Shown: positions 1 to 64,000 of the stretch, piece after piece | How the letters are laid out: every line of letters starts with the position of its first letter | Position numbering within the stretch: position 1 is the stretch's first letter | Source: a virus | DNA length: 64,000 nucleotides | Direction: 5' to 3' (one strand) | Virus record (IMG/VR): IMGVR_UViG_3300042259_000159 | Program-made: the position numbers and the translations under genes | Notes under the pieces: generated by a model | The model's database searches: none | Seen by the model: the letters and a program-made list of their open reading frames with translations, nothing else | What the model was told of the DNA's origin: nothing

Positions 1-407
1 GTATGGGTGTTAAGTATCAACTCGTTCGCGTGAACAACACCGTTGCGCTTTTTCTGGGCCAATCCGCCGTCGTCCATGTACCAAATGGCGATGTGGATTG
101 CAGACAGCCTGTTCAGGAGTTTCCGGTTGTAGATGTTTTTATAGCCATCTTTGTATAATATCCTTCTCAGTGTTTTACCCCATTTAGTTGTGCTTATATA
201 AGTTCGGTAGCTATCAAATCCGTTATTATTTTTGTAGGTGATGTCAGAGCACTTCACCCCTTCGGAACGTAGATACGCGATTTTCCACAGCAAGTAATCT
301 TTTTGAGCTGCGCAGTGCAGTATCGATCCGCTCCCAGTTTTACCTAAGTGTCCGTCGCCCAAGATGACACTTAGTAATGCAGTTCGTGAACTTCTGTTAA
401 ACTTCAT
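1..407 (-). CDS. LAGLIDADG homing endonuclease (3' end cut by window edge)
   Basis: Minus-strand ORF with ATG at 405-407 and RBS (rc of aagcctcc 411-418). Hand translation MKFNRSSRTALLSVILGDGHLGK...IAIWYMDDGGL shows two LAGLIDADG-type motifs. Not in the ORF track because it runs off the window. Confidence 0.7.
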   Translation of the reverse strand, partial: MKFNRSSRTALLSVILGDGHLGKTGSGSILHCAAQKDYLLWKIAYLRSEGVKCSDITYKNNNGFDSYRTYISTTKWGKTLRRILYKDGYKNIYNRKLLNRLSAIHIAIWYMDDGGLAQKKRNGVVHANELILNTH

Positions 408-463
408 GTTAAGCCTCCAAGCACTGTTGTGCTGTTTAAGTCGACATTTAGTCGTTGCACCTT

Positions 464-955
464 CTACCATAAGTAGTTACGGGAGATGTCCTTATAAGAT
501 CTCCGACTACGGATGTCGTCGTAGATATGCTTAGGTATCCCCATAAGGTCTCGAATTTCCTTTGCAGAGTGTCTGCCATCGGCAATCATCTGGCAAATTC
601 TATGCACCTTGTCATCAGGGAGTGTGCTATGTGGACGCTTGCACAACTTGTTCTTGAATGCGTGCTTCCGATTTTCAGATGGCGTCACCCACTCAAGATT
701 GTTCTTGTGGTTATCAATCTTAATCCCATTCTTATGATTGACAACTTTGCCTTCTTCGTAGCCTTGCACATATGTGTAAGCCACAAGTTTATGCACAAAG
801 ATACGAAGAGTCTTTCCTTCAGAGGAGAGGGTTACTCGCTTGTAACCTGTTCTATTAAGGTCAGTGCGCAACACTCTTCCTGTTTCTGAATTTAAGACAA
901 CACCCTCTTCATTAACGAGGTACTTTTCAAAACCTTTTATTGCGACTGGTCTCAC
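464..955 (-). CDS. HNH homing endonuclease
   Basis: Track ORF 163 aa. N-terminal FEKYLVNEEGVV (NUMOD4-like) and HNH core VNHKNGIKIDNHKNNLEWVTPSEN. Confidence 0.8.
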   Translation of the reverse strand: MRPVAIKGFEKYLVNEEGVVLNSETGRVLRTDLNRTGYKRVTLSSEGKTLRIFVHKLVAYTYVQGYEEGKVVNHKNGIKIDNHKNNLEWVTPSENRKHAFKNKLCKRPHSTLPDDKVHRICQMIADGRHSAKEIRDLMGIPKHIYDDIRSRRSYKDISRNYLW

Positions 956-1023
956 ACCTAATCTCCTTATAGTAGCTTGGCTCAGGATTGTCTCTGAGAG
1001 AGTTCCCCTGAATTCACACAGTT

Positions 1024-2010
1024 TTACGCGGGCATCAATTTACCCGCCCCGAAGTAGAAGGTCTCTCCTAGTCTTCGTCCTCTTGTGGCTTTTGTCAGGC
1101 CAAGCCAAGGCCACGGCCTTCCGTATTCGGGCTTAGTTCTTGCTTTTTCTTTTAAGGTAGAACCCTTGACGATACGGGTGTTCTTTGGGACTACAGTCTT
1201 CCACTTGGTGGCTTGCAGACACTCCGCTACCTTCCCTTCGAGGAGACAGTCATTAACATCCTTACACGGAAGCTCAGCAACATGCCCTCCGGGGAAGATA
1301 CGAACAAACTCTTCTGCTGCTTTCTGACCGGGTTCGTCCATGTCAGGGACGTACACTACCTTCTCAAACAGCTGACGAATCTTGTTTGCATGTTGGAGAA
1401 CAGCCTTCTGCACACTTCCTGCTCCTGAAGGAAGGCTCACAACAGCAGGAATGAGATGTTTGTATTGGGTGTTTGCTACGCTATCCCTGAGCATTTGATA
1501 CAAAGACATTGCATCAATCTCACCTTCGGTGATGTACAGAGTCTTTGCTCCAGCTGTGATAGCTTGTTTCCAACCAAAGAACGAAGCCCCTTTCAAAGAG
1601 CCTATAGCCCACATCCTCTTATCTTTCAGGATTCGTGCTTTATAAGCAGTGAGCTGCCCTCCTTCATCCGTGTAAGGAAAGAATACGATGTCAGGAGTAG
1701 AGCCATCCATAGGTGAGACACCTACTTTGACATTGAAATGCTCAAGGGTTTCTTTCCTCAGCTTTCTTGAAGGAAGAGGATGAGAGAGAAGACTAATTAT
1801 GTGTTTAATTTCTTCGTCTATCTCTTCCTTCGTCTTTTTAGCCACTACAGGAGTGTAGCCTTCAGGTTTGTCCTTATAGGGGTCAGGGACATATTTTCCA
1901 CAAGAGAAACAGTAGCCATCATAGCTGCCATCTTCTTGTAAAAACACTTGTAAACCTGAAGCTGTTCCACAAGAGTGAGGCAATTTTTCTACGCATACTC
2001 CTCGTTTCAT
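1024..2010 (-). CDS. DNA primase (zinc-binding domain + TOPRIM)
   Basis: Track ORF 328 aa. Cys-rich N-terminus (CGTASG...CFSCGKY) and TOPRIM acidic motifs (EGEIDAMS, DMDEPGQKAA). Confidence 0.75.
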   Translation of the reverse strand: MKRGVCVEKLPHSCGTASGLQVFLQEDGSYDGYCFSCGKYVPDPYKDKPEGYTPVVAKKTKEEIDEEIKHIISLLSHPLPSRKLRKETLEHFNVKVGVSPMDGSTPDIVFFPYTDEGGQLTAYKARILKDKRMWAIGSLKGASFFGWKQAITAGAKTLYITEGEIDAMSLYQMLRDSVANTQYKHLIPAVVSLPSGAGSVQKAVLQHANKIRQLFEKVVYVPDMDEPGQKAAEEFVRIFPGGHVAELPCKDVNDCLLEGKVAECLQATKWKTVVPKNTRIVKGSTLKEKARTKPEYGRPWPWLGLTKATRGRRLGETFYFGAGKLMPA

Positions 2011-2093
2011 ACCTCCTCCATGTTAGAAGTTAAAGGGGGAATTAACTTCCCCCTATTTATATATACGTCACAGACGAGAGAATGTGACAATTT

Positions 2094-2879
2094 TTATTGC
2101 ATATAATTCCGAATTGCTCTAGCGTATGCTTCAAGAGCAGTGCCCATAATGCCCGGAGCAGTGTTCACTTCCAAGACGTAAGCCATATTCGCCCGCTGGT
2201 TGTAGATAACATCCACTGCTCCGAAGTCAAGCCCAAGAGCTTTAACAGCGAGGAGAGCCTGATTCTGAACTTGGAAGGGGCAGGTGTCATTTACGTCAGC
2301 TCCGTCTTTGTCAGTCCGAACAAAGATGAATCCCTTCTCATGGTTGCGGATACGCCAATCCACATTCTTAATATTCATTTCGGGATTGAGGGCTTTCCTC
2401 GTGATGTCGATGATTCTCCCGTTAAAGACATGGACACGATACTCCTGCTTTTTCTTGATGTAAGCAGTGTAGAGAGGAGCCTCAGGAACTTTGCCATGAG
2501 GCTCCACCAATTCAATTCCCTTTCCGCCATACCCAACGAGAGTGTGACGAACGACTACACAACCTCCGTTTTCCGCCCACAACTGAGCTCTGTCTCGGTC
2601 GATAGTGAAGGCGGGAAAATTGACATACTCTTCATCTTCAAACACTTCAAAAGTACGAAGCTTGTTGGAAGCAATTGCCACTGCCTCAAAGTCGTTAAGC
2701 ACACGACAATCCTCAGGGATGTGCTTAGGACGGGTAGAGCAGCCCCAGTTGAGCACCATTTTATCGGGGGTCCATTTCCACTTGCTGCGTTCAGCTCGAA
2801 TGCGGAGAACACCCAATTCAGTAGCAAGGGCTTTAGCGGACGTAGACTCCATTTTGTAAGGCAGAATAAACAGTTTCAT
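2094..2879 (-). CDS. ATP-grasp family ligase
   Basis: Track ORF 261 aa. Glycine-rich loop GYGGKGIE and C-terminal VLEVNTAPG typical of the ATP-grasp fold. First gene of a tightly packed minus-strand cluster. Confidence 0.75.
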   Translation of the reverse strand: MKLFILPYKMESTSAKALATELGVLRIRAERSKWKWTPDKMVLNWGCSTRPKHIPEDCRVLNDFEAVAIASNKLRTFEVFEDEEYVNFPAFTIDRDRAQLWAENGGCVVVRHTLVGYGGKGIELVEPHGKVPEAPLYTAYIKKKQEYRVHVFNGRIIDITRKALNPEMNIKNVDWRIRNHEKGFIFVRTDKDGADVNDTCPFQVQNQALLAVKALGLDFGAVDVIYNQRANMAYVLEVNTAPGIMGTALEAYARAIRNYMQ

Positions 2880-2889
2880 TTTTTGTCTC

Positions 2890-3714
2890 CTAGATGTCTA
2901 TTAAAGGTTCGTCGATAAACACTGCGTTCATAAAGTCAATGCCATTGACAATAGAGTAGCAGCGATAAAGCTGTCTTTTGAACGAAGCGTTAAAGTCTTC
3001 GTAGGCAAGAGCGAAGGGAAACACTTCCCTCGTAAAGGCTATTGCGTCTTTAGACGCTTCTTTCAGGAGGGCATGAGGGTCTTCAAAAGTACAAGCTTTC
3101 TCCCGAAGAGAGAGGAGAAGGCGGAGCCACTGCTCAATCACTGCGATGTCCACAGTCCCACGCATAGCTCTGAACTCAATCGAACCATACTGAGGCGTAG
3201 CCTTGATGTTCATGCTTGCATAACGAATGTCGTTGTCATCCAAGGCATTAAAGTTCATGCTTTTTGCAAGACCCTCCAGTTTGAAGATGAGTCCTTCCGC
3301 ATCAAAGGAAGAGAGGCAGAAGAGATTGCCTTTACGCGTTTCTCCACAAAACTCCAGAAGAGCGTCTTCATAAAGCAAGTAGAGTATAACAAAGTTGAAC
3401 CACTGGCCCACTGTCAATTTTTGAACGTTAATATGAACATGAACAGATGTTCTGTCCGAGAGGACAACATCCGCTCTCCTGAGATGTTCTCTCAGCATAC
3501 GGAGCCGACGACAAGCCCCCGGGAAGCTGATGGGTTGAGGAAGGACGTATTCCTTCGGGTCATGCCCCCCAATAGGACGAAGAGAAGGTTCGATATGTAC
3601 CTGCCACCCATTCACCTGACGGGGGAGGTCACGACCTTCCACCTCTATTTCAATGCCAATGTCCCCATTCTTAGGGACCAACCCCAGCATATCGGCAATA
3701 GTTATTTCAGCCAT
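2890..3714 (-). CDS. putative amidoligase (glutamine-synthetase-like COOH-NH2 ligase)
   Basis: Track ORF 274 aa. N-terminal GIEIEVEG motif resembles the E-x-E nucleotide/metal site of GS-like amidoligases. Assignment from motif recall only. Confidence 0.45.
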   Translation of the reverse strand: MAEITIADMLGLVPKNGDIGIEIEVEGRDLPRQVNGWQVHIEPSLRPIGGHDPKEYVLPQPISFPGACRRLRMLREHLRRADVVLSDRTSVHVHINVQKLTVGQWFNFVILYLLYEDALLEFCGETRKGNLFCLSSFDAEGLIFKLEGLAKSMNFNALDDNDIRYASMNIKATPQYGSIEFRAMRGTVDIAVIEQWLRLLLSLREKACTFEDPHALLKEASKDAIAFTREVFPFALAYEDFNASFKRQLYRCYSIVNGIDFMNAVFIDEPLIDI

Positions 3715-4268
3715 TCTTCTCCCACCACCTCTTTGATGTAGTTAGCATAGAAGTTGTCTGCCACAATAAACTTTTCTTCATCAATATCTGCCACAGGCAT
3801 AGTCCGATAGAAAAGACTCCGCTCCCCAATAGCGAATTCCCTATGGAAGGCTATGCTTCTTCTTCGAGAACGGTCTTTCTCAAAGCATTCTTCCACCGTA
3901 GGGTAGTCGGCTATAATGGTCTTTGCCAAGTCTCTTACATTGGGTTGAGCACTTATCCCTACATAGTTGGAACGAAGGTCCAGACGGTCAAGAACCAATC
4001 CTTGCTTCTGCTTCCGATGGGGCCAGCGAGCCACATACATTGAGACCCCAACTAGGGTGTTCACATAGCCCAAAGGAGGAGAGGCAAAGTCCCATCCCTC
4101 ATCCCTAATGTGGATGCGAGCATCTTCTCCTTCTTCATCAAGAATGTCATACCCATTAGCAAATCCATCTTCCACATGCCGGATGTAGAAGGGGCTGCCA
4201 TTATACCTCACTACCGTTCCTGCCAGACGCATATTAGCGTCATGGTCGTTATTAAATTTCAACAGCAT
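3702..4268 (-). CDS. hypothetical protein within amidoligase cluster
   Basis: Track ORF 188 aa; overlaps neighbours by a few codons, consistent with operon packing. Confidence 0.5.
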   Translation of the reverse strand: MLLKFNNDHDANMRLAGTVVRYNGSPFYIRHVEDGFANGYDILDEEGEDARIHIRDEGWDFASPPLGYVNTLVGVSMYVARWPHRKQKQGLVLDRLDLRSNYVGISAQPNVRDLAKTIIADYPTVEECFEKDRSRRRSIAFHREFAIGERSLFYRTMPVADIDEEKFIVADNFYANYIKEVVGEEWLK

Positions 4269-5043
4269 GGGGCACTCCCAGATTGTACTTCTTAATAAGA
4301 GCGACTGCCGAATCTACATCCGAAGTGTTGATGATGTTGGTGATGTCTCCCTCTTCCTCAGCCAAGTCTCTTCCTGCAAGCAAGTCAACAACAGCTTGTC
4401 GGGAAGCGGAGAACACCCAACGCATCAGACGCTCTTCTTTAAGCCAAGCATTGGACAGAGTGCGATATTCCATGCCGTAAGGCTTAACACGAAAAGCCCC
4501 TGCCTTCCCGTAGAGTTCTCTCCTTTTGGTGTCCTTGTCGAACAGAAGAGAAGGCAATCCAAGGTAGAAATCCAGCTGCCGTGCAAGCTGACACGAAGCA
4601 AGGAAAGCTCCGAAGTCGTTCACATCATGCTCCATATAGCCGATATGAACATGCCCAGCAGCAGTGCGGAAGTCTCGATTACCGTCAGGAGAAGGGTTGA
4701 TGTCCTGCGTCCACCCATTGTAGTCGGGGTCACACCCCAATTCAAGAGCGGCAGGAGGCTGAGTAGCCATATACTCCTTGCCAAAATGAGCCACAGGCTC
4801 AATGACAATTTCCTCCTTCACCATACGACGAAGCTGAGCGAATACATGCTCAATGTTGCTGACGAAGGTGTTTTCATCAGCTGCCGGCTCAATGTTAAAC
4901 TCAAGAGCCATACCATCCACCTGTACAGCCCCCTTCTCAACAGGGAAAGGGGCTTCCTTAGTCCCGGGAATGAGGCCGTAGCCGGAGATGAACTTCCCAT
5001 TGTCCTTCACAAACAGTTCGGGGTCGGTGCCAATGTATATCAT
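4252..5043 (-). CDS. hypothetical protein, possible second COOH-NH2 ligase-like enzyme
   Basis: Track ORF 263 aa (MIYIGTDPELFV...AAGHVHIGY). Sits between the amidoligase-like gene and the amidotransferases. Family assignment tentative. Confidence 0.4.
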   Translation of the reverse strand: MIYIGTDPELFVKDNGKFISGYGLIPGTKEAPFPVEKGAVQVDGMALEFNIEPAADENTFVSNIEHVFAQLRRMVKEEIVIEPVAHFGKEYMATQPPAALELGCDPDYNGWTQDINPSPDGNRDFRTAAGHVHIGYMEHDVNDFGAFLASCQLARQLDFYLGLPSLLFDKDTKRRELYGKAGAFRVKPYGMEYRTLSNAWLKEERLMRWVFSASRQAVVDLLAGRDLAEEEGDITNIINTSDVDSAVALIKKYNLGVPHAVEI

Positions 5044-5054
5044 GTTATTCCTCC

Positions 5055-6266
5055 TTAAAAGGGTATATTAGAGTCATACAGGGAGACAAAGTCTTTGTCT
5101 TTCAGGCATTCCAAACAAACAGAATCGTATTCCGAGATGATTGCGATTTTCTCATTCCTCTCATAGAACTTCCCGCACCAGTCGCAGGAGTGGTAAGGGT
5201 GATGCGGGTAGCTTATCTTATACTCAATCTTAGGGGCTTCTTCCTCCTTCTGATTGATGGGAATGATGGAACCCACAGTGAAATACGTCTTCTTGTCGAG
5301 CGTTTGCCCGATGAACAATATCTTTGCCCGAAGGGGGACGCCCACAGGAACATCCGAGTTGCCATATGCGAAGTGACGAGCTTCAATATCCTCTCCAATC
5401 ACCTCACCGAAGTAGTCGACATTCTTCCCATATGTGCTTTCCCTTTTGTGGAACTTCACAGTGGCATACTCATCTTCTCGATAGGTGCGAAGATTCCCCA
5501 CTGCTTTTCGTGTTGCCCTCTCCCAATTATTCCACCCTTGGTGGATGTACGTTGTCTTGACAGGAGGCGTGTACGAGCAAGGAGTGAGCTTCTTGGTAGT
5601 GAGTTTAAGGCCGTTGCTCAAGTTCCACGAGTAGAGAACATTTTCTTTCACTTCGCAAGCTTTCATGCAGGGTATTTTGTTTCTCCAACATGCCGCATGA
5701 ATGAAGAAAGGCTCAGAAGCCCAGAACACCACCTTCTTTTCTTTGTCAAGCATATAGTAGAGAGGCCGCTTATCGTTCCGCAGCATGTTGAGCGTGTCTT
5801 CGTTTTCGTCATACCAGACAAGAGCAGCTGCCCCGCAAAGATTCTGCCAAGTGTCTTCCACACCATGTATGGACATATGGTGGTAGATGTTGGAAGAATC
5901 AACATCGAATTTCTTGTAATCCGCCAGAAGATGTTGGGCTGTAAGTGTTCCGTTATGCACTCCTGTAATGTGCCCATGCTGAAACGGATGAGCGTTTTCC
6001 TCGATAATAGTTCCTTTCGTTGCTGCTCTATTATGCCCTATAAGGCATTTCAACACTTGTGAAAAGATAGGCTGTACTTTACCAATGGTGACAAAGTCAT
6101 AGGCTGCCAGAAGAGATTTTTCGATAGTGACTTTCTTCGTATGGCGATTTACTCCAGCGAGACCCACGGAATCAACTCCGCGTATTTCGTCAAAGATGAG
6201 CATATCCTTGACTGCCTTCTCCTCTTTCGTTGTAATCAGTCCAGCTGCTCCAATAATACCACACAT
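5055..6266 (-). CDS. class II (Ntn-type) glutamine amidotransferase domain protein
   Basis: Track ORF 403 aa. Starts MCGIIG, i.e. Cys immediately after Met as in Ntn amidotransferases. Confidence 0.7.
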   Translation of the reverse strand: MCGIIGAAGLITTKEEKAVKDMLIFDEIRGVDSVGLAGVNRHTKKVTIEKSLLAAYDFVTIGKVQPIFSQVLKCLIGHNRAATKGTIIEENAHPFQHGHITGVHNGTLTAQHLLADYKKFDVDSSNIYHHMSIHGVEDTWQNLCGAAALVWYDENEDTLNMLRNDKRPLYYMLDKEKKVVFWASEPFFIHAACWRNKIPCMKACEVKENVLYSWNLSNGLKLTTKKLTPCSYTPPVKTTYIHQGWNNWERATRKAVGNLRTYREDEYATVKFHKRESTYGKNVDYFGEVIGEDIEARHFAYGNSDVPVGVPLRAKILFIGQTLDKKTYFTVGSIIPINQKEEEAPKIEYKISYPHHPYHSCDWCGKFYERNEKIAIISEYDSVCLECLKDKDFVSLYDSNIPF

Positions 6267-6391
6267 AGAATACTCCTTTTTCGCACAGAAAAGGGGTTTT
6301 AAGCCCCGTTTATTTGTTTTGTGGACAATGAGATGTCATTGCATCTACCATCGCTTAGAACCAATTCTCGAAAGAATTGGCTCCAAGAGGG

Positions 6392-7006
6392 TTAGATGCC
6401 GAATACATCCTTCAGTACAGTGAAGAACAGCGTTCGAGTGTCATCCTTCCCACCATATTCAGGATGGGGTTGGAAGCACAGGCTCTTAGTCTTCGGGTAG
6501 ACGACAATTTCAGCTTGGTCGTCACGAAGAACAGAGCGCACCCTTCTTTCAGCCGAGAGAAGAGTGTTGTCGATGCAGTCTTCCACTTCTCCGAATCCTT
6601 CAAGACGACCATGACGGGCAGGAATCATCATCTGGTGGTGAGTGGAGGTGACTTTGTACTTTTCTCCCCTCCAATCGAGAGTGTGTGTGCCTCTGATGGC
6701 ATGACCCGTGACATCCTGCCGCATACTTCCACCATTCATCACATTGAGGAATTGCCCCCCACGGCATATTCCCACCAATGCTGCGTTGTGTTGTGTGGCA
6801 AAGAGGTAGTTGGTTATGTCAGCAATGTCTCGCTGAATACAATTATGGGAAGCCCTGTTGAGTTCACCATACAGAGAAGGGGTGACATCATATCCGCCAG
6901 AGAACACAAAGAGGTCAGCTTCCTCCATCTGTGTTGTCATCTGGTAGCCTGCATTGAGGAACATGGTGGACACAGCAATGTCTTGCGTAGACATAAAGAA
7001 TTTCAT
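6392..7006 (-). CDS. class I glutamine amidotransferase-like protein (gamma-glutamyl hydrolase type)
   Basis: Track ORF 204 aa. Nucleophile elbow GICRGGQ. Confidence 0.7.
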   Translation of the reverse strand: MKFFMSTQDIAVSTMFLNAGYQMTTQMEEADLFVFSGGYDVTPSLYGELNRASHNCIQRDIADITNYLFATQHNAALVGICRGGQFLNVMNGGSMRQDVTGHAIRGTHTLDWRGEKYKVTSTHHQMMIPARHGRLEGFGEVEDCIDNTLLSAERRVRSVLRDDQAEIVVYPKTKSLCFQPHPEYGGKDDTRTLFFTVLKDVFGI

Positions 7007-7815
7007 CGAAATCTCCTCAGGTTGTCTATTGTGTTGACGACAATTTCATCAGTGCCGGGAATATCTTTGTCGTATTCCAGCATGAGAGTATTGCCATTCC
7101 GTGTCACTCTTTTCCCGCTCTCTTTGAGAGCAGATTCAATAAGGTCTATGACAAGAGGCCGATTGGTGTAACGGTTCAGAGTTTTTTCTACTCCTCTGCC
7201 CCAGTCACCCCCATTAAACGGGTCATCCAAGTGCCTTTTTTCCAACTGCTCCCCGTATATGAAGGCGGACGCAGACCTCACCGTAAGACCAGTATCGAAG
7301 AGGGAATGAGGTCCTCTTCTCGACGCAATATATTTCTCCCCACGATAGAAGTAGGCACTAAGCAACGCCACGGGTGGAGACACTTCAAACTTCTTCATAT
7401 ACTCCACCATCTTTTCTATACGGAAATCCTCATGGACGTCCCACGGAAGACGAGCAAGAGTAGCTGCCGTCAGCAAGATGTTTCTGGGAGCGTCCAGAGA
7501 AATGTACACCCCTCCTTTCTTCTTGTTTGTGTTGTTCTCATAATAGCCCTTGAAGCCGCTTTTCTTGAACAGCCAAGGCCAGTAGTGTTCTTTCAAGAAC
7601 TCACCTTCAGACCTAATACCTCCTGCCGGCCCGGGGACACAGCAGAGGTGAGTATATCCATTTTTGAGGGTGTGCGAATTCTTGAGCCATGCAAGGCACA
7701 CTTCGTTCGGAAAAGATTCACACTCTCTCGTTTTTTCGTTCACGAGAAGGTAGGGTTGAGACCTTACGTTATCATCCTCCTGACATTTCTTCACTTCCTT
7801 AAAGAAACTCCTCAT
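7003..7815 (-). CDS. hypothetical protein (last gene of amidoligase cluster)
   Basis: Track ORF 270 aa; stop overlaps the start of the class I amidotransferase gene. Confidence 0.5.
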   Translation of the reverse strand: MRSFFKEVKKCQEDDNVRSQPYLLVNEKTRECESFPNEVCLAWLKNSHTLKNGYTHLCCVPGPAGGIRSEGEFLKEHYWPWLFKKSGFKGYYENNTNKKKGGVYISLDAPRNILLTAATLARLPWDVHEDFRIEKMVEYMKKFEVSPPVALLSAYFYRGEKYIASRRGPHSLFDTGLTVRSASAFIYGEQLEKRHLDDPFNGGDWGRGVEKTLNRYTNRPLVIDLIESALKESGKRVTRNGNTLMLEYDKDIPGTDEIVVNTIDNLRRFR

Positions 7816-8077
7816 GTTTCTCTCCTTTCTTCTCTCTGTATAATATATATATATATATTATATAATAATATATATTATACAGAAGTTAATAGTTTAGTTA
7901 AGAGCAGGAAATCCTGCCCTCTCTAAAGTATTAACAGTAAGGGTCTTCGTCCTCTATCGACCAGTCAATCGGCTCCTCAGGCATAATCGTCACCATTTAT
8001 TTGCGAGTAATCTATTCCTTGTTATTGAAAGTTTCTTGTCACATTTTCCATTTTCCAACGTATAATATATTAAGAGA

Positions 8078-8479
8078 CTAGTTCTTGCGACACCAGATTC
8101 CGTCACAAGACGGAGGCTTATTCATCTGGTCAACGTGGAGAGACACACTCTCAATAGGGTATACAATCATGTTATCGTCCCCTTCTTCTTCCACATTGAG
8201 GTAGTAGGACGACTGTTTTTCAAAGTCAAAGTACCTCACTGATGTAACTTTCAGACAAACATGAGCGTTCTCTTTGTAGAAGAAGTCCCCAACATCAAGG
8301 TCGGTGAAAGCCCTCTTCAGGCTAGTATGTCGGCTAACAACTGCAACTCTGGTCATACTCTCTTCTCCTTCGTTTTCTTCCTTACCTTTCAGATAGGGAA
8401 TTTTCAATATTGCAAACACGCTGATACCCATAGCCGCTACCAGAAAGAAAGCTTCACTCCATAACATAGGAGGCTCCAT
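8078..8479 (-). CDS. membrane protein
   Basis: Track ORF 133 aa with hydrophobic N-terminal helix (LWSEAFFLVAAMGISVFAIL). Confidence 0.45.
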   Translation of the reverse strand: MEPPMLWSEAFFLVAAMGISVFAILKIPYLKGKEENEGEESMTRVAVVSRHTSLKRAFTDLDVGDFFYKENAHVCLKVTSVRYFDFEKQSSYYLNVEEEGDDNMIVYPIESVSLHVDQMNKPPSCDGIWCRKN

Positions 8480-8481
8480 GA

Positions 8482-8718
8482 TTAGCGTTCAAGCCAAGAA
8501 TACTCTTCAGTAATACGGAAAAGTGAACAAAGTGGGTATTTATATACGACACGCTTCTTATCTTCCTCAACCAAAATACAGAAAAGACCGCCTTTTGTAT
8601 ATGTGTTGACGACATTCTCAAGCGTAATTGGTTGGCTGGATTCATTTCTATGTATTGAAATTTTCATACCTTTCTCAATAGCGTCAGTCATTGTACTACT
8701 CCTTTTAAGTATGCGCAC
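8482..8718 (-). CDS. hypothetical protein
   Basis: Track ORF 78 aa, co-directional and tightly packed with neighbours. Confidence 0.4.
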   Translation of the reverse strand: MRILKRSSTMTDAIEKGMKISIHRNESSQPITLENVVNTYTKGGLFCILVEEDKKRVVYKYPLCSLFRITEEYSWLER

Positions 8719-8963
8719 CCTACGTATATAGAGCCGATGTGGAATTTCGTACCCTTAAGTTCAGGCTGTTTCCTTCCAACTTTCTTCAGAAATCTTCTGA
8801 AAGCACGGAGGGTACGACAGGGAGGCCCATGACTGGAGAAGCCTTTCTCTGTCGTACACTCTTCAAGCGGAAGCCAGATGCCATCACAATACCAGAGACC
8901 ATCGGACGCAGGTCTCCAGAAGTAACGTCGCAAACGGGCACCTCGCGAGCTAAAAAGTTTCAT
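8688..8963 (-). CDS. hypothetical protein
   Basis: Track ORF 91 aa. Confidence 0.35.
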   Translation of the reverse strand: MKLFSSRGARLRRYFWRPASDGLWYCDGIWLPLEECTTEKGFSSHGPPCRTLRAFRRFLKKVGRKQPELKGTKFHIGSIYVGCAYLKGVVQ

Positions 8964-9028
8964 CAGTCTCCCCTACCTTGTAAATGGCACTATTTTTCAA
9001 AACCCTGTCTAGGCTTTTTGCAGACATC

Positions 9029-9274
9029 TTACTTCCTCCTCTCCATCCATATCTGACGTATCTCTTGGAAGAGACTAAGACCTTCATGAAGAATAAGTGC
9101 AAGCACCCCTACCCAAGACAACACCGCAACAATAGCACAAACGATGAGTGCCTCACCAAATGTGTTGACATAACATCCATACGTCCTTTGTAGGCCAATA
9201 AGGACTAGGCAGCCTATATATGCAACAACTACCCCGCTCAGGTAAGTGGAAACGACAAGCTCTATTCCCGTCAT
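9029..9274 (-). CDS. small membrane protein (two hydrophobic helices)
   Basis: Track ORF 81 aa, strongly hydrophobic. Confidence 0.45.
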   Translation of the reverse strand: MTGIELVVSTYLSGVVVAYIGCLVLIGLQRTYGCYVNTFGEALIVCAIVAVLSWVGVLALILHEGLSLFQEIRQIWMERRK

Positions 9275-9427
9275 TTTACTTCCTCCGTGCTTTGTCCAGC
9301 ATCATCCTCTGGTTTTCAGACAGTTGTCCCCAATACACTTGGGGATTGTACAAGGCTTTCCACGAGGGCAGACGCAGTTCCTTAGCCAGTGACTTTTCTA
9401 TTGCGTTAGGCATAACCTTCATCCTTG

Positions 9428-9766
9428 TTAATATTCATAGTATTCGCGTAAAGCGTCGTTGTTCCATGCCGGCTCATACACAGGCTTGTCATGTGCTTCT
9501 GCGAGCTTGTGAAGCACGTCGACAATGAAGGAAACGCCATTCTTTGCTTTCTTCGGATTGTTCTTCAGCTGGGCTTCAGCCGCAAGTCTCCCTACCCACT
9601 TCACATATCGGTCAGAGTTGGAACACTTCGCCACACCATACTCCACCTCTCCACTAGGGAGAGAACGGTATGCCACCGTAGCTCCACCGAAAGGATGATA
9701 AGGGTAGAAGTCACCGTTACGGTTGATGTAGCTGCGGCGGTAGTGAAAGAACGACACTTTATCCAT
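9428..9766 (-). CDS. hypothetical protein, PFGGATV-motif paralog family
   Basis: Track ORF 112 aa with HPFGGATVAYR...GVAKCSNSDRYVKWVGR; shares the motif with 9784-10050 and 28085-28573. Confidence 0.55.
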   Translation of the reverse strand: MDKVSFFHYRRSYINRNGDFYPYHPFGGATVAYRSLPSGEVEYGVAKCSNSDRYVKWVGRLAAEAQLKNNPKKAKNGVSFIVDVLHKLAEAHDKPVYEPAWNNDALREYYEY

Positions 9767-9783
9767 TTCTATTCTCCTTTGTC

Positions 9784-10050
9784 CTATTCCCAGCGACCAC
9801 GGTAGTCAGGTGTATTGTATGCTGCTCTTATGTACGCTACTATTCCATCGAACACGTCTTTTTTCATTGTTAAAGGGGCAGACAGAGCGTCTATGTATGC
9901 GAGGTTACGCCCGATGCGTTTCACATACTGTTCAGAGTTACAGCATCGGGCAAGGCCAAATGCTACAGCATCCCCTACCTTGCGGTAGAAAACAGTAGCG
10001 CCACCAAACGGATGAAGACGCAATTCACCTTTACGGCTTATGTAGGGCAT
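9784..10050 (-). CDS. hypothetical protein, PFGGATV-motif paralog family
   Basis: Track ORF 88 aa with HPFGGATVFYR...GLARCCNSEQYVKRIGR; tandem paralog of 9428-9766. Confidence 0.55.
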   Translation of the reverse strand: MPYISRKGELRLHPFGGATVFYRKVGDAVAFGLARCCNSEQYVKRIGRNLAYIDALSAPLTMKKDVFDGIVAYIRAAYNTPDYRGRWE

Positions 10051-10069
10051 TGCTCCCTTCTCTTAATTG

Positions 10070-10312
10070 CTACAACACATCACACACACGAGTCCCATTG
10101 TTATAGTAGTATCGGTATTCCCGCACCTTAACAAGTTGTCCTTCCTTGTTAGGTGACATTACACCAATGGAAATGGAAGGAAATATTCCTAGCTCCAATT
10201 CATGCAATGCTACCTTATAAGCGGCGTCGAATGTTGAAAACAATTGGTATCGGTAGGTGTATACGGACATTACACTGTCTTCCAGAATAATTTCATTCCG
10301 CAGACTTTTCAT
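10070..10312 (-). CDS. hypothetical protein
   Basis: Track ORF 80 aa. Confidence 0.4.
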   Translation of the reverse strand: MKSLRNEIILEDSVMSVYTYRYQLFSTFDAAYKVALHELELGIFPSISIGVMSPNKEGQLVKVREYRYYYNNGTRVCDVL

Positions 10313-10428
10313 ATTATTTCCTCACTTTCTTTCATCAATCGATTTGCAATCCCACCGAATGATGATAGTAGCTTATGCTACCAACAAGGGAAGGGGCGAC
10401 GCATAGACGCATCACCCCTTCCCTTGCT

Positions 10429-10797
10429 TTAGAACACCATATCGAGAACCGCCGACACGGCTTTGTTTAGTGTATGGAATCTTGCTTCTTCTTCCATCCT
10501 ATCGCCCGTGATATTCACGAGCACAATGCTATCGAGGTGCGGAAGGAGGGTATAGTCCTCCTCGTTGATAGAAAAGAAAAGCCCTTCCTCGCTTTCATAT
10601 GCGGCGATAAGGCGCTTGGCTACGTCCTGTTTATCCTTCTCCAGCCGGAGACGCTTTACGGCCTCGCTGTTTTCAACGTAGTCATGGCAATCCGTTCCAC
10701 CTTTACGGGCAACGAACGCACCACCGCCACAAGTCAGGGGCTTTCCTTCACCCCACCGGCAAGTCTGGCAATATTGTGTGTTTTGCATAGCAGTCAC
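10429..10797 (-). CDS. hypothetical Cys-rich protein
   Basis: Track ORF 122 aa (CQTCRWGEGKPLTCGG...C). Confidence 0.45.
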   Translation of the reverse strand: MTAMQNTQYCQTCRWGEGKPLTCGGGAFVARKGGTDCHDYVENSEAVKRLRLEKDKQDVAKRLIAAYESEEGLFFSINEEDYTLLPHLDSIVLVNITGDRMEEEARFHTLNKAVSAVLDMVF

Positions 10798-10866
10798 TAC
10801 TCCATTGGTTATGGTTCATCACATAATTGCAAGCCCTATTGCTAGGGCCTGCTATATGGGACGAAG

Positions 10867-11532
10867 CTAATCAAGGGAAATGCCGCAATCAAATGCGAGG
10901 CTTTTCACACGGTCGAGAAATTCTTTCATATTGTCCTCGGGAATGTATTGTCCCTCGGCCAGTTTTTTCAAGTCAGACTTGATTGCATTGACTGCTTTTC
11001 CCTTGTACGGTTTTTCAGGCTTGGCAGGATTAAAATCATACCATGACTGAGCCGCGAGGCGGGCTTTCACGCTCATGACATTAAAAGACTTGGCGATAAG
11101 CTTCCCTTTTTTGTACGGTTCGCCGTTCGGATCGAGAAGCGTTTCACCGTCCGCTTTCTCCTTCGCCGTTTCGAATTTCCCCTTTTTCATATTCCAGCGT
11201 ATAGCGGACGCGCTTGCGTCCAGAACCGGCTTGTTGTCCTTATCGTATTGTATGGGACCGTCGCAGAATACCCATAACATATAGTTTTGTACTGCCGTGA
11301 TGTTAATTGCCCGTGTGCCGCCGATACGTGTCATGAATTCGCTCATAAGGCGGCAACCTACTTCGCCGTCAGTATCTTCCGCCTTCGCCATTACAGCGTC
11401 GACGATAACCGCCTGGACGGCTTCGCGGAAGGACAATGCCATTGCCTCGATATCCGGCATGGCGGCTGCGAACCTTTCAGCATGCTGGCGGACAACAGGA
11501 TTACTAATCTTGCTTGCGTCGAAGTTGCTCAT
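10867..11532 (-). CDS. hypothetical protein
   Basis: Track ORF 10867-11592; start placed at the internal Met (MSNFDASK), so the 5' end is uncertain. Confidence 0.5.
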   Translation of the reverse strand: MSNFDASKISNPVVRQHAERFAAAMPDIEAMALSFREAVQAVIVDAVMAKAEDTDGEVGCRLMSEFMTRIGGTRAINITAVQNYMLWVFCDGPIQYDKDNKPVLDASASAIRWNMKKGKFETAKEKADGETLLDPNGEPYKKGKLIAKSFNVMSVKARLAAQSWYDFNPAKPEKPYKGKAVNAIKSDLKKLAEGQYIPEDNMKEFLDRVKSLAFDCGISLD

Positions 11533-11599
11533 GGTCTTTACCTCACTTACGTTATTTGTTTGTGGTATGAATGAACAAGCCACCTTGCGCATTCAAGCC

Positions 11600-13050
11600 C
11601 ACAAACAAACAAAACCTTGCTAGGGCTTGTTTGTCTATGGCGCACAAAGCGTCTATCCTACTTTTCGCCATAGTCCATGATGCGCGTTCCCCGATAGCCT
11701 AGGAATAATTTGTCCTTTCTAAGCGAAGAAATACGCGGAACCATGCTACTTTTCGAATATCCGCTTTGCTTTTCGGAGCGGTGGCCCGCTGCAACCACTT
11801 AAGGAGTCTAGACCACGTCACGCCGCTGAATTCTATCAACGGTCTGCGATGTAAGACGGTACGGAACCTATATAGGACGGTTACCTATCGGTGTCAACCG
11901 GTTTTTTCGTCCGCTTGCCGTACCGTGCCGGTATGCCGCTGATATAGCATACGCCGTGCCAACGTGTGCAACATGTTGAAATATCAGCACTATTTTTTGT
12001 GCCCTGAAACGCTATGCCCTAACCGCTTTATGTAAACCGTTGAAATGACTAGCTTTTCATATAATGCCGGTTAAAAATTTTGTACCGCTTTTCTGCTAGT
12101 GAATGAAAACTATGGCAATGCCGTAATGTAAGCGCCTGATATAATTGGCGGTTTAAAAAATTATACCATTTCAGGCAAAAGTATAAAAAATTGAACCGAC
12201 CATTTTCTTGTATAATGAGACGCGATTGCAATTATTATGCCAAACTGAATGGAACGCCTTGTGCTTATGCAATTGCCATGCCAATTGATATGGCACAATA
12301 AGTGCATAAGCAAGCATTGTGCCAACAAAGTTATCAGCCAGTTTAGCATGAAGCGTGCCATAATGTCATAAGTGAATGATAGCAGCATGATAGCATGGTT
12401 CAGCAATCTGAATATAGAATGTTATGTCTCGTTTATTGATCATTGCATATAAGCAAAATGATCAATAAGAGAGACAATATTATATAATAAGTATATACTT
12501 GTGTCGAGCGTAAGCGAGACGATATAATACTATATAGAATACACGTAAGTGCCCATAATGATTGGACTATAGGTGAATGAGTAGTTGAAACATGATAGCA
12601 GTAGGGTAATGACCTATATATGCCGTAGGCGATATAGGATACCAGATAAATATGCCGTAGGCGATATAATATTCCCTAACCGATATAGATTTACAGGGGG
12701 GTAGTAGGGGGTGAGGGGGTGTCCTTTTGGATGCACTACCCCTTAAAAATTTCTCATAGAAATTATCGCCCCAGCCAAAAATATTTTCTCCAATTCCCCC
12801 GCACATTTACACACAAATATGTCGAGCGTAGCGAGACGATATAAAAATATTTTGTCACACTTTTGATTTTCTTACGTATATACATATAGGGGGATAAGGG
12901 GGGAAGAGGAATAAGTATTATAACGAAAGAAGAAGAAGAAGAAATAAGATGGTAGATATATAAAGGGGAGGGCTCTGCTAAGAAAGCAGCCCTCCCCTTA
13001 TAAGAAATAGATGAGGAAGAGAGAGGCTAACATAACAAAGGAAAAGTAGG
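11600..13050. repeat. 1.4 kb non-coding region with short direct repeats separating leftward early genes from the rightward tail-fiber gene
   Basis: No convincing ORFs. Repeated units include atatgccgtaggcgatata (x2), gtcgagcgta(a)gcgagacgatata (two copies), cggtt(t)aaaaa(a)tt-type units, and G-rich gggggtagtagggggtgaggggg. Confidence 0.4.
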
Positions 13051-13057
13051 AGAGAAG

Positions 13058-14956
13058 ATGGCTAAGATAAACATTCCTAATATTTCTTCTCCTTATGCGT
13101 CTCAGAATGCTTTGAATGAAAGATTCAAGATGATTGAGGACGTATTGAATGACAAGGTGTTGTGGAGAGACAACCCTATCGGAGAAGTGAACACGTTAAA
13201 GAATGACATAGACCTAGGCAACAACGACCTGCTTAATGTAGGCTTAGTTAGTGCTTCGTCTATTATGGTGCAGGGGCAGGGGCTAGAAGAAGGCATTACA
13301 GAAGCCTTGTCTCGTTGTACTGAAAAGGCTGACGAGGCTGAGGCTTCTGCTAATGCAGCTGCTGCTAATGCAGCCAGTGCTGAGGCTTCTGCTATTAGGG
13401 CGGAGGCTGCTGCGTCTCAAGTTGACCTGCCTGCCGTCTCCCCCGGAGATGAGGGGAAAGTTCTTACAGTTTCTCCTTCGTTAGAGAAGGAGTGGGCAGA
13501 GGTGCCTGAGGAGCTCCCTCCTTACAGCGTTGCAGACGAAGGGAAGGTTCTTAAGGTTTCTTCGTTGGGGGAGACAGAGTGGGGGATGGAAGAGAAAGAG
13601 CTTCCTTCCTACACACCGTTGGATGCTGGAAAGACCCTGTCTGTTAACGAAACAGGAAACGCAGTAGAGTGGACAGAGCCTCCTAAAGGGAGTGTTAATA
13701 TTGCTCCACAAACGATAGTGAGGGCTCAAGTGGGTCCTCGTCCCGACGGCTGGACGGCTGCTGACTGTGACGCCCCCGTGCAGAGTATGTCTGCGGAAAG
13801 CGCAGTCATCGTGAATAACGATGTACTCCCGGTGTTCTCTAGCTCTAACAGCAGCGGTGGGATGACGGTGTCAGCGCAGTCCATTTACAGTAGCACCTAC
13901 CCTGTATGGAAAGCGTTCAACAAGCAGGCCGTGAATTATACGGATAGTTGGCAATCAGGAAATGACTTCGCAAGTGACACCGGAGTTGGTAGCAGTTGGA
14001 TTCAAGTTGACATGGGCAGTCAGTTCAATGTGGCGCGTATCGTCCTGTATCCTCGAAATGAAGACGGGACGTTCAACACAAATTTCCCGTATGACTTCGA
14101 TATTGTCATAGACGGCGTGAAGGTGAAAGAGGTCAGAAATGCTATCCCGCCAAGCAGCACTGCGCGAATGGAGTTCGACCTAGATTCTCCGGTAACTGGG
14201 CAGATAGTCCGGTTGGACATTACGAGGACAGGCGGGGCCAGTGTGACTTCACTAGGCCAGTTTTATGTCTATGATGCGGAGGTAGTAAGTGGGAGCGCTC
14301 TTGTACAGATAGCCGCAGGGCTTCAAGTCGCTTACGCAGATGAGGGCAGGGTACAGTTGTCTGATGTTTTAGATTCAGCACATGCAGTTGACCTGTCGGC
14401 AGCGGCGGACGGGACGAGCTACATTTACGCGGATCTCTCGGAGGATGGGGCTTTCTCCGGTTTCGGTGCGACTGCCGTTGCGCCTGAGGTCGGGGCGGAA
14501 AAGGCCGACACATTGGCCGACCACTTCAACCCCGCAGAGGTTGTAATGTACAACGTCGCGGGTTCACCAGTCCGCCGCGTCTACATCGGCACGGCTGAAA
14601 AAGCGTCCGGAGCGATTACGAGTGTTCACTGCTATAGCCTTGGAACAGTAGTCACTATGCCCATAAACAGCGGCAACCCTGTGGCTACGCAGTCCCTTGT
14701 TCTTGATGAACTTCCTTATGCCTACAGCAGGATGATGCAGGTTGAACCGCAGTTGTACGGTGAAGGCATATGGGGCAAAGCTGGATGGATTTATACGTCT
14801 GCTGGCCTCGGTGTGTCGGCCACCGTGCGAAAAGAGGCAATCCGTGTTGTGACAGGCACTGGTCTTACTGCACAGTATGCGTCTATTGGTGGTGACTTTA
14901 ATGCAAACATACCGAGTCCGGCAAAAATCCGCGTCACGGTGCACAGGGGGTACTAA
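13058..14956 (+). CDS. tail fiber / receptor-binding protein with C-terminal discoidin-like carbohydrate-binding domain
   Basis: Track ORF 632 aa with RBS. N-terminus MAKINIPNISSPYASQ, Ala-rich coiled-coil stretch, and C-terminal SWQSGNDFASDTGVGSSWIQVDMG resembling an F5/8 type C domain. Confidence 0.7.
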   Translation: MAKINIPNISSPYASQNALNERFKMIEDVLNDKVLWRDNPIGEVNTLKNDIDLGNNDLLNVGLVSASSIMVQGQGLEEGITEALSRCTEKADEAEASANAAAANAASAEASAIRAEAAASQVDLPAVSPGDEGKVLTVSPSLEKEWAEVPEELPPYSVADEGKVLKVSSLGETEWGMEEKELPSYTPLDAGKTLSVNETGNAVEWTEPPKGSVNIAPQTIVRAQVGPRPDGWTAADCDAPVQSMSAESAVIVNNDVLPVFSSSNSSGGMTVSAQSIYSSTYPVWKAFNKQAVNYTDSWQSGNDFASDTGVGSSWIQVDMGSQFNVARIVLYPRNEDGTFNTNFPYDFDIVIDGVKVKEVRNAIPPSSTARMEFDLDSPVTGQIVRLDITRTGGASVTSLGQFYVYDAEVVSGSALVQIAAGLQVAYADEGRVQLSDVLDSAHAVDLSAAADGTSYIYADLSEDGAFSGFGATAVAPEVGAEKADTLADHFNPAEVVMYNVAGSPVRRVYIGTAEKASGAITSVHCYSLGTVVTMPINSGNPVATQSLVLDELPYAYSRMMQVEPQLYGEGIWGKAGWIYTSAGLGVSATVRKEAIRVVTGTGLTAQYASIGGDFNANIPSPAKIRVTVHRGY

Positions 14957-15306
14957 TGGCAATTTACGCAAAAGTAGGCGAGAGCGTGCAATATGTAATG
15001 ACAGAGGCTCAGGCACGGAAAATGCCTGACTTGGTTTTGATGTCAGGGGAGAGACCCTCCCTAGGACATATTGCTCAAGCAGATGGAACATGGTTGGGTC
15101 CAGACAGCATACAAAAACAAATAGAAGCCATCGAAAAAAAGTATAAGACAAAAGAAGATGCTATAAAAGAACGCCTCCTGAATATACGATTATCTGATGG
15201 AACTTCAGAAGAGGCAAGAACCCTTGAAATACAAACGGCGTGGGCAGGAATACAGGCTGCAAAAACACAGGAAATAGAAACAATTTTACTAGGAGGTTTA
15301 GAGTAG
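14956..15306 (+). CDS. hypothetical protein downstream of tail fiber
   Basis: Track ORF 116 aa; start overlaps the tail-fiber stop (ATGG/TAATGG context). Confidence 0.5.
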   Translation: MAIYAKVGESVQYVMTEAQARKMPDLVLMSGERPSLGHIAQADGTWLGPDSIQKQIEAIEKKYKTKEDAIKERLLNIRLSDGTSEEARTLEIQTAWAGIQAAKTQEIETILLGGLE

Positions 15307-15461
15307 TGCCTACACTTCATTGTTCGGCTTGTGATAGTAAGAATCTTACACAGGAAGGCTTACCAGCTTCAGCCATCAAGTATGGCTATTATAGGTGTTT
15401 AGATTGCGGAAACCTCGTAAGACCTATTGTTATGCCAGACCTTGTAAACGAACCACTATAG
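15306..15461 (+). CDS. small zinc-ribbon protein
   Basis: GTG at 15306 after aggagg; CSACDS...CLDCGN Cys pairs. Start trimmed from the track ORF 15240-15461. Confidence 0.35.
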   Translation: MPTLHCSACDSKNLTQEGLPASAIKYGYYRCLDCGNLVRPIVMPDLVNEPL

Positions 15462-15470
15462 GGGGTAATT

Positions 15471-15752
15471 ATGTCTCTTGGTTACGTTCCACTACGTGCA
15501 GGAGACAGCAGTGATTGGTTGGGGAGAGATATTGTTATTAATATCTCTTCCTCATTAGACCTCACTGGCTGGTCTGCAAAGTTCAAATTGCAAGAAGTCA
15601 CTAAAGACTTCCCTGATATTTCTTCTAAACAAATATCTATTGCACTAACAAAGGAGGATACCTCCGGCCTTACTAAGGGCTTCCATTACGGGTATCTTAA
15701 AATATATGACAATGATGGTGGAAGCATAAAATCAGTTGGAGGGTTTATCTAG
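15471..15752 (+). CDS. hypothetical protein
   Basis: Track ORF 93 aa with RBS-like gggggtaatt ATG. Confidence 0.45.
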   Translation: MSLGYVPLRAGDSSDWLGRDIVINISSSLDLTGWSAKFKLQEVTKDFPDISSKQISIALTKEDTSGLTKGFHYGYLKIYDNDGGSIKSVGGFI

Positions 15753-15964
15753 TGTTAGATTCTATTTTGAGGCTCTTGCTGCTTCTTGTCGATTTAATTA
15801 AAACATCTGTGAGGAAGCAGGAGGTAGAGAATGTTAAAAAAGAATATAAGGATATTAGTTCTGATAGTAGTGATGAGTGGTCTTCTTGTTTCGGGGTGTC
15901 TATCGACAGGAAGCCAACAAAGCATGATAAAGAGCCTGCCTCCAAAACCAGTTCTGGAAAATAG
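15752..15964 (+). CDS. small protein with N-terminal transmembrane helix (possible i-spanin-like)
   Basis: Track ORF 70 aa (SILRLLLLLVDLI helix); overlaps the lipoprotein gene in another frame. Confidence 0.3.
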   Translation: MLDSILRLLLLLVDLIKTSVRKQEVENVKKEYKDISSDSSDEWSSCFGVSIDRKPTKHDKEPASKTSSGK

Positions 15965-16064
15965 TTGGATAGATGAAGAGGGAACGCTTCATATCCCAAA
16001 AGGAGATAAAGAAGAACTAATGCTCTATATAAAACAACTTGAAAATATATGTTCAGGATATTGA
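15831..16064 (+). CDS. lipoprotein (possible o-spanin-like)
   Basis: ATG preceded by AGGAGG; signal peptide with lipobox LVSGC. Confidence 0.5.
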   Translation: MLKKNIRILVLIVVMSGLLVSGCLSTGSQQSMIKSLPPKPVLENSWIDEEGTLHIPKGDKEELMLYIKQLENICSGY

Positions 16065-16489
16065 CTTTCGGTGGTAAAATGATTATCTTATAGGTAACAC
16101 ACCATAAGCCGGTCTATTTAACATAGAAACAAAAACTCTTGGAACAAGAGGGTTAGCTCGGTCCGTTTTCGTTGGCTAGTAAAAGCAACGATAAGCCGAG
16201 AAGCCCCCCACTTCAATTAGACCGCAAGGTCAATAAGTGGTGGGCAGTTCACAAAATTCCTATACAACACGTCACAACCCTACAACACACCATACAAGAG
16301 AATGCTTGCAAGACATGGCAAACTTCTGTCATGTAAACATGTATACATATGACAGGAATTTGAACCAGTGGCGAAGCATGGGTTTTCAGGAAATGCAGCA
16401 AATAATGATGGGGAATGGTATACCACAAAGTATGATACAATCCCTTATGTACGGAACAAGAATTTAAAACCCCCTAGGAGGACAACACA

Positions 16490-16711
16490 ATGGAAGCAAT
16501 TATTACATATCTGGTAGCTAATGGAGGAACAATCCTCGCTGCCCTATCCGCCATTATTGGTGGATTTTCTATTATAGCAACGCTAACACCGAACCAAACA
16601 GATAACAAGGTTATTAATGCTTTATTGAAGGTTATTAACTTTCTTGCTGCTAACTTCGGTAATGCTAAAAATGACCCGAATGTTGGAGTTATAAAAAAGA
16701 GCGAAAAATGA
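16490..16711 (+). CDS. small membrane protein (holin-like)
   Basis: Track ORF 73 aa; hydrophobic N-terminal half, charged C-terminus; RBS ctaggagg. Confidence 0.4.
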   Translation: MEAIITYLVANGGTILAALSAIIGGFSIIATLTPNQTDNKVINALLKVINFLAANFGNAKNDPNVGVIKKSEK

Positions 16712-16953
16712 CGCTCATATTTAGGCTGTGAGCGTTTCTAATATCAACACAACCCTTACATCATAATACTGGAAAAAGTGTCTGATAAGGCATGTTCTGT
16801 TAAAAAGAGCCTGCATACGGCCCATAGTGTGTGGGCATACACATAGTGTATATGCACACATTTGTGTGCACATCTTTCCGGTTGTGTTGTATGGGTGTTG
16901 CTATTTCTTGGTAGAAACGGCGAGAGGCGGTAAGGTTTCCCTACCGCCTCTTT

Positions 16954-17502
16954 TCATATCATGCTTGTATCTTTTATAAACCGCCAAGTATATCCAGCAC
17001 TTTTACCCTTTTTGTTTTTGCAGCACTTGGTTATACCCGACCCACTCTTAAGCCCTACCGCTTTTGCAGCCTCCTTATCATCACTAAATATTTTTCCTGT
17101 CTCTAGACATACAATAAACTCCCCCCTTCTCCTCCTTCCATGTATGGTTCTCTGTCTGCGTTGTTCAGCGGTAACAGATTTATGACACGCTTTGCAAAGA
17201 ACCCTTAATTTGCTCTCATCACAAAACATCCTCTCCATTACCTCAGACCAATCCATTTCATAAATAGTCTTCTCAAGAGGTATTACAGGGACAATATGGT
17301 CTACCTCAACACCGGATGCTCCATAGGGCTTTCCACATATACTGCAAATAAAGACCCTCCCCCCTCTCGGTCCACGAAGTGTTGGATGTGTGGCCTTATT
17401 CAGCACATTGCGTACAATGGGCGAGCGCGAAAAAGTTCTCCGCATACAAGACATGATGGCATTGTGTGGTTTCCATGTTTTTTTATCCTTCTTCGTTTTC
17501 AT
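16954..17502 (-). CDS. HNH endonuclease
   Basis: Track ORF 182 aa; HNH core VDHIVP...LCKACH with extra Cys pairs. Confidence 0.7.
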   Translation of the reverse strand: MKTKKDKKTWKPHNAIMSCMRRTFSRSPIVRNVLNKATHPTLRGPRGGRVFICSICGKPYGASGVEVDHIVPVIPLEKTIYEMDWSEVMERMFCDESKLRVLCKACHKSVTAEQRRQRTIHGRRRRGEFIVCLETGKIFSDDKEAAKAVGLKSGSGITKCCKNKKGKSAGYTWRFIKDTSMI

Positions 17503-18064
17503 ATATCTCCATAAAACTCTTTACCACCTCCAAACTGTCATAAGGGTAGAAGTTTCTACCAAACATTTTTACAGAGATGTTATACGGTTTTCTAGGCATC
17601 ATTATTCTTATCCTAGAATCATCAAACATCTGAACTGTGTGTGGATGGTCATCAACAAAGACAAGGACATTATTCTCTTCACAAAAAGGGTGTTTCTCAT
17701 CCCAGTCACGGTTGAATATTCTAAAAACAATATCATCGCCGTATATCTGGTGTAACATACCCTGTGTGTCTGCGTTTGTTTCTCTTTTACGTGCAGTGAG
17801 AATATCAACACTACCAAAAAGTTTCATGCTTTTACCAACCACATTAACAGAATAATCAACAGGTTTGCTGTGTTCCGCATACTTAAAAACATAGTCACAA
17901 AGAAGAGAATGTGTCTCCTTCTCACTCATATTTCCAACAGTTTTAATATACTCATTTCCTGTAGTATGAATACCATGCTCCATCTTTAGTCCATAAACAA
18001 TACATGGAAAGGTTTCAACAAGGGTATTATCAAGATCAAAAACAAAAGGGTTTAGTGCCTTCAT
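17483..18064 (-). CDS. HAD-superfamily phosphatase (probable nucleotidase)
   Basis: Track ORF 193 aa; motif I FDLDNTL near the N-terminus and a later VDDH-type acidic motif. Confidence 0.65.
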   Translation of the reverse strand: MKALNPFVFDLDNTLVETFPCIVYGLKMEHGIHTTGNEYIKTVGNMSEKETHSLLCDYVFKYAEHSKPVDYSVNVVGKSMKLFGSVDILTARKRETNADTQGMLHQIYGDDIVFRIFNRDWDEKHPFCEENNVLVFVDDHPHTVQMFDDSRIRIMMPRKPYNISVKMFGRNFYPYDSLEVVKSFMEIYENEEG

Positions 18065-19104
18065 TAGAACCGCTCCTCATACTCATAAAGGGTTGTTATA
18101 TGGCCTCTCTTCTCAAGCATTCGCAGAAGAATGAAATTTTCATTCATCATCTCTTTCCAGTTACGGGTTATCTCATCACCTCTCCAACCGGTGTATGTGT
18201 AATTATCTCCATAATAATCTTTGTAAGCTTCTGACACGGCTACATACATATCCCTTTCAGTGTTACATCCTTCGAGGTACTTCTCTGCGCCTTTGGGACC
18301 AACGCCTTTGGATTTTCTAATTCCAAACTCTTTCCTTATTTCATCTGTGAAATTATGCAGGCCAAGGATGTTGTCGGTAGCATCTCCTGTCAACATCTGT
18401 GTCCAAAACCGTCTTGCAGCAATATCAATACCAACCCACTCTGGAATAATCTCTTTGTCTAGATAATTAAGGTGATAGCCTGCAACCTGATAAAGATCCT
18501 TATCACAGGCACATATAGTGATGGGTGATGCATCCATATTTCCAGCCTTAACGGCCTTATGATATCCCCACCAACCAAGGACGGAAACAACATCATCAGC
18601 TTCAAATCCGTCTTCCCACACAACCTTGTCTTTGTATGCATCTTTAACAAAATCTTTAACAGCATCAAATCTAAGCGGTTTATCTATCCTGTTCCCTTTG
18701 TATTTCTGTATTGTAGCAATGTCATCACGAAAATTACCACAGCCGCCTATAACTATTTTATAATCTTTGCATAAGGGGTGCTTAATAATCCTCTCAAGGC
18801 TTGCTTCAAATCTGCCGAAGGCGACAAAATCTTCATTTGTTATTTCCACAAGAGGTTCTATCTCAAAGCACTCCGGTGTGAAGGGTGGTTTTCCGTTAGC
18901 CTCCCGTTCTGCATTTAAGTCCGCTAGCCACCCCCCGTCTTTTTTTGAGAAGTTACCTCCCCAGAAGGCTGTTCTGTTTTTAAATATTTTTTTCTTATCA
19001 CTACCTTTGTGCTTCACAACAACACGTTCTTCTTGGCAAGCCAGTGCAGATCTAACAAGGAGTGTATCGGCATCAATAGCAAAAAGCTTTTTATTTTTCT
19101 TCAC
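18064..19104 (-). CDS. 5'-3' exonuclease / flap endonuclease (T7 gene 6-like)
   Basis: Track ORF 346 aa; FAIDADTLL, GFEADDVV and GDATDNILG acidic motifs. Confidence 0.8.
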   Translation of the reverse strand: MKKNKKLFAIDADTLLVRSALACQEERVVVKHKGSDKKKIFKNRTAFWGGNFSKKDGGWLADLNAEREANGKPPFTPECFEIEPLVEITNEDFVAFGRFEASLERIIKHPLCKDYKIVIGGCGNFRDDIATIQKYKGNRIDKPLRFDAVKDFVKDAYKDKVVWEDGFEADDVVSVLGWWGYHKAVKAGNMDASPITICACDKDLYQVAGYHLNYLDKEIIPEWVGIDIAARRFWTQMLTGDATDNILGLHNFTDEIRKEFGIRKSKGVGPKGAEKYLEGCNTERDMYVAVSEAYKDYYGDNYTYTGWRGDEITRNWKEMMNENFILLRMLEKRGHITTLYEYEERF

Positions 19105-19158
19105 TATCCCTCCACAAGTGAAAGGGGTTACATTGTAACCCCTTGGAATATAACAGAA

Positions 19159-20031
19159 CTAGAACGGAATATCATCCATTTCGAAGTCTTCTTCACCGCC
19201 ACCAACACTGTCGTCATTAACATATTCATCAGGTTCAAAAGGAGGTTCATCAGGGAGTACAGGTGTTTCAGGTTCTTTTGTCTTCTCCTCCGCTACAGGG
19301 ATTTTACCCTCTTTGACATATTCTGTAACCGGCTTAACCAGTTGAAGAACCCAGATAGCTTTTTCCTGAATCTCATCCTCTTTCTTAGCAATATCACAAG
19401 CATTAAGAATGGCGTGACCCACGGCAGCACCAACATCATAGTCACTCATATCGGGGTGCTTCTTTGCATAAGCGGCCTTAAGCTTGGTTGTCAGGTCATG
19501 AATGAAGCAAGCCGTCTTAATGACAACGCTGTCATCTGCAACCTTTCCACCCTTAAGGAAACGGAATGCTCCGTTGAGTGCGTGACCGACACTAACCCCT
19601 GTCATATCTTTTTTGAAAGACTGCTTTTGCTGCCCACCGCCGGTCTGCTTGCTTTTTGCAGCAGCCTGCTTAAGCTTTATGCTTTTGCCGTTGTAGTAGG
19701 TAACACCGTTGGCACCTGTGTTTGTGGTTAGCGTGAAAGTAATTTCATCTCCTTCTTTCAGATCATGAAATCCTGCACCAAGCTTGATGGCAAACCTCTT
19801 ATCTTTTCTTCCTCCAATATTTACTTTAATACCATCAAAGGATACAGTCTCCATTTTATCCATATCCATACCCTTGACTTCACCATCAAACTGTGCCACC
19901 ACTCTTACCGTGTTTCCATAGTTATCAGGTTGCTTAAGCTCATTAAACCAAAGCTTGCTAATAACACCATTTACAACCATACTCATATCTTTCCTCCTTT
20001 TATCTAAAGCTTTAATATTTAAACTAACCAA
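19159..20031 (-). CDS. single-stranded DNA-binding protein with acidic C-terminal tail
   Basis: Track ORF 290 aa; C-terminus EEDFEMDDIPF as in SSB/gp2.5-type proteins. Confidence 0.6.
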   Translation of the reverse strand: MVSLNIKALDKRRKDMSMVVNGVISKLWFNELKQPDNYGNTVRVVAQFDGEVKGMDMDKMETVSFDGIKVNIGGRKDKRFAIKLGAGFHDLKEGDEITFTLTTNTGANGVTYYNGKSIKLKQAAAKSKQTGGGQQKQSFKKDMTGVSVGHALNGAFRFLKGGKVADDSVVIKTACFIHDLTTKLKAAYAKKHPDMSDYDVGAAVGHAILNACDIAKKEDEIQEKAIWVLQLVKPVTEYVKEGKIPVAEEKTKEPETPVLPDEPPFEPDEYVNDDSVGGGEEDFEMDDIPF

Positions 20032-20607
20032 CTTAAAAATAGACTATACATATTTTCTAAGTATAAGTCAAGAGTTTATTTATTTTATTATTATTTATCT
20101 TAATATTTCATATCTCTACACCTGAAAGGGATTCGATGGGTTTGAAGAGGTTTGGATAGACCACCCCCTATATACCAAGTATTAATACTTAGCTAGAGGG
20201 TCTTTCTATCCATTGATTCGATTGGGAATCAGATGGTCATATCCACAGACTTGATTGCAATCCTTGATTATAATCAGTCGTACCTTTCTCAGTACGGGAT
20301 ATGGGGAGTATATACACGTTGTGCTAGACATATATACCCTACTGGAATCATAACGAAGGATAGCTCCTCCGGCAGCACCCACACCAGTATTAGACCTAGG
20401 CTCTTGCTTCGCTGCGTCCCTCAAGTAACAAGTTCACCACATTTTGCGGCTTATACCCTGCTGGCCCTTGTTGGGGGTCGTCACAACCAACAGGCAGGAG
20501 TCTTGACAAAAGACCTCCTGTCACATACAGTATATGAAAGTGGGCGAACCAAAATCTTTTTGCATGTGAAAAATAAATATACAACAGAGTTTTCAAAAAG
20601 TCAAGAC

Positions 20608-20635
20608 TTGACTTAAACAAAAAATAGTGTATAGT
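20608..20635 (+). promoter_or_regulatory. sigma70-like promoter for the rightward replication operon
   Basis: TTGACT (20608-20613), 16 nt spacer, TATAGT (20630-20635). Confidence 0.4.
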
Positions 20636-20667
20636 CTTAAGATAATCAAAAGGGAGGTAAAATATAC

Positions 20668-21051
20668 ATGAGAACACTGGATAAACAAATAGGCGGGAGT
20701 CATTATACAAAACAAAAAATACAACCAATACAGGGGTATGCGCTCATTGGAATTGAAAAGCAAGCCTTTATGTCAAACATTATCAAGTACATTACGAGGT
20801 TTAAAGACAAGAACGGTCTTCAGGATATCCAAAAAGCAGACGACTATCTTGACCTTATGAAGCTGGGATTTGAAGGTGGTCTTGAGACAGATATGCTAAG
20901 CCTTAGAGAGTATTGTGAAGCAAATAAATTTACAGAAGATCAAACCTCTGTGGTATGCCTCTCTTGGCTCTACATGTTGACAGGAAGAGATGAATACTAC
21001 ACCTATGCAAAGCAGAAGATAGCGAATATACTCAAGGGGTTGGAAGATTAA
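20668..21051 (+). CDS. hypothetical protein
   Basis: Track ORF 127 aa with RBS aaagggaggt. Confidence 0.5.
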   Translation: MRTLDKQIGGSHYTKQKIQPIQGYALIGIEKQAFMSNIIKYITRFKDKNGLQDIQKADDYLDLMKLGFEGGLETDMLSLREYCEANKFTEDQTSVVCLSWLYMLTGRDEYYTYAKQKIANILKGLED

Positions 21052-22685
21052 TGGCAATAGGAGGTTATACAAATATGCGGAAAAGGTCTTTTGAGTATAC
21101 CCCGACAGAGACGGTTGAAGAGGTTAATAAGTACCCTTTTGCCATATGGGATGAGAGAGGAATTAGACCAGAAACATTCAAACGTTTTGGTGTAAGAATG
21201 GCCCGTTCCAGCGACGGTCTTTCTGTTTCAGCTATATATTACCCCTTTTATTCTCAGGACAAGAAGGTTTGTGGATATAAGAAGCGCGACCTGACAAAAG
21301 ACAAGCATGAGAGAGGCCACTTCACTGTGATAGGGCATGTCGGGGTAGATTGCATGCTGTTCGGGCAGAACCTTGCAAAAAAATCAAAGAAGGTTTTTAT
21401 TGTTGAGGGAGAAAACGATGTACTGGCTTCATATCAGGCCATGAAGGACTTCATCCTTAAAGGCAAGCCAGAATACAGAAACATGGAACCACCTGTGGTA
21501 GGCTTGTCATGTGGAACAGCAAATGCAGCAGCTGCTGTTGCAACAAACATAAGTTTTATAAACAGTTTTGATGAGGTCGTTCTTGGTCTTGACAATGATG
21601 AAGCAAACCTTGTCGAAAAAAGAAAAGGGGTGAAGAAGGGGAAAGAGGCTACGGAGGATGTTGCAGGCATCCTTATGCGCGACAATATCTTTGTGGCGCA
21701 CTACGAGGATGGATTTAAAGATCCAAACGATTATCTCATGCAAGGTAAGAGCACTCTTCTTGCAAACACGCTCATGTTTACAAAAAACAGGTATGTTGCA
21801 GAGAAGGTGGTGGGTGCCTCAAGCTTTTCTTTTGAGGAGATTATTGCTGAAAAAGAAAAAGGTGTTTATGTAGAGTCTTTCCCGAAAGTTATGGACATGA
21901 TATATGGGATAAGAAAAAGGGAGATGATTGTTATTACCTCAATGTCCGGTGTTGGTAAAAGCTATTTTACATCAGAAATAGGTTACAGTCTTCTGGAGAA
22001 AGGTGCCACAGTGGGAGCAATTTTCCTTGAAGAAGAGGGTAAAGAGACAGTGCAGAGGATTGTGGCAAGAAAGGCCAAGATAAACTTCAACAAGTTCAGA
22101 TTTGCTTGCAAGAGCCTTGCCTCTATTGAGCAGTTGAGGCAGGCATACGATTGGACAACGGGGAAAGATATAGGGAAAGAAAGGCTTTATACCCTTAACC
22201 ATTTTGGTTCCTTGCGTATTAATGACTTGATGAATAAGATAAAGTATTTGACATATGTTTGTAAATGTGACTATATCCTTCTTGACCATTTAAGTGCTGT
22301 TTTGTCTGGACAAGATAGTAAAGATGAACGCAAGGAATTTGATATCCTTATGACCGAGCTTGCTGCTTTTGTATCCTCAAACGATGTTGGCATCATTGCC
22401 GTGTCACATCTTAATAGAAATGCAGCAGAGGAGATTAGAGGTCTTTCAAACCTTAAAGAACCTAAATGGATATGCACCAAGAAGGAAGACCTCAGGGGTT
22501 CAGCGAGCCTTGAGCAGTTCTCATGGATAATTCTTGGGATTGACTTTGAGGTTAGACCTGATAGAACCAGAGGAAGAGCACGGATTACCGTTCTTAAAAA
22601 TAGACCTCTGGGAACAATCGGTGTTGGTGATGTTTTTATATTGGACAATGATACTGGCCTCTTTATTAACGCAGATATTGTATAG
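21051..22685 (+). CDS. primase-helicase (TOPRIM + DnaB-like helicase, T7 gp4-like)
   Basis: Track ORF 544 aa; TOPRIM VEGENDVLAS, Walker A ITSMSGVGKS, Walker B region CDYILLDHLS. Confidence 0.85.
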   Translation: MAIGGYTNMRKRSFEYTPTETVEEVNKYPFAIWDERGIRPETFKRFGVRMARSSDGLSVSAIYYPFYSQDKKVCGYKKRDLTKDKHERGHFTVIGHVGVDCMLFGQNLAKKSKKVFIVEGENDVLASYQAMKDFILKGKPEYRNMEPPVVGLSCGTANAAAAVATNISFINSFDEVVLGLDNDEANLVEKRKGVKKGKEATEDVAGILMRDNIFVAHYEDGFKDPNDYLMQGKSTLLANTLMFTKNRYVAEKVVGASSFSFEEIIAEKEKGVYVESFPKVMDMIYGIRKREMIVITSMSGVGKSYFTSEIGYSLLEKGATVGAIFLEEEGKETVQRIVARKAKINFNKFRFACKSLASIEQLRQAYDWTTGKDIGKERLYTLNHFGSLRINDLMNKIKYLTYVCKCDYILLDHLSAVLSGQDSKDERKEFDILMTELAAFVSSNDVGIIAVSHLNRNAAEEIRGLSNLKEPKWICTKKEDLRGSASLEQFSWIILGIDFEVRPDRTRGRARITVLKNRPLGTIGVGDVFILDNDTGLFINADIV

Positions 22686-22698
22686 AAGGAGTAGTGAA

Positions 22699-25119
22699 AT
22701 GAGATTCTTTACAATGGACTCTGAAGGAGATGGACTTGTAGATGAAATAACTAAGTTCCACTGTATTGTCTTCAAGGAGTATAAAAAGGAAAACATTTTT
22801 GTGTTTGTCGACAAAGAAAGAATGACAAAAGACATCTCAAAAGGTATAGAAAATGTATTCTCTAAATACCGTTTTACTTGGGGGTATATAGAGGATTTTC
22901 CCAGATTCCTTAAGAGTGATATTGTTGACGGATTTCATTGTCATAACTTCTTCGGATTTGATCAGAAGGCCATTGAGAAACTGATACCGGAAATAAAGTT
23001 TAACCCCTTCATCAGACGTGAGGGGGTTCCGAGTACTGTTAATGTTGGTGGTTTTGAAAGAGACATACACATTTATGACACCCTTCCAATGAGCAGAACG
23101 CTGCACCCAGACAGACCCCTACCTTCTGGGTGTCCTGCTAGGATTAAGAACCCTATAACAGGGAAGATGCAAAATGTTGGCCCCCACGGTTTTCAGGCTT
23201 GGGGATACCGTGTTGCAAGAGCAAAGCCGCAGATCGATGATTGGATAAATGACACACTTTTTAACTATATACAACGGTGTGTTGCAGATACTGAAATCGG
23301 TGAAAAGGTTTGGGATGCCCTAAGGGTGGAGGCTCAAGACATAGCCACGGGTGGGGATTGGAAAAAACCGCTTAAGACATCAATGATAGATTTTTTTCTG
23401 TTTTGTGGTCAAGAGCAGGAAGGTGCCTTGTTGGATAAAGAGAAAGCGAAGACCCTTTGGGAAAGTATAAATAAAATGATGAAGGAGATAGCAGATGATG
23501 TAAATGCCTATCTTCTTGAGAAGAATGTTAGAAGGCCCCTTCCAAAAACAAAACAACCTAAATATCCTGCACAAACGTTTAAAAAAGACGGCACTCTAAC
23601 AAATAATGCACTCAAGTGGTGTGATAGGGTTGGTATACCAGAAAAAGACGCTGAGAAGGCCATTCTGTGCATAAATAAGGCACTTAAAGAAGGGGATGAG
23701 AGTGTCCTTGAAAGGTATGTTTTGACGGAACAAGTCACTATTGCACACGATGCAGCCATTAAGGAGTATCTTGTGGAAGAGGGTTGGGTTCCTACTCTTT
23801 GGAATATAAAAAACGCTTTTGTGAATCAGAAGAAAAAGGACTACACTCCTGAAGAGGTAGATGCAAACATTGCAAAGTATATCAGTGAACTGAAGACAAG
23901 CCCTTATAAAAGATTTATTCTTAAAGAGTTGGATTGGGAAGGCATGGACACTGATAGAGCTTTAAGTACCGAATCCTTCAGGAAGCATGTAAAAAGTAAA
24001 GGTAGGCAGCTTCCCACAACACCTAAAATAAAGGATGCCGCCACGGGTCGTATATGTCACAACCTTGAAGAGATGGATGGTGATTTTGCAAAGAAGGTTG
24101 TGAAATATGGTAGTTTGGAAAACAGACGTAATGTAATTCTTAGTGATAATGGAACTGGTTGGCTAACACACCCTAGACTTGAAAGGGACGGAAGAATACC
24201 TGCCAGCCATACAGGAACCACAAATACACACAGAGTTAAGCATTCAAACATCGTTAATATACCCAAGCCCGATCCTAAGGTTCTTTTGGGGTATGAGATG
24301 CGTGATCTTTTTGTTGCTCCTGAAGGGTGGATGTGTGTTGGGTGGGATAGTGCCGCTCTTGAAAACAGGGTTGCGGGGAGTGCTGCATACCCCTATGATG
24401 GGGGCAGATATGCAGATATTCTTCTCTTAGCGGACAGCCATACCCTTAATGCCCAAGCTTATTCTAAAGCAGCGGGGAAGGAAATCACAAGAAATAATGG
24501 CAAGTCTGTGACGTATGGAATTTTATACGGAGCACAGGCAAAAAAGGTTGCAAAAATGCTTGACATTTCCGTGGAAAAAGCACAAGATGTTATCAATGCT
24601 TTTTGGGATTCCAACGATGGTTTGAAGAAGTTTAAAGAGCATCTTGAGGCTTATTGGGAGAGCACAGGGAAAAAATACATCCTCGGACTAGATGGTAGGA
24701 AGGTTTATACAAGAAGTAAGCACAGCCTTGTAAATGCAGCCTTCCAATCCTGCGGTGCCATTCTTATGTCGCACACTATGGTGGAGATTGAGTATAGAAG
24801 GAGAGAGCAGGGTCTTATTGCTCCTCGTTGGGGATTTTATCATGATGAGGGGCAGTATTATATTCCTTTTACAAAAGATAAAAGTCTTTTTGATTTTGTG
24901 ATTCAGGATGAAAAGGATACCCCAAAACCAGATGACAGGATGTGGACAAAAGCAAGAGAGATAAAAGAAGGCAAGGCGGCAGGCAAGTTTGTGAGGTATT
25001 ACAGCCGTTTTGGAGAGTTGTGTGTTGAAACCCATAGGGATGTAGGTGTAATGCTTGGTATGAATATTCCTCTTGACGGGGAATACATGGTTGGTAAGAG
25101 TTGGGCACAAACACATTAA
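22699..25119 (+). CDS. DNA polymerase, family A, with 3'-5' exonuclease domain
   Basis: ATG at 22699 after aaggag; Exo motif MDSEGDGL; polymerase motifs VGWDSAALENRV and K...YG (YGAQAKK). Track ORF extended upstream in-frame from an alternative start. Confidence 0.85.
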   Translation: MRFFTMDSEGDGLVDEITKFHCIVFKEYKKENIFVFVDKERMTKDISKGIENVFSKYRFTWGYIEDFPRFLKSDIVDGFHCHNFFGFDQKAIEKLIPEIKFNPFIRREGVPSTVNVGGFERDIHIYDTLPMSRTLHPDRPLPSGCPARIKNPITGKMQNVGPHGFQAWGYRVARAKPQIDDWINDTLFNYIQRCVADTEIGEKVWDALRVEAQDIATGGDWKKPLKTSMIDFFLFCGQEQEGALLDKEKAKTLWESINKMMKEIADDVNAYLLEKNVRRPLPKTKQPKYPAQTFKKDGTLTNNALKWCDRVGIPEKDAEKAILCINKALKEGDESVLERYVLTEQVTIAHDAAIKEYLVEEGWVPTLWNIKNAFVNQKKKDYTPEEVDANIAKYISELKTSPYKRFILKELDWEGMDTDRALSTESFRKHVKSKGRQLPTTPKIKDAATGRICHNLEEMDGDFAKKVVKYGSLENRRNVILSDNGTGWLTHPRLERDGRIPASHTGTTNTHRVKHSNIVNIPKPDPKVLLGYEMRDLFVAPEGWMCVGWDSAALENRVAGSAAYPYDGGRYADILLLADSHTLNAQAYSKAAGKEITRNNGKSVTYGILYGAQAKKVAKMLDISVEKAQDVINAFWDSNDGLKKFKEHLEAYWESTGKKYILGLDGRKVYTRSKHSLVNAAFQSCGAILMSHTMVEIEYRRREQGLIAPRWGFYHDEGQYYIPFTKDKSLFDFVIQDEKDTPKPDDRMWTKAREIKEGKAAGKFVRYYSRFGELCVETHRDVGVMLGMNIPLDGEYMVGKSWAQTH

Positions 25120-25145
25120 AAACTTTTAGTAAAGAAGGAGAATGT

Positions 25146-25394
25146 ATGAATCTTTATGTAGTAGAAACACCTGTTATGCCTAAGAATGATTGGGATACCT
25201 ATCACAGAGCCTTTACGAGGGTAGAGGCTGTTGATCCCCTCCATGCGGTTAAGATAATTCTGTCTCAGCTTGACGATAAGGAAAAATACCGTGATTACAT
25301 TGTGAGCTGTGATGGTATGTGTGATGACAAGGGTGTTTCTTGTCAAACCCTTATTAGGGTTGATACAGCAGGAATTTCAACATATTATATTTAG
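25146..25394 (+). CDS. hypothetical protein
   Basis: Internal ATG after aaggagaatgt within track ORF 25101-25394. Confidence 0.4.
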   Translation: MNLYVVETPVMPKNDWDTYHRAFTRVEAVDPLHAVKIILSQLDDKEKYRDYIVSCDGMCDDKGVSCQTLIRVDTAGISTYYI

Positions 25395-25402
25395 GAAACA
25401 AT

Positions 25403-25753
25403 ATGAACATCTTTAACAAAACAGATAAAGAAACGGCAGACGACCCAGAAAACGAAGGCATGTTCTTTACCCTAGCCAAAAACTTTGATGATGACTTTGA
25501 TTCACAAGAACAAAAAGAAAAACATAGTGGGTGGGTAAAAATTGCGGTAGGGGAATTGGGGTGTAATGCCGTTCTTGATTATGAAAAAGGCATTTCAGAC
25601 TTTGCACTTGAAATGCTCAAAGAAGATATAAAGGATCAGAATGTTGATCTTGGAGAGGTTGGTGTGTACACGTTTAACATAAATGTGGACTGTGAATCAG
25701 ATTACTATGGTGACTATGATTGTTACCTTGAATATGAGAAAATTGAAGACTAA
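25403..25753 (+). CDS. hypothetical acidic protein
   Basis: Track ORF 116 aa. Confidence 0.4.
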   Translation: MNIFNKTDKETADDPENEGMFFTLAKNFDDDFDSQEQKEKHSGWVKIAVGELGCNAVLDYEKGISDFALEMLKEDIKDQNVDLGEVGVYTFNINVDCESDYYGDYDCYLEYEKIED

Positions 25754-25793
25754 ACACTACTGACCGAATTAAACAAAAAGGAGAGTTGATCAT

Positions 25794-26186
25794 ATGAATT
25801 ATAAAGAACACCTTATTGCAAACATGAAAGTTGCTGCCAACTCATTTAAAATGATGGTATTTCATGCCTTGCACGGTATCATTCCTTGCAAATACACAAG
25901 TCATGATTATTGGGCTGTCAACGACAATTCAAAGGATATCAAAACATCGGAGTTTATTCCCTGCAAAGAGCGATTGCCGGAAAACAAAGGATATTATTGG
26001 GCTACTGTTAAAGAATCGGGTAGCCCGTATAGTGAAACCGGCACTAGTTACTATATAGAAACAGTTTGGTACAGCCCTGAAAATGGAAATGGCTGGTACA
26101 TTGCGAATTGCCGCAAAGATAATCCTGATTGGACATTTGAAGTTACTGCGTGGATGGAACGCGCCAAGCCTTATAAAGGAGATTGA
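25794..26186 (+). CDS. hypothetical protein
   Basis: Track ORF 130 aa with RBS aaggagag. Confidence 0.45.
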   Translation: MNYKEHLIANMKVAANSFKMMVFHALHGIIPCKYTSHDYWAVNDNSKDIKTSEFIPCKERLPENKGYYWATVKESGSPYSETGTSYYIETVWYSPENGNGWYIANCRKDNPDWTFEVTAWMERAKPYKGD

Positions 26187-26288
26187 TAGTGCCCAAGAAC
26201 TACATACCTGTTTGGACGGGTTGGGGAGGGCAAGCCCTACTTGTAGATAAAGCGTGAAACGCTTTGTTTCTAAAACCTATATTTTCTA

Positions 26289-26317
26289 TTGACAAAAGTG
26301 TTCGGTCTTGATAGGTT
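26289..26317 (+). promoter_or_regulatory. sigma70-like promoter (cTATTGACAaaa...gTTGTATTTAAC family)
   Basis: TTGACA 26289-26294, 17 nt spacer, TAGGTT; the same extended motif recurs at 32236-32264. Confidence 0.4.
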
Positions 26318-26356
26318 GTATTTAACGAAACAACATAAACAAACAAAAGGTTCAGA

Positions 26357-26768
26357 CATGCGTAAAACTCTTTTTATTATTCGGGGTGCTTCCGGTTCCG
26401 GTAAAAGCACTCTTGCTGATGAGATTGATAACATTTTGCAGGTTTGGGAAGCAGATATGTATTTTACAGATGCCATTACTCAGGAATATAACTTCATCCC
26501 TAAACTCCTCCCGCTGGCTCATAAGTGGTGTCAAAATCAGATCCGTAAGTGTATGGAGCGCGGTGACAAGAGAATTGCTGTGGCAAATACCTTTACAAAA
26601 AACTGGGAAATGAAACCATATCTTGACATGTGTGAAGATTTTGGTTACACTCCTTTCGTAATTCGCTGTGAGAATGCTTTTGACAATATCCACGATGTAC
26701 CTGAAGATGTTGTCAAGAAACAACGCGAACGTTTTGAAGATTATGGAGTAACTAAAGATGTCTCGTAG
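26357..26768 (+). CDS. P-loop kinase (polynucleotide/nucleotide kinase-like)
   Basis: ATG at 26357; Walker A GASGSGKST. Track ORF 26289-26768 begins upstream from an alternative start. Confidence 0.6.
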
Positions 26769-26988
26769 GGTATACACAAAAACTATCAAGACAGAAAAGG
26801 AAGTCGCATTTACCGAATTAACATGTGACGAGTGTGGCAGAAAAGAAGAAACAAGCGCAGACGAATTGTTCGGATGGGATGCTATGACGTATGGTGGTAA
26901 GGTATACGATATATGCCCCTCGTGTGCTGAGGCTTTGGCTACTATTGTACAATCTATGAAAATAGAAAAGCAAGAAAATCTATACTAA
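26758..26988 (+). CDS. small zinc-ribbon protein
   Basis: Track ORF 76 aa; CDECG...CPSC. Confidence 0.4.
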   Translation: MSRRVYTKTIKTEKEVAFTELTCDECGRKEETSADELFGWDAMTYGGKVYDICPSCAEALATIVQSMKIEKQENLY

Positions 26989-27011
26989 CCTGTTATAAGA
27001 AAAGGCTAACT

Positions 27012-27545
27012 TTGGACATCTTCTTTATAACTTTTATTCTGTGGTTTGGAGGGGAGACTATTCCCGATGATCTCCTGCACGATACAATCAGTGAGGTTGT
27101 CGATATTGTATGTTCTCAGCACCACATACCGGACAAGGAAAGTTTTAAAAGGCTTTTATATGAGACTGCTCAATATGAAAGTGAGGGTGGAATATATATA
27201 GAACAGCTTTCCGGAGGAGGAGCAAAAGGTATCTATCAGATAGAGCCTTTCACAGCGGAGTGCATAAAAAGCAATTGGATGAAATATAACGCTTCCAGCG
27301 GTGTTGAGACACTTTATAAAAATGCCTATGAAAGCGGCATGGGCTTGGAGTGGAATCTAGAGGTTAATCTGGGGTTTCAAACACTTATAGCCTCTTTGAT
27401 TTACATTTCAAGAATGAATAAAAAAGACCATGCCCTAATAAAAACCTTGACAGGAAGGGCAAAAGTGTATAAGAAGTATTTTAATACACCACTTGGAAAA
27501 GGAACAGTTCAAGGGTATATAACCAAAAACAAAAAGGAGAAATGA
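27012..27545 (+). CDS. hypothetical protein, possibly lysozyme-like/transglycosylase
   Basis: Track ORF 177 aa (TTG start in track); ESEGG...GGGAKGIYQ vaguely SLT-like. Weak. Confidence 0.3.
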   Translation: MDIFFITFILWFGGETIPDDLLHDTISEVVDIVCSQHHIPDKESFKRLLYETAQYESEGGIYIEQLSGGGAKGIYQIEPFTAECIKSNWMKYNASSGVETLYKNAYESGMGLEWNLEVNLGFQTLIASLIYISRMNKKDHALIKTLTGRAKVYKKYFNTPLGKGTVQGYITKNKKEK

Positions 27546-27802
27546 TGAGTATTTACACACCGAAAGAGGTAGCAAATGTAGCAATGGATATCGTTCTGAA
27601 GGAGGGCATTGCACGTCTTGAGTATGATAAAGATTTTATCCGAAAGATTGAAAACACCCTTCAAGAAGCAGGGTACTTTAAGGTAAACATTACCGATGCA
27701 CAGAAGCGTCACATTGCAAAAGCAATGCTTAAGGATGTGACACGATGGCATGAAAGTCGCCGTAAATATATGGCAGAAAGCCGTGGACATAAGAACTGGT
27801 AA
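27542..27802 (+). CDS. hypothetical protein
   Basis: Track ORF 86 aa with RBS aaggagaa. Confidence 0.4.
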   Translation: MMSIYTPKEVANVAMDIVLKEGIARLEYDKDFIRKIENTLQEAGYFKVNITDAQKRHIAKAMLKDVTRWHESRRKYMAESRGHKNW

Positions 27803-28084
27803 GTCTTAATTCCTCGACTGGCCAGTCCCATTCAGACGTTTAAGGAGTACAAATGCTTGCTTTTTGTTCGCAAGACGAGTTTGATTTTTCAGAGGAAAAA
27901 CAGGAAAGACGTGTAAACCGTATGAAGAAGGGAAGTAAACGGCTTACTAAAGAAGATCGTAAGAAGATAGTTAAACAAAGGCGTATACTTAAGAACAAAG
28001 AGGGCTTCAGGGATGAAGAGCATGATGGTGAGTATATCTAGCGCACCACACTCAAAATGCCTGAGAAAAAATAAGGAGAACACT

Positions 28085-28573
28085 GTGGAAAAGATGAGTG
28101 AAAATATGAGCCTCTATGATTTTATTCTTGAGGATCTTGCAAAACTTAAAGGTACTACGAAATACGGGCACTACCGTCACAAAATGTTAAAGCTGCTTCC
28201 ACGTATAGGCTTTTTGGGTGATGCCGGTTACTACCCCTTTGGAGGATGTACTGTAGCACTTGAGTTCACTAATGTAGGTGTTGCTATAAAATACGGAGTA
28301 TGCAACGAGGTCGATCGCTTTGTTAAAAGCCTCGGAAGGGCTTGTGCAAGATCAAAAAAGCCCTCACAATTTTATCCGTATGAGAAACTTCTAGAAGACA
28401 TCCTTCAGGATGAAGAATGCCTTACGGATGACAGCCTTGCATGTAAGCTTGATATCGCACTGACAACCCTAGATACCTTTAGACGCATGATCATACAAAG
28501 AGCCTACCAGAAAGCCGAGGAAGGTCTTAAGAAGGCAGGATTTAAAGAGAAAACATTCTACATTCTGAAATAG
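28085..28573 (+). CDS. hypothetical protein, third member of PFGGxTV-motif paralog family
   Basis: YYPFGGCTVALEF...GVCNEVDRFVKSLGR shares the motif with 9428-9766 and 9784-10050. Start placed at GTG after aaggaga; start uncertain. Confidence 0.45.
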   Translation: MEKMSENMSLYDFILEDLAKLKGTTKYGHYRHKMLKLLPRIGFLGDAGYYPFGGCTVALEFTNVGVAIKYGVCNEVDRFVKSLGRACARSKKPSQFYPYEKLLEDILQDEECLTDDSLACKLDIALTTLDTFRRMIIQRAYQKAEEGLKKAGFKEKTFYILK

Positions 28574-28647
28574 GCATTTATCACCTTGACAAGCATCTTA
28601 TCTTAGGATAGGGTGCTTTTATTATTTTCAATTACAAGGAGGATGCT

Positions 28648-30024
28648 ATGGAGATGTTTTTTAGCAACAAAGAGGTTATCAGGGCTTGGGAAAATGTTGT
28701 GAAAAAACTTAACGCCAGCGGTTTTAAAGGTGCCATTGTTGGCGGTGCAGTTAGGGATGTTTTTATGGGAAAGACTCCCACAGATATAGACATTGCTACA
28801 AATGCAACACCAGAGGAGGTTTGTAGCATCTTTAAAGGTGCTAAACTTGTTGGTGAAAGCTTTGGTGTTTGCCGTTGGAATGGCTATGAAATTGCTACTT
28901 ATCGAAACGATGTCCACAACGGTATTGGTGATACTTGTTGCACCGTGAGGTATACAGACGATCTCATTGAAGACCTTAGGCGTAGAGACTTCACAATGAA
29001 TGCTTGTGCATATGAGAGGCATCCTGACGGGACAACGCATTTTGTTATGGCACAGGCAGGTTGTCTGGATGACATCGAGAATAAGCGTCTTGATTTTGTA
29101 GGCAATGCTGAAGATAGAATCAGGGAAGATCCCAACCGCAGCTTCAGAGCATACCGCATGATTTGCAAAACAGGCTTTCTGCCGTCATATGCTACAGCAA
29201 AGATAATATACAACAGAGGTATTGTTGAAAAATATCTTCCGTACATTGCACCTGAGAGGATAGGTAAAGAGCTTATAAAATCTATGGAGGAGCCTTTCTC
29301 TTGGAATTTTTTTAGGTGTCTTTACAGGTCTGGTATTATGTACACTCTCATCCCTGAGATGGCACAGGCTTGGAATATTTGGGGAGGAAAATACCATGCA
29401 GAGTACGTTGGTGAACACCTTATGGCTGTTGGTATGGGTATCTCTGCAAAATTCCCCTTGCTGAGGCTTGCAGGGTATCTGCATGATGTTGGTAAGGGGG
29501 TAACACACGAGGATGGCAGCTTCATCCGGCATGAAAAAGAGGGCGTGCATATTGCGCGGAGGTTTCTTAAAAGCCTTAAGTTCTCTACAAAAGATACAGA
29601 GAAGGTTTGCAATATAATTCGTTGCCATATGCGTAGATTTGGTGAGAATGAAACGCCTGCTACAAACAGGCGAACCCTTGCATATCTTGCAAAACACAAT
29701 GTCTGCACATACGATTTCATCCGTTTGCGGATTGCGGATCACAACGGCAACTTTGCATGCAAGAAGATGAAATTCAGAGATATTAAGTCCCTTGTCAGAT
29801 GTTGGGACACCTATCAGTTTGAAAAACAAGCTGCCCATAGTAGGAAAATGCTTGCCATTAATGGCAGGGATATTATGAAAGAGTTTAATATCCCTCCGTC
29901 AAGACTTGTTGGGGAGATGATTGAATTTGCCCATAATATTGTTCTTGACAATGTTGATAAAAACGAATATAGTATCCTTATCAATGAAATTAAAAAGCGG
30001 TTCGGAGGTAGCAATGGCGAATGA
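28648..30024 (+). CDS. cca: tRNA nucleotidyltransferase (CCA-adding enzyme) with HD domain
   Basis: Track ORF 458 aa with RBS caaggagg. Polymerase-beta head motif GGAVRD...DIDIAT and HD motif LHDVGK. Confidence 0.8.
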   Translation: MEMFFSNKEVIRAWENVVKKLNASGFKGAIVGGAVRDVFMGKTPTDIDIATNATPEEVCSIFKGAKLVGESFGVCRWNGYEIATYRNDVHNGIGDTCCTVRYTDDLIEDLRRRDFTMNACAYERHPDGTTHFVMAQAGCLDDIENKRLDFVGNAEDRIREDPNRSFRAYRMICKTGFLPSYATAKIIYNRGIVEKYLPYIAPERIGKELIKSMEEPFSWNFFRCLYRSGIMYTLIPEMAQAWNIWGGKYHAEYVGEHLMAVGMGISAKFPLLRLAGYLHDVGKGVTHEDGSFIRHEKEGVHIARRFLKSLKFSTKDTEKVCNIIRCHMRRFGENETPATNRRTLAYLAKHNVCTYDFIRLRIADHNGNFACKKMKFRDIKSLVRCWDTYQFEKQAAHSRKMLAINGRDIMKEFNIPPSRLVGEMIEFAHNIVLDNVDKNEYSILINEIKKRFGGSNGE

Positions 30025-30202
30025 ACTTAATCTAAGGCTTAAGCTTAACGATGTGGAGAGGGAGGCAGCCACCTACAGGGCGGTATGCAAGATGTTGTTT
30101 AATAGAATGTCTTCAGCAGGAGACCTTGCATTCATCCACAAAAAGGATCTTCAAAAAGCACTTGACAAATATAAGGAGGTATCACAAGATGCAAATATAT
30201 AA
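30014..30202 (+). CDS. hypothetical small protein
   Basis: Internal ATG (MANELNLRLK) within track ORF 29921-30202. Confidence 0.3.
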   Translation: MANELNLRLKLNDVEREAATYRAVCKMLFNRMSSAGDLAFIHKKDLQKALDKYKEVSQDANI

Positions 30203-30608
30203 ACCGAGCCACTTCAGGATTGAAGAACTTGTTGACAAAAAAACTTTCAACGACAGAGGCGAGAAGGCTTGGCAACTTTTGGATGACAGGGCTTTGTTTG
30301 TTCTTCAGCTTCTCAGAAAGCGTTATGGACCCATTACAGTTAACAACTGGCTGTGGGGAGGGGACAGACAGTGGAGCGGCCTTAGAACAAAAGAGTGCAG
30401 TATTGGTGCAACATATTCTCAGCACAGGTTCGGAAGAGCCTTTGACTGTCTTATTAAAAACGCCACTGCCGAAGAAGTTAGAAAAGATATGCTTGACTTC
30501 TGGCCAAAACAGATGTATAACTTCCCTATCACGATGGAAGACGATGTAAGCTGGTTCCATTTTGATACGCGGCAACAGGAAAATCCAGTAACCATTTTTA
30601 AACCGTAA
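30189..30608 (+). CDS. peptidase M15-like (L-alanyl-D-glutamate / D,D-peptidase type, endolysin-like)
   Basis: ATG at 30189; SQHRFGRAFD matches the H-x6-D zinc-binding motif of M15 peptidases. Confidence 0.55.
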   Translation: MQIYKPSHFRIEELVDKKTFNDRGEKAWQLLDDRALFVLQLLRKRYGPITVNNWLWGGDRQWSGLRTKECSIGATYSQHRFGRAFDCLIKNATAEEVRKDMLDFWPKQMYNFPITMEDDVSWFHFDTRQQENPVTIFKP

Positions 30609-31051
30609 AGGCGAATATCTGCCTAGCGTAACTCATAGGATACATGGACTTCGCAAGTACAAGAATCAAATTAAAAAGGAACTTTAACTATGGATATAGC
30701 GGTATCACACAAGATACGACTGCCGTGGTTCCCCTCCAAATCCTTCTGTGCTAAATCTTAACGCCTGTGGACAGAATGACCTCTGTATCTACCAACCAAT
30801 GGAAGATATAAGTCAGCTGGTTGAAGCAGGAATTAAGTCCGGATTAATAGAAATTAATAGGAATTAAGGAGCAGATGAATATGTTGATTACGAACAATAA
30901 AGAACACCTTCGCTCATACCATGATATCATGCGTCTTTGGAAGATTGGTATCTTCACAGACAAGGCAAAGGATAAGTATTTGAATAAGCTTTATATTCGT
31001 GCTATGCACGACGGTAGGGTTCTTACAGAAAAAGAACATTGAGGGATAGCA

Positions 31052-31393
31052 GTGGACAATGTACCTTTTCTTGACCTTAATAGGGTCTCTGTAAATATGC
31101 TTATCAAAGCACCTGAATTACTTGTTAAAACAGATGCACAGATACATTCCGTAAAACACATTATAGAGGATCTGAATCTAGATGCTGTTAAACTTGTAAA
31201 GATGGCCGTCCTTCTACGTACTCTTTTGAGGCAGAGGAGGTATTATAAAGAGATCACGGCCTTGCATAATTCAATGTGTGTTGATAGTGAAAGGGTACTG
31301 AACTGGAAAAAGAAAAGCGATAGGCGGTTGATGGGGTATAAAGATCAATCCGAGCAACAGCTTGAATACTATGAGAAGAAATACAATCTCTGA
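31052..31393 (+). CDS. hypothetical protein
   Basis: Track ORF 113 aa (GTG start). Confidence 0.35.
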   Translation: MDNVPFLDLNRVSVNMLIKAPELLVKTDAQIHSVKHIIEDLNLDAVKLVKMAVLLRTLLRQRRYYKEITALHNSMCVDSERVLNWKKKSDRRLMGYKDQSEQQLEYYEKKYNL

Positions 31394-31408
31394 TACAGGA
31401 GGAGAAAG

Positions 31409-31600
31409 ATGAAGATGGGTTTTATGACTATTCTGGGTCTTATCTTTATTACGCTGAAACTTACAGGGCATATCCTGTGGTCTTGGTGGTGGGTATTGGC
31501 ACCTTTCTGGGGTCCAGCAGTAATTGCACTGATTTGCTTGATTTGTTTTGTAGCAAGCAACCTGCTGTTTAATACGAACAAAGGCAAAAATAGACTTTAA
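31409..31600 (+). CDS. small membrane protein
   Basis: ATG after aggagg; two hydrophobic helices, Trp-rich. Confidence 0.4.
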   Translation: MKMGFMTILGLIFITLKLTGHILWSWWWVLAPFWGPAVIALICLICFVASNLLFNTNKGKNRL

Positions 31601-31610
31601 GATTAATTTA

Positions 31611-31647
31611 AAAACCGCTTGACAAAATCAGGCGGTTTTTCTATTGT
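31611..31647 (+). promoter_or_regulatory. composite terminator-promoter element
   Basis: Hairpin aaccgc-ttgacaaaatcag-gcggtt followed by ttttt; TTGACA (31619-31624) in the loop and TATTGT 17 nt downstream. Near-identical copy at 38081-38116. Confidence 0.45.
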
Positions 31648-31785
31648 GTTCCTACGGCAACGAGGAAAAGAACACAAATACGCAACAAACAAAAGGGGAA
31701 ATAAAGATGAAATGGTTGGAACAGTTTGAACCTATCAGTAACACCACAAATGTAAAAGCAATTTATGAAGTTGCAGGTATCGTAG

Positions 31786-32058
31786 ATGGTCTTGGGGGAT
31801 CTTTCTGACGAAACATTCAGTAGCTGGCAGGATGTTTTCAAGAAGTGCACGCCTCTTTATGCAGACTGCGTAGGAAGGAGTACATATCAGGTTGTCACCT
31901 ATCTTAGAGAAATTAATGAAATGACCTACCAAGAAGCTGTTTCCTACATGTTACAGGAGATGCTCCCTTTATTTGGAAAGCCCATCTTCTGGCACAGTAA
32001 ACATATACAGCTTTGGGATTATCTCTCAAAGCACGGTGTTAGTAAGAAGAAGGCGTAA
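31786..32058 (+). CDS. hypothetical protein
   Basis: Track ORF 90 aa. Confidence 0.3.
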   Translation: MVLGDLSDETFSSWQDVFKKCTPLYADCVGRSTYQVVTYLREINEMTYQEAVSYMLQEMLPLFGKPIFWHSKHIQLWDYLSKHGVSKKKA

Positions 32059-32235
32059 GGCTCCTATAGACTTTTCAAAGAACTAGTTGGGGCATCAACT
32101 AGTGGAGTAGGGCATGTCAGACTGGAGAAATCTAGCAATGCCTGTTGATACCAGAATCCCAAGAACTTTAGCCTTGGGAGTATGTCAAGGACAAGTTGTG
32201 AATCGATTTGTTTTTTACAAAAAACACAAATTTCT

Positions 32236-32264
32236 ATTGACAAAACTTCTTAGCTTGGATATGT
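32236..32264 (+). promoter_or_regulatory. sigma70-like promoter (same family as 26289)
   Basis: TTGACA, 17 nt spacer, TATGTT, followed by gtatttaac. Confidence 0.4.
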
Positions 32265-32493
32265 TGTATTTAACAAAAACATTTTTTACATCAGAAAAAG
32301 AGAGAAGATCATGATGTATAAAGAAATGACAATCATGCAGTTTTTGGCAAAACTGGCAAATGCCTCTGGAGATGAGGCACTTGACCTTGTTGGGGAATGG
32401 CAATGTGGAGGTCTTGTTGTTGGTGGAATCAGTCTTGATGATGCTGAAGAATTTGAAGCTAAATAAAACACATTTAATAAAAAAGGATTGACA

Positions 32494-32928
32494 ATGACCG
32501 AAAACAATTGTACAAAGTTTCTTGCACGTGAGAAGTACGAGGAAGCATGGATTTGCATGATAACAGCACTGGAACATATTGAGAGTGCAAAATACCTTAT
32601 CGGGCTTTGTAACAGTGTGCATGTCGGCGATGCAACCTATAACCTGAATCGTGCCACCGATGATATGCAAACGGCACACAGTTTCTACAAAGAATTCTTC
32701 GATACTCTGACGATTGGTTGTGATGACGAGGATGAACAAAATGTTTATCAAAGTGAGGAAGAAATTAACGAGGCACTGTGTGACCTAGACATAATGGGGA
32801 TAGACAGTAAAACTGTATGCATTTCTTGTTTTTATTGTGGGGGTATTTGCCCCAAAGACCCCGTTAGTTGCAATCAAGCAACACATTTTTATAAGTTCCT
32901 TCACAAGGATACAGGAGAGCGAGCATGA
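32494..32928 (+). CDS. hypothetical Cys-rich protein
   Basis: ATG at 32494 within track ORF 32488-32928. Confidence 0.4.
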   Translation: MTENNCTKFLAREKYEEAWICMITALEHIESAKYLIGLCNSVHVGDATYNLNRATDDMQTAHSFYKEFFDTLTIGCDDEDEQNVYQSEEEINEALCDLDIMGIDSKTVCISCFYCGGICPKDPVSCNQATHFYKFLHKDTGERA

Positions 32929-33263
32929 ACAAGTGTCAAGAAGAAATCCTTACTTTTGTTGTTGGGGTGGTTGCGGAGATGGAGCGTGAAACAGGAGCGG
33001 ATATTTTTGTAAGTTACTCTCCCCACGTGTCTTGCATCAATGTTAATTTCCACGCTAATAAGTGGATAAGTGGACATGGATCAGATTTTGATGTGGTGTT
33101 TTATCTTGATTCTGAAGAGTATGATGATATAGCTGAAAGTTTCCTGTCTCTGGAGAATGCTAGGGATTTGATTGAAAAGCATCAACAAGATACCCTGCTT
33201 AGAAAGCAAAAAGCCATTAAGGAACTTGAAGAGCAGCTTAAACGCCTGAAAGAAGAGCAGTAA
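32925..33263 (+). CDS. hypothetical protein with C-terminal coiled coil
   Basis: Track ORF 112 aa; start overlaps upstream stop. Confidence 0.45.
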   Translation: MNKCQEEILTFVVGVVAEMERETGADIFVSYSPHVSCINVNFHANKWISGHGSDFDVVFYLDSEEYDDIAESFLSLENARDLIEKHQQDTLLRKQKAIKELEEQLKRLKEEQ

Positions 33264-33270
33264 GTATTGA

Positions 33271-33296
33271 GGCCGGAAATAATCCGGCCTTTTTTA
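33271..33296 (+). terminator. rho-independent terminator
   Basis: ggccggaaataatccggcc hairpin followed by tttttt. Confidence 0.55.
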
Positions 33297-33446
33297 CGTC
33301 TAAATCCAGAGGACTTTTTCATTTTAAAAGGTCTAGAGAGGTTTTTCATTTTGGGAGGTCTAAAGAACATTTTCAATTTACAACCAAAAGTAAAAAGTCT
33401 AGAGAACATTTTTAATTTGAGGTCTAAAGAGGATTTTCATTTTCAG
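33297..33446. repeat. iteron-like array (about five degenerate 27-nt units)
   Basis: Units of the form (a)ggtctaRaga(N)ttttcatttt; the first ~80 nt are identical to 37871-37951. Confidence 0.6.
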
Positions 33447-33460
33447 ATTTTTGTATGAAA

Positions 33461-33600
33461 ATGATACTCATTATCACCGATAATGGTCGTTGAAAACGAC
33501 ATTCATTATCAACGATATTGATAATCATTTTCAATGATATTGAGTTTCATTATCAATCTAAATAGTAACTATTACTAATAATAAAAATTGTGCAGGGGCG
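33461..33600. repeat. cluster of ATTATCA-containing palindromes
   Basis: attatcaccgataat, cattatcaacgatattgataatca, ttcattatcaatc. Confidence 0.45.
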
Positions 33601-34555
33601 GTTTATAATGGATCTTAACCATGTGCCGGAATGCCTTTGATTTTTTCCTCGCTGGCAAAGACAGAATATTAAAAATGCAAACGGCGGTCAAGCGGAAAAT
33701 GAAAAAATATTAAAAATATTTTTTCGGCTTGCCATATCATTATATAGACGCTATATCCATCCCATACCACAGACAATGAATGGAACGCGGAGGAATGGAG
33801 TTTTTATTAAAAATCGTCTGAAAAACACTTGACAGTGATTCCGCTTTGTGTTTAGTTTTTCACCTACAAGAACACAAAAAAGAGGTAAAGAAAATGCCAA
33901 CCATGTATCAATTTGCTAGTGCAACGCCCTACATCATTATTATTGTATCCATGCTGATCTGTGTCGGGATCGGATCAACCCTTTCCAGTAAAAAAGATAG
34001 TAAGCACGCTTGGAACACAACATACAACGGTAAAAATATCTAGGAGGCTAAAAATGTCTGATTTTCTTACTCTTTTCAAGAGCATTGCGGCGGAGGTACT
34101 GGCCGAAGAGGAAACATCCCGCGCAGCTGCTACTACACTTGACGCTTGGCAATGGGCAACGGATGAAACGGACGGATTGCCCGAACAGGTATGCAAACAT
34201 ATAGGTCTGTGGGAGGAACAGGAAAATGAAAGATAAGCAGGTTTTGATTGATCTTGTCACGGCTTGCGGATACATTTGCATTCTTTTTGCTATCCTTTAT
34301 ATATGCCTTTTTATACATGCAGCCTAGTCGGGAGGTGTGAAATGCTTTTTTCAGATTTTTGTAGGGCGCTCCAGTGCACGCCGCTTGCCGGTATCCGGAT
34401 TATTGAGGAGTGGGCAGAAAAGCACAGTACAGTCACCTGTAAAAATATTGTACCGTTCCGGCCTTGGCGGGCTGGACAAATATATGTTAATGAATTGTGC
34501 CCTGAAATATTTGACACCGTATATAAATGGTTTATCGGCAGGGGGGTAGTAAATA

Positions 34556-34843
34556 ATGAAGACAAAGAGTGAAAAAGATTTTTTCATGAAAAACTTTTGT
34601 TCCTATGGTTTTACACGCAAAAGCGTTTTGGCACTATATGACGCTGTACAGGAGTGGGAAGGCAAAGAACAGGATACATACAATTTAGACGGTATACACG
34701 GCTACATACAGGAATGGCTTGCAATTAATCCGCCGGAGGTATTAGCATGCAAAATAACGTTACGCCGTGCCCGTGCCGATGATATTAACGCCGATCCAGA
34801 ACAAATAACACTGTGGAGGAGGAATGCCGGTAAAAATACTTAA
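34556..34843 (+). CDS. hypothetical protein
   Basis: Track ORF 95 aa. Confidence 0.35.
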   Translation: MKTKSEKDFFMKNFCSYGFTRKSVLALYDAVQEWEGKEQDTYNLDGIHGYIQEWLAINPPEVLACKITLRRARADDINADPEQITLWRRNAGKNT

Positions 34844-35174
34844 AAATTGCATGGATGGATATAAAGATGCTATATTTTTTACCGAGGAGGATAAAAACGG
34901 CTGGACAGGAAACGAAACATTTAGTATGGAAGCGGAGGAGGTGATTTTCAAAGACTGCTCGCACTTTGTGGATACCATTATAGGCTATTTACCTATTGAT
35001 TTTTGTGAATATGATCAACTAGGCTTTGATTTTTGGCTTACACGCAACGGGCAAAACGCTTTTGCAAAGCGTATAATGCTTTACAATGGTGCAGCAAAAA
35101 TACTAACACAGGTATCTGAAGTTTTTGGCACTGTTTATGCCTACGCTGAAAATGATGAAATATTTTTGAAATAA
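34824..35174 (+). CDS. hypothetical protein
   Basis: Track ORF 116 aa. Confidence 0.35.
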   Translation: MPVKILKNCMDGYKDAIFFTEEDKNGWTGNETFSMEAEEVIFKDCSHFVDTIIGYLPIDFCEYDQLGFDFWLTRNGQNAFAKRIMLYNGAAKILTQVSEVFGTVYAYAENDEIFLK

Positions 35175-35232
35175 CGCTTGACAATGCTAAAAGTACAGAT
35201 TAGAACAAGACAAACAACAGCAAAAAAGGAGC

Positions 35233-35829
35233 ATGGAAATGAAAATTATCGAAGCTTTTGAAATGTGGGAAAATGAAGTGCAGCCCTTCATCGTTGAAAA
35301 ATACGGTGAAAATGACTTTCCGGCACTTGCGGAAAGCTGGAATGACTTCACAGACATTCTTTGCAAGGACGGAGAATTGACGTCCTTGCAGTATCACTAT
35401 GCACCGGCATATGATGAAGGTATGCCCGACGATGATCTGGAGTACATCCTTGACCAGCTTGGCATTGAGTTCCATTGCGAGACCATACCTGCACGTACAG
35501 ACGGGCTTATGTCTGATATGCCTGCCGGTACGCGGCACTTTGAGTGCACATTCTATCAGGGCAACACTCCGGCTCTTGTTGTGCAGTACTCGCAAGGTCC
35601 TGCACACATGGGCATGCCCACTCGCGAGGAGGTTTTGCAAAGCATCATGCAAGATATCGCCTATGCCGATTACGATTTTGAGGAGTTTTGCAACGAAATG
35701 GGCTACGATACTGACAGCAGGACGGCAGAAAGTATCTATAATGCAGTAGTGGAACAAAACGAAATTGTCCAAGCCATGTTTACGGCGGATGAAATTGCCG
35801 ATCTTCAGCAGCTTTTTTACGATTTTTAA
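35233..35829 (+). CDS. hypothetical protein
   Basis: Track ORF 198 aa with RBS aaaaggagc. Confidence 0.45.
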   Translation: MEMKIIEAFEMWENEVQPFIVEKYGENDFPALAESWNDFTDILCKDGELTSLQYHYAPAYDEGMPDDDLEYILDQLGIEFHCETIPARTDGLMSDMPAGTRHFECTFYQGNTPALVVQYSQGPAHMGMPTREEVLQSIMQDIAYADYDFEEFCNEMGYDTDSRTAESIYNAVVEQNEIVQAMFTADEIADLQQLFYDF

Positions 35830-35839
35830 CGAATAGTGC

Positions 35840-35866
35840 TTGACAGGTGCTGTATTAACCTATAAT
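35840..35866 (+). promoter_or_regulatory. sigma70-like promoter
   Basis: TTGACA, 15 nt spacer, TATAAT. Confidence 0.4.
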
Positions 35867-35907
35867 ACAGTACCTACTCAACCACTATTAAAAACGGAGT
35901 AAAAGCC

Positions 35908-36492
35908 ATGCGTGAAATTATTACGAAAATTTACCGCTTTGAGGAATTGTCTGAAAAATCCCAAGCCCGTGCACTTGAAAAATATCGTGACATTTTTGTG
36001 TCTGATAGCCTTTGGTATGAGGATTTGCTTGAGGAATACAAGGCATGCCTCGAAAAATGTGGGTTCTATGATGCAGAAATACTTTTTTCTGGCTTTTTCT
36101 CGCAAGGGGATGGAGCCTGTTTTGACGCACAACACATTGACGTTGCGGAAGTGCTCAATGCAATAATTATGACTGATCAGGCATGCATTGACCGCGAATT
36201 TATCCGCTTTTACACACTGGCGAATCATGATGCAATCGAGTGCGACATTCTTCAGCGGTCATCCCTTTATGTTCATGAGCATACCAGATACATAGGCGCG
36301 GATAGCCCGTTTTTGACTGAAATGGAAACAAAACGCCTTGAGGAAATTATTGAAAATTTTCGCCTTGATCTGTGCTATACCATATACAACCGCCTTGAGG
36401 CGGAGTATCAATATCAGACCAGTGATGAAGTTTTGCGTGAGTTTTTCATTGATATGGAATGCGAGTTCTATGAAAGCGGGAAGATGGTATAA
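35908..36492 (+). CDS. hypothetical protein
   Basis: Track ORF 194 aa. Confidence 0.45.
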   Translation: MREIITKIYRFEELSEKSQARALEKYRDIFVSDSLWYEDLLEEYKACLEKCGFYDAEILFSGFFSQGDGACFDAQHIDVAEVLNAIIMTDQACIDREFIRFYTLANHDAIECDILQRSSLYVHEHTRYIGADSPFLTEMETKRLEEIIENFRLDLCYTIYNRLEAEYQYQTSDEVLREFFIDMECEFYESGKMV

Positions 36493-36552
36493 CTATCAAA
36501 AATAGTTAGCAATGTTTGAGAGGAAAGAAAAATAATTTTTTATAAAAACCGC

Positions 36553-36581
36553 TTGACAGGTGTAGGGCATATTTGTATGGT
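36553..36581 (+). promoter_or_regulatory. sigma70-like promoter
   Basis: aaaaccgcTTGACA, 17 nt spacer, TATGGT. Confidence 0.4.
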
Positions 36582-36614
36582 TGCCCTACAGACAACAAAA
36601 AAGGACGGTTAAAA

Positions 36615-36890
36615 ATGACAAAGCTTGAAAAACAGAACGCTAAAAAATGGGATGAAATTTGCAACCTCCTCCGCGCCCACGGCTATGAAATGGACCGTTA
36701 TGGCAATATGGTCAAGGGCGAAAAGGGTAGTGCCGTGAGATATAAGAAGATGGCTCGCAATGTGCGCAAAGAGCGTGATTTTTATACGGAAGGGTATGAC
36801 GGGAAAATGGAAAGGCTTTGGCGTAAAGTGTGGTCCATACCGCTTAAGCAGCTTGCCATTGTGGATGGAAAAATAACAAAAAATAAGTGA
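36615..36890 (+). CDS. hypothetical basic protein
   Basis: ATG after aaaaggacgg within track ORF 36573-36890. Confidence 0.4.
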   Translation: MTKLEKQNAKKWDEICNLLRAHGYEMDRYGNMVKGEKGSAVRYKKMARNVRKERDFYTEGYDGKMERLWRKVWSIPLKQLAIVDGKITKNK

Positions 36891-36978
36891 TTTGGTGCAT
36901 TGCGGGGAATCCTGAAAATAATCCTGACAGGATTCCCTGCCCCAGCGTGTCAAAAAACAAAACAGATTGGAGGATACA

Positions 36979-37206
36979 ATGATAGATGAAAATATCCGCT
37001 TCATTAGCATAGAACACGATTATCAGAATAGTGCGGTTCGAAGCTGGTTTAATGTTGACGGTCAGGATTGGTGTATTCACCTTTCCACTATGACAGGGGA
37101 GCGAACTATGCTTGACAGTGAGGGCTATCCAGTTTATCCGCGCAATAGACGTGAAGATGCTATCTGGCGTAGGCTTTTGCAACACGTATATAGGGAGCAG
37201 GTATGA
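36979..37206 (+). CDS. hypothetical protein
   Basis: ATG after ggagga within track ORF 36967-37206. Confidence 0.35.
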   Translation: MIDENIRFISIEHDYQNSAVRSWFNVDGQDWCIHLSTMTGERTMLDSEGYPVYPRNRREDAIWRRLLQHVYREQV

Positions 37207-37460
37207 AAAATATAAAAGCAGTGGATAGAAAAAAGGACCTTTCCACAGGAACCATTGAGTTGATTCATTGGTTTCAGGATCAAGCGCACTGGCAAAAGGA
37301 TCCGTGTTTCAATAGGATGTGCATTCATGTCGCTGATTGCCTTGAGTGTGGGACAATTACACCGATGGAGGGTTATGATATACAGGCATATGTACATCTA
37401 TACGGATTATTCCCGGAGTGGCCGAAGGCGCGGGCGTCAAACTACTCACATACCATCTAG
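37203..37460 (+). CDS. hypothetical protein
   Basis: Track ORF 85 aa. Confidence 0.35.
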   Translation: MKNIKAVDRKKDLSTGTIELIHWFQDQAHWQKDPCFNRMCIHVADCLECGTITPMEGYDIQAYVHLYGLFPEWPKARASNYSHTI

Positions 37461-37478
37461 TACACCAAGGAGCATATT

Positions 37479-37808
37479 ATGACCACAGTGAAAAGATTAC
37501 AGAAGCTGGTTGAAGACATTGCAAGAGACATTGAAAACGGCGTAATTGATTGCGAACCCGTGGACGGTGAAGAGCCTACGGCATTTGATTACCTACAAAA
37601 CGCACTTGCTATTGAGTACATTGTCAGCAGCAGGAAAGAATATCTTGGCGCACGCATCATGGTTGCATGTGGCGGACCTGATATCTGGATTAATACACGC
37701 ACAAACACTGTGGAAGGCTACTGGGGCTCTAATGCAGCCGTGGCCATGGCCTCGGCATTGTTCCGCCGTCACGGAAAAGCGCTGGAGGAATTATACTTGT
37801 GTAGTTAG
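37479..37808 (+). CDS. hypothetical protein
   Basis: Track ORF 109 aa with RBS aaggag. Confidence 0.4.
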   Translation: MTTVKRLQKLVEDIARDIENGVIDCEPVDGEEPTAFDYLQNALAIEYIVSSRKEYLGARIMVACGGPDIWINTRTNTVEGYWGSNAAVAMASALFRRHGKALEELYLCS

Positions 37809-37843
37809 GGGCTACGTTAAAATTAGCAAAAACTTCAAAAAAG

Positions 37844-37871
37844 GCGTTGACAAGGTTGACGCCTTTTTTAC
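37844..37871 (+). terminator. rho-independent terminator
   Basis: ggcgttgacaaggttgacgcc hairpin followed by tttttt. Confidence 0.5.
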
Positions 37872-37951
37872 GTCTAAATCCAGAGGACTTTTTCATTTTA
37901 AAAGGTCTAGAGAGGTTTTTCATTTTGGGAGGTCTAAAGAACATTTTCAAT
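37871..37951. repeat. second copy of iteron-like array
   Basis: acgtctaaatccagaggactttttcattttaaaaggtctagagaggtttttcattttgggaggtctaaagaacattttcaat, identical to the start of 33297-33446. Confidence 0.6.
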
Positions 37952-38080
37952 CCGATGCAGCCTTTGCCGCGTATAGCCGTGACCGCATTGGTTTGGATGG
38001 AGAACTGGAGGGATTGTATGCGTGTAAGCCTCCGCTAACACACATAAGGCTGCTTACAGTAAAAATAGAAAAACTATTCA

Positions 38081-38116
38081 AAACCGCTTGACAAAACCGG
38101 GCGGTTCTTCTATTGT
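38081..38116 (+). promoter_or_regulatory. composite terminator-promoter element (copy 2)
   Basis: aaaccgcTTGACAaaaccgggcggttcttcTATTGTgttcct; near-identical to 31611-31647. Confidence 0.45.
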
Positions 38117-38157
38117 GTTCCTAACGAACACAAACACTCAACAAAGAGAGGTAAAGA

Positions 38158-38502
38158 ATGTTTCCTATCAAGATGAATGTCAAGCATTTTTATGCCGCCA
38201 GAAAAGCGTTCCTGCATGCATTTATGCGCCACAACAACCCCGACAGTATATTCGACGAGACAGATTGCGCGATCAATGCCGTAAATCGTGAAAGAATCTA
38301 TAAAAAAAGAGAAAAGGACGCGTTTGTTGTTGGATTTCTTGCGTTTTTGTCTGATATTGACAATATCAAAGAGCTGTACAGACAGCACGGGGAAGATGCT
38401 GTTATGAAGACTTGGCTAGTAGACAAAAAACTGGTGCTTACCGGTGACGAAGATATGATAGACGATGTTCTGTATAGGGTAGGGCTCAAGGTAGCTAAAT
38501 AA
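38158..38502 (+). CDS. hypothetical protein
   Basis: Track ORF 114 aa with RBS agagaggt. Confidence 0.4.
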   Translation: MFPIKMNVKHFYAARKAFLHAFMRHNNPDSIFDETDCAINAVNRERIYKKREKDAFVVGFLAFLSDIDNIKELYRQHGEDAVMKTWLVDKKLVLTGDEDMIDDVLYRVGLKVAK

Positions 38503-39119
38503 TCAAAAAACCTCAAAACAACATAAATAACAGGAGCACACTATAACTGACCGCACATTCTTTATCCACCTTATATCCGGCCACGTTGCTACGCTCGAAG
38601 AGTGGAGGGCAGACTATAAGTCAATGGATGCAGAACTATGGCACGGCAAGCCCGCTGAAGAGTGCAACCCTGATGAATGGCTTAAAGACGGCCTCCTTGA
38701 GGAATATGAAGCGGATCCCAACGAATAAAGCAGTTACACCACAGAGGCACCTATGAGGTGCCTCTTCTTATGCCTACTAGCGCCGTTATCAGGGTAACGG
38801 CAGGAATCAGCGGGAAACATGTATATAAGGAAAGAAAAACTAAAAGATAACCTAGGACATACGTAAGAGGTAAAAAGCATTAGAAGGCGCATAAGGGGCA
38901 CTAAATATGCCCCTTATTTGTTTGTGTGTCTAATAGGCTTTGTGTGTGCAAAAAGGCTTGTATAGCGGCTTTATCATGGAAGCCGCGCATACAGGCAAGG
39001 CTTTTAGCACTATATATGCACAGATACGGTGTATCCGTGAATATGGTTAATAATCTCTAAATACCTGCCCGAAAGATATGAAATATCTTGAGGGGGGAAA
39101 CACACAATAATCCTCCTGT

Positions 39120-39370
39120 CAAGTGTTACTGATTTTGAATATCATTATCAATGGAGATATTGTCATTGAACAGCATAACGCTGTTATACACACGGATCAA
39201 TTAATTCCCATCGATCAGCATTTCGCTGGTGCTGCTGGAATCAACACTTGTTGAGATAATGACATCCATTATCAATGCTGTTCAATGGCCGTTTTCAACG
39301 GCAATGTTTCACGTGAAACATTCCTGATCAGAATACTGGCAAGAAACATTGATAACGACAATCTTTATCA
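39120..39370. repeat. palindrome/repeat cluster in large non-coding region
   Basis: Repeated cattatcaatg units, palindrome gtttcacgtgaaac, and gttgataacgacaatctttatcaac inverted repeat. Confidence 0.4.
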
Positions 39371-39442
39371 ACGTATCTGGCGATCCTTTCAGGTTAACAC
39401 AAATCTGGAAGAAAGTAAAGTAATATAAATTTTAATAAGGGG

Positions 39443-39471
39443 TTGACATCTTCCTGATATTTTGATATTAT
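39443..39471 (+). promoter_or_regulatory. sigma70-like promoter
   Basis: TTGACA, 17 nt spacer, TATTAT. Confidence 0.35.
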
Positions 39472-39967
39472 AGAAAGAGAGGCGTATGGGGAGGGGGGAG
39501 GCCTTAAGCACCGGTATACTTATATACCAAGTACCCCTATAGGTTCATGCCGGATATTTGCCCAAGTACCCCTATAATGGTATACCGATATACTTATACA
39601 CACCATATCTGCACACAGAAGGTATAGGGGGATATTTCCTGCTAGGATATTTCCACACAAAAAGGGGGAGTATATGGGAGGGATATTCCTGAAGGGAATA
39701 GATATTTTAGACAGGTATATATATATTATCTCTATGCTATATATACTCTATATATGTATATTCCATATATACATATTTCTTCTTATTCTATTCTTCTATT
39801 TCTACTAATGAGATATATACATATTAGGACAGCATATGCATGTGTCTACATCACATGTAGACACATATATACACATTCCCTTTCCTAACGGACAGCCGTA
39901 TTATAACATATTTTTTGGATTTTGTCAAGAACTTTTTTGTATTTCACATGGAAAATATTTCATACCG

Positions 39968-40085
39968 GCTATTCCTTTTGGGAATAGCCTATTCCATTTT
40001 GGAATAACCATTCCTAGGGGAATAGCCTGTTCCCAGAGGGAACAGACATACCCGAAGGGAATAGATATGCCCATTGGAAATAGCA
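39968..40085. repeat. array of GGAATAG-containing direct and inverted repeats
   Basis: gggaatagcc, ggaatagcctattcc, gaatagcctgttccc, gggaatagatatgccc, ggaaatagc within about 120 nt. Confidence 0.45.
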
Positions 40086-40414
40086 AAAGCCCACACACCT
40101 GTAAAGATATGTGGGCTGATAACATTAACAGTGTTAATAACATTAGCGAAGCTAATAATATTTTATCCTATCAATCAATACCTGTAGCTACGTGATCGAG
40201 GCAGAGCACCTGTGGTCGAGGTAGAACACCTTGCCAATGCAGAAGGTATGCCCTTCCTTCATAATGCGGAATGTTGCTTGCATGGGCACATTTACCTCCA
40301 CTACCCACTGGATGCCTTGTTCAGGCCAGAAACTCAAGCTGCCGTTAAACTCAAAAGGCTTTGCTTCACAACCCTTCACAGCGGTATTTATCTCTTCCAT
40401 ACCATCTTCACCAG

Positions 40415-41269
40415 TCATGACTCCACGGAATCAAGCAAACTTGGCTGCTTATTTCTACGGCTAATAGCCTCGGCGTCTAGCCGCTTAGCGATTATCTCGC
40501 AGTACTTTTCTTCGCGCTCTATCAGGATCCAGCGGCGGCTAGCACGCTCGGCTGCAACTGCTGTTGTGCCGCTGCCCGCGCAGAAATCAAGCACTGTTTC
40601 ACCTTCGTTGGTGTAGGTTTTGATGAGGTATTCCATTAGGGCAACAGGTTTTTGGGTTGGATGGAGTGCTTCAGAGTCTTGGCTAAATTTAATAACACCG
40701 CGAGGGTAGTTTGTAAATTCTTGTTTATAGCTTTCAGATTTGGTCAGATCATTATGTACACTTGTCCTATCCCCATTCTCTTTTAGAGAATCCTTCCGTG
40801 TCTTTGTCCCCGTGTTTTTTACCACCTTGTCCACCTTTACAAGCCCCTGCGCGTTATAAGTTGGCTGCTTGCGGTAGAATACAAGCACGTCCTCAAATCC
40901 TTTTAGCGGCATCCTTTTGGCATTGGGGAAATTTGTTGGACGACCTTTCTCCCAGACCCATGTGTATTTAAGCATTTTGAGATTACTAGCCCCCAAAAGA
41001 CTTGTAAACGGCTGGCTAGCAGTCATAACAACAGCCCCACTAGGCTTGATAGCCCGCTTCAACTGCTCCCACATTGGCTCTAGCGGAATAATGCTATCCC
41101 ACTTACACGCCGTCATTCCAATTCAGCCGTAGGGTGGATCGCATAACACCAGGTCTATAGAGCCGTCTGGGATATATTTCATAACCTCAAGACAATCTCC
41201 ATGAACCAACGTGTTAGGCAATACGCACCCTACGTGCTGTATCTCCTTTTCGTTAGTTATAGTAAACAT
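40415..41269 (-). pseudogene. beta-class N6-adenine/N4-cytosine DNA methyltransferase interrupted by an in-frame TGA
   Basis: Upstream segment MFTITNEKEIQHVGCVLPNTLVHGDCLEVMKYIPDGSIDLVLCDPPYG ends at TGA (41123-41125), then continues in the same frame as track ORF 40415-41116 (HPTQKP, DFCAGSGTT). Confidence 0.6.
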
Positions 41270-41811
41270 TAAATAAAATACTCCTGTATGTTTAGTTTCA
41301 AATTATTCCAATCTGTTTGTGTCATATCATTTTTGCACCTATTTTCAAACCACGACAAAAACTGCAAGTTTTCTATGTCATTAGTTCCTCCTTTTGCTTT
41401 TGGTGTTATGTGGTCTATTGATGGCTTTTTGTATTTTTCTTTACCGCCGCTAACCCATCTTTCATAAATCCTATTAAATTGATCGTCATAGTAAAACCTA
41501 CTTATATAACTTTTGTACCATTCAGTTGATATGTCCCATCTGCCTGAACGATTCGTAATTACATCATTTAACAGCTTTAATTTATCAAAATCCTTAAACT
41601 GCATTAACCAATCAGTCGTTACGTCAAACCTCAAGTGTGTTGCCATGTTGTTATAATTGCGCTCAATATCACAATTAAATTTTTTAACACCTCTTAGATT
41701 CTTGGGCTTTCTGGTCTGTACCCCATTTCTCTTCAGGATTCTTGATATTAGTTTGTGATTAGTACCTAGCTTATCCGCTATAGAGCGCATTGAATCGCCA
41801 CTTTTGTACAA
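41269..41811 (-). CDS. HNH homing endonuclease with N-terminal helix-turn-helix
   Basis: Track ORF 180 aa; HNH core SIDHITPKAKGGTNDIENLQFLSWFENRCK; lies between the two methyltransferase genes. Confidence 0.7.
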   Translation of the reverse strand: MYKSGDSMRSIADKLGTNHKLISRILKRNGVQTRKPKNLRGVKKFNCDIERNYNNMATHLRFDVTTDWLMQFKDFDKLKLLNDVITNRSGRWDISTEWYKSYISRFYYDDQFNRIYERWVSGGKEKYKKPSIDHITPKAKGGTNDIENLQFLSWFENRCKNDMTQTDWNNLKLNIQEYFI

Positions 41812-41816
41812 TTCAA

Positions 41817-42218
41817 CTAATGGATAAATAGGTAATCCCCAATCTCCTCGGGGCGTTTAGCATTTTTTACCTGCTCATTATAAGGAAGAACCAAGAGTTC
41901 ACCAACAGCATCCCTTTTGGATACAGGCAGTTTTTCTTCCAGCCGTTTTTGCATAGACTCGGAGTCCATTCCCATCAACAGCTCAAAAATCTCCAAATCT
42001 TTTAGACGATTATCGGTGGCAGGTAGAAGCGATCCAAGTATACAGGCTTTATTGAGTATCAGGGGTTTGCGCCCTTTCCAGTAACTGCCAAGAGCGGTCA
42101 ATGTTTTGCTCTGAACAGCGCTCTGTTCTTTAAAACTTTCAGCGGATATTTTTTGCACTGGAAAGAGATGTTCAATCAGTGCCGGTTTATCTTTCCATTC
42201 GAACGGTTTCAGTGCCAT
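41817..42218 (-). CDS. hypothetical protein
   Basis: Internal Met (MALKPFEW) of track ORF 41817-42293; overlapping ORF 42218-42448 in another frame leaves the start unclear. Confidence 0.35.
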   Translation of the reverse strand: MALKPFEWKDKPALIEHLFPVQKISAESFKEQSAVQSKTLTALGSYWKGRKPLILNKACILGSLLPATDNRLKDLEIFELLMGMDSESMQKRLEEKLPVSKRDAVGELLVLPYNEQVKNAKRPEEIGDYLFIH

Positions 42219-42592
42219 CAGATATCTCCCTTTTCTATAAATCCAACAAGAGGAAGGACTTCTTGTTTTGCTTGTATATTGTACATCTGGCAAAGATCAG
42301 TAAGATTGTCAGAAGATGTAACCCACTTACCAACCTGATTTTTGACATCGAAAAAGGTAACACCCTTATTGTGATTGCATGGTAAGAGGTTTTCAAAAAG
42401 ATTATGGCACCCCCTTAAGGAGGGCTTTTGTATCATAACACCTTCCACAGGTGGGACAAAATATTAAACTGGTTAGTTCTGTTTGGTGTATAGTCATCAA
42501 CACACCCTCCCATCACTTGTCATTTGCTTGCTCCTCTGTGTTTTTTGTATGGTTTTATAGCCTCGGCATCGCCCCTGCTTTCTGCCCATTGC

Positions 42593-43417
42593 TTAGATGA
42601 TTGCTTTATTCTCATGTGCACTCTCAATGCGCCGCTTGGCAATGTTGAAATAGCCTTGGTCTAGCTCAATACCGATAAAGCAGCGGTTCAGCAGCTTGGC
42701 CATCTTGCCAGTCGTACCGCTGCCCATGAAGGGGTCGAAAATCGTATCGCCTTCGTTTGACCAGCTTGATATATGTCTTTGCGCTAATTTTTCAGGAAAA
42801 ATTGCAGGGTGCTTAAACGCCTCACTATCCATTGTTGAGTGACCTTTACCTGTCGTTATGTACCATATATTTCCATCTATCTTATCTAATCCAACTGGTT
42901 TCCTTTTCTTGCCACTTCTGGCACTGCGCATTTTTTCAGTTGTAGATGAAAAATAACTGTTCTGACGTGAAGTTTCTTTTTCCGGATATTTTGTCGGAAC
43001 TCGAATGGCGTTAAAGGTTTTAGGTCTACCCTTACTAAAAACAAACATATACTCAAAATCTTGTTCGTATCTGTTGTGGTTTTTCGGTAGTGCGTTTTTA
43101 TGGTATATCATCGTATCATGCAGCCGGAAGCCGCACTCCATAGCCCACAATGCTTGCTTAAAGCTAGTACCTGTCTCACTACCCTTAATCGTGGCGTCAC
43201 CAACAACCCAAACAACAACCCCACCATCTTTAGTAACACGGTATAGGTCTTTAATAACCGCCTTCCAAACATGCTCTCCCCACAACGCATTATTGCCGTT
43301 ATAAGTGCGCAGATTATCGTATGGTGGGCTTGTTACCGTTAAATCAACAATACCATCAGGTATTTCTTTCATCCGCTCAAGGCAATCGCCTAGCATCAGC
43401 TTAATCATCATCACCAC
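42593..43417 (-). CDS. beta-class N6-adenine/N4-cytosine DNA methyltransferase
   Basis: Track ORF 274 aa; motif IV SPPY near the N-terminus, HPAIFP, motif I DPFMGSGTT near the C-terminus. Confidence 0.8.
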   Translation of the reverse strand: MVMMIKLMLGDCLERMKEIPDGIVDLTVTSPPYDNLRTYNGNNALWGEHVWKAVIKDLYRVTKDGGVVVWVVGDATIKGSETGTSFKQALWAMECGFRLHDTMIYHKNALPKNHNRYEQDFEYMFVFSKGRPKTFNAIRVPTKYPEKETSRQNSYFSSTTEKMRSARSGKKRKPVGLDKIDGNIWYITTGKGHSTMDSEAFKHPAIFPEKLAQRHISSWSNEGDTIFDPFMGSGTTGKMAKLLNRCFIGIELDQGYFNIAKRRIESAHENKAII

Positions 43418-43634
43418 CCATCAGCCCGTCAAACAAATCATCGGTATATCCTTCAATTTTCCCTTCAATATGCCCATCAATCCATGCCCCACCGTATGTT
43501 TTAGGGTAGGGGCTAGTAACACCTTCTAGCTTGTTACGGCTATCCTGTTCACAACACAAGGGGATGTACTTGTTCTGTTCATTTTCACAATCCACCTCAA
43601 TCACATATCTCATGATTTCTCCTTTTATTCGCTC

Positions 43635-44351
43635 TTATATTTCCGAAAGACGCTTGTTTCCCCTGAACCTTTTACCTTCCGAGTAATTTATTCTCTCCTC
43701 AAGATCAAGCATCCTCGCCCACAATTCCGGCTTATTATTTTTAACAGCCAAAAGGCTGTCCAAGGGTTGAAGGGGGCAGCAATAGCAGGATACCCTATTC
43801 ATGTGTTTGTAGAGGCCCCCCCAATCAAAGCCCCTATCATAGCAGTATTCAAGGGCTGATTTTTCGTCCATATCCCACTCTATCAAAGGAAAACGAAGAA
43901 TCCATCCATGTTTTTCAGCATTAGCATTCATTGTTCTAGAGAGCGCCCTCTCTGATTCATCTTTTGCAAAGCCAATACACTTAACAATGTTACCATCTAT
44001 TTTTTTATAGCTCATCCCCCTCAAATAGTAATCAAAAGCTTTTATCTTTTCTCTTGTACACCACCTTCTAGACGGTGATGGCCATCCAACACCACGGCAC
44101 CTTACTTCTTTAGTCCCCCTAGAGACCACTTCGTGCTCCGTAAGCCAATAATCAAAGGGTTTGTTTGGTTTGAGTATGGTGATTTTGCGAGAAATATAGT
44201 CTTCAACCTTTTTGATATGATCATACATCTCGGGAAATTCCCAACCTGTGTCAAACATAACAATGTCTTCAATCTTTTCTCCACATTCAATGGCCTTCAA
44301 AAGCATTGCTGTAGAATCCTTTCCCCCGCTAAAACTAAAAAATTGTCGCAT
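43635..44351 (-). CDS. PAPS reductase-like / PP-loop ATP pyrophosphatase family protein
   Basis: Track ORF 238 aa; PP-loop FSGGKDS at N-terminus and C-terminal Cys cluster CYCCP. Confidence 0.65.
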   Translation of the reverse strand: MRQFFSFSGGKDSTAMLLKAIECGEKIEDIVMFDTGWEFPEMYDHIKKVEDYISRKITILKPNKPFDYWLTEHEVVSRGTKEVRCRGVGWPSPSRRWCTREKIKAFDYYLRGMSYKKIDGNIVKCIGFAKDESERALSRTMNANAEKHGWILRFPLIEWDMDEKSALEYCYDRGFDWGGLYKHMNRVSCYCCPLQPLDSLLAVKNNKPELWARMLDLEERINYSEGKRFRGNKRLSEI

Positions 44352-44631
44352 ATACTACTCCTTTTTGCAATCTAACGTTTATTAACATATTTTCCTCTGA
44401 CAGGTACTCCCCTGTAAAGCACAGGTGTATCAAAATAGTACTCTTCTGTCAACCTGTTTAGAGGAGTATAATGCCAAGTTTGGTTTTTATTTGATGTCCA
44501 TGAAAAATGAGGAAAGGGGAATATCTTTTCACAATTAACCCTCCCTCCACATGTAATTTGTTTCCAGATTGCCCAGATAAGACAGTTACCGTACCGCATA
44601 AACTTACCACGTATAAAAGAGGATATAAAAG

Positions 44632-44943
44632 TTAAAGTTTGTCATCCAACCCCTTTATCCACCGACTATACTCTGTATCTGAGAGGCCAAAATATTCTTG
44701 AAGGGTAACACCTTCACATTCATCGCCACCATACCGCTTATCGATCATGTTGTCAACAATTTTCCTGTTTATCTTTTGAGGCTTATTTAATGTTGATGCC
44801 ACATACTTAACATCTAGAACGTGGTATACATACAGGAGAACAATCCAAATAAACGGAGTCATCCCACTAAAGGTGGCATAAAGGGTCGCTACAAACAAGG
44901 TAGCAATAGTGGCAAAGTAAGAAACAATAAAAACAGGGTACAC
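44632..44943 (-). CDS. membrane protein
   Basis: Track ORF 103 aa; two N-terminal hydrophobic helices. Confidence 0.4.
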   Translation of the reverse strand: MYPVFIVSYFATIATLFVATLYATFSGMTPFIWIVLLYVYHVLDVKYVASTLNKPQKINRKIVDNMIDKRYGGDECEGVTLQEYFGLSDTEYSRWIKGLDDKL

Positions 44944-45138
44944 GGCAACACCTCCTAAATATGTTCTTCTATAAGATTCTTTGTACTTATAACACAGAAC
45001 CTGATGGAGCTATACAGCCCAAGGAGCAAACCTGTGGTAATGAAGCCGCTAACAACTATGCTTCCTGACAAAGCCATAACCAGAAGATAGGCAAAGAAGA
45101 GACAACCACACAACGATCCTGCAAAATCAAGCAGTGTT

Positions 45139-45693
45139 TTAAAGCCTTTCATGTTGTTCTTTCTCCATAATATATTGACAAATAACTTTTGCTGCTTTTT
45201 CGTCACTTACTAGGTTTATAAAAGGTATATTATACTCTATAAGAAAGTTTTTTATCTTAATATCTACCTCTTCAGCCTCTTTTACATCCTTTTGGGTGCG
45301 TCCCTTTGAATCATAGGGGAACTTTTTATTTCTTTCCAAGAGGATGTTAACGTTGTCATATGCATTGAAAGTTTCAACAACAAGGTGTTGAAATGCGTTT
45401 TTAGGAACAAAACCATCAACCTTGCAATAGATGGCTGATAGGAGTATAGGGCTGTCTGTAACCACGAAGTCTGCCTGCCCATAGATACTTTTCTGTTGCA
45501 GTAGCTGTTTTGCGAAAATGTAGAGTTGCTCTTCTTGGAGAATCTTCTCTCTGCCCTGATATACCAAGCTTTTAGCATACTCTGTTACCAGTTCAGTGCT
45601 CAGATGTCTCCTTTTCATTACTGAGAAAAGATCCGCAGCGACAGTGCTTTTACCGGCACAAGGCCCACCAAAGATGTTGATTATTTTAGTCAT
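45139..45693 (-). CDS. P-loop nucleotide kinase-like protein
   Basis: Track ORF 184 aa; Walker A GGPCAGKST at the N-terminus. Confidence 0.6.
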   Translation of the reverse strand: MTKIINIFGGPCAGKSTVAADLFSVMKRRHLSTELVTEYAKSLVYQGREKILQEEQLYIFAKQLLQQKSIYGQADFVVTDSPILLSAIYCKVDGFVPKNAFQHLVVETFNAYDNVNILLERNKKFPYDSKGRTQKDVKEAEEVDIKIKNFLIEYNIPFINLVSDEKAAKVICQYIMEKEQHERL

Positions 45694-46211
45694 TATCCCT
45701 CCAAACCTTCTTCAACAATCCACCAATTCTTTACAAGGAGTGTGTGGTATACACTCCCGTCCTCCAAAGACACCACACACGCAAGAGGGATTCCATCATA
45801 TATACCAATAACCTCTTGAATAATAAAAACACACCCCTCCTCTACCTGACACGGCTCATACTCCTCAACAAAATAATCATAGAGATTACCATCCTTGAGA
45901 ACAATAACGGCAAGCATCCCCACCAAAACCTCTTTAGTTTGTGTAACAACGGCTGTACCGTTTGAGGTGGCCTTGCTACCAATCAGAGAAGCTGCGCTAC
46001 TATCTCTTACAAGGCTCAGGAGAAATACCATCCCCACAAGCAGATAAATTATTAGTAAAGTCTTCTTCTTCAACAAAATACTCCTTTTTTTGTATTCTTG
46101 CTTTATATTCTTCCCCACAATCCAAACAAACAACGGATCCCGCTGTGTAGACACCGTCCGGTTGTTCTTCAAACTGAAAAACACATCTCCCTGAGCACTT
46201 CGGGCAAACCA

Positions 46212-46439
46212 TCATACCGAATCCTCCTTTTCATTCATCTCTTTTAGGCATTGTAAACAGATATGCTCCCAATCTTCATCAAACTTAACCTTCTTTGATT
46301 CCACGATGGAAGCGATGGGGTATATGACCTCGTAATCATCTGTTACCCCGCAGCAGTCACAAAGGAAAGCCTCTTTCAAATACTTCATAACAACCTCCAT
46401 GAAAAGAATATACACATAACAAAGAAGAAAGTCAAGCAA
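46212..46439 (-). CDS. small zinc-finger protein
   Basis: Track ORF 75 aa; CDCCG...CLQC. Confidence 0.35.
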   Translation of the reverse strand: MLDFLLCYVYILFMEVVMKYLKEAFLCDCCGVTDDYEVIYPIASIVESKKVKFDEDWEHICLQCLKEMNEKEDSV

Positions 46440-46471
46440 AAAAAAAAGGAGAGCCGAAGCTCTCCGTAAAT

Positions 46472-46870
46472 CTACCCTTTCTGACTTCTCTCAATGTAGT
46501 CATCAATGAGGGCATCTTTCTTTTTAATCCTTCCATCCAGATCGACACCTTCTTTGAAGGCTTTTGACTTAATCTCCTCAATGGAGAGATTCTCAAGCTC
46601 CTCCCGCAAGGTGTTTTCCGCTCCTGTGGCAACCTCCTGCATCTTCTCTTCCTCTTTTACCGTTGTCTCAACCACAACACTCTCTGGGTCATTGATAGCC
46701 TCTCCCGCACTTTTAGGTACGGTTACAGAATATTGACTGCCAAAACGGTTCATTTTTACACCCGCAAGAGACACACCAGCAACGCCAAGACAGTAGGCAA
46801 TACGTGCATAATCACGATGGTTGAACGCACTGTAAACATAAAAATCAATAAGCTCTTTTGTATAAAACAC
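46472..46870 (-). CDS. hypothetical protein
   Basis: Track ORF 132 aa. Confidence 0.45.
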   Translation of the reverse strand: MFYTKELIDFYVYSAFNHRDYARIAYCLGVAGVSLAGVKMNRFGSQYSVTVPKSAGEAINDPESVVVETTVKEEEKMQEVATGAENTLREELENLSIEEIKSKAFKEGVDLDGRIKKKDALIDDYIERSQKG

Positions 46871-46871
46871 C

Positions 46872-47999
46872 TTAATCCTCCCTGATATATTGTCCTACAG
46901 TATTCCCTTGCGGAATACCATCTTTCGAAAACTCCTGAAACTTAACATTAAGCCACTTGCCAATATAGCTGTCTTTGTACTTTATAATTTGCTCTCTATA
47001 GGCATCCTCCCCCATAGGTCTAACTTCAAAAATCTTTTTATTCTGGGTTTCACAGACAAACATACCTTGGCGGTATGCAACACACCCGTCTGTATTATAG
47101 ATTGGTTTTGTTTCCACCACATCTACAATTTTAAACTCATTATCCATAAAGCTTTTATATTTCCACAGGTGAGGAGACCTAGTACATTCATAGGGGGCAT
47201 CTATTCTTATTATTATGCCCTCAAATCCTTGCTGAACACGTTCGTTACATATCTTCTCCAAGGAATCACAGGAAGGCAGTCTCATATCCTTCTGCTGGAG
47301 GAGGGTGTTTGGGGTAAGAAAGGCAGTTCTTTCCCTATAAGTAAGATGCTCCATCCCCTTAATATAAACATCAAATACTACAAAGTCAATATCATATATT
47401 TCAGCATTACCTGTCTTTACAAATGAGTTGATATCTTGTAAGGGCATCCCGTGCTTATAAAACTCCCCATCAAGTATTACATTCTCCTCCTTGGCCTTCA
47501 TCCCTCTTGCAATCCTTGATATAAGAGCCTCTGACTGGTAATACGCACGGCATTGTAAAGGCACCTTGGAATATTCTACATTTTTACGTGAGAAAAACAG
47601 CCTTCTCCTGTCAACTTCTTGGAAGGTGGCTCGTAACCCGTTTAACTTATTTTGAAGCACCACAGACCCGCCCACGGCCATTTTTTCCATACGTCTATAG
47701 TTTTTCCTTCCGTCCTGCGCCTTCATAGGGTAGAAGGTGGAACCCCACTGTTCAATATCTTCGACATACCCTTTACGCTCTATCTGCTTCCTGTGCAGGG
47801 CGGCAGCTTCAAGACGTGCCTGTTCCTCTGCTGTTGTCTCATTTGCTTTCCCTATATTCTTACCGTTGCAAACCGTTTTTCTTTTTGTTTGTTTACCGCC
47901 CTGTGTTCCGTGGATAACAGTGAAGGAATCTCCCTCAACAAAGATCCTCCACTCCCTGATTTTGCCTTTTCTATCTTTAGCATATAGTGTGGAAAACAC
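46872..47999 (-). CDS. ATP-dependent DNA ligase
   Basis: Track ORF 375 aa; motif I KLNGLR, motif III ILDGEFY, motif IV EGIIIR, motif V LWKYK. Confidence 0.8.
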   Translation of the reverse strand: MFSTLYAKDRKGKIREWRIFVEGDSFTVIHGTQGGKQTKRKTVCNGKNIGKANETTAEEQARLEAAALHRKQIERKGYVEDIEQWGSTFYPMKAQDGRKNYRRMEKMAVGGSVVLQNKLNGLRATFQEVDRRRLFFSRKNVEYSKVPLQCRAYYQSEALISRIARGMKAKEENVILDGEFYKHGMPLQDINSFVKTGNAEIYDIDFVVFDVYIKGMEHLTYRERTAFLTPNTLLQQKDMRLPSCDSLEKICNERVQQGFEGIIIRIDAPYECTRSPHLWKYKSFMDNEFKIVDVVETKPIYNTDGCVAYRQGMFVCETQNKKIFEVRPMGEDAYREQIIKYKDSYIGKWLNVKFQEFSKDGIPQGNTVGQYIRED

Positions 48000-48053
48000 A
48001 AAGAACCCCTGTACATAAAAAGTTTTCTGGAATAAAACAAAGGAAATACATAA

Positions 48054-48287
48054 TTAACCTTTATTCAGAAGAGATGTTAGCATTTCTGTAAAAGCCGCTA
48101 CCTCGTCCATCTCGTCTGAGAAGTTTTGTTTGTGAACAACCTTAACCACCCTATTGAACAAAGCAGGCTTGATATCAAACTCCTCTTTGGCAGTTTTTGC
48201 CAACTCTTTGCGCTGCTCTTTTATTTGATTTTCTTCTTCCATAAGTACTGCTGCCGATTCAATCATGTTCTTAAGCTTCTGTTCCAT
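48054..48287 (-). CDS. hypothetical protein
   Basis: Track ORF 77 aa. Confidence 0.4.
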   Translation of the reverse strand: MEQKLKNMIESAAVLMEEENQIKEQRKELAKTAKEEFDIKPALFNRVVKVVHKQNFSDEMDEVAAFTEMLTSLLNKG

Positions 48288-48296
48288 AATTCCTCC

Positions 48297-48848
48297 TTAT
48301 TTAACTCCTGTGCTTCCGTGACCACCACGATTTTTACCACTGAGGCTATCAACCTGTTTCAAAACAAAACCCTCACTGCGCATCGTGGATGTTACCCTGA
48401 ATTGGCAAACCCTATCATTTTTTGCTACTCTCCCATCACGCATAGCTATGACAGGGAAAAGCCACTCATCCCCCTCACCGCAGTAGGTGTTATCAATAAT
48501 GCCCATACTATTAGTGAGAAGAAATCCATAGTTTTTAAAGGTGGAAGATCGGGGAACAACATGTGCCTCGCTTCCCTCTGGTAGCTGCACTGCTATGCCA
48601 AGGCGGATTCTTAAATAATCGTTAGGATAATAATACCAATATTGTCCAGTATTTACCAAGGGCTTAAAAATAATCTCCCCTGTGCTTTTACACATATACC
48701 CTTTCTCAATGCTAGAAACACGAAGGTCAATCCAATCCCCGATATCAATTACCTCCGGCGGGATAAGGTCTTTATCCAAAACCTTAAAACAAATCTCCTT
48801 TCTCAAAACTACCTCCTTTTTAGGGGGTCGTAACCCCCTTTTTTTCAA
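48297..48848 (-). CDS. dut: dUTP diphosphatase (dUTPase)
   Basis: Track ORF 183 aa; trimeric dUTPase motifs (DLRVSS, RSS, GIIDNTYCGE, RVCQ, RGGHGSTG). Confidence 0.8.
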   Translation of the reverse strand: MKKRGLRPPKKEVVLRKEICFKVLDKDLIPPEVIDIGDWIDLRVSSIEKGYMCKSTGEIIFKPLVNTGQYWYYYPNDYLRIRLGIAVQLPEGSEAHVVPRSSTFKNYGFLLTNSMGIIDNTYCGEGDEWLFPVIAMRDGRVAKNDRVCQFRVTSTMRSEGFVLKQVDSLSGKNRGGHGSTGVK

Positions 48849-51800
48849 CTAAATGCTTTTATCTACAAACTTTCTCTGTGGAAAATCAAATTCCCGCCTT
48901 GTTTTATTCCAAGCTTTTACGGGTGTAAAAAACCCAACAACCCTTGTCAGCTGTGTACTTATATCTTCCGAACATATGGGGCATGTACTGAAGGAACCCA
49001 TAGAGACATGGGAGTTGATACACTCAGAGTATACGGTATTAATGGCAAAATGTTCACATCCACAACCCAAAGCAAAACAGATAATTTTCTTGGCCTGCTC
49101 TCTTGTCAGCCTCTGCCCGACAGTGGCATGAACAATCCCCCCGCCTGTTAGGTTTTTAGTATATTCTCCGTCAATTCTGAGCCTGTCCCACAGAGATGCC
49201 TCTTCCCACAAAGGAACAAACTGGTTTGCATAGAGAGGGTATTCTATAAAAGTATCGCCGTGAATGATCTTATCTGCGCTGCAAACTTTTACAGCCATAC
49301 TCTCTGCTGGGATTTGCTCAATGTTGAAGACATATCCTGCGTTCTTCTTGGTATACAATCTAGCTTTTCTGTTAAGAAATGTCAAGATCTTTTTCTTCAA
49401 ATCCCCCTCAACACCGAACCTTTGTTTAAGAACCTTTTCACACTCGTAAAGACCAAGAATACCAAACGTTGAAAAGAGCCTGTTGAGGTCTATCCACCCA
49501 CGCGTTATAAAAGGCTGAAGACCTATTTGTTCAAGGACATGAATCAAGACCTTATGAGCAATCAGAATATCTTTAGCAGCCTCTACACGGTACGTGTATA
49601 TTTTCCAAAAATCATCAATACTCTCGGCCTCAATTGCCATCTTGTTGAAATTAAGAGTAACAACTCTATGGCTCCCGATGCTGGAAAGAACACCGGCACC
49701 GAAAGAATTGGAGGTGGATGCCACATCTAACATCTCTTCATCATTGATCAATCGGCAACAGCTAGCGATCTTTGTGCTCTCAGATGTGAAAATATTGTAG
49801 CGCGAAATGTCTCTATTAAGAAATATTTCCAAACTCTCTTCGTCTGCAAGGATGTAATCATCGCCGTCCTTAGTTTTTGAAATGTTCATCGTGCAAACAG
49901 GGAACCTGTAAGGCATCCCGTTATTTGAGGGATCTCCTTTATCAAAGATGTCTAGGAATATTTCCTGCAATTCAAAAACATAGTCAACACACTCTTCTAT
50001 ATCTACAACACCACCATCTGAAAACATCCACAAAAGATGTTCCTTTATGATGTACCTGAGTTTGTGTTTATCAAACACCGATACATTGGTAAAGGGACTC
50101 TCAACTCCGTCACGACTCAAATGGTTTACGCTGTGAATAAGCTGTTGAAACTCGTTTTCTATCTCTTTCCTCACAGCCTTATCGTTTTTAAGCACATCAA
50201 GGGGAACCTTATTCTTTATCATGAGAAGGTGAGCAACATCTATAAATACAGTACCTATGGCTAGAGCACCAGCAACATGCGATGACATTTGGTGGATTGT
50301 CTCACACAGGGCGGCAATATAACTATTAACTCTTTTTGCCGGTTTAGAGGGCAATACTCCAAAAGTTCTTCCTTCTGTAATGAGATTTGTTGCGTTTAAA
50401 GAATAACAATTATGTTGCACCATTCCGTTTGCATAAAAACGGCCCGTTGCTGTTGTCAAATCATATACGTCTTGAAGCTCCTCTCTAAGCTTTCTTGTAC
50501 TAGGAATGTCTTCAAGATTAAACCTGATGATTTTTACAACCCTGTTGCTTTCGCCCTTGGTGTTTGCTTTTTCATTATACTTATCATAGTCTTCTTTATG
50601 CATCTTCATCTTATCAGAAAGATCAACCATCTTATTCGTACTTGACGGGACAAAGGAAAGGGCATAAATCGAATTAGAAATATCACTCCCTTTTATCCTT
50701 TTTCTAAGGCATCGAATACCTTCAATGCCTCTAAGGACGTCATAAAGTGTGTTTATTACTGCCATAGACTGCAAACAAATCTCCACCCTGCCATTCTTTT
50801 TGTAGGTATATCCGTCCGCGTCTACAAGCCCCGCAACAAGTGCCTCTACAGAATCATTTGTCCAAGAGAGGATGTTCTTAGGAAGAACCTTTGTGAAGCT
50901 ATTTTCTTTGTTCCCGAAACCAAAAAAGGCACTTACAAGAAAATTCATATCATAAGAAGACCAATTAATCTGTCTCTCGACTTTATCACTGGGCTTAAAA
51001 AGATTCGCATCAGGAAACAAGTCTTTTATGATACTATAAATTCTTGAGTTATCAATATCGTTTTGATAAACACTGCAAAGCGTTCCCCCTCTTGTAAATC
51101 TGAAAGAGCCTTTTATGTCCTTACCGTTCATTACGCCATCATCAACACAATACCCTTCAAAGTTCCCATCACCAAGCATAAAGCCAAGAAGGTAGGCCAG
51201 CTTTTCTGGAACAATTATTGTTTTTTCCACGGAGGGCAAACAAGTCTCTGTCAAAACAGCATCCCCAACAGAAAGTTCTGAGGCTATTTTTTCAGTTCCA
51301 TCTTCCATATAGATTGGGTGGTTGTCTGTTACCAAAGCAAAGTGCCCTGCCTCTGTCTGATACAAAGAGAATCCTGTATCCGTTTTATGCTTGATAATAC
51401 GTTGTACAGCAACCCATCCATTGTTTGTATCCCAAACCTCTATATTAACTTTTTCACTCACATTGCAGGCCAACTTACCGGAACGACCTTTTGCGGTGTT
51501 CTTGTTAGTGATGTTCGCACTCACATTATTACGCAGCATTGCTGTTGTAATCTCTAGATCTCTTGTAAGGCCTTTTGTGTTAATTTCCTCATGCGTACCC
51601 CTATTTTCGGAGTGTATTGCAAACATATTGAAAAGCTTTTTAAGAGGAATACAAATAATCTCTCCGTTAATTCTGACAAAAACAGGCGTGTTTCCATAAT
51701 ACGAATATGGAAGGTTTAGCTTCGTGCTGTCGGAGATGGGAAGACTGAAATCCAACATTTCTCCTATAAGCCTTTTAGCCCTCTTCTTGCCGTAGAGTTC

Positions 51801-52151
51801 CTTCATAACACGGTAGAGGAAATCGTACCCTGCAATTTTTTTCTGGGGGGCACTTGCCTCACTCTGTATTCCGGCAATTGTCTTCTCATTCTTATTAGCA
51901 TTGTCATCAATAGAGACATCATTAATGTTTGCATTTAATTGTTTTTGAAACATCTTGAGAAAGTCTGTATTGTCCTGCGAAAGACCATGCAGACGCATAA
52001 GTTTTTCAGCTTTTGTATCAATCTCTTCTTGAGAAAGGGTTGTTTTACGAGAAAGATTCCTTTTCAAAGCCTTAAGCATCTGTTTCCGTGTGTATTCAAT
52101 CTCAGCATCATTTGTAAAAGATGAAGAAAAACCTTTAGCTATGCTATTCAA
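48849..52151 (-). CDS. nrdD: anaerobic ribonucleoside-triphosphate reductase (class III) carrying an intein
   Basis: C-terminus has four-Cys zinc ribbon (CINSH...CPIC) and glycyl-radical motif TRVVGF...WNKTRREF. Start uncertain: track begins at TTG 52220; TTG at 52151 after AAGGAG is preferred here. Confidence 0.8.
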   Translation of the reverse strand: MNSIAKGFSSSFTNDAEIEYTRKQMLKALKRNLSRKTTLSQEEIDTKAEKLMRLHGLSQDNTDFLKMFQKQLNANINDVSIDDNANKNEKTIAGIQSEASAPQKKIAGYDFLYRVMKELYGKKRAKRLIGEMLDFSLPISDSTKLNLPYSYYGNTPVFVRINGEIICIPLKKLFNMFAIHSENRGTHEEINTKGLTRDLEITTAMLRNNVSANITNKNTAKGRSGKLACNVSEKVNIEVWDTNNGWVAVQRIIKHKTDTGFSLYQTEAGHFALVTDNHPIYMEDGTEKIASELSVGDAVLTETCLPSVEKTIIVPEKLAYLLGFMLGDGNFEGYCVDDGVMNGKDIKGSFRFTRGGTLCSVYQNDIDNSRIYSIIKDLFPDANLFKPSDKVERQINWSSYDMNFLVSAFFGFGNKENSFTKVLPKNILSWTNDSVEALVAGLVDADGYTYKKNGRVEICLQSMAVINTLYDVLRGIEGIRCLRKRIKGSDISNSIYALSFVPSSTNKMVDLSDKMKMHKEDYDKYNEKANTKGESNRVVKIIRFNLEDIPSTRKLREELQDVYDLTTATGRFYANGMVQHNCYSLNATNLITEGRTFGVLPSKPAKRVNSYIAALCETIHQMSSHVAGALAIGTVFIDVAHLLMIKNKVPLDVLKNDKAVRKEIENEFQQLIHSVNHLSRDGVESPFTNVSVFDKHKLRYIIKEHLLWMFSDGGVVDIEECVDYVFELQEIFLDIFDKGDPSNNGMPYRFPVCTMNISKTKDGDDYILADEESLEIFLNRDISRYNIFTSESTKIASCCRLINDEEMLDVASTSNSFGAGVLSSIGSHRVVTLNFNKMAIEAESIDDFWKIYTYRVEAAKDILIAHKVLIHVLEQIGLQPFITRGWIDLNRLFSTFGILGLYECEKVLKQRFGVEGDLKKKILTFLNRKARLYTKKNAGYVFNIEQIPAESMAVKVCSADKIIHGDTFIEYPLYANQFVPLWEEASLWDRLRIDGEYTKNLTGGGIVHATVGQRLTREQAKKIICFALGCGCEHFAINTVYSECINSHVSMGSFSTCPICSEDISTQLTRVVGFFTPVKAWNKTRREFDFPQRKFVDKSI
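50409..51467 (-). mobile_element. intein with LAGLIDADG homing-endonuclease domain inside nrdD
   Basis: In-frame insert with block B GHFALVTDNH, two LAGLIDADG motifs (LLGFMLGDGNF, LVAGLVDADGY), C-terminal block VYDLTTATGRFYANGMVQHN followed by Cys. N-terminal boundary (CNVSEK vs earlier Cys) uncertain. Confidence 0.6.
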
Positions 52152-52659
52152 AGCAGTAAACTCCTTCTTTTGTAAGTTTAACATAATTATTATTATAAAG
52201 TTCTTGGTTAGACGAACCAAGTACGAGTTTTGTCCTTTGCCCTTTTGTTGTATCTGACTGGTGCAGTTCTTTTATATACTCTCCTGTTTTTATAAATTTG
52301 AAACCGTTAAGATTAAGGTATTTAACAGTGTCAATATCGTATCCAGTATAAATACATATGTTAAAACACCCACCGTATTGTTCTAAGAACTGTGCTGTAA
52401 ACCCTCTGTTGCAGGAGGCTAGCGGATCTCCACCAAGAAGTACAATATTATTTGTGCGGTATTTTAAGGTCTCCTGTTTACAATGGTTGTAGAAGTCTTC
52501 AATGGAAAATTCCACACCACCCTGATATTCAGGGTTTTGCAGGGAGGGGTTATGACACCCCTTACAGGAAAAATCACACCCACACATAAAAAGACTTACT
52601 GCCCACCCATCCTTTGAGGGGTAGTCTGTAAATGTCATCTCAGAACCTGCAAATCTCAT
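52144..52659 (-). CDS. nrdG: anaerobic RNR activating enzyme (radical SAM)
   Basis: Track ORF 171 aa; radical-SAM Cys motif CDFSCKGC (C-x3-C-x2-C) near the N-terminus. Confidence 0.8.
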   Translation of the reverse strand: MRFAGSEMTFTDYPSKDGWAVSLFMCGCDFSCKGCHNPSLQNPEYQGGVEFSIEDFYNHCKQETLKYRTNNIVLLGGDPLASCNRGFTAQFLEQYGGCFNICIYTGYDIDTVKYLNLNGFKFIKTGEYIKELHQSDTTKGQRTKLVLGSSNQELYNNNYVKLTKEGVYCFE

Positions 52660-52661
52660 TT

Positions 52662-53258
52662 TTATCCTTCTCTTTCCAGAGCAACATCTATAAGGGATTG
52701 GAACTCCGGCGGGAGGCTGTTATACATTTTTTGTGCCATTTCCCTTATTTCCCACTGTGCGTCTTTTGCCATACGGAGTTTTAGAAAATTGATTAATGCT
52801 CTTAGATTCATTGTTACCATAATTTTTGTGGTAGTTGCGTTCGGGAACACAAAACGTGCATCCTCTTTTTTAACCCCAGCATCAAGCAGGCGATTGTATG
52901 TGTCCCATATAACCTCCATTGTATCTTCATAAAGATCACGAATATAGCCATCCTCGTGCTCTGATATGCTTGGTGGAGTGACATAAGAAGGCTCTTCTGT
53001 CTTTACATACCTTTGACTTGCCTGTGTATATGATGCAATACGGTGTCTTACCTGTTGATGTGTTAGTGCGCGGGATACCCCTGTAATTTCAAAACAAAAA
53101 GCAGAATGCTCCACAACACTTTCGTGTCCTTTCTTAATACACTTTTTAACAAGCGCTGTATCACTCGCACCCCCATTGTCAGAAACACTTTCATAGGGTA
53201 TTCTGGCAGCACGACAAATAGTTGTGTATTTCAAACAATCAACAAGTTCTACTTTCAT
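52662..53258 (-). CDS. thyX: flavin-dependent thymidylate synthase
   Basis: ThyX signature RHRIASYTQASQRY. Start set at MKVELV after AAGGAGG; track ORF extends 7 codons upstream. Confidence 0.85.
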   Translation of the reverse strand: MKVELVDCLKYTTICRAARIPYESVSDNGGASDTALVKKCIKKGHESVVEHSAFCFEITGVSRALTHQQVRHRIASYTQASQRYVKTEEPSYVTPPSISEHEDGYIRDLYEDTMEVIWDTYNRLLDAGVKKEDARFVFPNATTTKIMVTMNLRALINFLKLRMAKDAQWEIREMAQKMYNSLPPEFQSLIDVALEREG

Positions 53259-53422
53259 TACGCCTCCTTTTTTACCCAAGATGTGGGCTTATAATCATTG
53301 CCTATTCGGCAGTTTTTACACTCTACCTTCCTGTGGTGTCTATAGGGGCCACTTGCACAGCTTATGCATGTAAGATTTGTCTCAACATGCCCACGGTTTT
53401 TCCTCTCTACAAAGACATTCAT
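53258..53422 (-). CDS. small zinc-ribbon protein
   Basis: Hand-translated 54 aa ORF (MNVFVERKNRGHVETNLTCISCASGPYRHHRKVECKNCRIG...); its TAA overlaps the thyX ATG. Below the track size cutoff. Confidence 0.35.
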   Translation of the reverse strand: MNVFVERKNRGHVETNLTCISCASGPYRHHRKVECKNCRIGNDYKPTSWVKKEA

Positions 53423-53590
53423 CGTTTCTCCTTTTTGCGTTGATAGGTGAATTTAATATTCCCAACCCTTGCAGGTATAACACTCTTTTCAATAACACGC
53501 CCACATGCCTTTTCAGGAATGGAGAAGGTATCTATAATTTCCCCATTACTATTAAACACCACTATAGTATCCACAAAACCCCCTAAAGGC

Positions 53591-53612
53591 TGAAAAAGCC
53601 GCTTTTAGCGGC
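53591..53612 (-). terminator. rho-independent terminator
   Basis: Minus-sense hairpin gccgctaaaagcggc followed by ttttt, at the 3' end of the phosphoesterase gene. Confidence 0.5.
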
Positions 53613-54579
53613 AAAAATAAATGTCTGGTGAGAAGGTTAGAAGATCTTTTGTATGCACTGAGTATGAGATATCGTTCAAATCCTGTGCTTCGTGTAAAAT
53701 ATCAAACACAAGGAACCCGAAATCTACTGTTCCAGAACATTTCCTCTCTCCGAAAATTGTCTTTGGACCTTGAAGAGATGGACAAGACATCGCCATATAT
53801 TTTGTTGTACTGTTTGCAATGTGGTAGTGAACATGCCCACGGAGAATTACATCGCTTTTAGGCTGCATCTTTTTCTCTTCCCATAGGCGATTCCAGACAT
53901 ATTCTTTCGAAAGCTGTGTTGCCCTCCCGTGAGGGATTCCACTACTTCCAATGGCATGTCTGAGGTCAAAAAGAATCCCATTAATATCTACCCACAACCT
54001 ACCATCAAAAATAGCACCTATCTCTTTAGCTAGAACCTCTTCAAAATCCTCACCACCGGCATATGTATGGTAACCTGTCCCACCAACTAGAAAAATATTC
54101 TTACACGGGATTGAATCGAAGACTTGAACAGCTATATCTACTTGCTCGTTGAGGGATGAGGTTATCAGTCCATTTCCACCATCCTTAGATGCCTTGCCAT
54201 CAATTGCATCGCCTATGTGAAAAAGTGCATCGATATGGCCTAAGGATGAAACCCCTGTAGAGAAAAAGTCCCACATCTCTTCTTGCATAGAGGCAATCTT
54301 CTTTCTTTCCTCTTTGCTTCCTCCTTGAACGTTAAACATCCAGTCTGGAGGTGTCAAACCAACCTTACTTCCGCAGTGGGTATCCGAGATAACCAAAACC
54401 CTTGAGAAATCCCTTTTACACCTTTCCTCCTCTTTTTCCCACTTTGTGAGACCCTTATACTTATCCTTAAGAAAGTCGTGAACAGAAGATTTTGGAACCC
54501 CTGTTGCGGCAGAAATCTGCCTTATAGACTTCCCAGCCTTTTGCATTATAAGAGCAACCTCTTTCTGATATTCCTCCAT
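53605..54579 (-). CDS. calcineurin-like metallophosphoesterase with N-terminal HTH
   Basis: Track ORF 324 aa; metallophosphoesterase motifs DTHCG, GDAIDG, GHVH. Confidence 0.7.
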   Translation of the reverse strand: MEEYQKEVALIMQKAGKSIRQISAATGVPKSSVHDFLKDKYKGLTKWEKEEERCKRDFSRVLVISDTHCGSKVGLTPPDWMFNVQGGSKEERKKIASMQEEMWDFFSTGVSSLGHIDALFHIGDAIDGKASKDGGNGLITSSLNEQVDIAVQVFDSIPCKNIFLVGGTGYHTYAGGEDFEEVLAKEIGAIFDGRLWVDINGILFDLRHAIGSSGIPHGRATQLSKEYVWNRLWEEKKMQPKSDVILRGHVHYHIANSTTKYMAMSCPSLQGPKTIFGERKCSGTVDFGFLVFDILHEAQDLNDISYSVHTKDLLTFSPDIYFCR

Positions 54580-54616
54580 CTAACCTCCTTTACTCCTGTT
54601 TTTGGGAATAGAAATA

Positions 54617-54644
54617 TGGTACTGGCAGCGGGATTCGAACCCAC
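54617..54644 (-). pseudogene. orphan tRNA 3' fragment (T-arm + acceptor 3' strand + CCA)
   Basis: Minus-sense GTGGGTTCGAATCCCGC TGCCAGT A CCA with no matching 5' half nearby; its acceptor 3' strand pairs perfectly with the 5' acceptor strand of the aberrant tRNA at 55246-55323. Confidence 0.4.
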
Positions 54645-54658
54645 ACTGAAGGGGGGAT

Positions 54659-55108
54659 TTACTTATCTCTCTGGTAGTAGTGCTTTGATATTGCACTTCT
54701 TTCCATTTTTTGAATTTTTTTATTCTGAACGTCGGACCCATAACGTCCAGAACACGTTCTGGAACAAAAGGGCCCAGCTTTATTTTTAATGTTTCTCTGT
54801 GTCACCGTTGGCGTAAAAAGAGAATCGCAATATGGACACTTTACTTCTTCCACTCTCACCCTTACCACATCAAGCGAAGCATGGGAGGATCTACACAAAA
54901 CTTGTAAATTTTCAATTTTGTTGTTCAGTGGATTTCTATCAATGTGGTCAACTGTCTCAGATGGATCTAAAACTCTGCCCAGATGCACTTCCATTATAAT
55001 TCTGGAAGCCTGTTTAGCAGTTCTTTTAATTCCATCATATAAAACAATGACCAGTCTACCGTCTTTCCTTAAATATGGCCCATAAATTTTTTTACACTCT
55101 GGGTACAA
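54659..55108 (-). CDS. HNH homing endonuclease inserted in tRNA array
   Basis: HNH core HIDRNPLNNKIENLQVLCRSSH. Track ORF 54659-55192 would overlap tRNA-Leu, so the start is placed at TTG near 55108. Confidence 0.7.
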   Translation of the reverse strand: MYPECKKIYGPYLRKDGRLVIVLYDGIKRTAKQASRIIMEVHLGRVLDPSETVDHIDRNPLNNKIENLQVLCRSSHASLDVVRVRVEEVKCPYCDSLFTPTVTQRNIKNKAGPFCSRTCSGRYGSDVQNKKIQKMERSAISKHYYQRDK

Positions 55109-55122
55109 TTTTTGAATGTGTT

Positions 55123-55206
55123 TGGTAGGAGAAGAGAGATTCGAACTCTCAAGGAATAATCCGTCGAGGCTTAAACTCGATGTGTTTACCATTTCACCAT
55201 TCTCCC
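55123..55206 (-). tRNA. tRNA-Leu (anticodon TAA), type II, CCA encoded
   Basis: Hand-folded cloverleaf: acceptor GGGAGAA/TTCTCCT, anticodon stem TCGAG/CTCGA with loop TTTAAGC, long variable arm, T-arm GAGAG-TTCGAAT-CTCTC. Confidence 0.7.
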
Positions 55207-55245
55207 GTATTTTTTATCTACCATTCCGCCATTCCCGCATTTATT

Positions 55246-55323
55246 TGGTACCCACTGTGAGATTCGAACCCACACTAATCAGTTTCTAAGACTGATGCCT
55301 CTGCCAAGTTGGGCTATACCAGT
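55246..55323 (-). tRNA. aberrant tRNA-like gene (anticodon TAG, type I architecture, poorly paired acceptor stem)
   Basis: Good D-, anticodon (TCAGT-CTTAGAA-ACTGA) and T-arms, but 5' acceptor ACTGGTA mispairs with the adjacent 3' strand AGTGGGT. Confidence 0.4.
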
Positions 55324-55581
55324 ATTATGCTTATTATTTTATTTTGAAAGGCCATATGTATACACATATATATATATACATATATATATGTATAGAGCAA
55401 CCAAAATGGTTAAATAAAAAGGTGTTTTGTGGAGACACCAAACTCCTCCAGTTTTAGTGATCTGGAAACAATAAGCGGCGCAGGTGCTCTTTAAAACACG
55501 TGCTACCAAGCGTATAAATTGTCTAGGGGATTTCACCAAACACATTATGTTATTGGAGGGATCTTTCCCTAGACTCAGTAA

Positions 55582-55654
55582 AGCTCCTGACAGGACTTGA
55601 ACCCGCAACCGGCTGATTACAAATCAGCTGCTCTGCCAGTTGAGCTACAGGAGC
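55582..55654 (-). tRNA. tRNA-Thr (anticodon TGT), no encoded CCA
   Basis: Acceptor GCTCCTG/CAGGAGC, D-arm GCTC...GAGC, anticodon loop TTTGTAA, T-loop TTCAAGT. Confidence 0.7.
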
Positions 55655-55658
55655 AGAA

Positions 55659-55730
55659 CAGAGGGAGAAGGATTCGAACCTTCGAATGACGGGACCAAAA
55701 CCCGTTGCCTTACCGCTTGGCTACCCCTCT
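55659..55730 (-). tRNA. tRNA-Gln (anticodon TTG), no encoded CCA
   Basis: Acceptor AGAGGGG/TCCCTCT, anticodon stem ACGGG/CCCGT with loop TTTTGGT, T-arm GAAGG-TTCGAAT-CCTTC. Confidence 0.7.
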
Positions 55731-55738
55731 AAATTTTT

Positions 55739-55815
55739 TGGCTCCGGCGGCAGGATTTGAACCTACATTCGCAATGGTTAACAGCCATTTGCCTTACCAA
55801 TTCGGCGACACCGGA
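55739..55815 (-). tRNA. tRNA-Asn (anticodon GTT), CCA encoded
   Basis: Acceptor TCCGGTG/CGCCGGA, anticodon stem AATGG/CCATT with loop CTGTTAA, T-arm GTAGG-TTCAAAT-CCTGC. Confidence 0.7.
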
Positions 55816-55860
55816 ATGAACTTTTTATTTGTTATCAGCATTGTTTTGCTTTATTTTAAA

Positions 55861-55939
55861 TGGTCTCGGTGATTAGATTTGAACTAATGATTATTCCTGC
55901 TCCCAAAGCAGGTGCCATACCAAGCTAGGCGACACCGAG
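55861..55939 (-). tRNA. tRNA-Pro (anticodon TGG), CCA encoded
   Basis: Acceptor CTCGGTG/CACCGAG, anticodon stem CCTGC/GCAGG with loop TTTGGGA, T-arm ATTAG-TTCAAAT-CTAAT. Confidence 0.65.
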
Positions 55940-56416
55940 ATCAGGTGTGGTACCAAACTCCACTATGGGCAGAGGTTATAAGAAGGTCCGTACATGATAT
56001 AGACAGATATTCTTCCATAACAGCGGTACGGACGCTGTCTCATTTTTATATCTTTCAGTGTGCTATTACGCCAAAGGGAAATTAAGCCTTACCAGTTACG
56101 GGGTGCCCTTTTACTATCCACAAAGAATTTCAAATCGCGTGCATTCTAAGTATCGGAAAATTCTACAACCACTTAAAGTACACCTCGTTTAAGAGATAGC
56201 GACCTGTGCTTCGTCCCACTCTTTAAAGGATGGCTGCCTCAAAGCCCACCTCCTGAAAAATGCATGAAGGATTATCCCTCCTTCGCTAAATACAACCTAT
56301 CAATTTTAAGGGTTCTTGTCAAGAACATTTTAAGGTTTTTGAAATTTTTGTTGAACGCTGATTTGCTACGCGGGTACAGCGTTCGAAACCTCGATAGCAT
56401 CCTTGCCGTTGGCAAA

Positions 56417-56506
56417 GCTGTCAGGAGCCGCAGGAGGAGAATTGAACTCCTCTGGCATCAACACGCAGTCACCACAACTACATCTACCGTTACGGGTATG
56501 GCTCCC
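56417..56506 (-). other. tRNA-like element (T-arm and acceptor helix, non-canonical D/anticodon region)
   Basis: Minus-sense GGAGCCA...GAGGAG-TTCAATT-CTCCTC...CGGCTCC; lies just outside the right-end hairpin of the tnpB element. Confidence 0.3.
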
Positions 56507-56574
56507 CATCCTAGTCACCTGTTGATACCTTATAGGTTCAGCCCTACCAAGGGCACTGCGGCTTAAGTGGGTTG

Positions 56575-56860
56575 GTTGGTGCAGATTGTGAACGTACCCC
56601 CGCCTATAGAGGCGGAAGCTTCCTGCTTCAGCGAGAACAGCACCAGTAACTCCGAAGAGTTGTGGCGAATTACACTCTCTCCACAGGCGTAAATTCCCGT
56701 GCGACCCACGGTACTTTATGAGTTACGCTAGGCAGATATTCGCCCAGCTTCTTCTCTAATATTTATTGCAGCGTTCTTGTCACGGTTATGATGACTGCCA
56801 CACTTAAGGCAATCCCATTCCCGCACAGACAAGTCTTTGGTATCCTTGTTCTGGTAGCCA
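56575..56860 (-). ncRNA. candidate TnpB guide RNA (omega/reRNA) region at the element right end
   Basis: By analogy with IS200/IS605 TnpB systems the guide RNA overlaps the tnpB 3' end and runs to the right-end hairpin (56600-56615). Not folded or aligned. Confidence 0.3.
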
Positions 56861-57965
56861 CAGACATGGCATAGCTGACTGCTTGGATACCATTTGTCTA
56901 TCTTGATAAGTTGCTTACCCTGCCATGCAAGTTTGTATTTCAGCATACTTGTGAACATGCTCCAGCCGTTGTCGGATATGGATTTACCAAAGTTGAACTT
57001 GCCACCCTTCTTTCGCTTCGCCATGTCCTTTACGCTAATGTCCTCTATGCCAATCACATCATAGCGGTCTGCAAGATAACGAGCTTTCTTATGCAGGAAG
57101 TCGCGGCGTTGATTAGCAATTTTCTCATGGAGTACAGCCAAACGTAGTCTTTGTTTATTCCTATTACGGCTCCCTTTTTGTCTCTTGGAGAGTTTTCTTT
57201 GTGCCTTGATCAATCTCTTTTCGGCTTCCCGTAAGAAATTTGGATAATCGGCGTTGTCCTCATCGGAAGCAACATACATCCCGTGCATAGCAAAATCCAA
57301 TCCAAGAAAATTCTTCGGTATGATGGGAAGTATTTGGTTTTCATACTCCACCAAAATACTAATATAGTATTTTCCTGACGGTGTTTTACTTATGGTTACA
57401 GTCTTTATGGTGCTATTCTCCATCAATGGACGATGCAGACACAGCTTTACCCAACCTATTTTCGGCAGCTTGACTTTGTTTCCCTCGATTCTTACAGAGC
57501 CATGTTGGTTGTTCGTAGAATATGAAGCATGACCCGCTTTCTTCGACTTGAAGCGTGGCTTGCAAAAATGCTTCCTATTGCTCCAAAAGTTGTTATACGC
57601 CTTGTTCAGGTTTATTTGGGCATTGGCGAGAGCAAGGCTGTCAACCTCTTTCAGCCAAGGAAACTCTTTCTTGTACTGTGCAGGTGTGTTGTTCAGCCTC
57701 TCTCCTGTTTCCTTATAGTGATCAAGACGATCTCCAAGCATCTTGTTATAGATGAATCTGGCACTGCCGAAAGTCTTGGCAAACATAATCTTCTGTTCAA
57801 TTGTCGGGTAGAGTCTATATCGGTATGCCTTATTCACTATAATCACCTGCCTTGATTTTCTATGTATTTACGAATTGTCTCAAACGGAGCAATTATCTGG
57901 CTCAACTACTTACGTAAATTCGCTAGACACACCTTCATCCCCCACCTTAGAGGTGGAGGGCTTCT
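56590..57965 (-). mobile_element. IS200/IS605-family insertion element carrying tnpB only
   Basis: tnpB flanked by similar imperfect palindromes: cccgcctatagaggcgg (56600-56615) and ccaccttagaggtgg (57942-57956). No Y1 tnpA. Inserted between tandem tRNA-Leu genes and the rest of the tRNA array. Confidence 0.65.
56728..57846 (-). CDS. tnpB: TnpB (RuvC-like RNA-guided endonuclease, IS605 OrfB family)
   Basis: Track ORF 372 aa; N-terminal YRYRLYPT, RuvC-like region, C-terminal zinc finger CHVCGY...CLKCG. Confidence 0.85.
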   Translation of the reverse strand: MIIVNKAYRYRLYPTIEQKIMFAKTFGSARFIYNKMLGDRLDHYKETGERLNNTPAQYKKEFPWLKEVDSLALANAQINLNKAYNNFWSNRKHFCKPRFKSKKAGHASYSTNNQHGSVRIEGNKVKLPKIGWVKLCLHRPLMENSTIKTVTISKTPSGKYYISILVEYENQILPIIPKNFLGLDFAMHGMYVASDEDNADYPNFLREAEKRLIKAQRKLSKRQKGSRNRNKQRLRLAVLHEKIANQRRDFLHKKARYLADRYDVIGIEDISVKDMAKRKKGGKFNFGKSISDNGWSMFTSMLKYKLAWQGKQLIKIDKWYPSSQLCHVCGYQNKDTKDLSVREWDCLKCGSHHNRDKNAAINIREEAGRISA

Positions 57966-57987
57966 GGCGGGTTAGGTTAAATCCCTT

Positions 57988-58012
57988 GTGTCTACTAATT
58001 CCACCAATCGGG
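57988..58012 (-). pseudogene. truncated tRNA 5' fragment (acceptor + D-arm) adjacent to the tnpB element left end
   Basis: Minus-sense GCCCGATTGGTGGAATTAGTAGACAC duplicates the 5' 26 nt of tRNA-Leu(TAA) at 58023-58109, including the aaagatttt spacer, but has no anticodon or T-arm. Confidence 0.45.
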
Positions 58013-58022
58013 CTAAAATCTT

Positions 58023-58109
58023 TGGTGCCCAATGCAGGACTCGAACCTGCACGCCATTTCAGGCAGGAGGGCTTAAACCTCGTGTGTCTACCAATTCCAC
58101 CAATCGGGC
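58023..58109 (-). tRNA. tRNA-Leu (anticodon TAA), type II, CCA encoded
   Basis: Acceptor GCCCGAT/ATTGGGC, anticodon loop TTTAAGC, long variable arm, T-arm GCAGG-TTCGAGT-CCTGC. Confidence 0.65.
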
Positions 58110-58118
58110 TAAAATCTT

Positions 58119-58202
58119 TGGTGCCTCAGACAGGATTCGAACCTGCACGGATCTCTCCACTTGGTCCTAAGCCAAGCGTGTCTGCCATTCCACCACTGAG
58201 GC
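58119..58202 (-). tRNA. tRNA-Leu (anticodon TAG), type II, CCA encoded
   Basis: Acceptor GCCTCAG/CTGAGGC, anticodon stem CTTGG/CCAAG with loop CTTAGGA, long variable arm, T-arm GCAGG-TTCGAAT-CCTGT. Confidence 0.7.
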
Positions 58203-58229
58203 TGAAATTTTAATTAAAGTTTGACATAC

Positions 58230-58640
58230 TCCCCACGGATAAATCCGGGGGATTCTGGATTCAAACAGCAACGGCGGGTGCAAGCACCCTTCTGTCTGTC
58301 ATTGAGGCAGTCGCCTTAGAACCAGCCGCTGCACCGAACTCGCTACCGCTGGGCGCTCTGCAAGAACACACTCCCAGATATGTATGCCAATAGCAATTTT
58401 TGTCATGTTTCATGTTTACCTCCGCTCGCAGGTGAGCTATTCGTTATATGTCGTAAAATTCATGGCTCGTGTATTTGCACGGGATTACCCCATGCAAAAC
58501 GTGCAGGAAGGCAAGCACAGCCTGACGCACGGCCTCCCTTAATGCCTTTTTTGCTACGGCAAAATTCGCCATCATGTGCTTAAAATAGATCATCATATAA
58601 CCAGTCAATCAACCGGATTTGCTATGCTCTCCGGTTATTT
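58230..58640 (+). other. non-coding region with tmRNA-5'-like motif (candidate structured RNA)
   Basis: Plus-strand GGGGGATTCTGGATTCAAAC (about 58247-58266) resembles the conserved 5' end of tmRNA, but no 3' T-arm/CCA partner was found in the next 400 nt. Confidence 0.25.
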
Positions 58641-58646
58641 CGGTCG

Positions 58647-59057
58647 TTAGCCTTCCATCGCCAGCTTGATTGCCCGGCGAACTTTCCCAAAATCGTGAAT
58701 CGAAAACAGGCATCCGCCGAAATTATACCGGCAGACCATCTCCGCATCCAGCCAGCGCAACACCTCCAGCATTTCAGGGGCGGCTGCAATAAGTTTGGCG
58801 TTGGCCTCCATGATTGGCACGCGTCCTTGCACGCCACGGGCAGAGGTTGCACATACCGGGTTGCCGTTGCAATCCTCTACTATCAACCGGCCTTTTCGGT
58901 CCGGCACAACTCCGGCAGTAACCGACCACGGGCCGGGACTATGCACAGGATAATCTTCCCTGTTGTAGGCTGTTTTCCCATCCGTTATAATTGTCGGCGT
59001 TTCGCTATCTTTGCAAACCTTTCCCCGATATGTATTTCCGTCACCGTAGCTATTCAT
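58647..59057 (-). CDS. hypothetical protein
   Basis: Track ORF 136 aa. Confidence 0.45.
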   Translation of the reverse strand: MNSYGDGNTYRGKVCKDSETPTIITDGKTAYNREDYPVHSPGPWSVTAGVVPDRKGRLIVEDCNGNPVCATSARGVQGRVPIMEANAKLIAAAPEMLEVLRWLDAEMVCRYNFGGCLFSIHDFGKVRRAIKLAMEG

Positions 59058-59284
59058 TGGTGTTATCTCCTTCTTCGGCCATTATTCTTAAAAATTCTTC
59101 AAAGTTGTATGCGGCCTTATTCGTCATCTCTATACACCTCCACTTGCTCATGTGATTGTCGGAAACTTTCGGCAACTTTTTCGGCGACATCTTTTGTCAT
59201 TAGGCCAGTCCTATACCACTCTCCGGCTTGTTCGTTAATCCATCTCCAGTATTTCACTCGATAATTAACATTTTTTGGCATTGT

Positions 59285-59551
59285 CTATCTCCTCCGCAAG
59301 TTGCGCTCTCTGGTCAAGCCACCATTTTTTTCTGACACGTCTTTGTCTCTTTCAATCGTGTAGAGAAGGTTTTCGGATTTGTCTATCAATTCCTGTAATT
59401 GATGATATATTTTCCGGTATTCGTCGTGCGAAATATCCAAAAGTTCCCGCATTCCGTCTCTGGTATTCTTAAACAACAAGCAATCTGCATCACCACGAGA
59501 AAGGCCAAGGTTTGCTTCCATATAATTAAACGGGCAAACAGGCTTTTTCAT
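59285..59551 (-). CDS. hypothetical protein
   Basis: Track ORF 88 aa in a run of small co-directional minus-strand ORFs. Confidence 0.35.
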   Translation of the reverse strand: MKKPVCPFNYMEANLGLSRGDADCLLFKNTRDGMRELLDISHDEYRKIYHQLQELIDKSENLLYTIERDKDVSEKNGGLTRERNLRRR

Positions 59552-59808
59552 GTTGTCTCCTTTATTTCTTCAATAAGTGTTTCCAGGTCTGAACACTCCT
59601 GCTCAAGTGCCTTGTGCAGTGCTTTATTCTCATGAGCACCTTGCATTTCCGAGTACAGCCGCCCGAGCAACGATGCTTCCAAGTATGGCAAAACCCTTTT
59701 CAACAGTTCACCTCGCAACAAATTTTCAGTAACCTGCTTTTCTTGGTGGTTCTTCATCAGGCAAGAACCGCAAATAATATTCTCGCTGTGGTTACAGGAC
59801 GTTATCAT
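59548..59808 (-). CDS. hypothetical protein
   Basis: Track ORF 86 aa; start/stop overlap with neighbours. Confidence 0.35.
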   Translation of the reverse strand: MITSCNHSENIICGSCLMKNHQEKQVTENLLRGELLKRVLPYLEASLLGRLYSEMQGAHENKALHKALEQECSDLETLIEEIKETT

Positions 59809-60047
59809 ACAAACCCCTCAAAATAGCATAACGGCAGCCAACCCCGAATAAGGTGCGTGTCGTGACCATCTATCAAGAACCTATCTTCACAACATATCCA
59901 ATCATACTCGCCGTCGTCTTTCGCGTCGTTCTCCGGAGCAACATTAGAAAACCACGCACTACAAACTGTTCCGTCATGCAAAAACAACAATATCTGCTGA
60001 CCGTTTGTCGGTAGTGTTTCCGGGCCATTCAATCGTATTTGATTCAT
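59805..60047 (-). CDS. hypothetical protein
   Basis: Track ORF 80 aa. Confidence 0.35.
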   Translation of the reverse strand: MNQIRLNGPETLPTNGQQILLFLHDGTVCSAWFSNVAPENDAKDDGEYDWICCEDRFLIDGHDTHLIRGWLPLCYFEGFV

Positions 60048-60257
60048 TTACAGTCCTCCAAATGTATTTTCCATTGCCGTAAACCCGCAGCCTTTTCCAT
60101 CTGCAAGCGTTTCAACTGCGGCATTAAAACCACGGACGAACGCCGGTGGCGGGTCCGGTATGTCGTCATCGTCAGTACCCCAATACTTACGCCAGCTATC
60201 CATCATCGTTTTGTTAATCATTTCACTCATCTTCAAAGCCCTCCACGTGCAAATCAT
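60048..60257 (-). CDS. hypothetical protein
   Basis: Track ORF 69 aa. Confidence 0.3.
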   Translation of the reverse strand: MICTWRALKMSEMINKTMMDSWRKYWGTDDDDIPDPPPAFVRGFNAAVETLADGKGCGFTAMENTFGGL

Positions 60258-60713
60258 TGCTCAGATCCAAGTCAACAAACACCTGCGCCGGTTCCTCTTC
60301 CTCGCCGTAATTACCCGATTGCCTGACGGGGCCGGTGAGTATTCTGATGTCTCTTATCATGCATAACAACTGTGATCCGTCGAAAGAGAGATTAAACAGC
60401 TGAGACAGTTATGCAGGCGTTAACGTTCTTATTATATAGCACAGGAGAAACACTTTGTCAAGCTTTTTATAAAACTATTTTAAAAAAGAACTGTTTCGCT
60501 GTACATAATTCTGACTTAAGGCCTAGAACAAATAGTAAAACCGGAGGAGGAGCTTCTTTTCATCTAGGATGTGACTTCCATGTCTGATAGGCTTTCCGGC
60601 GTGTTAAGAAGAATATAACAAACAACACAGGCCTTGTCAAGTGTTTTCTTACATCCCTTATGAGACTCCTTATTGTTTATATCACAACACCCTGCTGTCA
60701 TTGCTTCTTCCTC

Positions 60714-61423
60714 TTAGATAGTAAACAGTTTTTCAACACCTTTCTTGCTTCCCGTGTTCTTTGTCAGGCTGCTTACAATTTCTTTTTTCCAAATGCAAGT
60801 AAAATCTTCTGGAGCATTATATTCTGAAACAAACACCTTATGTCCCTCATTAGCCTTATCTCTGCACCACTGCCAAAACAACTCATGGTCAAAATCATTA
60901 GAGTACTTTGTTGTCCCTGAATAGGGCGGATCACAGTAGATTAAGCTGTTACTGGGGATATGTAGCTCATCATAAGGACAACACAAAAATTCTACATTTT
61001 GAATTAGCGAGGACTGTTTTATTGCTGATTGCTTACTACGTTTTGTTTGTATTATCATGTTTTCAATATCACCTTTTGTTCCTGCTTTGTCCCGCCTATA
61101 CCCCCCAAAAAATTTACCACCAAAAGACATTGAAAATGCTGTAAATCCAGTTAAACCATCAATATTTTTGTGTTTTTTCATTGAATTGTACATATCTTCT
61201 GTAATAATTTCAGGAATACTTTTTGGTGCATCGCGTATAAGTTTTAATGCTTCTATTACATACGGGCTGCAATGGCGGCCCCAATACGATTCCCATCAAC
61301 CTTATCAATCATGTTTCCACCTCCAACAAACGGTTCAACCCACCACTGGTCAGGTTTTCTTTCTGCAAGCATAATTGGGAGGATATACTTTGCTATTCTG
61401 TTTTTACTTCCCATGTATTTCAT
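60714..61423 (-). pseudogene. Dam-like N6-adenine DNA methyltransferase requiring a -1 frameshift
   Basis: N-terminal piece MKYMGSKNRIAKY...EPFVGGGNMIDKV (ATG 61421-61423 after AGGAGG) stops at 61256; the DPPY-containing C-terminal part (track ORF 60714-61193) continues in the -1 frame as ...PYVIEALKLIRD. Frames diverge near a GGGGCC run around 61255-61270. Confidence 0.55.
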
Positions 61424-61772
61424 ACTTACCTCCTGTTTTTGTTTTAGTTGTAAGGTGCTTTTACCTGTCAATATCAAACTACCCCTATTCCCCCTGTTTG
61501 TCAATACCTTATTCTTATCTAAACATAAGATATATATATTATATATATATTCTTTATATAATATAAATATATATACTTTATATATAGTATATTTATATAA
61601 TATATATATGTATATAATATATATACTCCTACTCACTACGAGACACATACATAATATATACATTAACCCTTCCTGCAAAGGAAGCCGTAGGATACCATAA
61701 AAAAGAGATTTTGTCAAGCATTATTTTAAGAAATGTTAAAAATAATTTCCTAACCTAATCTCTATTTTTTAC

Positions 61773-61801
61773 TTGACAAAAAGACTTTATTGTGTTATAA
61801 C
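61773..61801 (+). promoter_or_regulatory. sigma70-like promoter
   Basis: TTGACA, 17 nt spacer, TATAAC; upstream of 61822-62016. Confidence 0.45.
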
Positions 61802-61821
61802 ATAATAGAGGCTAATTTTAT

Positions 61822-62016
61822 ATGGAGGAAAATATGATATACACATACAGGTGTTCAATCTGCAACAAGCTTTTTACCTCGCACGAGGATGTATACGATG
61901 TATACTTAGAAAGCTTTGTTTGTCCTGAATGTCTGCGTGAGGGAAATATCTCCGCTGTCTATGGCGAGGATTTCTTAGATTCGCTGGACATGTTCGACAA
62001 CCCAGAAGATCTTTAA
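61822..62016 (+). CDS. small zinc-ribbon protein
   Basis: Track ORF 64 aa; CSICN...CPEC. Confidence 0.45.
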   Translation: MEENMIYTYRCSICNKLFTSHEDVYDVYLESFVCPECLREGNISAVYGEDFLDSLDMFDNPEDL

Positions 62017-62051
62017 TAAAGTATTTTATCAAAAAATAATTAAATAAAGAC

Positions 62052-62080
62052 TTGACAAATGGTTAAAAGTGTGTTATAAT
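62052..62080 (+). promoter_or_regulatory. sigma70 consensus promoter
   Basis: TTGACA, 17 nt spacer, TATAAT; upstream of 62220-62540. Confidence 0.5.
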
Positions 62081-62219
62081 AGGTTTTGAATTAATAATTA
62101 AAAATGATAATGAATTTCATTGTCTTTTGTAATCTTCTAAGATGTCTTAGATAGGCATCCGAAAAGTATAGGGGAGTTTCCCTCCTTTTCTCCCCTATAA
62201 AATATTAACAGGAGGTAAT

Positions 62220-62540
62220 ATGGCTAGGCCGAAAGGTACAACAAAAGAGGTTCTTATGAACAGGAAGCTTCTTGCACAACTAGACATTATCAAAGAGAAG
62301 GTGTCTGATGATGTTGTAGAGGCTTATGAAACACTGGCCTTCTTGATGAGGGATAAGGCATCCTCTTCAAGTGTAAGAAAGGGTTCAGCGGAACAAATCA
62401 TTGGTCTCCACAAATCTTTTTGCAAGGAAGCAAGCGGTGATGTTGAGGATGTAGAGGAGGTAATGGAAGACGGTAGGACTTCTGGCGGGGGTATGGGTAA
62501 AATACTCAGCCTGAAAATGGTAGGAGGAGGCAATGACTAA
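62220..62540 (+). CDS. hypothetical protein (possible small terminase subunit or first terminase exon)
   Basis: Track ORF 106 aa with RBS aacaggaggt; lies directly upstream of the intron-interrupted large terminase segments. Confidence 0.4.
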   Translation: MARPKGTTKEVLMNRKLLAQLDIIKEKVSDDVVEAYETLAFLMRDKASSSSVRKGSAEQIIGLHKSFCKEASGDVEDVEEVMEDGRTSGGGMGKILSLKMVGGGND

Positions 62541-62759
62541 ACTCGCACCTGCATCAAGAAAGCAAGAAATGATGCTGGGTGCTGATGCCCAAATGACGGT
62601 AATTGGTAGATAACTGCCCTGTACACAGGAAACTGTGTATGTGTATCTCATTAAAACGGGGAACCCTAAGTGTACACGCATAAGGGAATCCCGTGACTAC
62701 GCAAGCCGAAAAAGGAGTAGGCATGAAAAATTTAGGATTTATGGGTTTTGATAAGTGTG

Positions 62760-63037
62760 CGGATATGTTCTGACCTAGAGAAGGGTTTTTCATGCTCTTC
62801 TACTGTAAGGAGGAATAAGGTTGGAACAAGCACGGTACATAGGATCTATAGAAGAAAAACGCATACTTCCATATCTAAGAATTTTTCTTGGGAGTAGTTG
62901 TAACGACTAGTTCATAAGAACGTAAGACACAAGTAGTCCTTAAGTGCAAGGACAAGGTGTTTGAAACATGAGACACTCTAACAAGTAATGTTGAGGGTGA
63001 AGAGATAGTCTGAACTGTATAGAAATATACAGCAGGA
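62760..63037 (+). mobile_element. group I intron core (candidate), copy 1
   Basis: R-like element gtaacgactagttc (62899-62914), S-like element gaagagatagtctgaac (about 62999-63016), P9-like hairpin ctgtatagaaatatacag (63015-63032). Boundaries not determined. Confidence 0.5.
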
Positions 63038-63350
63038 GAACATTTTAATGTTTTTCCGGCAGATGCCTTACGAACATCTGTGAACATTTTGGGTGCCGCA
63101 GGTTCGGGAAAGTCATACATAATGAATATGATACCTTTGAGGTATGTCGATTGCCCCAACTTTAGGGGGATTGTCTTCCGAAGGGAAACGACACAGCTTA
63201 CAGGTGAAGGGGGGATGTGGGATACAGCAACGGAGATATACTCTGAGCTGCCTAAAAATATCAGGCCCAAAATATTGAAACATAACCTGAGAATGATTTT
63301 TCCGAATGGGGCAAAAATTAAGTTTTCACACATGGAAAATGATAATGATT
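63038..63350 (+). CDS. terL: terminase large subunit, exon with Walker A
   Basis: Frame opens after the intron core; Walker A GAAGSGKSY. Exon ends are approximate because the reading frame stays open into the flanking intron sequence. Confidence 0.5.
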
Positions 63351-63585
63351 TCAGGAAACATCAAGGGTTAATTAGTAGCCCCTTGTGTTGGTGACAGCGC
63401 AAGCAAACTAACCTAATTCGGTGGAAGCCCAAACATGTAGGATGTGGGTGATACCGAGCAAGCCACGGCGTGTGTAACGACTAGTTCTTAGGAACGTAGG
63501 CCCAAGCGGGTCGAAACGGTTAGCATCTTATTAAGATGAAGATATAGTCTACTCTGCATGGAAACATGCAGCGGACACTTTATGT
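63350..63585 (+). mobile_element. group I intron core (candidate), copy 2
   Basis: R-like gtaacgactagttc (63474-63487), S-like gaagatatagtctac (about 63537-63551), P9-like hairpin ctgcatggaaacatgcag (63553-63570). Confidence 0.5.
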
Positions 63586-63594
63586 GTCGGGCAG

Positions 63595-63860
63595 ATGTTA
63601 GCGCCATCTGTTGAATATTATGTACAATATACCCTGATATGCTTTGATGAGGCAACACATTTCACTTTCCAACAAGTTGAATACTTAATGTCACGTATGA
63701 GAAGTAAAAGTAAGTATGCTTCTCGTATGGTTCTGTCGTGGATTACGCGACATGTATGGCGAAAGCTGTACTGGCAACTGTGTGAACTCAGGGAAACCTT
63801 AGCTGCTGCAATTGGGCAGAGGAAGAAGGCAATCCTGAGCGAAGCCTTCCCACCGGGAAG
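63595..63860 (+). CDS. terL: terminase large subunit, exon with Walker B
   Basis: Walker B ICFDEATHF shortly after the start of track ORF 63595-63888; 3' boundary approximate. Confidence 0.5.
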
Positions 63861-64000
63861 GAACGTGCAACGACCATCGAAAGCGTAACACCTGTTACAG
63901 TGAGTAGAGTACACCACACATGTGTGGTGGAAGCGCACAGCCCCTAACATGTAACGATGAGGGTGAAGATATGGTCTGAACCTACAGAAATGTAGAAAAA
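63860..64000 (+). mobile_element. group I intron core (candidate), copy 3, running off the window
   Basis: R-like gtgcaacgaccatcga (63864-63879), S-like gaagatatggtctgaac (63965-63981), P9-like hairpin ctacagaaatgtag (63982-63995). Confidence 0.45.

Follow-up and report, generated by a model that had tools for sequence, protein, structure and literature searches.

Homing endonucleases are known from phage tRNA clusters through SegB, a free-standing GIY-YIG enzyme of the T4/T6 tRNA cluster. SegB recognises the T-loop motif GGTTCRANTCC within tRNA genes. It leads to preferential inheritance, with co-conversion of the tRNA region, and promotes recombination in which tRNA and nuclease genes move together as one segment (PMC2330249, PMC13096335). 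Intronless homing by the T4 enzymes SegF, SegG and MobE has been reviewed (PMC3984707); in those cases the flanking genes are long and homologous and the target gene survives. The locus described here, from a 64,000-nucleotide virus sequence (IMG/VR record IMGVR_UViG_3300042259_000159; hereafter the window), resembles the SegB system in carrying a free-standing nuclease gene within a phage tRNA array, and differs from it in nuclease family and in layout. Its nuclease is not of the GIY-YIG type but HNH_3/I-HmuI-like with a zinc ribbon, and is predicted to cleave DNA; the cassette sits within one tRNA gene, between its two halves, carries a constant cargo tRNA-Leu(UAA) and occurs in unrelated phage backgrounds. 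As with SegF, SegG and MobE, the endonuclease gene is missing from a close relative and the adjacent sequence appears to have been replaced, consistent with double-strand-break repair from a donor. Unlike in those cases, the homology seems to amount to about 10-29 nt of conserved tRNA sequence, and the insertion would destroy its target while bringing in a substitute gene.

The cassette, the chimeric tRNA and the tRNA fragments at 54617-55323 are all encoded on the minus strand, and the insert extends over about 54614-55237 (∼0.62 kb). The features are as follows.

55295..55323, minus strand: 5' part of the resident tRNA (X), comprising acceptor 5' strand ACTGGTA, U8-A9, D arm, position 26 and the first anticodon-stem base
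55246..55294, minus strand: putatively donor-derived part (tRNA Y) of the chimera, comprising anticodon arm UAG (55288-55286), variable loop TTAGT, T arm GTGGG/CTCAC, AGTGGGT, A and CCA
55216..55238, minus strand: relic tRNA-Leu-like 5' fragment GCGGGAA-TG-GCGGAATGGTAGAT, read directly from the sequence
55123..55206, minus strand: cargo, a complete class II tRNA-Leu(UAA) (ARAGORN and Infernal, 57.3 bits)
54659..55108, minus strand: HNH_3 (I-HmuI-like) endonuclease gene, 149 codons, TTG start at 55108, C-terminal four-cysteine zinc ribbon
54617..54650, minus strand: displaced 3' end of tRNA X, comprising variable-loop remnant (TTC)AGT, T arm GTGGG-TTCGAAT-CCCGC, TGCCAGT, A and CCA
54632..54647, plus strand: the 16-nt repeat GATTCGAACCCACACT in its downstream copy, covering variable loop, T stem and T loop; proposed right-hand crossover zone
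55261..55276, plus strand: upstream copy of GATTCGAACCCACACT, within the chimeric tRNA

All coordinates of the original prediction were reproduced, and ARAGORN, Infernal and Pfam HNH_3 agreed with it in placing an HNH gene and a complete tRNA-Leu between the repeats. Its inventory overlooked one element, the second tRNA 5' fragment GCGGGAATGGCGGAATGGTAGAT at 55238-55216. The window also has resident class II Leu tRNA genes, at 58023-58202. Neither a T-loop-like hairpin at 56439-56447 nor a D-loop-like string at 62601 could be resolved as a tRNA relic. In three further samples, assembled separately, contigs L064-L066 have a locus structure 100% identical to that of the window, which excludes an assembly artefact.

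Read on the minus strand, 55323-55246 is ACTGGTA-TA-GCCC..AGGC-A-TCAGT-CTTAGAA-ACTGA-TTAGT-GTGGG-TTCGAAT-CTCAC-AGTGGGT-A-CCA. The D, anticodon (UAG) and T arms are well formed, in agreement with the original description of a gene with a TAG anticodon and three canonical arms. A canonical tRNA would combine these arms with an acceptor stem of seven pairs; here the defect lies in the acceptor stem, in which ACTGGTA faces AGTGGGT with 2 Watson-Crick pairs, 3 G-U pairs and 2 mismatches. The original statement that these strands do not pair thus holds in so far as the stem is badly degraded, and overstates the case in that pairing is not absent. The 3' strand AGTGGGT requires a 5' partner ACCCACT, which is absent. 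The orphan fragment, read from 54647 to 54617 on the minus strand, is AGT-GTGGG-TTCGAAT-CCCGC-TGCCAGT-A-CCA, and its TGCCAGT pairs with ACTGGTA (55323-55317) at all seven positions (6 Watson-Crick and 1 G-U), bearing out the perfect pairing proposed for the two. No tool scored 55246-55323 as a tRNA with a well-paired acceptor stem, the outcome that had been named as contradicting the proposal. ARAGORN made only a shortened 69-nt call (55246-55314), and Infernal gave 37.8 bits, only with the D arm deleted and two non-canonical acceptor pairs; the neighbouring tRNAs reach 48-66 bits. The minimum-energy fold of 55246-55323 pairs the CCA end. The D-arm-less fold returned by both programs was rejected, being weak (z = -0.28) and mismatched in its stem.

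An intact allele was found in a sister contig, L003, whose flanks are 92-97% identical to the window and which lacks the cassette, so that the insertion is polymorphic at one locus between close relatives. At positions 4937-5015, L003 carries one intact 79-nt tRNA (59.2 bits). Its first 29 nt and more than 140 nt upstream are identical to the window; its 3' end differs from the orphan at 54617-54650 at two positions, both A-to-G in the orphan and both leaving G-U pairs. The orphan is therefore the 3' end of the same tRNA that begins at 55323, and does not come from a separate complete tRNA. Together with the recurrence of the cassette between tRNA halves (see below), L003 supports the original reading of a homing-endonuclease-associated insertion that split a tRNA gene.

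The extent of that insertion needs correction. From the anticodon arm to its 3' end the aberrant tRNA differs completely from L003, as fits an imported tract for which no donor was found. Its anticodon arm (UAG) and variable loop are unrelated to those of L003 (UAA), making the aberrant tRNA a chimera of resident and donor tRNA. Judged from this comparison, the start of the imported DNA is probably to be placed within the aberrant tRNA, in the anticodon stem near 55294, and not at the T loop. With a single sister contig to compare, X might instead have been UAG in this lineage and L003 the changed one. We infer that the chimeric X/Y tRNA is dead. Exact-match scans used the orphan 3' end, the Y 3' end and the cargo tRNA as probes; this contig was their sole hit in IMG/VR, GTDB genomes gave none, and no donor with an intact tRNA Y beside the cassette was found in these scans. 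Among GenBank phage records there were only generic tRNA matches and nothing closely related to the locus; they showed that Felix O1-like phages have a short-variable-arm tRNA(UAG) of this type.

The 16-nt repeat was present at both positions originally given for it (54632-54647 and 55261-55276); these are its only two copies in the window, and none occurred in 100 shuffles. GATTCGAACCCACACT is conserved across this tRNA family and corresponds mostly to its common variable-loop/T-arm sequence. It is a patch of recombination homology and no target-site duplication.

Searches with blastn showed that the cassette alone, and not its flanks, matches four otherwise unrelated contexts at 83-92% nucleotide identity; the relatives are metagenomic contigs throughout, several of them shorter than 2 kb. 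L067, L068 and L069 match window positions 55237-54614 at 90%, L061-L063 match 55220-54624 at 82.6%, and L074 matches at 92% over the first half. The neighbouring genes of L061-L063, L067-L069 and L074 differ, indicating spread into unrelated genomes, and the copies come from assemblies of other projects as well. Three of the four contexts have the complete layout, in which a tRNA 5' fragment that ends after the D-loop is followed by the class II tRNA-Leu(UAA), the HNH_3 gene and a tRNA 3' fragment that begins at the T arm. The outer halves in these three vary from one context to another yet pair with each other: ACGGGTA/TACCCGT in L067 and CGGGGTA/TACCCCG in L061 (7 Watson-Crick pairs each), and GCCCGAG/CTTGGGC in L069 (6 Watson-Crick and 1 G-U). 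Non-cognate halves reach no more than 1-6 paired positions. The cassette thus recurs between matching tRNA halves. The fourth copy, L074, is decaying, and so are its tRNA fragments. All 5' fragments stop 1-2 nt past GGTAGA. In L067, the T-stem strand GCCGG on the 5' side resembles ACCGG of L069 and mismatches its own 3' strand CTCTC, a pattern that indicates a crossover within the T loop. The relic 5' fragment of the window (55216-55238) occupies the position of the 5' fragments in L067, L069, L061 and L074 and pairs with neither 3' strand in the window; it is taken as the remainder of an earlier host tRNA of the cassette.

The HNH ORF matches Pfam HNH_3 (PF13392) at 38.5 bits (cut-off 24.8; 8.8e-10) and a PHROG HNH endonuclease (2e-20). 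Residues D54, H55, N67 and H76 are conserved in an alignment of 26 sequences, and the window protein has all family-invariant residues. Purifying selection acts on the gene, whose dN/dS is 0.12-0.16 at dS values of up to 0.9. Its start is weak, a TTG with no obvious ribosome-binding site; a promoter/terminator scan gave nothing exceeding chance, and there is no second HNH copy within the window. A single-sequence search of the protein against solved structures in the PDB gave no match, and the family profile reached PDB entry 1u3e at a marginal E=0.006. This entry is I-HmuI, the intron-encoded HNH nicking endonuclease of Bacillus phage SPO1. The N-terminal β-hairpin region and HNH catalytic motif of I-HmuI align weakly with the family profile; in place of its helical C-terminal domains, the window protein has a four-cysteine zinc ribbon (zf-FCS/eL24-like).

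Homologues with ∼50% amino-acid identity lie within an intron at U34/A35 of tRNA-Leu(UAA) genes in two phage-like contigs, L070 and L072, which ties this HNH family to Leu-tRNA genes. The L072 intron is of group I (Intron_gpI, 45.6 bits, E=2.6e-10, in a permissive scan of 801 nt). The window differs from that arrangement in having no ribozyme core and in carrying its insert outside the anticodon loop; its tRNA is not restored by splicing, and a second complete tRNA accompanies the nuclease gene. Other homologues (L073 and L075) adjoin tRNA-Leu genes with orphan tRNA fragments. Farther homologues (40-46% identity), at 18 IMG/VR loci, are free-standing with no adjacent tRNA fragments, which confines the tRNA-nested arrangement to one clade. 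Some of the contigs carrying them exceed 250 kb. The anticodon loop CTTAAAA is common to tRNA X of L003 and the intron homing sites, and that of the cargo tRNA is TTTAAGC. Cleavage of Leu-type tRNA genes by the HNH protein presumably sets off the repair by which the cassette is copied.

The cargo tRNA is also under selection. Its body is invariant in the four contexts and all changes in its acceptor are compensatory, while the neighbouring ORF reaches a dS of 0.3-0.9. Selection hence acts on both nuclease and cargo. The cargo tRNA-Leu(UAA) would seem to compensate for the lost UAA-anticodon tRNA.

We consider it probable that the locus is a free-standing homing-endonuclease cassette living in tRNA genes, which spreads to Leu-type tRNA genes by intronless homing and crosses over within conserved loops of the tRNA sequence. 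The mobile unit would consist of a functional class II tRNA-Leu(UAA) gene and, after it, the I-HmuI-like HNH_3 gene. Short conserved tRNA pieces bracket the unit; the left one is the D-loop end (..GGTAGA), the right one the T loop (GGTTCGAnTC). A donor phage would have supplied the cassette along with the 3' two-thirds of its own upstream tRNA, Y (UAG), and the copy would have landed in the resident short-variable-arm tRNA X (UAA in the sister contig). The left crossover would then fall in the D arm common to X and Y and the right crossover in the T arm, leaving the X/Y chimeric pseudo-tRNA, the relic 5' fragment, the cargo tRNA-Leu(UAA), the HNH gene and the displaced X 3' end in this order.

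Similar junctions could arise with no nuclease involved, if the phage recombination system exchanged D- and T-loop sequences unequally or illegitimately between neighbouring or co-infecting tRNA arrays and the HNH gene were a passenger. The junctions do lie in sequences common to many tRNAs, tRNA arrays are naturally rich in repeats, and HNH cleavage is itself a prediction. We nevertheless regard this as unlikely. The tRNA-Leu plus HNH unit lies between tRNA fragments in five unrelated contexts, with cognate outer halves in three besides the window. The HNH gene shows purifying selection, and relatives of it are encoded in introns of tRNA-Leu genes, the classic homing arrangement. Recombination of the T6 tRNA segment, moreover, required catalytically active SegB (PMC13096335).

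Very improbable, in our judgement, is that the interrupted tRNA still functions, with the ∼630-nt insert removed as an intron or the halves assembling through ACTGGTA/TGCCAGT into a mature tRNA(UAG) with the 54617 3' end. The long-range acceptor pairing is perfect and is kept as G-U by both orphan substitutions relative to L003, the reconstructed tRNA folds as a cloverleaf, and the HNH relatives are truly intron-encoded. Against these points, a permissive Rfam scan of 53000-59500 found no group I or group II intron, and with only 11 nt between the ORF stop and the 3' fragment and a whole tRNA preceding the ORF, there is no space for a ribozyme core. The supposed 5' exon runs on into a complete T arm, 3' strand and CCA, and the outer tRNA in other contexts lacks the whole anticodon arm. 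Bulge-helix-bulge splicing is not known from bacteria. A group I intron in the window was accordingly rejected, as no ribozyme core (P3-P9) appeared in the permissive scan; nor is this an anticodon-loop insertion with exons that rebuild the tRNA, as the interruption spans from the D arm/anticodon stem to the T arm. A functional outer split tRNA was likewise rejected on the T-stem mismatch of L067, the decayed fragments of L074 and the unpaired proximal 5' fragment of the window. Still more remote is an integrase-type element using the repeat as an att site at the tRNA 3' end, or an assembler mis-joining or collapsing similar tRNA genes. Classic attachment sites are indeed tRNA 3' ends with T-loop repeats, and mis-joined repeats do occur in metagenome assemblies. 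Against both readings, the 0.6-kb insert has no integrase or recombinase within it or next to it, and the element-proximal copy, with its defective acceptor stem, rebuilds no paired tRNA as att sites normally do. The sequence is also identical in four independent assemblies, and other projects' assemblies contain the cassette.

The homing cassette appears to need only universally conserved tRNA loops as recombination homology. Tentatively, and at somewhat less than even chances, it may be a self-compensating invader. The HNH enzyme would cut Leu-type tRNA genes, the D- and T-loop ends would serve as portable homology arms for almost any such gene in any phage, and a cleavage-resistant cargo tRNA-Leu(UAA) would replace the lost function, so that insertion would be nearly neutral or even useful against tRNA-targeting defences, would cross between unrelated phages and would leave relics recording successive hosts. 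Homing endonucleases of phage tRNA clusters reportedly reshape tRNA gene content under bacterial defence pressure. If true, the homing reading would account for chimeric tRNAs and orphan tRNA fragments in phage tRNA arrays, provide a route for tRNA gene movement between unrelated phages and offer a testable case of a selfish element paying for its own damage. Gene finders label the chimera as tRNA-Leu and run the HNH ORF through the cargo tRNA, and the locus is therefore easily mis-annotated.

All tRNA genes of the cassette region lie on the minus strand of the window, where the interrupted locus reads as follows.

Layout of the interrupted locus in the window
55323-55246, minus: aberrant tRNA, ACTGGTA TA GCCC-AACTTGGCAG-AGGC A TCAGT-CTTAGAA-ACTGA TTAGT GTGGG-TTCGAAT-CTCAC AGTGGGT A CCA
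Minus: spacer AATAAAT
55238-55216, minus: tRNA 5' fragment, GCGGGAATGGCGGAATGGTAGAT, missed in the original prediction
Minus: spacer of 9 nt
55206-55123, minus: complete class II tRNA-Leu(UAA), the cargo tRNA
Minus: spacer of 14 nt
55108-54659, minus: HNH_3 ORF, start codon TTG
54650-54617, minus: orphan tRNA 3' fragment, 8-11 nt past the HNH_3 ORF, (TTC)AGT GTGGG-TTCGAAT-CCCGC TGCCAGT A CCA
Start at 54579: calcineurin-like phosphoesterase gene, next after the orphan fragment

The 16-nt direct repeat reported by the original prediction was found exactly in place, and chance alone would not be expected to produce it. The 5' strand of the aberrant tRNA, ACTGGTA, paired with the orphan TGCCAGT at 7 of 7 positions, as had been claimed; with its own 3' strand it formed 2 Watson-Crick and 3 G-U pairs and 2 mismatches. 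A normal gene was called here by neither ARAGORN, which returned a 69-nt truncated gene only, nor Infernal, which reached 37.8 bits only with the D arm deleted. The minimum-energy fold paired the CCA end with UGGUAU. Three other samples yielded contigs with a 100% identical locus structure, which is therefore not an assembly artefact; mis-assembly was ruled out by these independent assemblies. The HNH frame stays open backwards through the cargo tRNA (window 55123-55192, minus) to an ATG in its D loop, and gene callers in several assemblies therefore gave a 177-aa protein. The GGGAG of the cargo tRNA acceptor lies 9 nt upstream of this ATG. HNH homologues begin ~9 residues ahead of the GPY motif, and the 177-aa call is probably an annotation artefact. 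Directly upstream of the aberrant tRNA lies a (TA/TG)-rich near-palindromic simple repeat (window 55333-55400), the source of spurious microRNA matches in Rfam.

A sister contig (L003; IMG/VR 3300036466_000329), 92-97% identical to the window over the tRNA array and the phosphoesterase gene, has the empty site. The homologous spot holds one intact 79-nt tRNA (L003 4937-5015, ARAGORN; Infernal 59.2 bits), with neither an HNH gene nor an extra tRNA-Leu. More than 140 nt upstream and the first 29 nt of the tRNA are identical in the two genomes, the sole exception being a 2-nt indel in the upstream TA repeat. The anticodon arm and variable loop are completely different, TAGCA-CTTAAAA-TGCTA AAAGGT (anticodon UAA) in L003 and TCAGT-CTTAGAA-ACTGA TTAGT (anticodon UAG) in the window. 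From the T arm to the CCA, the orphan fragment again matches L003 except at two positions, both A-to-G changes and both still paired as G-U. The 5' end at 55323 and the orphan align to this single intact tRNA and thus are the two ends of one gene, as predicted. The aberrant tRNA is a chimera whose first 29 nt belong to the resident gene (X); for the remainder, the simplest reading is that the 3' two-thirds of a donor tRNA (Y) were brought in with the cassette. Deletion between the repeats would yield a UAG tRNA and not the L003 sequence, so L003 is not merely a cassette-loss derivative. A further indel distinguishes the sister phages at this spot: ~960 bp that separate the intact tRNA from the phosphoesterase gene in L003 (5027-5992), and that are absent from the window, encode a PAPS-reductase-like protein in two overlapping ORFs, apparently through a frameshift.

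The cassette recurs elsewhere. A protein search returned HNH homologues at 82-95% identity, on contigs that match the window across the cassette only.

Cassette copies in other contigs (nucleotide identity) and pairing of their outer tRNA halves
L067, L068, L069: window 55237-54614 matched, 90%
L061-L063: window 55220-54624 matched, 82.6%
L074: window 55223-54927 matched, 92%
L067 outer halves: ACGGGTA / TACCCGT, 7 Watson-Crick
L061 outer halves: CGGGGTA / TACCCCG, 7 Watson-Crick
L069 outer halves: GCCCGAG / CTTGGGC, 6 Watson-Crick + 1 G-U

The gene neighbourhood is different in each context, with for example T4 gp13/gp15-like genes in L061, tRNA-Gly and tRNA-Arg in L067, tRNA-Met in L069, tRNA-Trp and tRNA-Pro in L074. 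Three complete copies share one order, namely a tRNA 5' fragment, an AT-rich spacer of 10-18 nt, tRNA-Leu(UAA), the HNH gene and, after ~11 nt, a tRNA 3' fragment with an ACCA end. The outer fragments vary in sequence between contexts and are complementary inside each; non-cognate 5'/3' combinations paired at just 1-6 positions, and the tRNA gene whose remnants flank the cassette is therefore a different one for each copy. The 5' fragments all terminate 1-2 nt past the D-loop sequence GGTAGA and all 3' fragments start at or within the T arm, the target's anticodon arm being entirely gone. The T-stem 5' strand of L067, GCCGG, resembles the ACCGG of L069 and is unpaired with its own 3' strand CTCTC, a trace that a crossover inside the T loop would leave. 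The L074 copy is decaying; its HNH gene breaks off after the DHIDRNP motif and its fragments are unpaired. These two copies argue that the outer halves are relics rather than a working structure. The proximal fragment of the window, GCGGGAA..., has a partner in neither of the 3' strands; most plausibly it is left over from the tRNA that hosted the cassette before, and came in with a larger donor tract (Y plus cassette) copied into X.

Both cassette genes are maintained. Pairwise dN/dS of the HNH gene was 0.12-0.16 at dS of 0.28-0.90, and the window protein has all residues invariant in a 26-member family alignment, among them the HNH motif and, at the C terminus, the four cysteines that form a zinc ribbon. 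The family profile matched I-HmuI (1u3e) at E=0.006, and also eL24/zf-FCS-type zinc ribbons. At this level of divergence the cargo tRNA shows no difference between four contexts at positions 8-65; changes are confined to acceptor pairs 4, 6 and 7 and are compensatory throughout (GGGAGAA/TTCTCCT, GGGGGAG/CTCCCCT, GGGAGTG/CACTCCT).

The positions of more distant relatives tie this HNH family to Leu-tRNA genes. At 49-51% identity (L070/L071, L072), the ORF is carried by an intervening sequence between U34 and A35 of tRNA-Leu(UAA) (CTT^AAAA), and the flanking exons restore a full class II tRNA; the L072 sequence past the ORF matched Rfam Intron_gpI (45.6 bits, E=2.6e-10). These HNH-encoding introns at the canonical U34/A35 position (L072 2481-3182; L070 ~1007-1682) are on phage-like contigs, and L072 also carries a T4 baseplate gene and tRNA arrays. 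In a 2014 review, the phage group I introns then known were all in protein-coding genes (PMC3984707). Relatives at 51-53% (L073, L075) adjoin tRNA-Leu genes with an orphan 3' or 5' tRNA fragment alongside. Homologues at 40-46% in IMG/VR contigs, some >250 kb, are free-standing, 0.3-3 kb from tRNA arrays and with no tRNA fragments beside them. With intron homing as a guide, the recognition site of the enzyme probably lies within the anticodon region or close to it. Intact X in L003 shares its anticodon loop, CTTAAAA, with the intron homing sites, and TTTAAGC is the loop of the cargo tRNA as well as of the resident class II tRNA-Leu(UAA); these loops suggest that the X allele may be a sensitive target and the TTTAAGC tRNAs resistant copies.

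The original prediction of a homing-endonuclease-linked insertion that split a tRNA gene is supported and extended by what was directly observed: the insertion polymorphism, the recurrence of the cassette, where its junctions fall and the selection on its genes. HNH cleavage is a putative step. We infer that, in co-infection, the HNH enzyme would cut a Leu-type tRNA gene of a cassette-free genome. The broken gene would undergo resection, and the cassette-bearing genome would serve as repair template, flanking tRNA sequence supplying homology on either side of the break. Here that homology would be the common D arm on the left (29 nt) and a variable-loop/T-arm block on the right (16-17 nt); in other contexts it would be the D loop and T loop, with only ~10 nt in common. 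The target would lose its anticodon arm and the cassette would provide tRNA-Leu(UAA). Recombination independent of a nuclease could also have made the locus, but fits poorly with the recurrence of the cassette and with selection. Splicing or reassembly of the split tRNA into a mature tRNA is unlikely: a ribozyme core was not found at the locus, which has no space for one, and the '5' exon' runs straight into a complete T arm and CCA. Integrase-type insertion was ruled out by gene content.

The closest known system is SegB of T4/T6. SegB, a GIY-YIG enzyme encoded in the T4 tRNA cluster, recognises the T-loop motif GGTTCRANTCC, makes its cut inside tRNA genes and favours the inheritance of the tRNA region of T4 (PMC2330249). 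The T6 enzyme causes a tRNA-Tyr + segB unit to be amplified through recombination (PMC13096335). The cassette may work in a similar way. Unlike SegB, its nuclease has a different fold, and the cassette is nested inside the target tRNA gene, has a constant cargo tRNA and is spread over unrelated genomes. No account of such an arrangement came up in full-text searches of the literature. The locus is not a new category, and its key enzymatic step is putative.

The source of the window, IMG/VR contig 3300042267_000152, is a ~92-kb phage-like genome. Its primase/helicase shows 40-45% identity to the counterparts in Proteobacteria phages of 90-140 kb, and it also codes for ThyX, NrdD and a CCA-adding tRNA nucleotidyltransferase with an HD domain (window 28648-30024, plus; PHROG 2.9e-56; Pfam PolyA_pol, HD, tRNA_NucTran2_2). 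This last enzyme may bear on how tRNAs are repaired or matured in a tRNA-array genome. A TnpB (OrfB_IS605) element also breaks tRNA-Leu(UAA) (window 56588-58109, minus; L003 1881-3356). The L003 copy interrupts the class II gene within the anticodon loop, past TTTAA (5' half 1881-1917, 3' half 3306-3356). The window has an intact tRNA-Leu(UAA) (58109-58023), next to it a duplicated 5' half with mutations (58013-57977), and then the element, the tRNA 3' half being lost. The DNA adjoining the element's right end, the would-be position of a TnpB guide, is the tRNA 3' half in L003 and unrelated sequence in the window. A sub-threshold RAGATH-18 Rfam match (27 bits, E=0.08; window 56620-56687, minus) follows the TnpB ORF closely on its downstream side and probably belongs to the omega RNA of the element.

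Bacterial tRNA-Leu has a long variable arm. A family of phage tRNAs carries the leucine anticodons UAG, UAA, CAA and GAG but a short variable loop of ~5 nt (L003 4937-5015; L001 948-1025, 1527-1603; L059 925-1000, 1178-1252; L060 3383-3457, 3946-4020). Its members have the conserved D arm TAGCCCAACTTGGCAGAGGCA in common, and an eight-sequence alignment showed compensatory changes in 17 of 21 pairs. Such tRNAs are annotated as tRNA-Leu in Felix O1-like phages. A further nuclease-tRNA juxtaposition was seen in L060 (~3220-3385), an unrelated metagenomic tRNA array, where a different HNH ORF stops a few nt ahead of the 5' end of a short-variable-arm tRNA(UAG).

Follow-up and report, generated by a model that had tools for sequence, protein, structure and literature searches.

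The tRNA region of this phage genome is a predicted operon of stable RNAs, all encoded on the minus strand, in which a TnpB transposon lies inside a tRNA-Leu(UAA) gene. The split layout of the region and its excess of leucine genes would stem from mobile-element activity and not from selection for leucine decoding, and we give this reading as a whole a probability of about 0.7. The window, i.e. the whole 64,000-nucleotide stretch analysed (IMG/VR record IMGVR_UViG_3300042259_000159), encodes DNA polymerase I, primase-helicase, NrdD, thymidylate synthase, ligase, terminase and a CCA-adding enzyme (PHROG, Pfam). These matches to phage replication, nucleotide-metabolism and terminase genes, and the location of the stretch in an IMG/VR viral contig, bear out the phage origin assumed in a preliminary description of the region; megablast of 15 kb returned no close phage relatives from GenBank. 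The presumed host is Phascolarctobacterium, from 94–96% TnpB identity only.

Table 1. Features of the stable-RNA region and associated genes, with positions in the window.
Feature	Position	Strand	Details and basis
CCA-adding enzyme with HD domain	28648–30024	+	PHROG tRNA nucleotidyltransferase; Pfam PolyA_pol, HD, tRNA_NucTran2_2
HNH homing-type endonuclease gene	54659–55107	−	Pfam HNH_3, E 9e-10; start codon chosen by eye
Second intact tRNA-Leu(UAA)	55123–55206	−	84 nt, CCA encoded; ARAGORN, Rfam 57.3 bits
23-nt remnant GCGGGAATGGCGGAATGGTAGAT	55216–55238	−	Like acceptor and D arm of Leu-type tRNA; by eye, low confidence
Defective chimeric tRNA-like gene, anticodon UAG	55246–55314	−	ARAGORN fold; L002 alignment; Rfam 37.8 bits
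tRNA-Thr(UGU)	55582–55654	−	Without CCA; ARAGORN, Rfam 66.3 bits
tRNA-Gln(UUG)	55658–55731	−	Without CCA; ARAGORN, Rfam 62.4 bits
tRNA-Asn(GUU)	55739–55815	−	CCA encoded; ARAGORN, Rfam 57.5 bits
tRNA-Pro(UGG)	55861–55939	−	CCA encoded; ARAGORN, Rfam 54.7 bits
RNA copying 23S rRNA helices 42–44 (GTPase-associated centre; L11-binding site)	56048–56263	−	~215 nt
Promoter-like TTGACA-17-TAGGTT	56294–56322	−	By eye; ahead of second tRNA cluster; common to L002
tRNA-like RNA candidate	56426–56562	−	Acceptor, D and T arms; fold −60.4 kcal/mol, z = −3.0
Right-end flank AATCTGCACCAACCAACCCACTTAA, omega RNA guide position	56563–56587	−	Non-tRNA sequence in the window
IS200/IS605-family element without tnpA	56588–57976	−	1389 bp; ends set by comparison with ~50 copies
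Omega (right-end) RNA scaffold	56588–56790	−	Overlaps tnpB 3' end; conserved, partly covarying fold, 18 copies
tnpB	56728–57846	−	372 aa; Pfam OrfB_IS605, Cas12f1-like TNB, HTH_OrfB_IS605
tRNA-Leu(UAA) 5' half, further copy	57977–58013	−	37 nt, ends TTTAA; direct repeat D1/D2, junction listing
Intact tRNA-Leu(UAA)	58023–58109	−	87 nt, CCA encoded, anticodon loop TTTAAGC; ARAGORN, Rfam 48.2 bits
tRNA-Leu(UAG)	58119–58202	−	84 nt, long variable arm, CCA encoded; ARAGORN, Rfam 58.4 bits

The minus strand carries eight tRNA genes that span exactly positions 55,123–58,202, and ARAGORN and the Rfam tRNA model RF00005 (run at the gathering threshold) agreed on all eight. The Rfam matches have E-values of 3e-12 to 2e-4, hence the calls are far beyond chance, and the set of tRNA-like genes previously folded by hand was recovered at the same coordinates and accepted in full by both predictors. 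A regular cloverleaf was found in seven of them (Leu-UAG, two Leu-UAA, Pro-UGG, Asn-GUU, Gln-UUG and Thr-UGU; ARAGORN folds), so that the earlier count of three leucine genes, two UAA and one UAG, is correct for the soundly folded genes. Direct reading of the sequence also gave the same distribution of CCA ends as before, encoded in all Leu genes, Asn and Pro and absent from Gln and Thr. The phage CCA-adding enzyme provides context for these two CCA-less genes. The tRNA array as it had been described is real but ordinary. The eighth gene, left unnamed there, is a fourth leucine-like call with anticodon UAG and a length of only 69 nt; two tRNA 5' fragments, the transposon between the tRNA clusters and two structured RNAs other than tRNAs had been missed. 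The HNH gene follows directly after the last tRNA.

The 69-nt call is a chimera in which the acceptor stem has two mismatches and the D arm is almost missing (ARAGORN fold). The 5' part corresponds to a sound tRNA(UAA) of 79 nt in a sister phage (contig L002), whereas the 3' two-thirds differ in the alignment, hence the acceptor strands are now unpaired, and the Rfam tRNA score is 37.8 bits compared with 59.2 bits for the L002 ortholog. Of the two fragments, the longer is a further tRNA-Leu(UAA) 5' half, in front of which the spacer is the same 9 nt, AAGATTTTA (58,014–58,022). It differs from the intact tRNA-Leu(UAA) at 58,023–58,109 in four of 37 positions, and their continuations are unlike; with these four differences, its source could be another allele and not a local duplication. 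The shorter fragment is the 23-nt remnant. As one call is a chimera and two further pieces are fragments, the apparent leucine emphasis of the array is partly debris, and phage tRNA gene counts can mislead. The two intact tRNA-Leu(UAA) genes themselves belong to different sequence lineages.

The IS200/IS605-family element begins at its left end with CCTAACCCGCC and finishes at its right end with GGGGGTACGTTCAC, with hairpins at 57,939–57,960 (CCACC-TCTAA-GGTGG) and 56,600–56,615 (CCGCC-TCTATA-GGCGG), respectively. Within the anticodon loop of the further tRNA-Leu(UAA) copy, of which the 5' half alone is left, the element immediately follows TTTAA. The same TTTAA was present at the left-end flank in 48 of 51 copies of the element from phages and Negativicutes genomes, and a target-site duplication is absent, the insertion being seamless in L002. 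TnpB is similar to ISDra2 TnpB (E 3e-79), with D, E and D aligned to D191/E278/D361 and the zinc-finger CxxC...CxxC present, and is apparently an intact ISDra2-type nuclease guided by RNA. The interval between the left end and tnpB is only 130 nt long, and a bacterial copy (L027) carries a 131-aa HUH TnpA there; the Y1 HUH transposase TnpA is missing from the window's element, which is a non-autonomous derivative. A weak RAGATH-18 match (56,620–56,687) falls within the omega RNA scaffold. The right-end flanks of the element copies are different at every locus, and no TTTAA-flanked match to the window's guide was found elsewhere in the window.

The sister phage has the layout tRNA-Leu(UAA) 5' half, same element, 3' half, and its joined halves are identical to the window's intact gene at 58,023–58,109. 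Because the element lies between both halves, the omega RNA guide in L002 is the tRNA 3' half, with the right-end flank matching that intact gene in 20 of 20 positions adjoining TTTAA; the guide matches the other window tRNAs in 6–7 of 20 positions, and the tRNA-Leu(UAA) at 55,123–55,206 in only 6 of 20. The element inserts after a TTTAA motif, which U32-U33-U34-A35-A36 of the tRNA-Leu(UAA) anticodon loop supply, and its insertion point is between nucleotides 36 and 37. L002 represents the simple state, with the tRNA split by the element and the right-end flank furnishing a guide that consists of the tRNA 3' half. TnpB with this guide would, by the published mechanism of TnpB-driven retention, cut any uninterrupted copy of the tRNA-Leu(UAA) gene, and therefore copying of the element into that gene would be favoured (10.1101/2023.03.14.532601, PMC10690162). 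In the window, where an intact Leu(UAA) copy stands directly upstream of the interrupted one, the tRNA 3' half and 317 nt appear to have been lost, exactly from the element's right end outward, which would have changed the guide to a sequence lacking a target in the window, and avoidance of self-targeting would be the selective reason. The element ends, target motif and exact insertion site are established by the comparisons above; we infer the order of insertion, loss and guide change, and the occurrence of the arrangement in only two phage contigs weighs against proving its direction or order. Exact-pattern scans of viral contigs for element-free alleles or further relatives of the locus gave only the window's contig, and metagenome scans gave none.

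A transposon insertion into one of the Leu(UAA) copies, with copy duplication and decay, accounts better for the surplus leucine genes than codon usage does. In a rough comparison of 59 phage ORFs with 12.9 kb of DNA from Phascolarctobacterium (the inferred host; a small sample that flanks the element), phage values were higher for CUU+CUC+CUA (0.61 versus 0.28), ACA (0.41 versus 0.27), CAA (0.47 versus 0.34), AAC (0.46 versus 0.33) and CCU+CCC+CCA (0.82 versus 0.61), and lower for UUA+UUG (0.24 versus 0.36), the codons read by the duplicated Leu(UAA). The earlier suggestion that the tRNAs fit phage codon usage therefore holds, weakly, for five of six anticodons and fails for Leu(UAA), the duplicated gene on which the preliminary description had laid stress. 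Selection of several leucine genes to match the phage's own leucine codons would account for Leu(UAG), the CUU, CUC and CUA codons being enriched, but it seems to us quite unlikely, since the duplicated anticodon is the one with the rarer codons, one UAG call is the defective chimera, and an interrupted Leu(UAA) is tolerated by the sister phage. The most likely role of the seven sound tRNA genes is codon supply, as a supplement to the tRNAs of the infected host. Doubtful, too, is a mainly counter-defensive array, with replacements or decoys for nuclease-cut host tRNAs and repeated leucine genes that answer a leucine-directed nuclease. Phage tRNAs do rescue infection from tRNA-cutting defences (PMC11464382, PMC11555353, PMC13096335). 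Leu(UAA) is also kept in two copies though UUA/UUG use is lower than in the presumed host, and a CCA-adding enzyme with an HD domain is encoded by the phage itself; however, neither a nuclease nor a target nor a variant loop came to light, the host is itself presumed, and transposon insertion, duplication and decay explain the extra leucine copies.

The anticodon loop of tRNA-Leu(UAA) is a classic bacterial group I intron site, and two real group I introns occur elsewhere in the window (63,359–63,997, Rfam). An insertion behaving as an intron, whether group I, like that of tRNA-Leu(UAA) in cyanobacteria, or an IStron, in which a group I intron is paired with TnpB (PMC10690162), would allow the interrupted tRNA to be made by splicing. 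The Intron_gpI model which finds the two introns gave no match within 54,800–58,500, however, even at E up to 5, the 130 nt before tnpB include an ordinary IS605 left-end hairpin, the insertion site is 36/37 and not the 34/35 of the group I intron, and the 3' exon is entirely absent from the window. With no ribozyme match, an ordinary left end and no 3' exon, both intron readings of the insertion, group I and IStron, were rejected, and splicing deserves very little credence. An assembly artefact is just as improbable as the source of the tandem layout of intact gene and fragment: short tandem repeats may be misassembled, and the one contig that is identical (L001/L026) is perhaps the source of the window itself, but the tandem copies differ at 4/37 positions and continue differently, and L002 is an independent contig with the element at the same tRNA site.

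Two further structured RNAs are encoded in the array. The tRNA-like candidate has, in its predicted fold, an 88-nt three-hairpin domain in place of the anticodon arm, and is 100% identical in L002, with unlike flanks. It had no match in Rfam, GenBank phages or E. coli genomes; a tmRNA or Y-RNA-like identity was ruled out, as ARAGORN called none and Rfam had no match. The promoter-like sequence nearby did not pass a consensus scan.

Within a closing helix of its own, the other RNA (56,048–56,263) reproduces 23S rRNA almost base for base in the hairpin of helix 43, the junction and the loop of helix 44, and a variable arm interrupts its helix 44. The family to which it belongs comprises at least 48 distinct sequences from phages, usually beside tRNAs, and its consensus is identical to a Paenibacillus 23S rRNA at 35/37 and 13/14 positions. 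Across 48 distinct sequences, both-side changes were seen in 275 cells, compared with 94 ± 9 in shuffled and 64–84 in slid controls, and 10 of 11 pairs of the closing helix and four of seven of helix 43 covary, with which a smaller set agrees. One member has a weak LSU rRNA match, and E. coli matches fall only within 23S rRNA. The family is absent from Rfam and from the literature searched, and is apparently an undescribed phage RNA family. Only the helix 42–44 region was matched consistently, which speaks against mimicry of a second rRNA region by the variable arm, and a match in Paenibacillus phage Pd_22F was rejected as plain 23S rRNA sequence. Apparently co-transcribed with tRNA-Pro, Asn, Gln and Thr and belonging to a widespread family, this RNA could, we tentatively suggest, be a decoy. 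Sequestration of uL11 or of the uL10-L12 stalk might, for one, blunt the RelA-dependent stringent response; alternatively, the RNA might absorb an enzyme aimed at this rRNA centre, which binds L11 and L10, such as a Tre23-like ADP-ribosyltransferase (PMC8661411).

If the decoy reading is true, phage "tRNA arrays" are broader operons of translation-apparatus RNAs, and the TnpB element with its tRNA-half guide adds homing drive as a second layer inside such operons. Culturable Pseudomonas, Aeromonas and Xanthomonas phages carry the rRNA-site mimic, and it brings within reach the question of how phages manipulate the base of the ribosomal stalk or the enzymes attacking that base. The tRNA-Leu(UAA) locus provides a natural case, exact to the base, of a TnpB target motif that falls within a tRNA anticodon loop and of a guide that, in the sister phage, is a tRNA half. 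The two related phages seem to capture the before and after of the resulting conflict, which makes TnpB homing between co-infecting phages directly testable.

The array resembles the tRNA clusters of T4, T5, mycobacteriophages and jumbo phages in having several tRNA genes on one strand, some without CCA, in a phage of lytic type that carries nucleotide-metabolism genes of its own, and the homing-type endonuclease gene beside it recalls segB at the edge of the T4 cluster (PMC13096335). It differs in being split by a TnpB element inside a tRNA gene, and in its pseudogene debris and two non-tRNA structured RNAs. The element shares with ISDra2-type IS200/IS605 transposons a 372-aa TnpB with the RuvC triad, a subterminal hairpin at each end, insertion without target duplication on the 3' side of a fixed pentanucleotide and an omega RNA scaffold overlapping the tnpB 3' end. 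The ISDra2 target/TAM is TTGAT, whereas that of the window's element is TTTAA, and the element lacks tnpA and resides in a phage, inside a tRNA anticodon loop, a location for which no TnpB element was found in the literature searched. Cyanobacterial and plastid tRNA-Leu(UAA) group I introns and IStrons likewise place a mobile element in this gene and loop, but here there is no ribozyme, the site is 36/37 and not 34/35, and the element acts at the DNA level only, leaving the tRNA inactivated and not spliced. Finally, the mimic can be set beside 23S rRNA helices 42–44, whose helix 43 hairpin, junction and helix 44 loop it reproduces, and beside rRNA-imitating leaders of ribosomal-protein mRNAs such as the L10 leader. 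In contrast to these, the phage RNA has a free-standing gene and a covarying closing helix of its own, a 30–300 nt arm is inserted in its helix 44, and it sits among tRNAs and not before a ribosomal-protein gene.

Across the full 64-kb window, ARAGORN called eight tRNA genes, every one on the minus strand and within 55123–58202, and the same eight scored above the gathering score with the Rfam tRNA model (E-values 3e-12 to 2e-4). As the two methods make the same eight calls, the positions, strand and anticodons given in a preliminary description by a model working from sequence are correct, and the gene ends agree with its remark that CCA is encoded at the 3′ end of all Leu genes, Asn and Pro but absent from Gln and Thr. 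Seven of the eight calls fold as regular cloverleaves, and the sound leucine genes do number three (two UAA, one UAG). As stated there, this is an ordinary phage tRNA array; what can be added is a transposon within an anticodon loop and an RNA mimicking a ribosomal RNA site.

Features of the array and its surroundings, with related positions in comparison sequences
Feature	Sequence	Position	Strand	Basis
tRNA-Leu(UAG)	window	58119-58202	-	ARAGORN + Rfam
tRNA-Leu(UAA)	window	58023-58109	-	ARAGORN + Rfam
tRNA-Pro(UGG)	window	55861-55939	-	ARAGORN + Rfam
tRNA-Asn(GUU)	window	55739-55815	-	ARAGORN + Rfam
tRNA-Gln(UUG)	window	55658-55731	-	ARAGORN + Rfam
tRNA-Thr(UGU)	window	55582-55654	-	ARAGORN + Rfam
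Second UAG-anticodon call (chimera)	window	55246-55314	-	ARAGORN + Rfam
Ortholog of chimera	L002	5890-5968		
Second tRNA-Leu(UAA)	window	55123-55206	-	ARAGORN + Rfam
Leu-type tRNA remnant	window	55216-55238		by eye
IS200/IS605-family element	window	56588-57976		comparison of copies
tnpB ORF	window	56728-57846	-	Pfam
Segment absent from window	L002	4260-4626		
tRNA-like RNA	window	56426-56562	-	
tRNA-like RNA	L002	about 4650-4786		
rRNA mimic	window	56048-56263	-	
Mimic/ORF exchange	window	55952-56281		
Mimic/ORF exchange	L002	4929-5265		
Mimic homolog	L094	1485-1690		
Mimic homolog	L095	1185-1389		
Mimic homolog	L096	1187-1486		
Mimic homolog	L097	1187-1377		
Mimic homologs, many IMG/VR loci	L103-L185			
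Plain 23S rRNA sequence	L102 (MZ092003.1)	83376-84614		
Shared ~140 nt lies within	window	55408-55581	-	by eye
Terminator-like hairpin	window	near 55408-55432	-	by eye
TA-rich palindrome	window	55353-55394	-	by eye
HNH (HNH_3) endonuclease	window	54659-55107	-	
CCA-adding enzyme	window	28648-30024	+	
ORF with ribonucleotide reductase matches	window	48849-52220	-	
D12-class methyltransferase	window	60714-61717 (ORFs 61256-61717, 60714-61193)	-	
Group I introns	window	63359-63571, 63728-63997 (region 63080-63997)	+	Rfam, 76-77 bits

The eighth call is only 69 nt long, with two acceptor-stem mismatches and a nearly absent D arm in the ARAGORN fold, and scores 37.8 bits with Rfam against 59.2 bits for its ortholog in the sister phage contig IMGVR_UViG_3300036466_000329 (L002), a sound 79-nt tRNA with acceptor strands ACTGGTA/TACCAGT and anticodon UAA. 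Because identity between the two runs only as far as the D arm, with divergence beyond, the window's gene is a chimera with unpaired acceptor strands. A 23-nt remnant of another Leu-type tRNA 5′ end was also seen by eye, as were a long TA-rich palindrome between tRNA-Thr and the chimera, about 140 nt 3′ of tRNA-Thr common to the window and L002, and a terminator-like hairpin (GGTGT-9 nt-ACACC, then a T run). The last tRNA gene is directly followed by a homing-type endonuclease gene, whose real start is probably a TTG near 55107, the mechanical ORF start overlapping the tRNA. Elsewhere, the phage has a gene for a CCA-adding enzyme that also contains an HD phosphohydrolase domain; this enzyme suits the CCA-less Gln and Thr genes and is possibly relevant to repair of tRNA 3′ ends too.

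The two tRNA clusters are separated by a 372-aa ORF with OrfB_IS605, Cas12f1-like TNB and HTH_OrfB_IS605 domains, which matches ISDra2 TnpB (E 3e-79) and keeps the catalytic D191, E278 and D361 as well as the zinc finger. Comparison with about 50 other copies from IMG/VR contigs and Negativicutes genomes set the left end of the element at 57976 (CCTAACCCGCC...) and the right end at 56588 (...GGGGGTACGTTCAC), a length of 1389 bp with subterminal hairpins at both ends. In 48 of 51 copies TTTAA immediately precedes the left end. It is the target motif of the element and, if the rule for the IS200/IS605 family applies, would also be the TnpB TAM. From the 3′ end of tnpB to the right end, a conserved, partly covarying fold represents the omega RNA scaffold, a region with a weak RAGATH-18 match in Rfam. 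In a Phascolarctobacterium succinatutens copy, the interval from the left end to tnpB contains a 131-aa HUH TnpA, whereas in the window copy it is just 130 nt long, which means that this copy cannot transpose alone.

The simple state of the insertion is found in L002, whose TnpB is 97% identical to that of the window, and the window has what is probably a derived state. In L002 the order is GCCCGATTGGTGGAATTGGTAGACACACGAGGTTTAA, element, GCCCTCCTGCCTGAAATGGCGTGCAGGTTCGAGTCCTGCATTGGGCACCA; the tRNA 5′ half shows no difference from the window's intact Leu(UAA), and the 3′ half shows about 96% identity to it. Since U32-U33-U34-A35-A36 spells the target TTTAA, the element sits between nucleotides 36 and 37, within the anticodon loop. 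The right-end flank, which is the tRNA 3′ half, is also the L002 omega RNA guide, with TTTAA + GCCCTCCTGCCTGAAA as its predicted target; next to TTTAA this flank matches the window's intact Leu(UAA) at 20/20 positions, against 6–7/20 for other tRNAs. TnpB nucleases of this kind cut the empty site and thereby promote recombination that recopies the element (10.1101/2023.03.14.532601, PMC10690162). This anticodon-loop transposon explains how the array is laid out and some of its leucine excess; the possibility that the insertion is a group I intron or IStron was rejected.

Compared with L002, the window alone has an intact Leu(UAA) copy upstream. Directly 3′ of it comes a repeat of the 9-nt spacer AAGATTTTA, then a further Leu(UAA) gene of which only the initial 37 nt are present, ending in TTTAA at 57977, and immediately after that the element's first base. 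This orphan 5′ half differs from the intact gene at four positions. Beginning precisely at the right end and going outward, the window lacks the tRNA 3′ half and a further 317 nt present in L002. Its right-end flank is consequently AATCTGCACCAACC... and the target corresponding to the window's omega RNA guide would be TTTAA + AATCTGCACCAACCAA; no TTTAA-flanked match to this flank occurs elsewhere in the window. If active, a TnpB with the tRNA 3′ half as its guide could not persist beside an intact copy of this tRNA gene, so that a genome regaining the tRNA would presumably need to shed or alter that guide. This may have come about through unequal recombination at the shared GGCACCA, then a deletion adjoining the right end, and an element-free Leu(UAA) allele was not found in any sequence collection scanned.

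A candidate tRNA-like RNA starts 25 nt past the right end of the element, with acceptor stem GCCGCAG/CTGCGGC, a D arm, a T arm (GAGGAG-TTCAATT-CTCCTC) and an 88-nt three-hairpin domain in place of the anticodon arm (predicted fold −60.4 kcal/mol, z = −3.0). L002 and the window are 100% identical from the first base of this RNA as far as about 56340, while neighbouring DNA is 4–7% different. Among the contigs searched, only these two hold it, and it had no match in Rfam, GenBank phages or E. coli.

Because the nearest bacterial copies of the element lie in Phascolarctobacterium (94–96% TnpB identity), then Mitsuokella, Megasphaera and Selenomonas, the host is probably a gut Negativicute. The array had been proposed to adjust translation to phage codon usage or to counter tRNA-targeting host defences, a view that finds partial support. 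In a rough comparison of 59 phage ORFs with 12.9 kb of element-flanking DNA from Phascolarctobacterium, expressed as fractions within each amino acid's codon family, the phage exceeded the presumed host in codons read by Leu(UAG) (CUU+CUC+CUA, 0.61 versus 0.28), Thr(UGU) (ACA, 0.41 versus 0.27), Gln(UUG) (CAA, 0.47 versus 0.34), Asn(GUU) (AAC, 0.46 versus 0.33) and Pro(UGG) (CCU+CCC+CCA, 0.82 versus 0.61), but not in those read by Leu(UAA) (UUA+UUG, 0.24 versus 0.36). From these fractions, codon supply is a fair reading for five anticodons and not for the duplicated Leu(UAA). As for counter-defence by phage tRNAs, the precedents concern other tRNAs (PMC11464382, PMC11555353, PMC13096335).

Elsewhere in the window, two group I introns lie in or just 3′ of an ORF matching the terminase large subunit N-terminal domain, and this gene appears to be split by introns. 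A D12-class adenine methyltransferase is apparently split into two adjacent ORFs, which could reflect a frameshift, a pseudogene or an intervening element, and a 1123-aa ORF has its best anaerobic ribonucleotide reductase matches in the last ~280 residues.

The most novel object within the array coordinates is the rRNA mimic, a free-standing RNA of about 215 nt just upstream of tRNA-Pro. It matches unannotated gaps adjoining tRNA genes in several phages, with homologs in Pseudomonas phages UNO-G1W1, pf16, Astolliot and Milchi, Aeromonas phage 4_4572, and Xanthomonas phages XacN1 and XaC1. The family matches no Rfam family, one member having a weak match to the LSU rRNA model, and no description was found in the literature searched. 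Its E. coli matches fall solely in 23S rRNA, and by direct reading the 5′ block GGAGGTGGGCTTTGAGGCAGCCATCCTTTAAAGAGTG and 3′ block GCGTAATAGCACAC line up with 23S rRNA at roughly positions 1055–1104, in helices 42–44 that form the L11/L10-binding GTPase-associated centre. The family consensus is identical to a Paenibacillus 23S rRNA at 35/37 and 13/14 positions; at positions 1067 and 1070 the copy in the window carries U and G, respectively. Separately, the GenBank record of Paenibacillus phage Pd_22F includes a region without annotation that is plain 23S rRNA sequence, which was either captured from a host or is contamination.

Exact-pattern scans of IMG/VR returned 15, then 89 stretches, and covariation was assessed in a motif-anchored gapless alignment of 48 distinct cores. 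Of the 11 pairs in the closing helix, 10 changed on both sides, as did four pairs in helix 43. Such cells number 275, compared with 94 ± 9 for shuffled data and 64–84 with the partner strand slid. The covariation score was 0.48 against 0.10–0.17, a 17-sequence set agrees, and RNAalifold independently recovers the same helices from full-length members. Of 20 loci, 14 have tRNAs within 3 kb of the mimic; these share its strand without exception and many come within about 20 nt of it. The family numbers no fewer than 48 distinct members and spans a varied set of phages, frequently large ones. In L002, an ORF of about 93 codons replaces the mimic downstream of a shared promoter-like sequence, and this exchange upstream of the Pro-Asn-Gln-Thr tRNAs looks like a cassette-type swap.

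The mimic may act as a decoy for uL11 or the uL10–L12 stalk or, alternatively, for an enzyme aimed at this rRNA site; toxins aimed at the rRNA of the GTPase-associated centre exist (PMC8661411). Unlike 23S rRNA itself, members of the family carry an extra, variable arm of 30–300 nt within helix 44, on its 5′ strand, and a closing helix of their own.

Follow-up and report, generated by a model that had tools for sequence, protein, structure and literature searches.

A probable tnpA-deleted IS605-type copy in a phage tRNA array and the swap of its TnpB guide relative to a sister phage

The stretch of 64,000 nucleotides that we analysed from the virus record IMGVR_UViG_3300042259_000159 (hereafter the window) carries what is in all probability a non-autonomous, tnpA-deleted copy of the IS200/IS605 family (IS605-type), 1389 bp long and lying on the minus strand at 57976..56588. 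We are similarly confident that this copy goes back to an insertion in a tRNA gene like the one preserved in the sister phage L002, with a subsequent rearrangement of the tRNA and a deletion flush with one end of the element, and that the guide position of its TnpB nuclease was changed along the way.

From left end (LE) to right end (RE), the element is made up of the LE with its hairpin, a tnpA remnant, an intact tnpB, an omega-RNA region and the RE with a matching hairpin. The LE (57847..57976; like all features below, on the minus strand) has CCTAACCCGCCAGAAG as its first bases, and conservation among copies in unrelated contexts starts exactly at 57976. Flush with it lies TTTAA (57977..57981), the target and TAM, which occupies this place in 47 of the 51 recovered LE junctions (about 43 distinct flanks). 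The RE terminates with ..GTTCAC (56588..56593), 56588 being the final base; in the 10 viral and about 40 bacterial copies compared, similarity ends exactly after this motif. The span of 56575-58022 proposed by the sequence-only reading is corrected accordingly, and both of the end palindromes that it had pointed out are present: CCACCTTAGAGGTGG at 57942-57956, the LE subterminal hairpin CCACC-TCTAA-GGTGG with its foot about 20 nt from the cleavage site, and CCGCCTATAGAGGCGG at 56600-56615, the RE subterminal hairpin CCGCC-TCTATA-GGCGG, which doubles as the last helix (helix 7) of the RNA scaffold. The two hairpins resemble each other, a 5' CAGAAGC motif included, and the motif common to both ends reads CAG(G)AAGC..CC(A/G)CCTCTA(T)AGG(T/C)GGGGG. 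As expected for IS200/IS605, each end has an imperfect subterminal palindrome; the two lie on one strand and are conserved across copies, and terminal inverted repeats are missing. The palindromes are not the product of chance, since about 43 different genomic contexts show them together with tnpB.

A family search recovered 25 viral and 66 bacterial loci, the latter in Negativicutes and other genomes (Megasphaera hexanoica, for example, has 3 copies). Identical ends, with TTTAA in front of the first base and GTTCAC as the last six, are seen in about 43 copies that are independent of one another and come from Negativicutes genomes or other viral contigs; the junction of TTTAA with CCTAATCCGCCAGAAG and the break after GTACGTTCAC recur throughout these contexts. 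The copies thus occupy multiple unrelated genomic locations, as befits IS605-type mobility. Their modal length is 1795 bp, and most still have a Y1 tnpA. The full copies L006 and L033 encode a whole HUH/Y1 TnpA of 131 aa with the C-terminus ..GGAPIETIRKYIEHQGR (in L006 at 5604-5999, with the motifs HDQDHVHIMF and SRSYCLLTTGG). The window copy, as had been noticed, contains no tnpA ORF; what is left is a remnant at 57843..57890, the last 15 codons plus the stop (16 codons in total), translating as APFETIRKYIENQGR up to the stop. The loss is a 406-bp internal deletion with its junction at the short repeat TGCTCC, and this junction is identical in the window copy and in L002. Because tnpA is lost, the window copy can be moved only in trans; by itself it is immobile. 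The earlier description of a tnpB-only IS200/IS605-type element with LE and RE hairpins is thus borne out, with the addition that full Y1 tnpA copies exist in the family and that the window keeps the tail of the gene. Negativicutes of gut and rumen commonly carry this transposon family, of which the window copy is an ordinary member. Its closest relatives come from Phascolarctobacterium, a clue that the phage host is probably Phascolarctobacterium or a related Negativicute.

The tnpB gene (56728..57846) is an intact ORF of 372 aa with the N-terminus ..NKAYRYRLYPT, the RuvC residues D184, E269 and D357 and a zinc ribbon, C326xxC329...C346xxC349. Its product matches the Pfam families HTH_OrfB_IS605, OrfB_IS605 and Cas12f1-like_TNB (E = 5e-19 to 8e-26; PF12323, PF01385 and PF07282 all exceed their curated cut-offs), PHROG 506 (transposase; E = 2.5e-119) and ISDra2 TnpB (8H1J/8EXA; E = 2e-79). 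The last aligns end to end with conserved catalytic columns, in which D184, E269 and D357 fall as the RuvC triad. The Pfam and ISDra2 matches confirm the TnpB recognized by the sequence-only reading (372 aa, YRYRLYPT, RuvC-like, C-terminal zinc finger; ORF 57846..56728). An exact-protein look-up found no match for the 372-aa version; for a 369-aa version it found the independent Logan assembly L032. Between the window and L002 the dN/dS of tnpB is 0.66, a ratio resting on 18 substitutions (5 synonymous, 13 non-synonymous), versus about 0.2 in comparisons with bacterial copies. Relative to the family consensus, the window protein has seven replacements of its own at columns showing no or almost no variation among 35 relatives (Y43H, G95C, V236L, S285N, E303K, P347L and R368G), with P347L falling inside the zinc ribbon; the L002 protein has Y13N in the YRYRLYPT motif. 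Such substitution patterns show a gene that appears to be under relaxed constraint and drifting, though its ORF is intact.

The omega-RNA (reRNA) scaffold region was taken as 56588..56748, from the tnpB stop codon to the RE; its true 5' end may lie further inside tnpB. In an alignment of 54 sequences, 88.6% of the cells in seven scaffold helices are paired, versus 40-48% in slid controls; 24 of the 40 pairs change on both sides, a level of covariation reached by 0 of 500 shuffles. The structure tested is a manual one, guided by RAGATH-18. A single-sequence MFE fold, which paired GCCUGUGGAGA with the RE hairpin, contradicts the covarying CCUGU/GCAGG helix and therefore gave way to the manual structure. 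RAGATH-18 is a known TnpB guide-RNA core, described for IS607-type TnpBs (PMC11061315); the covariance-model search that had been recommended does find it, at 56687..56620, with 27 bits and hence under the gathering score of 44.9. Judged by its covariation, the region spanning the tnpB 3' end and the RE is a conserved structured RNA. The guide-RNA region placed earlier at 56575-56860 accordingly holds up as regards this structure and the weak RAGATH-18 match; its guide, on the other hand, lies outside the element, at 56587..~56568. With an uninterrupted ORF, and with every helix preserved despite the scaffold changes specific to the window, the complex may still be active.

The TTTAA at 57977..57981 corresponds to U32-A36 of the anticodon loop of a broken tRNA-Leu(UAA) copy, of which the diverged 5' part lies at 57982..58013 (with TTTAA, to 57977; repeat D2/D4). 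This fragment, 58013..57977, covers the acceptor, the D arm and the anticodon stem-loop up to the anticodon, differs from the intact gene by 4 substitutions in 37 nt, and adjoins a duplicated 9-nt spacer (58014..58022). Directly upstream is an intact tRNA-Leu(UAA) (58023..58109; 48 bits). A truncated duplicate of the tRNA-Leu 5' half had been reported next to the left end; it is there, but extends over 58013..57977 plus the spacer 58022..58014 and not only over 57988-58012. The tRNA array of the window also holds an HNH endonuclease ORF. In L002, the same tnpA-deleted copy splits a tRNA-Leu(UAA) precisely at its anticodon loop, both tRNA halves being present, which confirms the suggested insertion or recombination in a tRNA gene. 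The flanks of the L002 element (5830-5875 and 7260-7309) align to the intact window gene at 96-99% (BLAST) and, when joined, correspond to window 58109..58023 without a duplicated or missing base: the intact gene is the empty site of the L002 insertion. Since these flanks rejoin to an intact tRNA-Leu(UAA), they define the ends of the element, its target motif and its original guide, and the comparison with a related phage that had been proposed for this purpose has yielded exact ends. Insertion was 3' of a fixed pentanucleotide, TTTAA, with no target-site duplication. In the window, TTTAA together with the target of the original (L002) guide is present at 58077..58053.

L032 is 100% identical to the window over 58026..55685; it starts inside the tRNA repeat, and the junction between intact tRNA and fragment rests on one assembly. 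A megablast search of the region against GenBank phages gave no relatives, its sole match being 50 nt that point to an rRNA-like RNA. Exact searches for IS-free relatives, using the intact anticodon-loop sequence, a conserved segment of the tRNA-like RNA that lies downstream, and the neighbouring 324-aa protein, each returned only the contigs of the window and of L002, and a 32-mer across the tRNA-Leu(tag)/(taa) junction had 0 matches in a metagenome scan. The lineage comparison is thus one of two phage genomes, the window and L002; as only these were found, we infer rather than observe how the ancestral locus looked before the IS arrived and in which order the events took place.

In the TnpB/omega-RNA architecture the guide is the DNA directly 3' of the right end. 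In the window, the 3' part of the tRNA and a further 320 bp are deleted flush with the RE, the RE flank corresponding to L002 from 7630 onward; the guide is therefore now AATCTGCACCAACCAACCCA (20 nt, 56568..56587), outside the element, the leader of a downstream tRNA-like RNA. The original L002-type guide reads GCCCTCCTGCCTGAAA and the present one of the window AATCTGCACCAACCAA. In L002, the sequence starting AATCTGCACC (AATCTG.., the window RE flank) is preceded by CTCAA, not TTTAA. The guide of the sister copy matches its TAM-adjacent empty site, whereas that of the window copy does not. Within 3 mismatches, AATCTGCACCAACCAACCCA occurs in the window at its own position alone. Neither the window nor IMG/VR nor the JGI metagenome contigs yielded a target for it next to TTTAA: where the guide 19-mer turned up among the viral and metagenome sequences, it did so by chance, in unrelated contigs and behind TCCTT, TCCCG or TTGAC. 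On this sequence evidence the window guide appears to be an orphan and is no longer aimed at its own empty site. The guide could be read off as the sequence-only reading had suggested, and its idea of a guide directed at the element's own unoccupied site applies to L002; in the window the guide has been replaced by the deletion and lacks a TAM-flanked target in the collections named. Microhomology slippage as the origin of the flush deletion was rejected: it should have left ..GTTCTCAAAATCTG or ..GTTCAAAATCTG, and ..GTTCACAATCTG is observed. A promoter scan of the 320 bp of L002 deleted from the window found none, and ARAGORN (intron and tmRNA modes) and Rfam returned nothing credible for the tRNA-like RNA.

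The history that we favor would be as follows. The element would have entered a phage ancestor in the way normal for its family, by "peel and paste" of a single strand to the 3' side of TTTAA, the one used being that in the anticodon loop of the phage tRNA-Leu(UAA), a state that L002 preserves. As TnpB elements do in general, it would use as guide the DNA following the RE, carried by the RNA from the tnpB 3' end and the RE; in L002 this is the 3' half of the tRNA gene. Since that is its guide, TnpB with this RNA would cut uninterrupted tRNA-Leu(UAA) alleles, and such cutting would help the element to be copied into these alleles, in the manner of homing or retention. The intact tRNA-Leu(UAA) and spacer upstream of the fragment would most simply be explained if neighbouring tRNA-Leu genes recombined unequally through their similar 3' ends. 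In a separate event in the window lineage, the tRNA 3' part and 320 bp would have been lost flush with the RE. We conjecture that this deletion was a one-ended TnpA reaction, the transposase coming in trans from copies in the host. How these rearrangements came about and in what order, like expression and activity of the system, we infer from the arrangements described; the element's ends, its TAM and family, the occupied and empty sites, the changed guide, the conserved structure of the RNA and the intact catalytic residues can be read directly from the sequences compared. A more elaborate scenario, which strikes us as distinctly unlikely, would make the guide swap an escape from self-targeting: a restored intact tRNA would be cut at 58077..58053, and the survivor would have lost the guide by the flush deletion, maybe through host TnpA acting at the degenerate CTCAA; the omega-RNA would thereby be fused to the leader of the conserved tRNA-like RNA, with RNase P processing setting a guide of about 24-25 nt.

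The element might instead be a maintained, active RNA-guided nuclease, used against competitors or for homing, with the guide swap adaptive and not a sign of decay. Consistent with this, the triad, zinc ribbon and ORF are intact, the scaffold is conserved with all its helices kept, the L002 guide matches the phage tRNA gene beside a TAM, and the guide lost in the swap would cut an intact tRNA-Leu only 60 nt away. However, the elevated dN/dS of the phage copies, the private changes at invariant positions (P347L in the zinc ribbon, Y13N in L002), the failure to find a TAM-flanked target for the new guide and the CTCAA before the matching L002 sequence all speak against it, and on balance we consider it unlikely. 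That not a single base is out of place at the RE junction, as a transposase would leave it, and that host genomes hold many full copies able to supply TnpA could also suggest a canonical insertion upstream of the tRNA-like RNA independent of an L002-like state, or recombination between two IS copies. Yet at its LE the element adjoins tRNA-Leu(UAA) at the position seen in L002, and this, together with the same unique tnpA deletion junction in both phages, argues for one ancestral insertion; moreover, the would-be target in L002 is CTCAA, and region X of L002, expected to precede a canonical insertion, is absent from the window. Independent insertion is thus quite improbable.

Two further readings have still less to recommend them. 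The region is rich in repeats and L032 ends inside one, so one could take the hairpins for ordinary terminators or for palindromes of the tRNA array, or the arrangement for an assembly chimera driven by the repeated tRNA sequence. But hairpins and tnpB keep fixed distances in about 43 unrelated contexts, L032 reproduces the RE and fragment/LE junctions at 100%, and the exact repeat is only 31 nt, with the GGGCACCA-AAGATTTTA k-mers seeming to imply real reads; this possibility is extremely slim. An IStron, in which a group I intron is joined with a TnpB element and splices out of the tRNA transcript, comes to mind because the tRNA anticodon loop is a classic group I intron site and IStrons carry tnpB (PMC13011429). 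Nevertheless, no group I intron (Intron_gpI) match at E <= 1 was found in 54500-59000, only 130 nt separate the LE from tnpB (48 of them tnpA remnant), and the downstream exon is missing in the window, leaving this reading with practically no chance of being correct.

Compared with known systems, the element resembles those of the IS605/ISDra2/IS608 type in its subterminal hairpins at both ends without terminal inverted repeats, in inserting strand-specifically on the 3' side of a pentanucleotide that is not duplicated, and in the 131-aa HUH/Y1 TnpA upstream of tnpB in full family copies. In IS608 the hairpins lie 19 nt and 10 nt from the cleavage sites; the spacing here is similar, about 20 nt at the LE and 12 nt at the RE. 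TTTAA is a reported IS605 target (PMC13565253). The window copy differs in having lost tnpA by the 406-bp deletion and in its replaced right flank. With the TnpB-omega RNA (OMEGA) nucleases, such as ISDra2 TnpB (PDB 8H1J, 8EXA) and ISAam1 TnpB, it shares a structured RNA overlapping the tnpB 3' end and the RE with the guide immediately 3', and, as regards ISDra2, the end-to-end alignment with conserved RuvC D-E-D triad and zinc ribbon; a TTTAA TAM has been reported for some TnpBs. The L002 guide, equal to the TAM-adjacent empty site, has the homing/retention configuration of these nucleases, whereas the window guide does not derive from the element's own insertion target. The scaffold departs from RAGATH-18 in matching below threshold a model reported for IS607-type TnpBs (PMC11061315). 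TldR, a nuclease-dead repressor derived from TnpB that has lost RuvC catalytic residues or its C-terminus as well as the transposon ends, does not fit, as the triad, the zinc ribbon and both IS ends are intact. Finally, T4 SegB-type homing cassettes are similar in being selfish nuclease genes in a phage tRNA cluster that target the tRNA gene of related phages, which is the SegB cleavage target (PMC13565253, its reference 35). Here, in contrast, the target is recognized through an RNA whose guide comes from the flanking DNA, and the carrier is a bacterial IS, not a phage-specific free-standing endonuclease gene.

The locus leaves the understanding of IS605/TnpB elements unchanged. Its value is that the native guide, the TAM (TTTAA) and the two ends can be fixed without experiment from occupied and empty alleles in two sister phages, and it illustrates that the anticodon loop of tRNA-Leu(UAA) is a ready-made TAM and that a flank deletion silently re-programmes a TnpB guide. 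If the escape scenario were true, the locus would offer a natural case in which a phage has retained a TnpB nuclease but aimed it anew.

The window belongs to a 91.6-kb IMG/VR viral contig (IMGVR_UViG_3300042267_000152) with genes for a primase/helicase, a family A DNA polymerase, NrdD, a DNA ligase and a CCA-adding enzyme, and with a tRNA array on its minus strand (~54600-58200); among GenBank phages, none is similar to this region at the DNA level. The array harbors an ordinary IS605-family tnpB element, a member of a known family. Its tnpB ORF (57846..56728, minus strand, 372 aa) matches the HTH_OrfB_IS605, OrfB_IS605 and Cas12f1-like zinc-ribbon domains, and ISDra2 TnpB (8H1J/8EXA) can be aligned with the full length of its product (E ~2e-79). 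D184, E269 and D357 fall in the catalytic columns of ISDra2 TnpB, and neither of the CxxC pairs has been lost. The RuvC-like TnpB with a zinc finger proposed by the sequence-only reading is thus borne out, and a nuclease-dead TldR-type protein is ruled out by the intact triad.

Alignment of the relatives' flanks defines the element's ends: similarity among copies starts at CCTAA(T/C)CCGCCAGAAG, immediately past TTTAA (47 of 51 junctions, ~43 distinct flanks), and stops precisely at ...GGTACGTTCAC. The element therefore spans 57976..56588 (minus strand, 1389 bp), instead of the 56575-58022 initially assigned to it, with TTTAA (57981..57977, minus strand) flush with its left end. This pentanucleotide is an already reported IS605 target (PMC13565253). 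Both palindromes described at the two ends are present. At either end the hairpin comes after a shared CAG(G)AAGC motif, and it stands ~20 nt (left) or 12 nt (right) from the cleavage site. The spacing in IS608 is similar. Since the hairpins accompany tnpB in ~43 contexts, they cannot be terminators unrelated to it; an IStron is likewise ruled out, there being neither a group I intron match nor room for one. The tnpA ORF is indeed absent, but 57890..57843 translates to APFETIRKYIENQGR and a stop, the C-terminal end of the HUH/Y1 transposase (131 aa) that full-length relatives encode, and the 406-bp tnpA deletion is bounded by two copies of TGCTCC. The most frequent family length, tnpA included, is 1795 bp, and shorter copies without tnpA are frequent. 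Domains, hairpin ends, tnpA remnant and TTTAA junctions all agree with the tnpB-only IS200/IS605-type identity first suggested. Nine other viral contigs encode TnpB relatives (84-97% identity), which are also found at 66 bacterial loci, nearly all in Negativicutes: Phascolarctobacterium (94-96% identity), then Mitsuokella, Megasphaera, Selenomonas and others.

The region between the tnpB stop codon and the right end is conserved, its similarity being still recognisable in TnpB relatives of only ~50% identity. A covariance-model search for a guide-RNA scaffold did give a RAGATH-18 match here (56687..56620), but a weak one, with 27 bits against a gathering score of 44.9; RNAs derived from RAGATH-18 are published TnpB nuclease guides (PMC11061315). 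Guided by this match, we wrote a seven-helix structure by hand and scored it on 54 sequences: 88.6% of its positions are paired, versus 40-48% with the partners slid, 24 of the 40 pairs have both-sided changes, and 0 of 500 shuffles reach the observed values. In the alignment, none of the four window-specific substitutions in this predicted omega-RNA region breaks a helix.

The sister phage L002 (IMGVR_UViG_3300036466_000329), collinear with the window and 90-99% identical around the array, carries the element with an identical tnpA deletion junction. The order there is tRNA-Leu(tag), a 9-nt spacer, GCCCGATTGG...GAGGTTTAA, the IS and GCCCTCCTGCCTGAAATGGCGTGCAGGTTCGAGTCCTGCATTGGGCACCA. Both flanks align by BLAST with the intact tRNA-Leu(taa) of the window (58109..58023) and, joined, they restore it; hence the insertion lies between the third anticodon base and position 37, without duplication, and this related genome fixes the ends. 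The native guide of the L002 insertion is GCCCTCCTGCCTGAAA..., and TTTAA plus its target is present in the window's intact tRNA-Leu(taa) (58077..58053).

The window copy has been further rearranged. Upstream of its left end is a diverged tRNA-Leu 5' part (58013..57977, minus strand, four changes in 37 nt), a duplicate recognised earlier but with its limits misplaced at 57988-58012. It is preceded by the same 9-nt spacer and, before that, by the complete tRNA-Leu(taa), so that the window has one additional 96-nt unit (tRNA plus spacer) compared with L002. Most simply, this unit would have arisen when tRNA-Leu(tag) and tRNA-Leu(taa) recombined unequally through their similar T-arm/acceptor ends, an event that yields just such an arrangement. 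The insertion or recombination in a tRNA gene that had been envisaged is confirmed: the L002 element interrupts tRNA-Leu(taa), and the window keeps a 5' tRNA part. The right end is adjoined by AATCTGCACCAACCAACCCACTTAA..., a sequence that in L002 starts at 7630, 320 bp past the tRNA end (7309); thus the tRNA 3' part and these 320 bp are missing from the window, the deletion beginning right at the last element base. Since CTCAA precedes AATCTG in L002, the sister phage offers no canonical TTTAA target for insertion at this point. Simple microhomology slippage fails to yield the observed junction. A flush deletion could conceivably result from a one-ended TnpA reaction, in which TnpA supplied by host copies linked a degenerate target sequence with the right end. 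The right-end and fragment/left-end junctions are 100% identical in L032, an independent Logan assembly; the junction of the intact tRNA with the duplicated spacer is known from the IMG/VR assembly alone.

The present guide (56587..56568, minus strand, directly past the right end) has no second occurrence in the window within three mismatches, and its exact 19-mer is found in IMG/VR and JGI metagenome contigs only in the two sister phages, the window's own and L002, and in a few chance matches without TTTAA. Reading off the guide thus led to no TTTAA-flanked target in any of these collections, and the window element has ceased to target its own empty site; the proposed targeting of the unoccupied site would hold for the native guide in L002 but not for the window, where the right flank has been replaced. 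The window element is unable to transpose by itself. The phage may still actively maintain TnpB as a weapon, but the orphan guide argues against this, as does the tnpB substitution pattern. Judged by a dN/dS of ~0.2, tnpB is under purifying selection relative to the bacterial copies. The window and L002 genes differ by 5 synonymous and 13 non-synonymous changes (dN/dS 0.66), and seven private replacements in the window protein (Y43H, G95C, V236L, S285N, E303K, P347L and R368G) and three in that of L002 (Y13N, K283N and K348G) fall at columns invariant or nearly so among 35 relatives. These few substitutions point to constraint relaxed since phage entry, in an ORF that is still intact.

Immediately downstream, the element is followed by two structured RNAs that carry no annotation. 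Directly 3' of the guide is a tRNA-like cloverleaf (56426-56563, minus strand; L002 7654-7791) with an 8-bp acceptor stem (AGCCGCAG/CUGCGGCU), a D arm (GCCCU-UGGU-AGGGC), a T arm (GAGGAG-UUCAAUU-CUCCUC), a 76-nt branched insert replacing the anticodon arm, and a 3' end of UCC, not CCA. The sister phages are 100% identical over ~230 nt here, against a difference of 3-5% in the flanks; ARAGORN (intron and tmRNA modes included), Rfam and GenBank phages gave no call, match or relative. The other RNA (56056-56254, minus strand; ~190-380 nt across loci) contains two conserved blocks, GGAAGGTGGGCTTAGAAGCAGCCATCCTTTAAAGAGTGGGAC on the 5' side and TCCCTTTGGCGTAATAGCACAC on the 3' side, whose combination is similar to the part of 23S rRNA that binds L11, the GTPase-associated centre (Rfam LSU ~1094-1147, E = 2e-5). 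An additional variable arm of 90-286 nt is inserted, and covariation is seen in the closing helix of each sequence (8 of 9 pairs). This RNA is shared by unrelated phages, where it sits within or beside the tRNA array and on the tRNA strand: the window phage, Pseudomonas phages pf16 and UNO-G1W1, Aeromonas phage 4_4572 and four further IMG/VR viral contigs (loci besides that of the window: L103 1485-1687, L104 1487-1784, L105 1485-1688, L106 11551-11734, L107 11746-12125 and L109 9513-9817). By BLAST, on sequence alone, it also matches further records of Pseudomonas, Xanthomonas, Paenibacillus and Staphylococcus phages. Rfam has no family for it and the literature searched yielded no paper. This phage-encoded RNA may imitate the ribosomal stalk base or serve as a decoy for it, and it looks more novel than the TnpB element.

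Cassette exchange appears to be concentrated in the tRNA region. Two window segments are missing from the otherwise collinear L002: ~2 kb with small ORFs upstream of tRNA-Leu(tag) (~58220-60300), and a 330-bp cassette carrying the rRNA-like RNA (55952-56281), where L002 has a 93-aa ORF (7961-8240). A second mobile-element event is seen at 54605-55314, where L002 has a single tRNA (8890-8968): a 69-nt chimeric tRNA-like gene (55314..55246), a different tRNA-Leu(taa) (55206..55123), an HNH endonuclease ORF (55192..54659) and a duplicated T-arm/acceptor end (54647..54614), an arrangement suggestive of a tRNA gene invaded by a homing-endonuclease cassette. Between two tRNA genes is an AT-only near-perfect palindrome, ATATGTATACACATATATATATACATATATATATGTATA (55353-55394), with only spurious microRNA matches in Rfam.

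The locus is of value as a clean natural illustration: its TAM falls within an anticodon loop, the insertion site is available in empty as well as occupied form, and the guide was re-programmed through a flank deletion.

Follow-up and report, generated by a model that had tools for sequence, protein, structure and literature searches.

We asked why a DNA methyltransferase gene in a virus genome is written in two reading frames and whether it could still yield an enzyme. The gene lies in the window, by which we mean the whole 64,000-nt stretch of DNA that was analysed. The first-pass annotation had described a Dam-like adenine methyltransferase split by a -1 frameshift, with both halves intact and a strong ribosome-binding site in front, and had offered three readings: a recent inactivation, a homopolymer error or a programmed frameshift. 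The features of the locus are as follows.

61423..60714, minus strand: methyltransferase locus, D12-class (Dam-like, PF02086) N6-adenine, in two frames
61689..61717, minus strand: promoter-like site upstream of the methyltransferase gene (TTGACA, 17-nt spacer, TATCCT, with a TG), a consensus match only
61429..61434, minus strand: Shine-Dalgarno sequence AGGAGG, with a 5-nt spacer to the ATG, read from the sequence
61423-61421, minus strand: start codon ATG of the methyltransferase N-frame
61256..61423, minus strand: N-terminal ORF, 55 aa plus TAA, MKYMGSKNRIAKYILPIMLAERKPDQWWVEPFVGGGNMIDKVDGNRIGAAIAARM
61255-61253, minus strand: second stop codon, TAG, after the TAA of the N-terminal ORF
61256..61295, minus strand: 40-nt overlap of the two frames, the sole passage for a ribosome from the N-frame to the C-frame
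61267..61275, minus strand: lesion relative to the intact sister allele L005, from the DNA alignment: CC insertion (61275-61274), C>T (61272) and A>G (61267)
60714..61265, minus strand: C-terminal homologous part in the -1 frame, with PYVIEALK, the target-recognition region, FGGKFFGG and DPPY

The strong ribosome-binding site is indeed present, AGGAGG at 61434-61429 lying 5 nt from the ATG. From there the N-frame reads MKYMGSK...EPFVGGG...NRIGAAIAARM and then meets the tandem stops TAA TAG at 61258-61253. Motifs X (KYMGSK) and I (EPFVGGG, 61336-61316) are present in it, together with a mutated motif II (GAAIAA instead of GADxN). The C-frame is -1 relative to the N-frame and is open from 61295 to a stop at 60716-60714; its homology to methyltransferases restarts at PYVIEALKLIRD (61265 onward) and continues through FGGKFFGGYRRD, YCDPPYSG (DPPY at 60932-60921) and EKLFTI. 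The earliest ATG in the C-frame is at 61193, with no recognisable ribosome-binding site there. The upstream promoter-like site is one copy of a recurring intergenic CTTGACAA box. Between the Dam locus and a divergent gene at 61822 we observed an AT-rich degenerate tandem repeat (61510-61627; TA-rich, with periods 11, 24 and 39), and the part just upstream of the Dam ATG (61425-61510) is the sole stretch of the locus that varies between strains.

Do the two frames belong to one gene? Against the PF02086 profile (gathering score 22) the N-terminal piece scored 21.8 bits and the C-terminal piece 29.3 bits, matching consecutive parts of the profile (positions 1-41 and 122-197, respectively), and the joined 236-aa sequence scored 52.7 bits (E=6e-14). 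The split by a -1 frameshift is therefore borne out, with pieces of PF02086 in two frames. The joined sequence aligned end to end with intact homologs of 234-251 aa, and a database search with it returned thousands of single-ORF homologs of ∼235-250 aa, among them a protein (P0001) at 96% identity. Single-frame homologs span 229-268 aa, whereas in the window a 55-aa ORF is followed by a remainder in the -1 frame. Motif I (FxGxG) is present, the EPFVGGG of the window aligning with VEPFVGAG of E. coli Dam, and the catalytic motif IV (DPPY) is present in the C-frame. The motifs follow the alpha-group order (X, I, II, target-recognition region, DPPY). What the window lacks is the acidic residue of motif II (xADxN), as it reads GAAIAA instead of GADCN. 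Since the single continuous frame of the family is absent, we would class the locus as a pseudogene derived from the D12 family and not as a functional member of it.

The protein at 96% identity is encoded by the intact sister allele L005 (JGI 3300036466, contig Ga0377201_016077), which is uninterrupted and is 96.9% identical to the window in DNA. Its flanks, start codon and ribosome-binding site are the same as those of the window locus. The lesion consists of an inserted CC and two substitutions within 9 nt, and the gene measures 710 nt in the window versus 708 nt in L005. At the junction the window reads GGGGCCGCCATTGCAGCCCG where the intact allele reads GGGGCCG--ACTGCAACCCG, and the two alleles can be told apart by GCCGCCATTGCAGCC (broken) and GCCGACTGCAACC (intact). 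This is not a change in homopolymer length. The frames had been placed as overlapping near 61255-61270, which is right in substance and in coordinates; the lesion itself lies slightly upstream (5-20 nt off), at 61275-61267, and the GGGG run of the overlap is at 61282-61279. Besides changing the frame, the lesion removes the Asp and the Asn of motif II: L005 reads IGADCNPYV, whereas the window reads IGAAIAA(R). The two alleles also differ at 15 positions in a 50-nt patch around DPPY, which suggests recombination.

The two lost residues are invariant or nearly so. All 119 full-length homologs have the motif II Asp, and 114 of them the Asn that comes two residues later; the Asp aligns with ADIN of E. 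coli Dam (PDB 2g1p). Across 61285-61256 of the overlap there is no Asp or Glu codon in any of the three frames, so no route through a frameshift can restore the acidic residue. Both halves had been taken as intact, but with this Asp and Asn lost they are not. In class I methyltransferases generally, the acidic residue of motif II hydrogen-bonds the ribose hydroxyls of the cofactor. For RlmJ, a class I enzyme that makes m6A, such a hydrogen bond between the acidic residue of motif II and the ribose is documented (PMC3814359); the role of Asp54 of E. coli Dam is not stated in PMC4417163. Judging from its conservation, an enzyme without the Asp would be inactive, and we infer that methyltransferase activity has been lost at this locus.

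Taken together, the locus is very probably a recently inactivated D12-class N6-adenine DNA methyltransferase gene, i.e. a pseudogene. One compact compound mutation (the CC insertion and two substitutions, in 9 nt) would have moved the final three quarters of the gene to the -1 frame, and the same mutation would have replaced the motif II Asp and Asn, predicted to position the ribose of S-adenosylmethionine. As the signals for initiation of transcription and translation appear to persist, a 55-aa N-terminal peptide would be expected; the C-terminal fragment would at most be untranslated or inactive, and no methyltransferase activity would be expected from the locus. For annotation this means that the locus should be called a pseudogene, neither two hypothetical genes nor a 'corrected' intact methyltransferase, and that Dam-type methylation of the phage should not be predicted from the broken gene.

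When did the inactivation occur? With the lesion set aside, 13.5 synonymous and 6.5 non-synonymous changes separate the window from the intact allele (pN/pS=0.12), which fits a gene under constraint until recently. The coding sequence of the broken allele is 100% identical in four contigs, with no further decay, although four identical copies give no measure of decay or selection after inactivation. The inactivation would thus be recent relative to the divergence of the broken and intact alleles. Undamaged pieces and strong start signals would be predicted by continued use of the gene as well as by recency. Among the three readings first offered, recent inactivation is the only one to survive, with a lesion that is real and the low pN/pS. 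As to the mutational mechanism, the clustering of three changes in 9 nt, while the broken copies show no others, indicates either a single complex event or selection on that patch. Folded as a DNA hairpin, the mutant patch gave -4.7 kcal/mol versus -1.7 kcal/mol for the intact one, and neither differs from shuffles; a template switch at a quasi-palindrome is weakly compatible with these values, which are suggestive at most. A search of the window for an ectopic donor, using GCCGCCATTGCAGCCC with up to 3 mismatches, matched only the lesion site itself.

Is the damage confined to this gene? A TGA-interrupted methyltransferase elsewhere in the window had been reported, making two of three methyltransferase genes disrupted, and both statements hold: the in-frame TGA is at 41125-41123 and the third gene (43417..42593) is intact. 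The second and third genes lie in a cluster of DNA-modification genes.

44351-40415, minus strand: DNA-modification gene cluster
44351-43635, minus strand: PAPS-reductase-like protein
43417..42593, minus strand: third methyltransferase, intact, SPPY, 160 bits to PF01555
42293-41817, minus strand: stand-alone DUF1156 protein, 158 aa
41811-41269, minus strand: HNH endonuclease with an HTH domain, directly upstream of the second methyltransferase
41269..40415, minus strand: second methyltransferase, PF01555 type, interrupted
41125-41123, minus strand: in-frame TGA of the second methyltransferase

The order in the cluster is thus PAPS-reductase-like protein, intact SPPY methyltransferase, DUF1156 protein, HNH endonuclease and split methyltransferase. 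The second methyltransferase reads DPPYG*IGMTACKWD where homologs read DPPYGTTACKWD. Its lesion (41125-41114) is the 12-nt TGAATTGGAATG (a stop, GGA and ATG) in place of one Thr codon, a net insertion of 9 nt just after DPPYG, with ACGGC direct repeats on both sides. The gene thereby falls into an ORF of 48 aa and a second one of 233 aa, whose start is exactly at the junction. The junction resembles a stop/restart of the 'genes-in-pieces' type or the footprint of a mobile element. The same lesion is found in at least eight contigs; in one of the compared loci, L008, differences from the window are confined to 41800-42194.

With two methyltransferase genes broken, could the losses have been selected? 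This variant on the cause of the inactivation says that methylation became harmful to the phage, a virulent phage of an anaerobic community, under methylation-dependent restriction by the host (e.g. a Type IV or DpnI-like system), and that two knock-outs swept. We regard it as possible but rather unlikely. In two of the three methyltransferases a compact lesion lies exactly at a cofactor or catalytic motif, and each lesion is fixed in all contigs seen, but the population is near-clonal, so that fixation could come from drift or hitch-hiking. Of the 4-base palindromes, GATC is the most strongly depleted in the window (97 observed versus 191 expected from trinucleotides, an observed/expected ratio of 0.51), which implies that restriction pressure on that site has existed. 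However, the depletion would be explained just as well if the phage avoided ordinary restriction at the unmethylated site. The next most depleted palindromes in the window are GGCC (0.59) and ACGT (0.66). The depletions suggest past restriction pressure on GATC, GGCC and ACGT sites. A further part of the selection reading, that every one of these compact multi-change lesions records a single selected event, draws on the three changes in 9 nt of the Dam lesion in copies that are otherwise unchanged; it is a tentative suggestion that we consider improbable. The phage lineage has probably lost most of its capacity for self-methylation, which would be of interest only if it were tied to a methylation-dependent host defence.

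The pseudogene reading has to be weighed against the possibility that the frames are joined during translation. A programmed -1 ribosomal frameshift, or another form of recoding, would give a full-length methyltransferase-like protein, and the strong ribosome-binding site, the 40-nt overlap of the two frames and the halves that are undamaged apart from the lesion are what it would lead one to expect. The overlap (61295-61256), however, contains no slippery heptamer of the form X XXY YYZ; all heptamers of the gene lie downstream of the stop of the N-frame. The GGGG run would favour +1 and not -1 slippage. Nor is there a significant RNA structure: a 101-nt region folded with a minimum free energy of -17.5 kcal/mol compared to a shuffle mean of -19.6 (z=+0.67), and the sole local structure is a small imperfect hairpin of 6 bp on the lesion itself. 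The shift is also not conserved: neither the sister allele, 96% identical though it is, nor any of the 119 full-length homologs has it. It is likewise missing from 14 IMG/VR relatives (38-72% identity), each of which has its gene in one frame; these loci share with the window the methyltransferase only and not its neighbours. Moreover, every possible product would be without the invariant motif II Asp. The programmed frameshift put forward earlier, for which heptamer, structure and conservation in homologs are all missing, is therefore very improbable, and it is hardly conceivable that non-canonical frameshifting yields a catalytically dead, DNA-binding Dam-like protein. A phase-variable methyltransferase of the phasevarion type does not fit, the longest run in the overlap being GGGG and the lesion not being a change in the number of repeat units. 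A genetic code with TGA as a sense codon was rejected: of 63 long ORFs, 13 terminate at TGA, an ATGA stop/start overlap closes the second methyltransferase, and no suppressor tRNA was found among the 8 tRNAs of the window. The window uses the standard genetic code, with all three stop codons in use.

Could the true gene be intact and the lesion an artefact of sequencing or assembly near the GGGG and CC runs? The GGGG run (61282-61279) and short C runs do adjoin the lesion. Against this, the difference from L005 is a dinucleotide insertion with two substitutions in which the run length is unchanged, and one and the same allele was recovered in four contigs. In L001, L002, L003 and L004 (from samples JGI 3300042258, JGI 3300042267, JGI 3300042268 and Logan SRR35183615, and thus from two assembly pipelines) the coding sequence is identical to that of the window, lesion included. 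Both the C-terminal ORF (P0021) and the 55-aa N-terminal ORF are present on these four contigs, and in L003 and L004 the N-terminal ORF is annotated as a 55-aa gene. Where L003 and L004 depart from the window, they do so solely in the 85 nt ahead of the ATG, with AGGAGA instead of AGGAGG as ribosome-binding site, and because of this difference at least two strain backgrounds carry the broken allele. In a census with one pattern for both alleles, there were no hits in metagenome_contigs or in genome_contigs, collections that evidently lack these samples, and in viral_contigs nothing beyond the known contig. Because four samples, two pipelines (JGI and Logan) and two backgrounds share the lesion, error is effectively excluded, and the probability that the gene is intact is very small. 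The homopolymer error proposed at first fails on the same grounds, the lesion being a CC insertion with substitutions that four samples share.

Natural two-subunit methyltransferases and phage enzymes with genes in pieces exist, but an active two-chain methyltransferase formed here from the 55-aa N-peptide and a separately translated C-fragment is scarcely credible: although the other motifs are kept in both pieces, the first C-frame ATG (61193) is 60 nt downstream of the stop of the N-terminal ORF and lacks a ribosome-binding site, the motif II Asp and Asn are gone, and the split is found in no homolog.

The locus sits in a large virulent phage; the largest database contig with the broken allele is 117 kb. 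The window encodes a DNA polymerase, a primase-helicase, an anaerobic ribonucleotide reductase, a ligase, a tRNA nucleotidyltransferase and a TnpB-like transposase. The following features of this context are mentioned below.

63080-64000, plus strand: large terminase gene, near the Dam locus, with two group I introns
55123-58202, minus strand: eight tRNA genes, including two tRNA-Leu(UAA) and two tRNA-Leu(UAG)
57846-56728, minus strand: TnpB/IS605-like transposase, phrog_506 at E=2.5e-119
52220-48849, minus strand: 1123-aa ORF, matching profiles of anaerobic ribonucleotide reductase NrdD only over residues ∼842-1119

The terminase gene looks fragmented, and we considered whether the broken genes reflect general decay of the genome or poor assembly; this was rejected, as the appearance of the terminase is explained by its two group I introns (Rfam RF00028; 63359-63571 at 76 bits and 63728-63997 at 77.5 bits). 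The sequence at the exon ends is ...FRKHQGL, followed by QYTLICFDEATHF. Both introns are too short for a homing endonuclease gene, and the second reaches the end of the window. The tRNA-Leu(UAA) and tRNA-Leu(UAG) pairs flank the TnpB gene on either side and are not sequence duplicates of each other. Copies of the CTTGACAA box occur, for example, at 20502, 28585, 30161, 31618, 38087, 60455, 60634, 61711, 61772 and 62051; they are intergenic, on the coding strand of the downstream gene, often with a TATAAT-like hexamer ∼17 nt later, and they are probably a set of phage early promoters of the sigma-70 type. In the region 2000-8000 of the window, several ORFs of 260-290 codons occupy the same stretches on both strands (e.g. 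2094-2879 minus and 2097-2918 plus, or 4252-5043 minus and 4267-5058 plus), which suggests an unusual codon or composition bias. For the N-terminal ∼840 residues of the 1123-aa ORF, no PHROG family was found at E≤1e-5.

Finally, we asked how the locus compares with known systems. In dnaX and in the tail assembly chaperone G/GT, both with a programmed -1 frameshift, two frames also overlap with the downstream one at -1. In these genes, however, the slippery heptamer is conserved, a stimulatory element is usually present as well, and the shift is kept across divergent homologs; none of this is seen here. With E. coli Dam, T4 Dam and DpnM (PDB 2g1p, 4rtj and 2dpm), VEPFVGxG, the xADxN motif and DPPY can be aligned, but the similarity is only distant (E=3e-4 to 6e-3, with E. 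coli Dam at E=3e-4). The label 'Dam-like' is thus apt at the level of the family (PF02086), while GATC specificity cannot be assumed because the similarity to Dam is so distant. A further comparison is with the D12-class enzymes (PF02086, PHROG 56), such as those of Vibrio, Shewanella and Cellulophaga phages. The intact sister protein matches phrog_56 at 3.8e-48, and the D12 genes of cultured phages reach a DNA identity of only about 72-75%, over partial stretches. These enzymes share their order of motifs with the window copy, which differs from them in being frameshifted and without the motif II acidic residue. With no sign of a new mechanism, this is an ordinary case: a known family, in which a gene has undergone the common fate of frameshift pseudogenisation.
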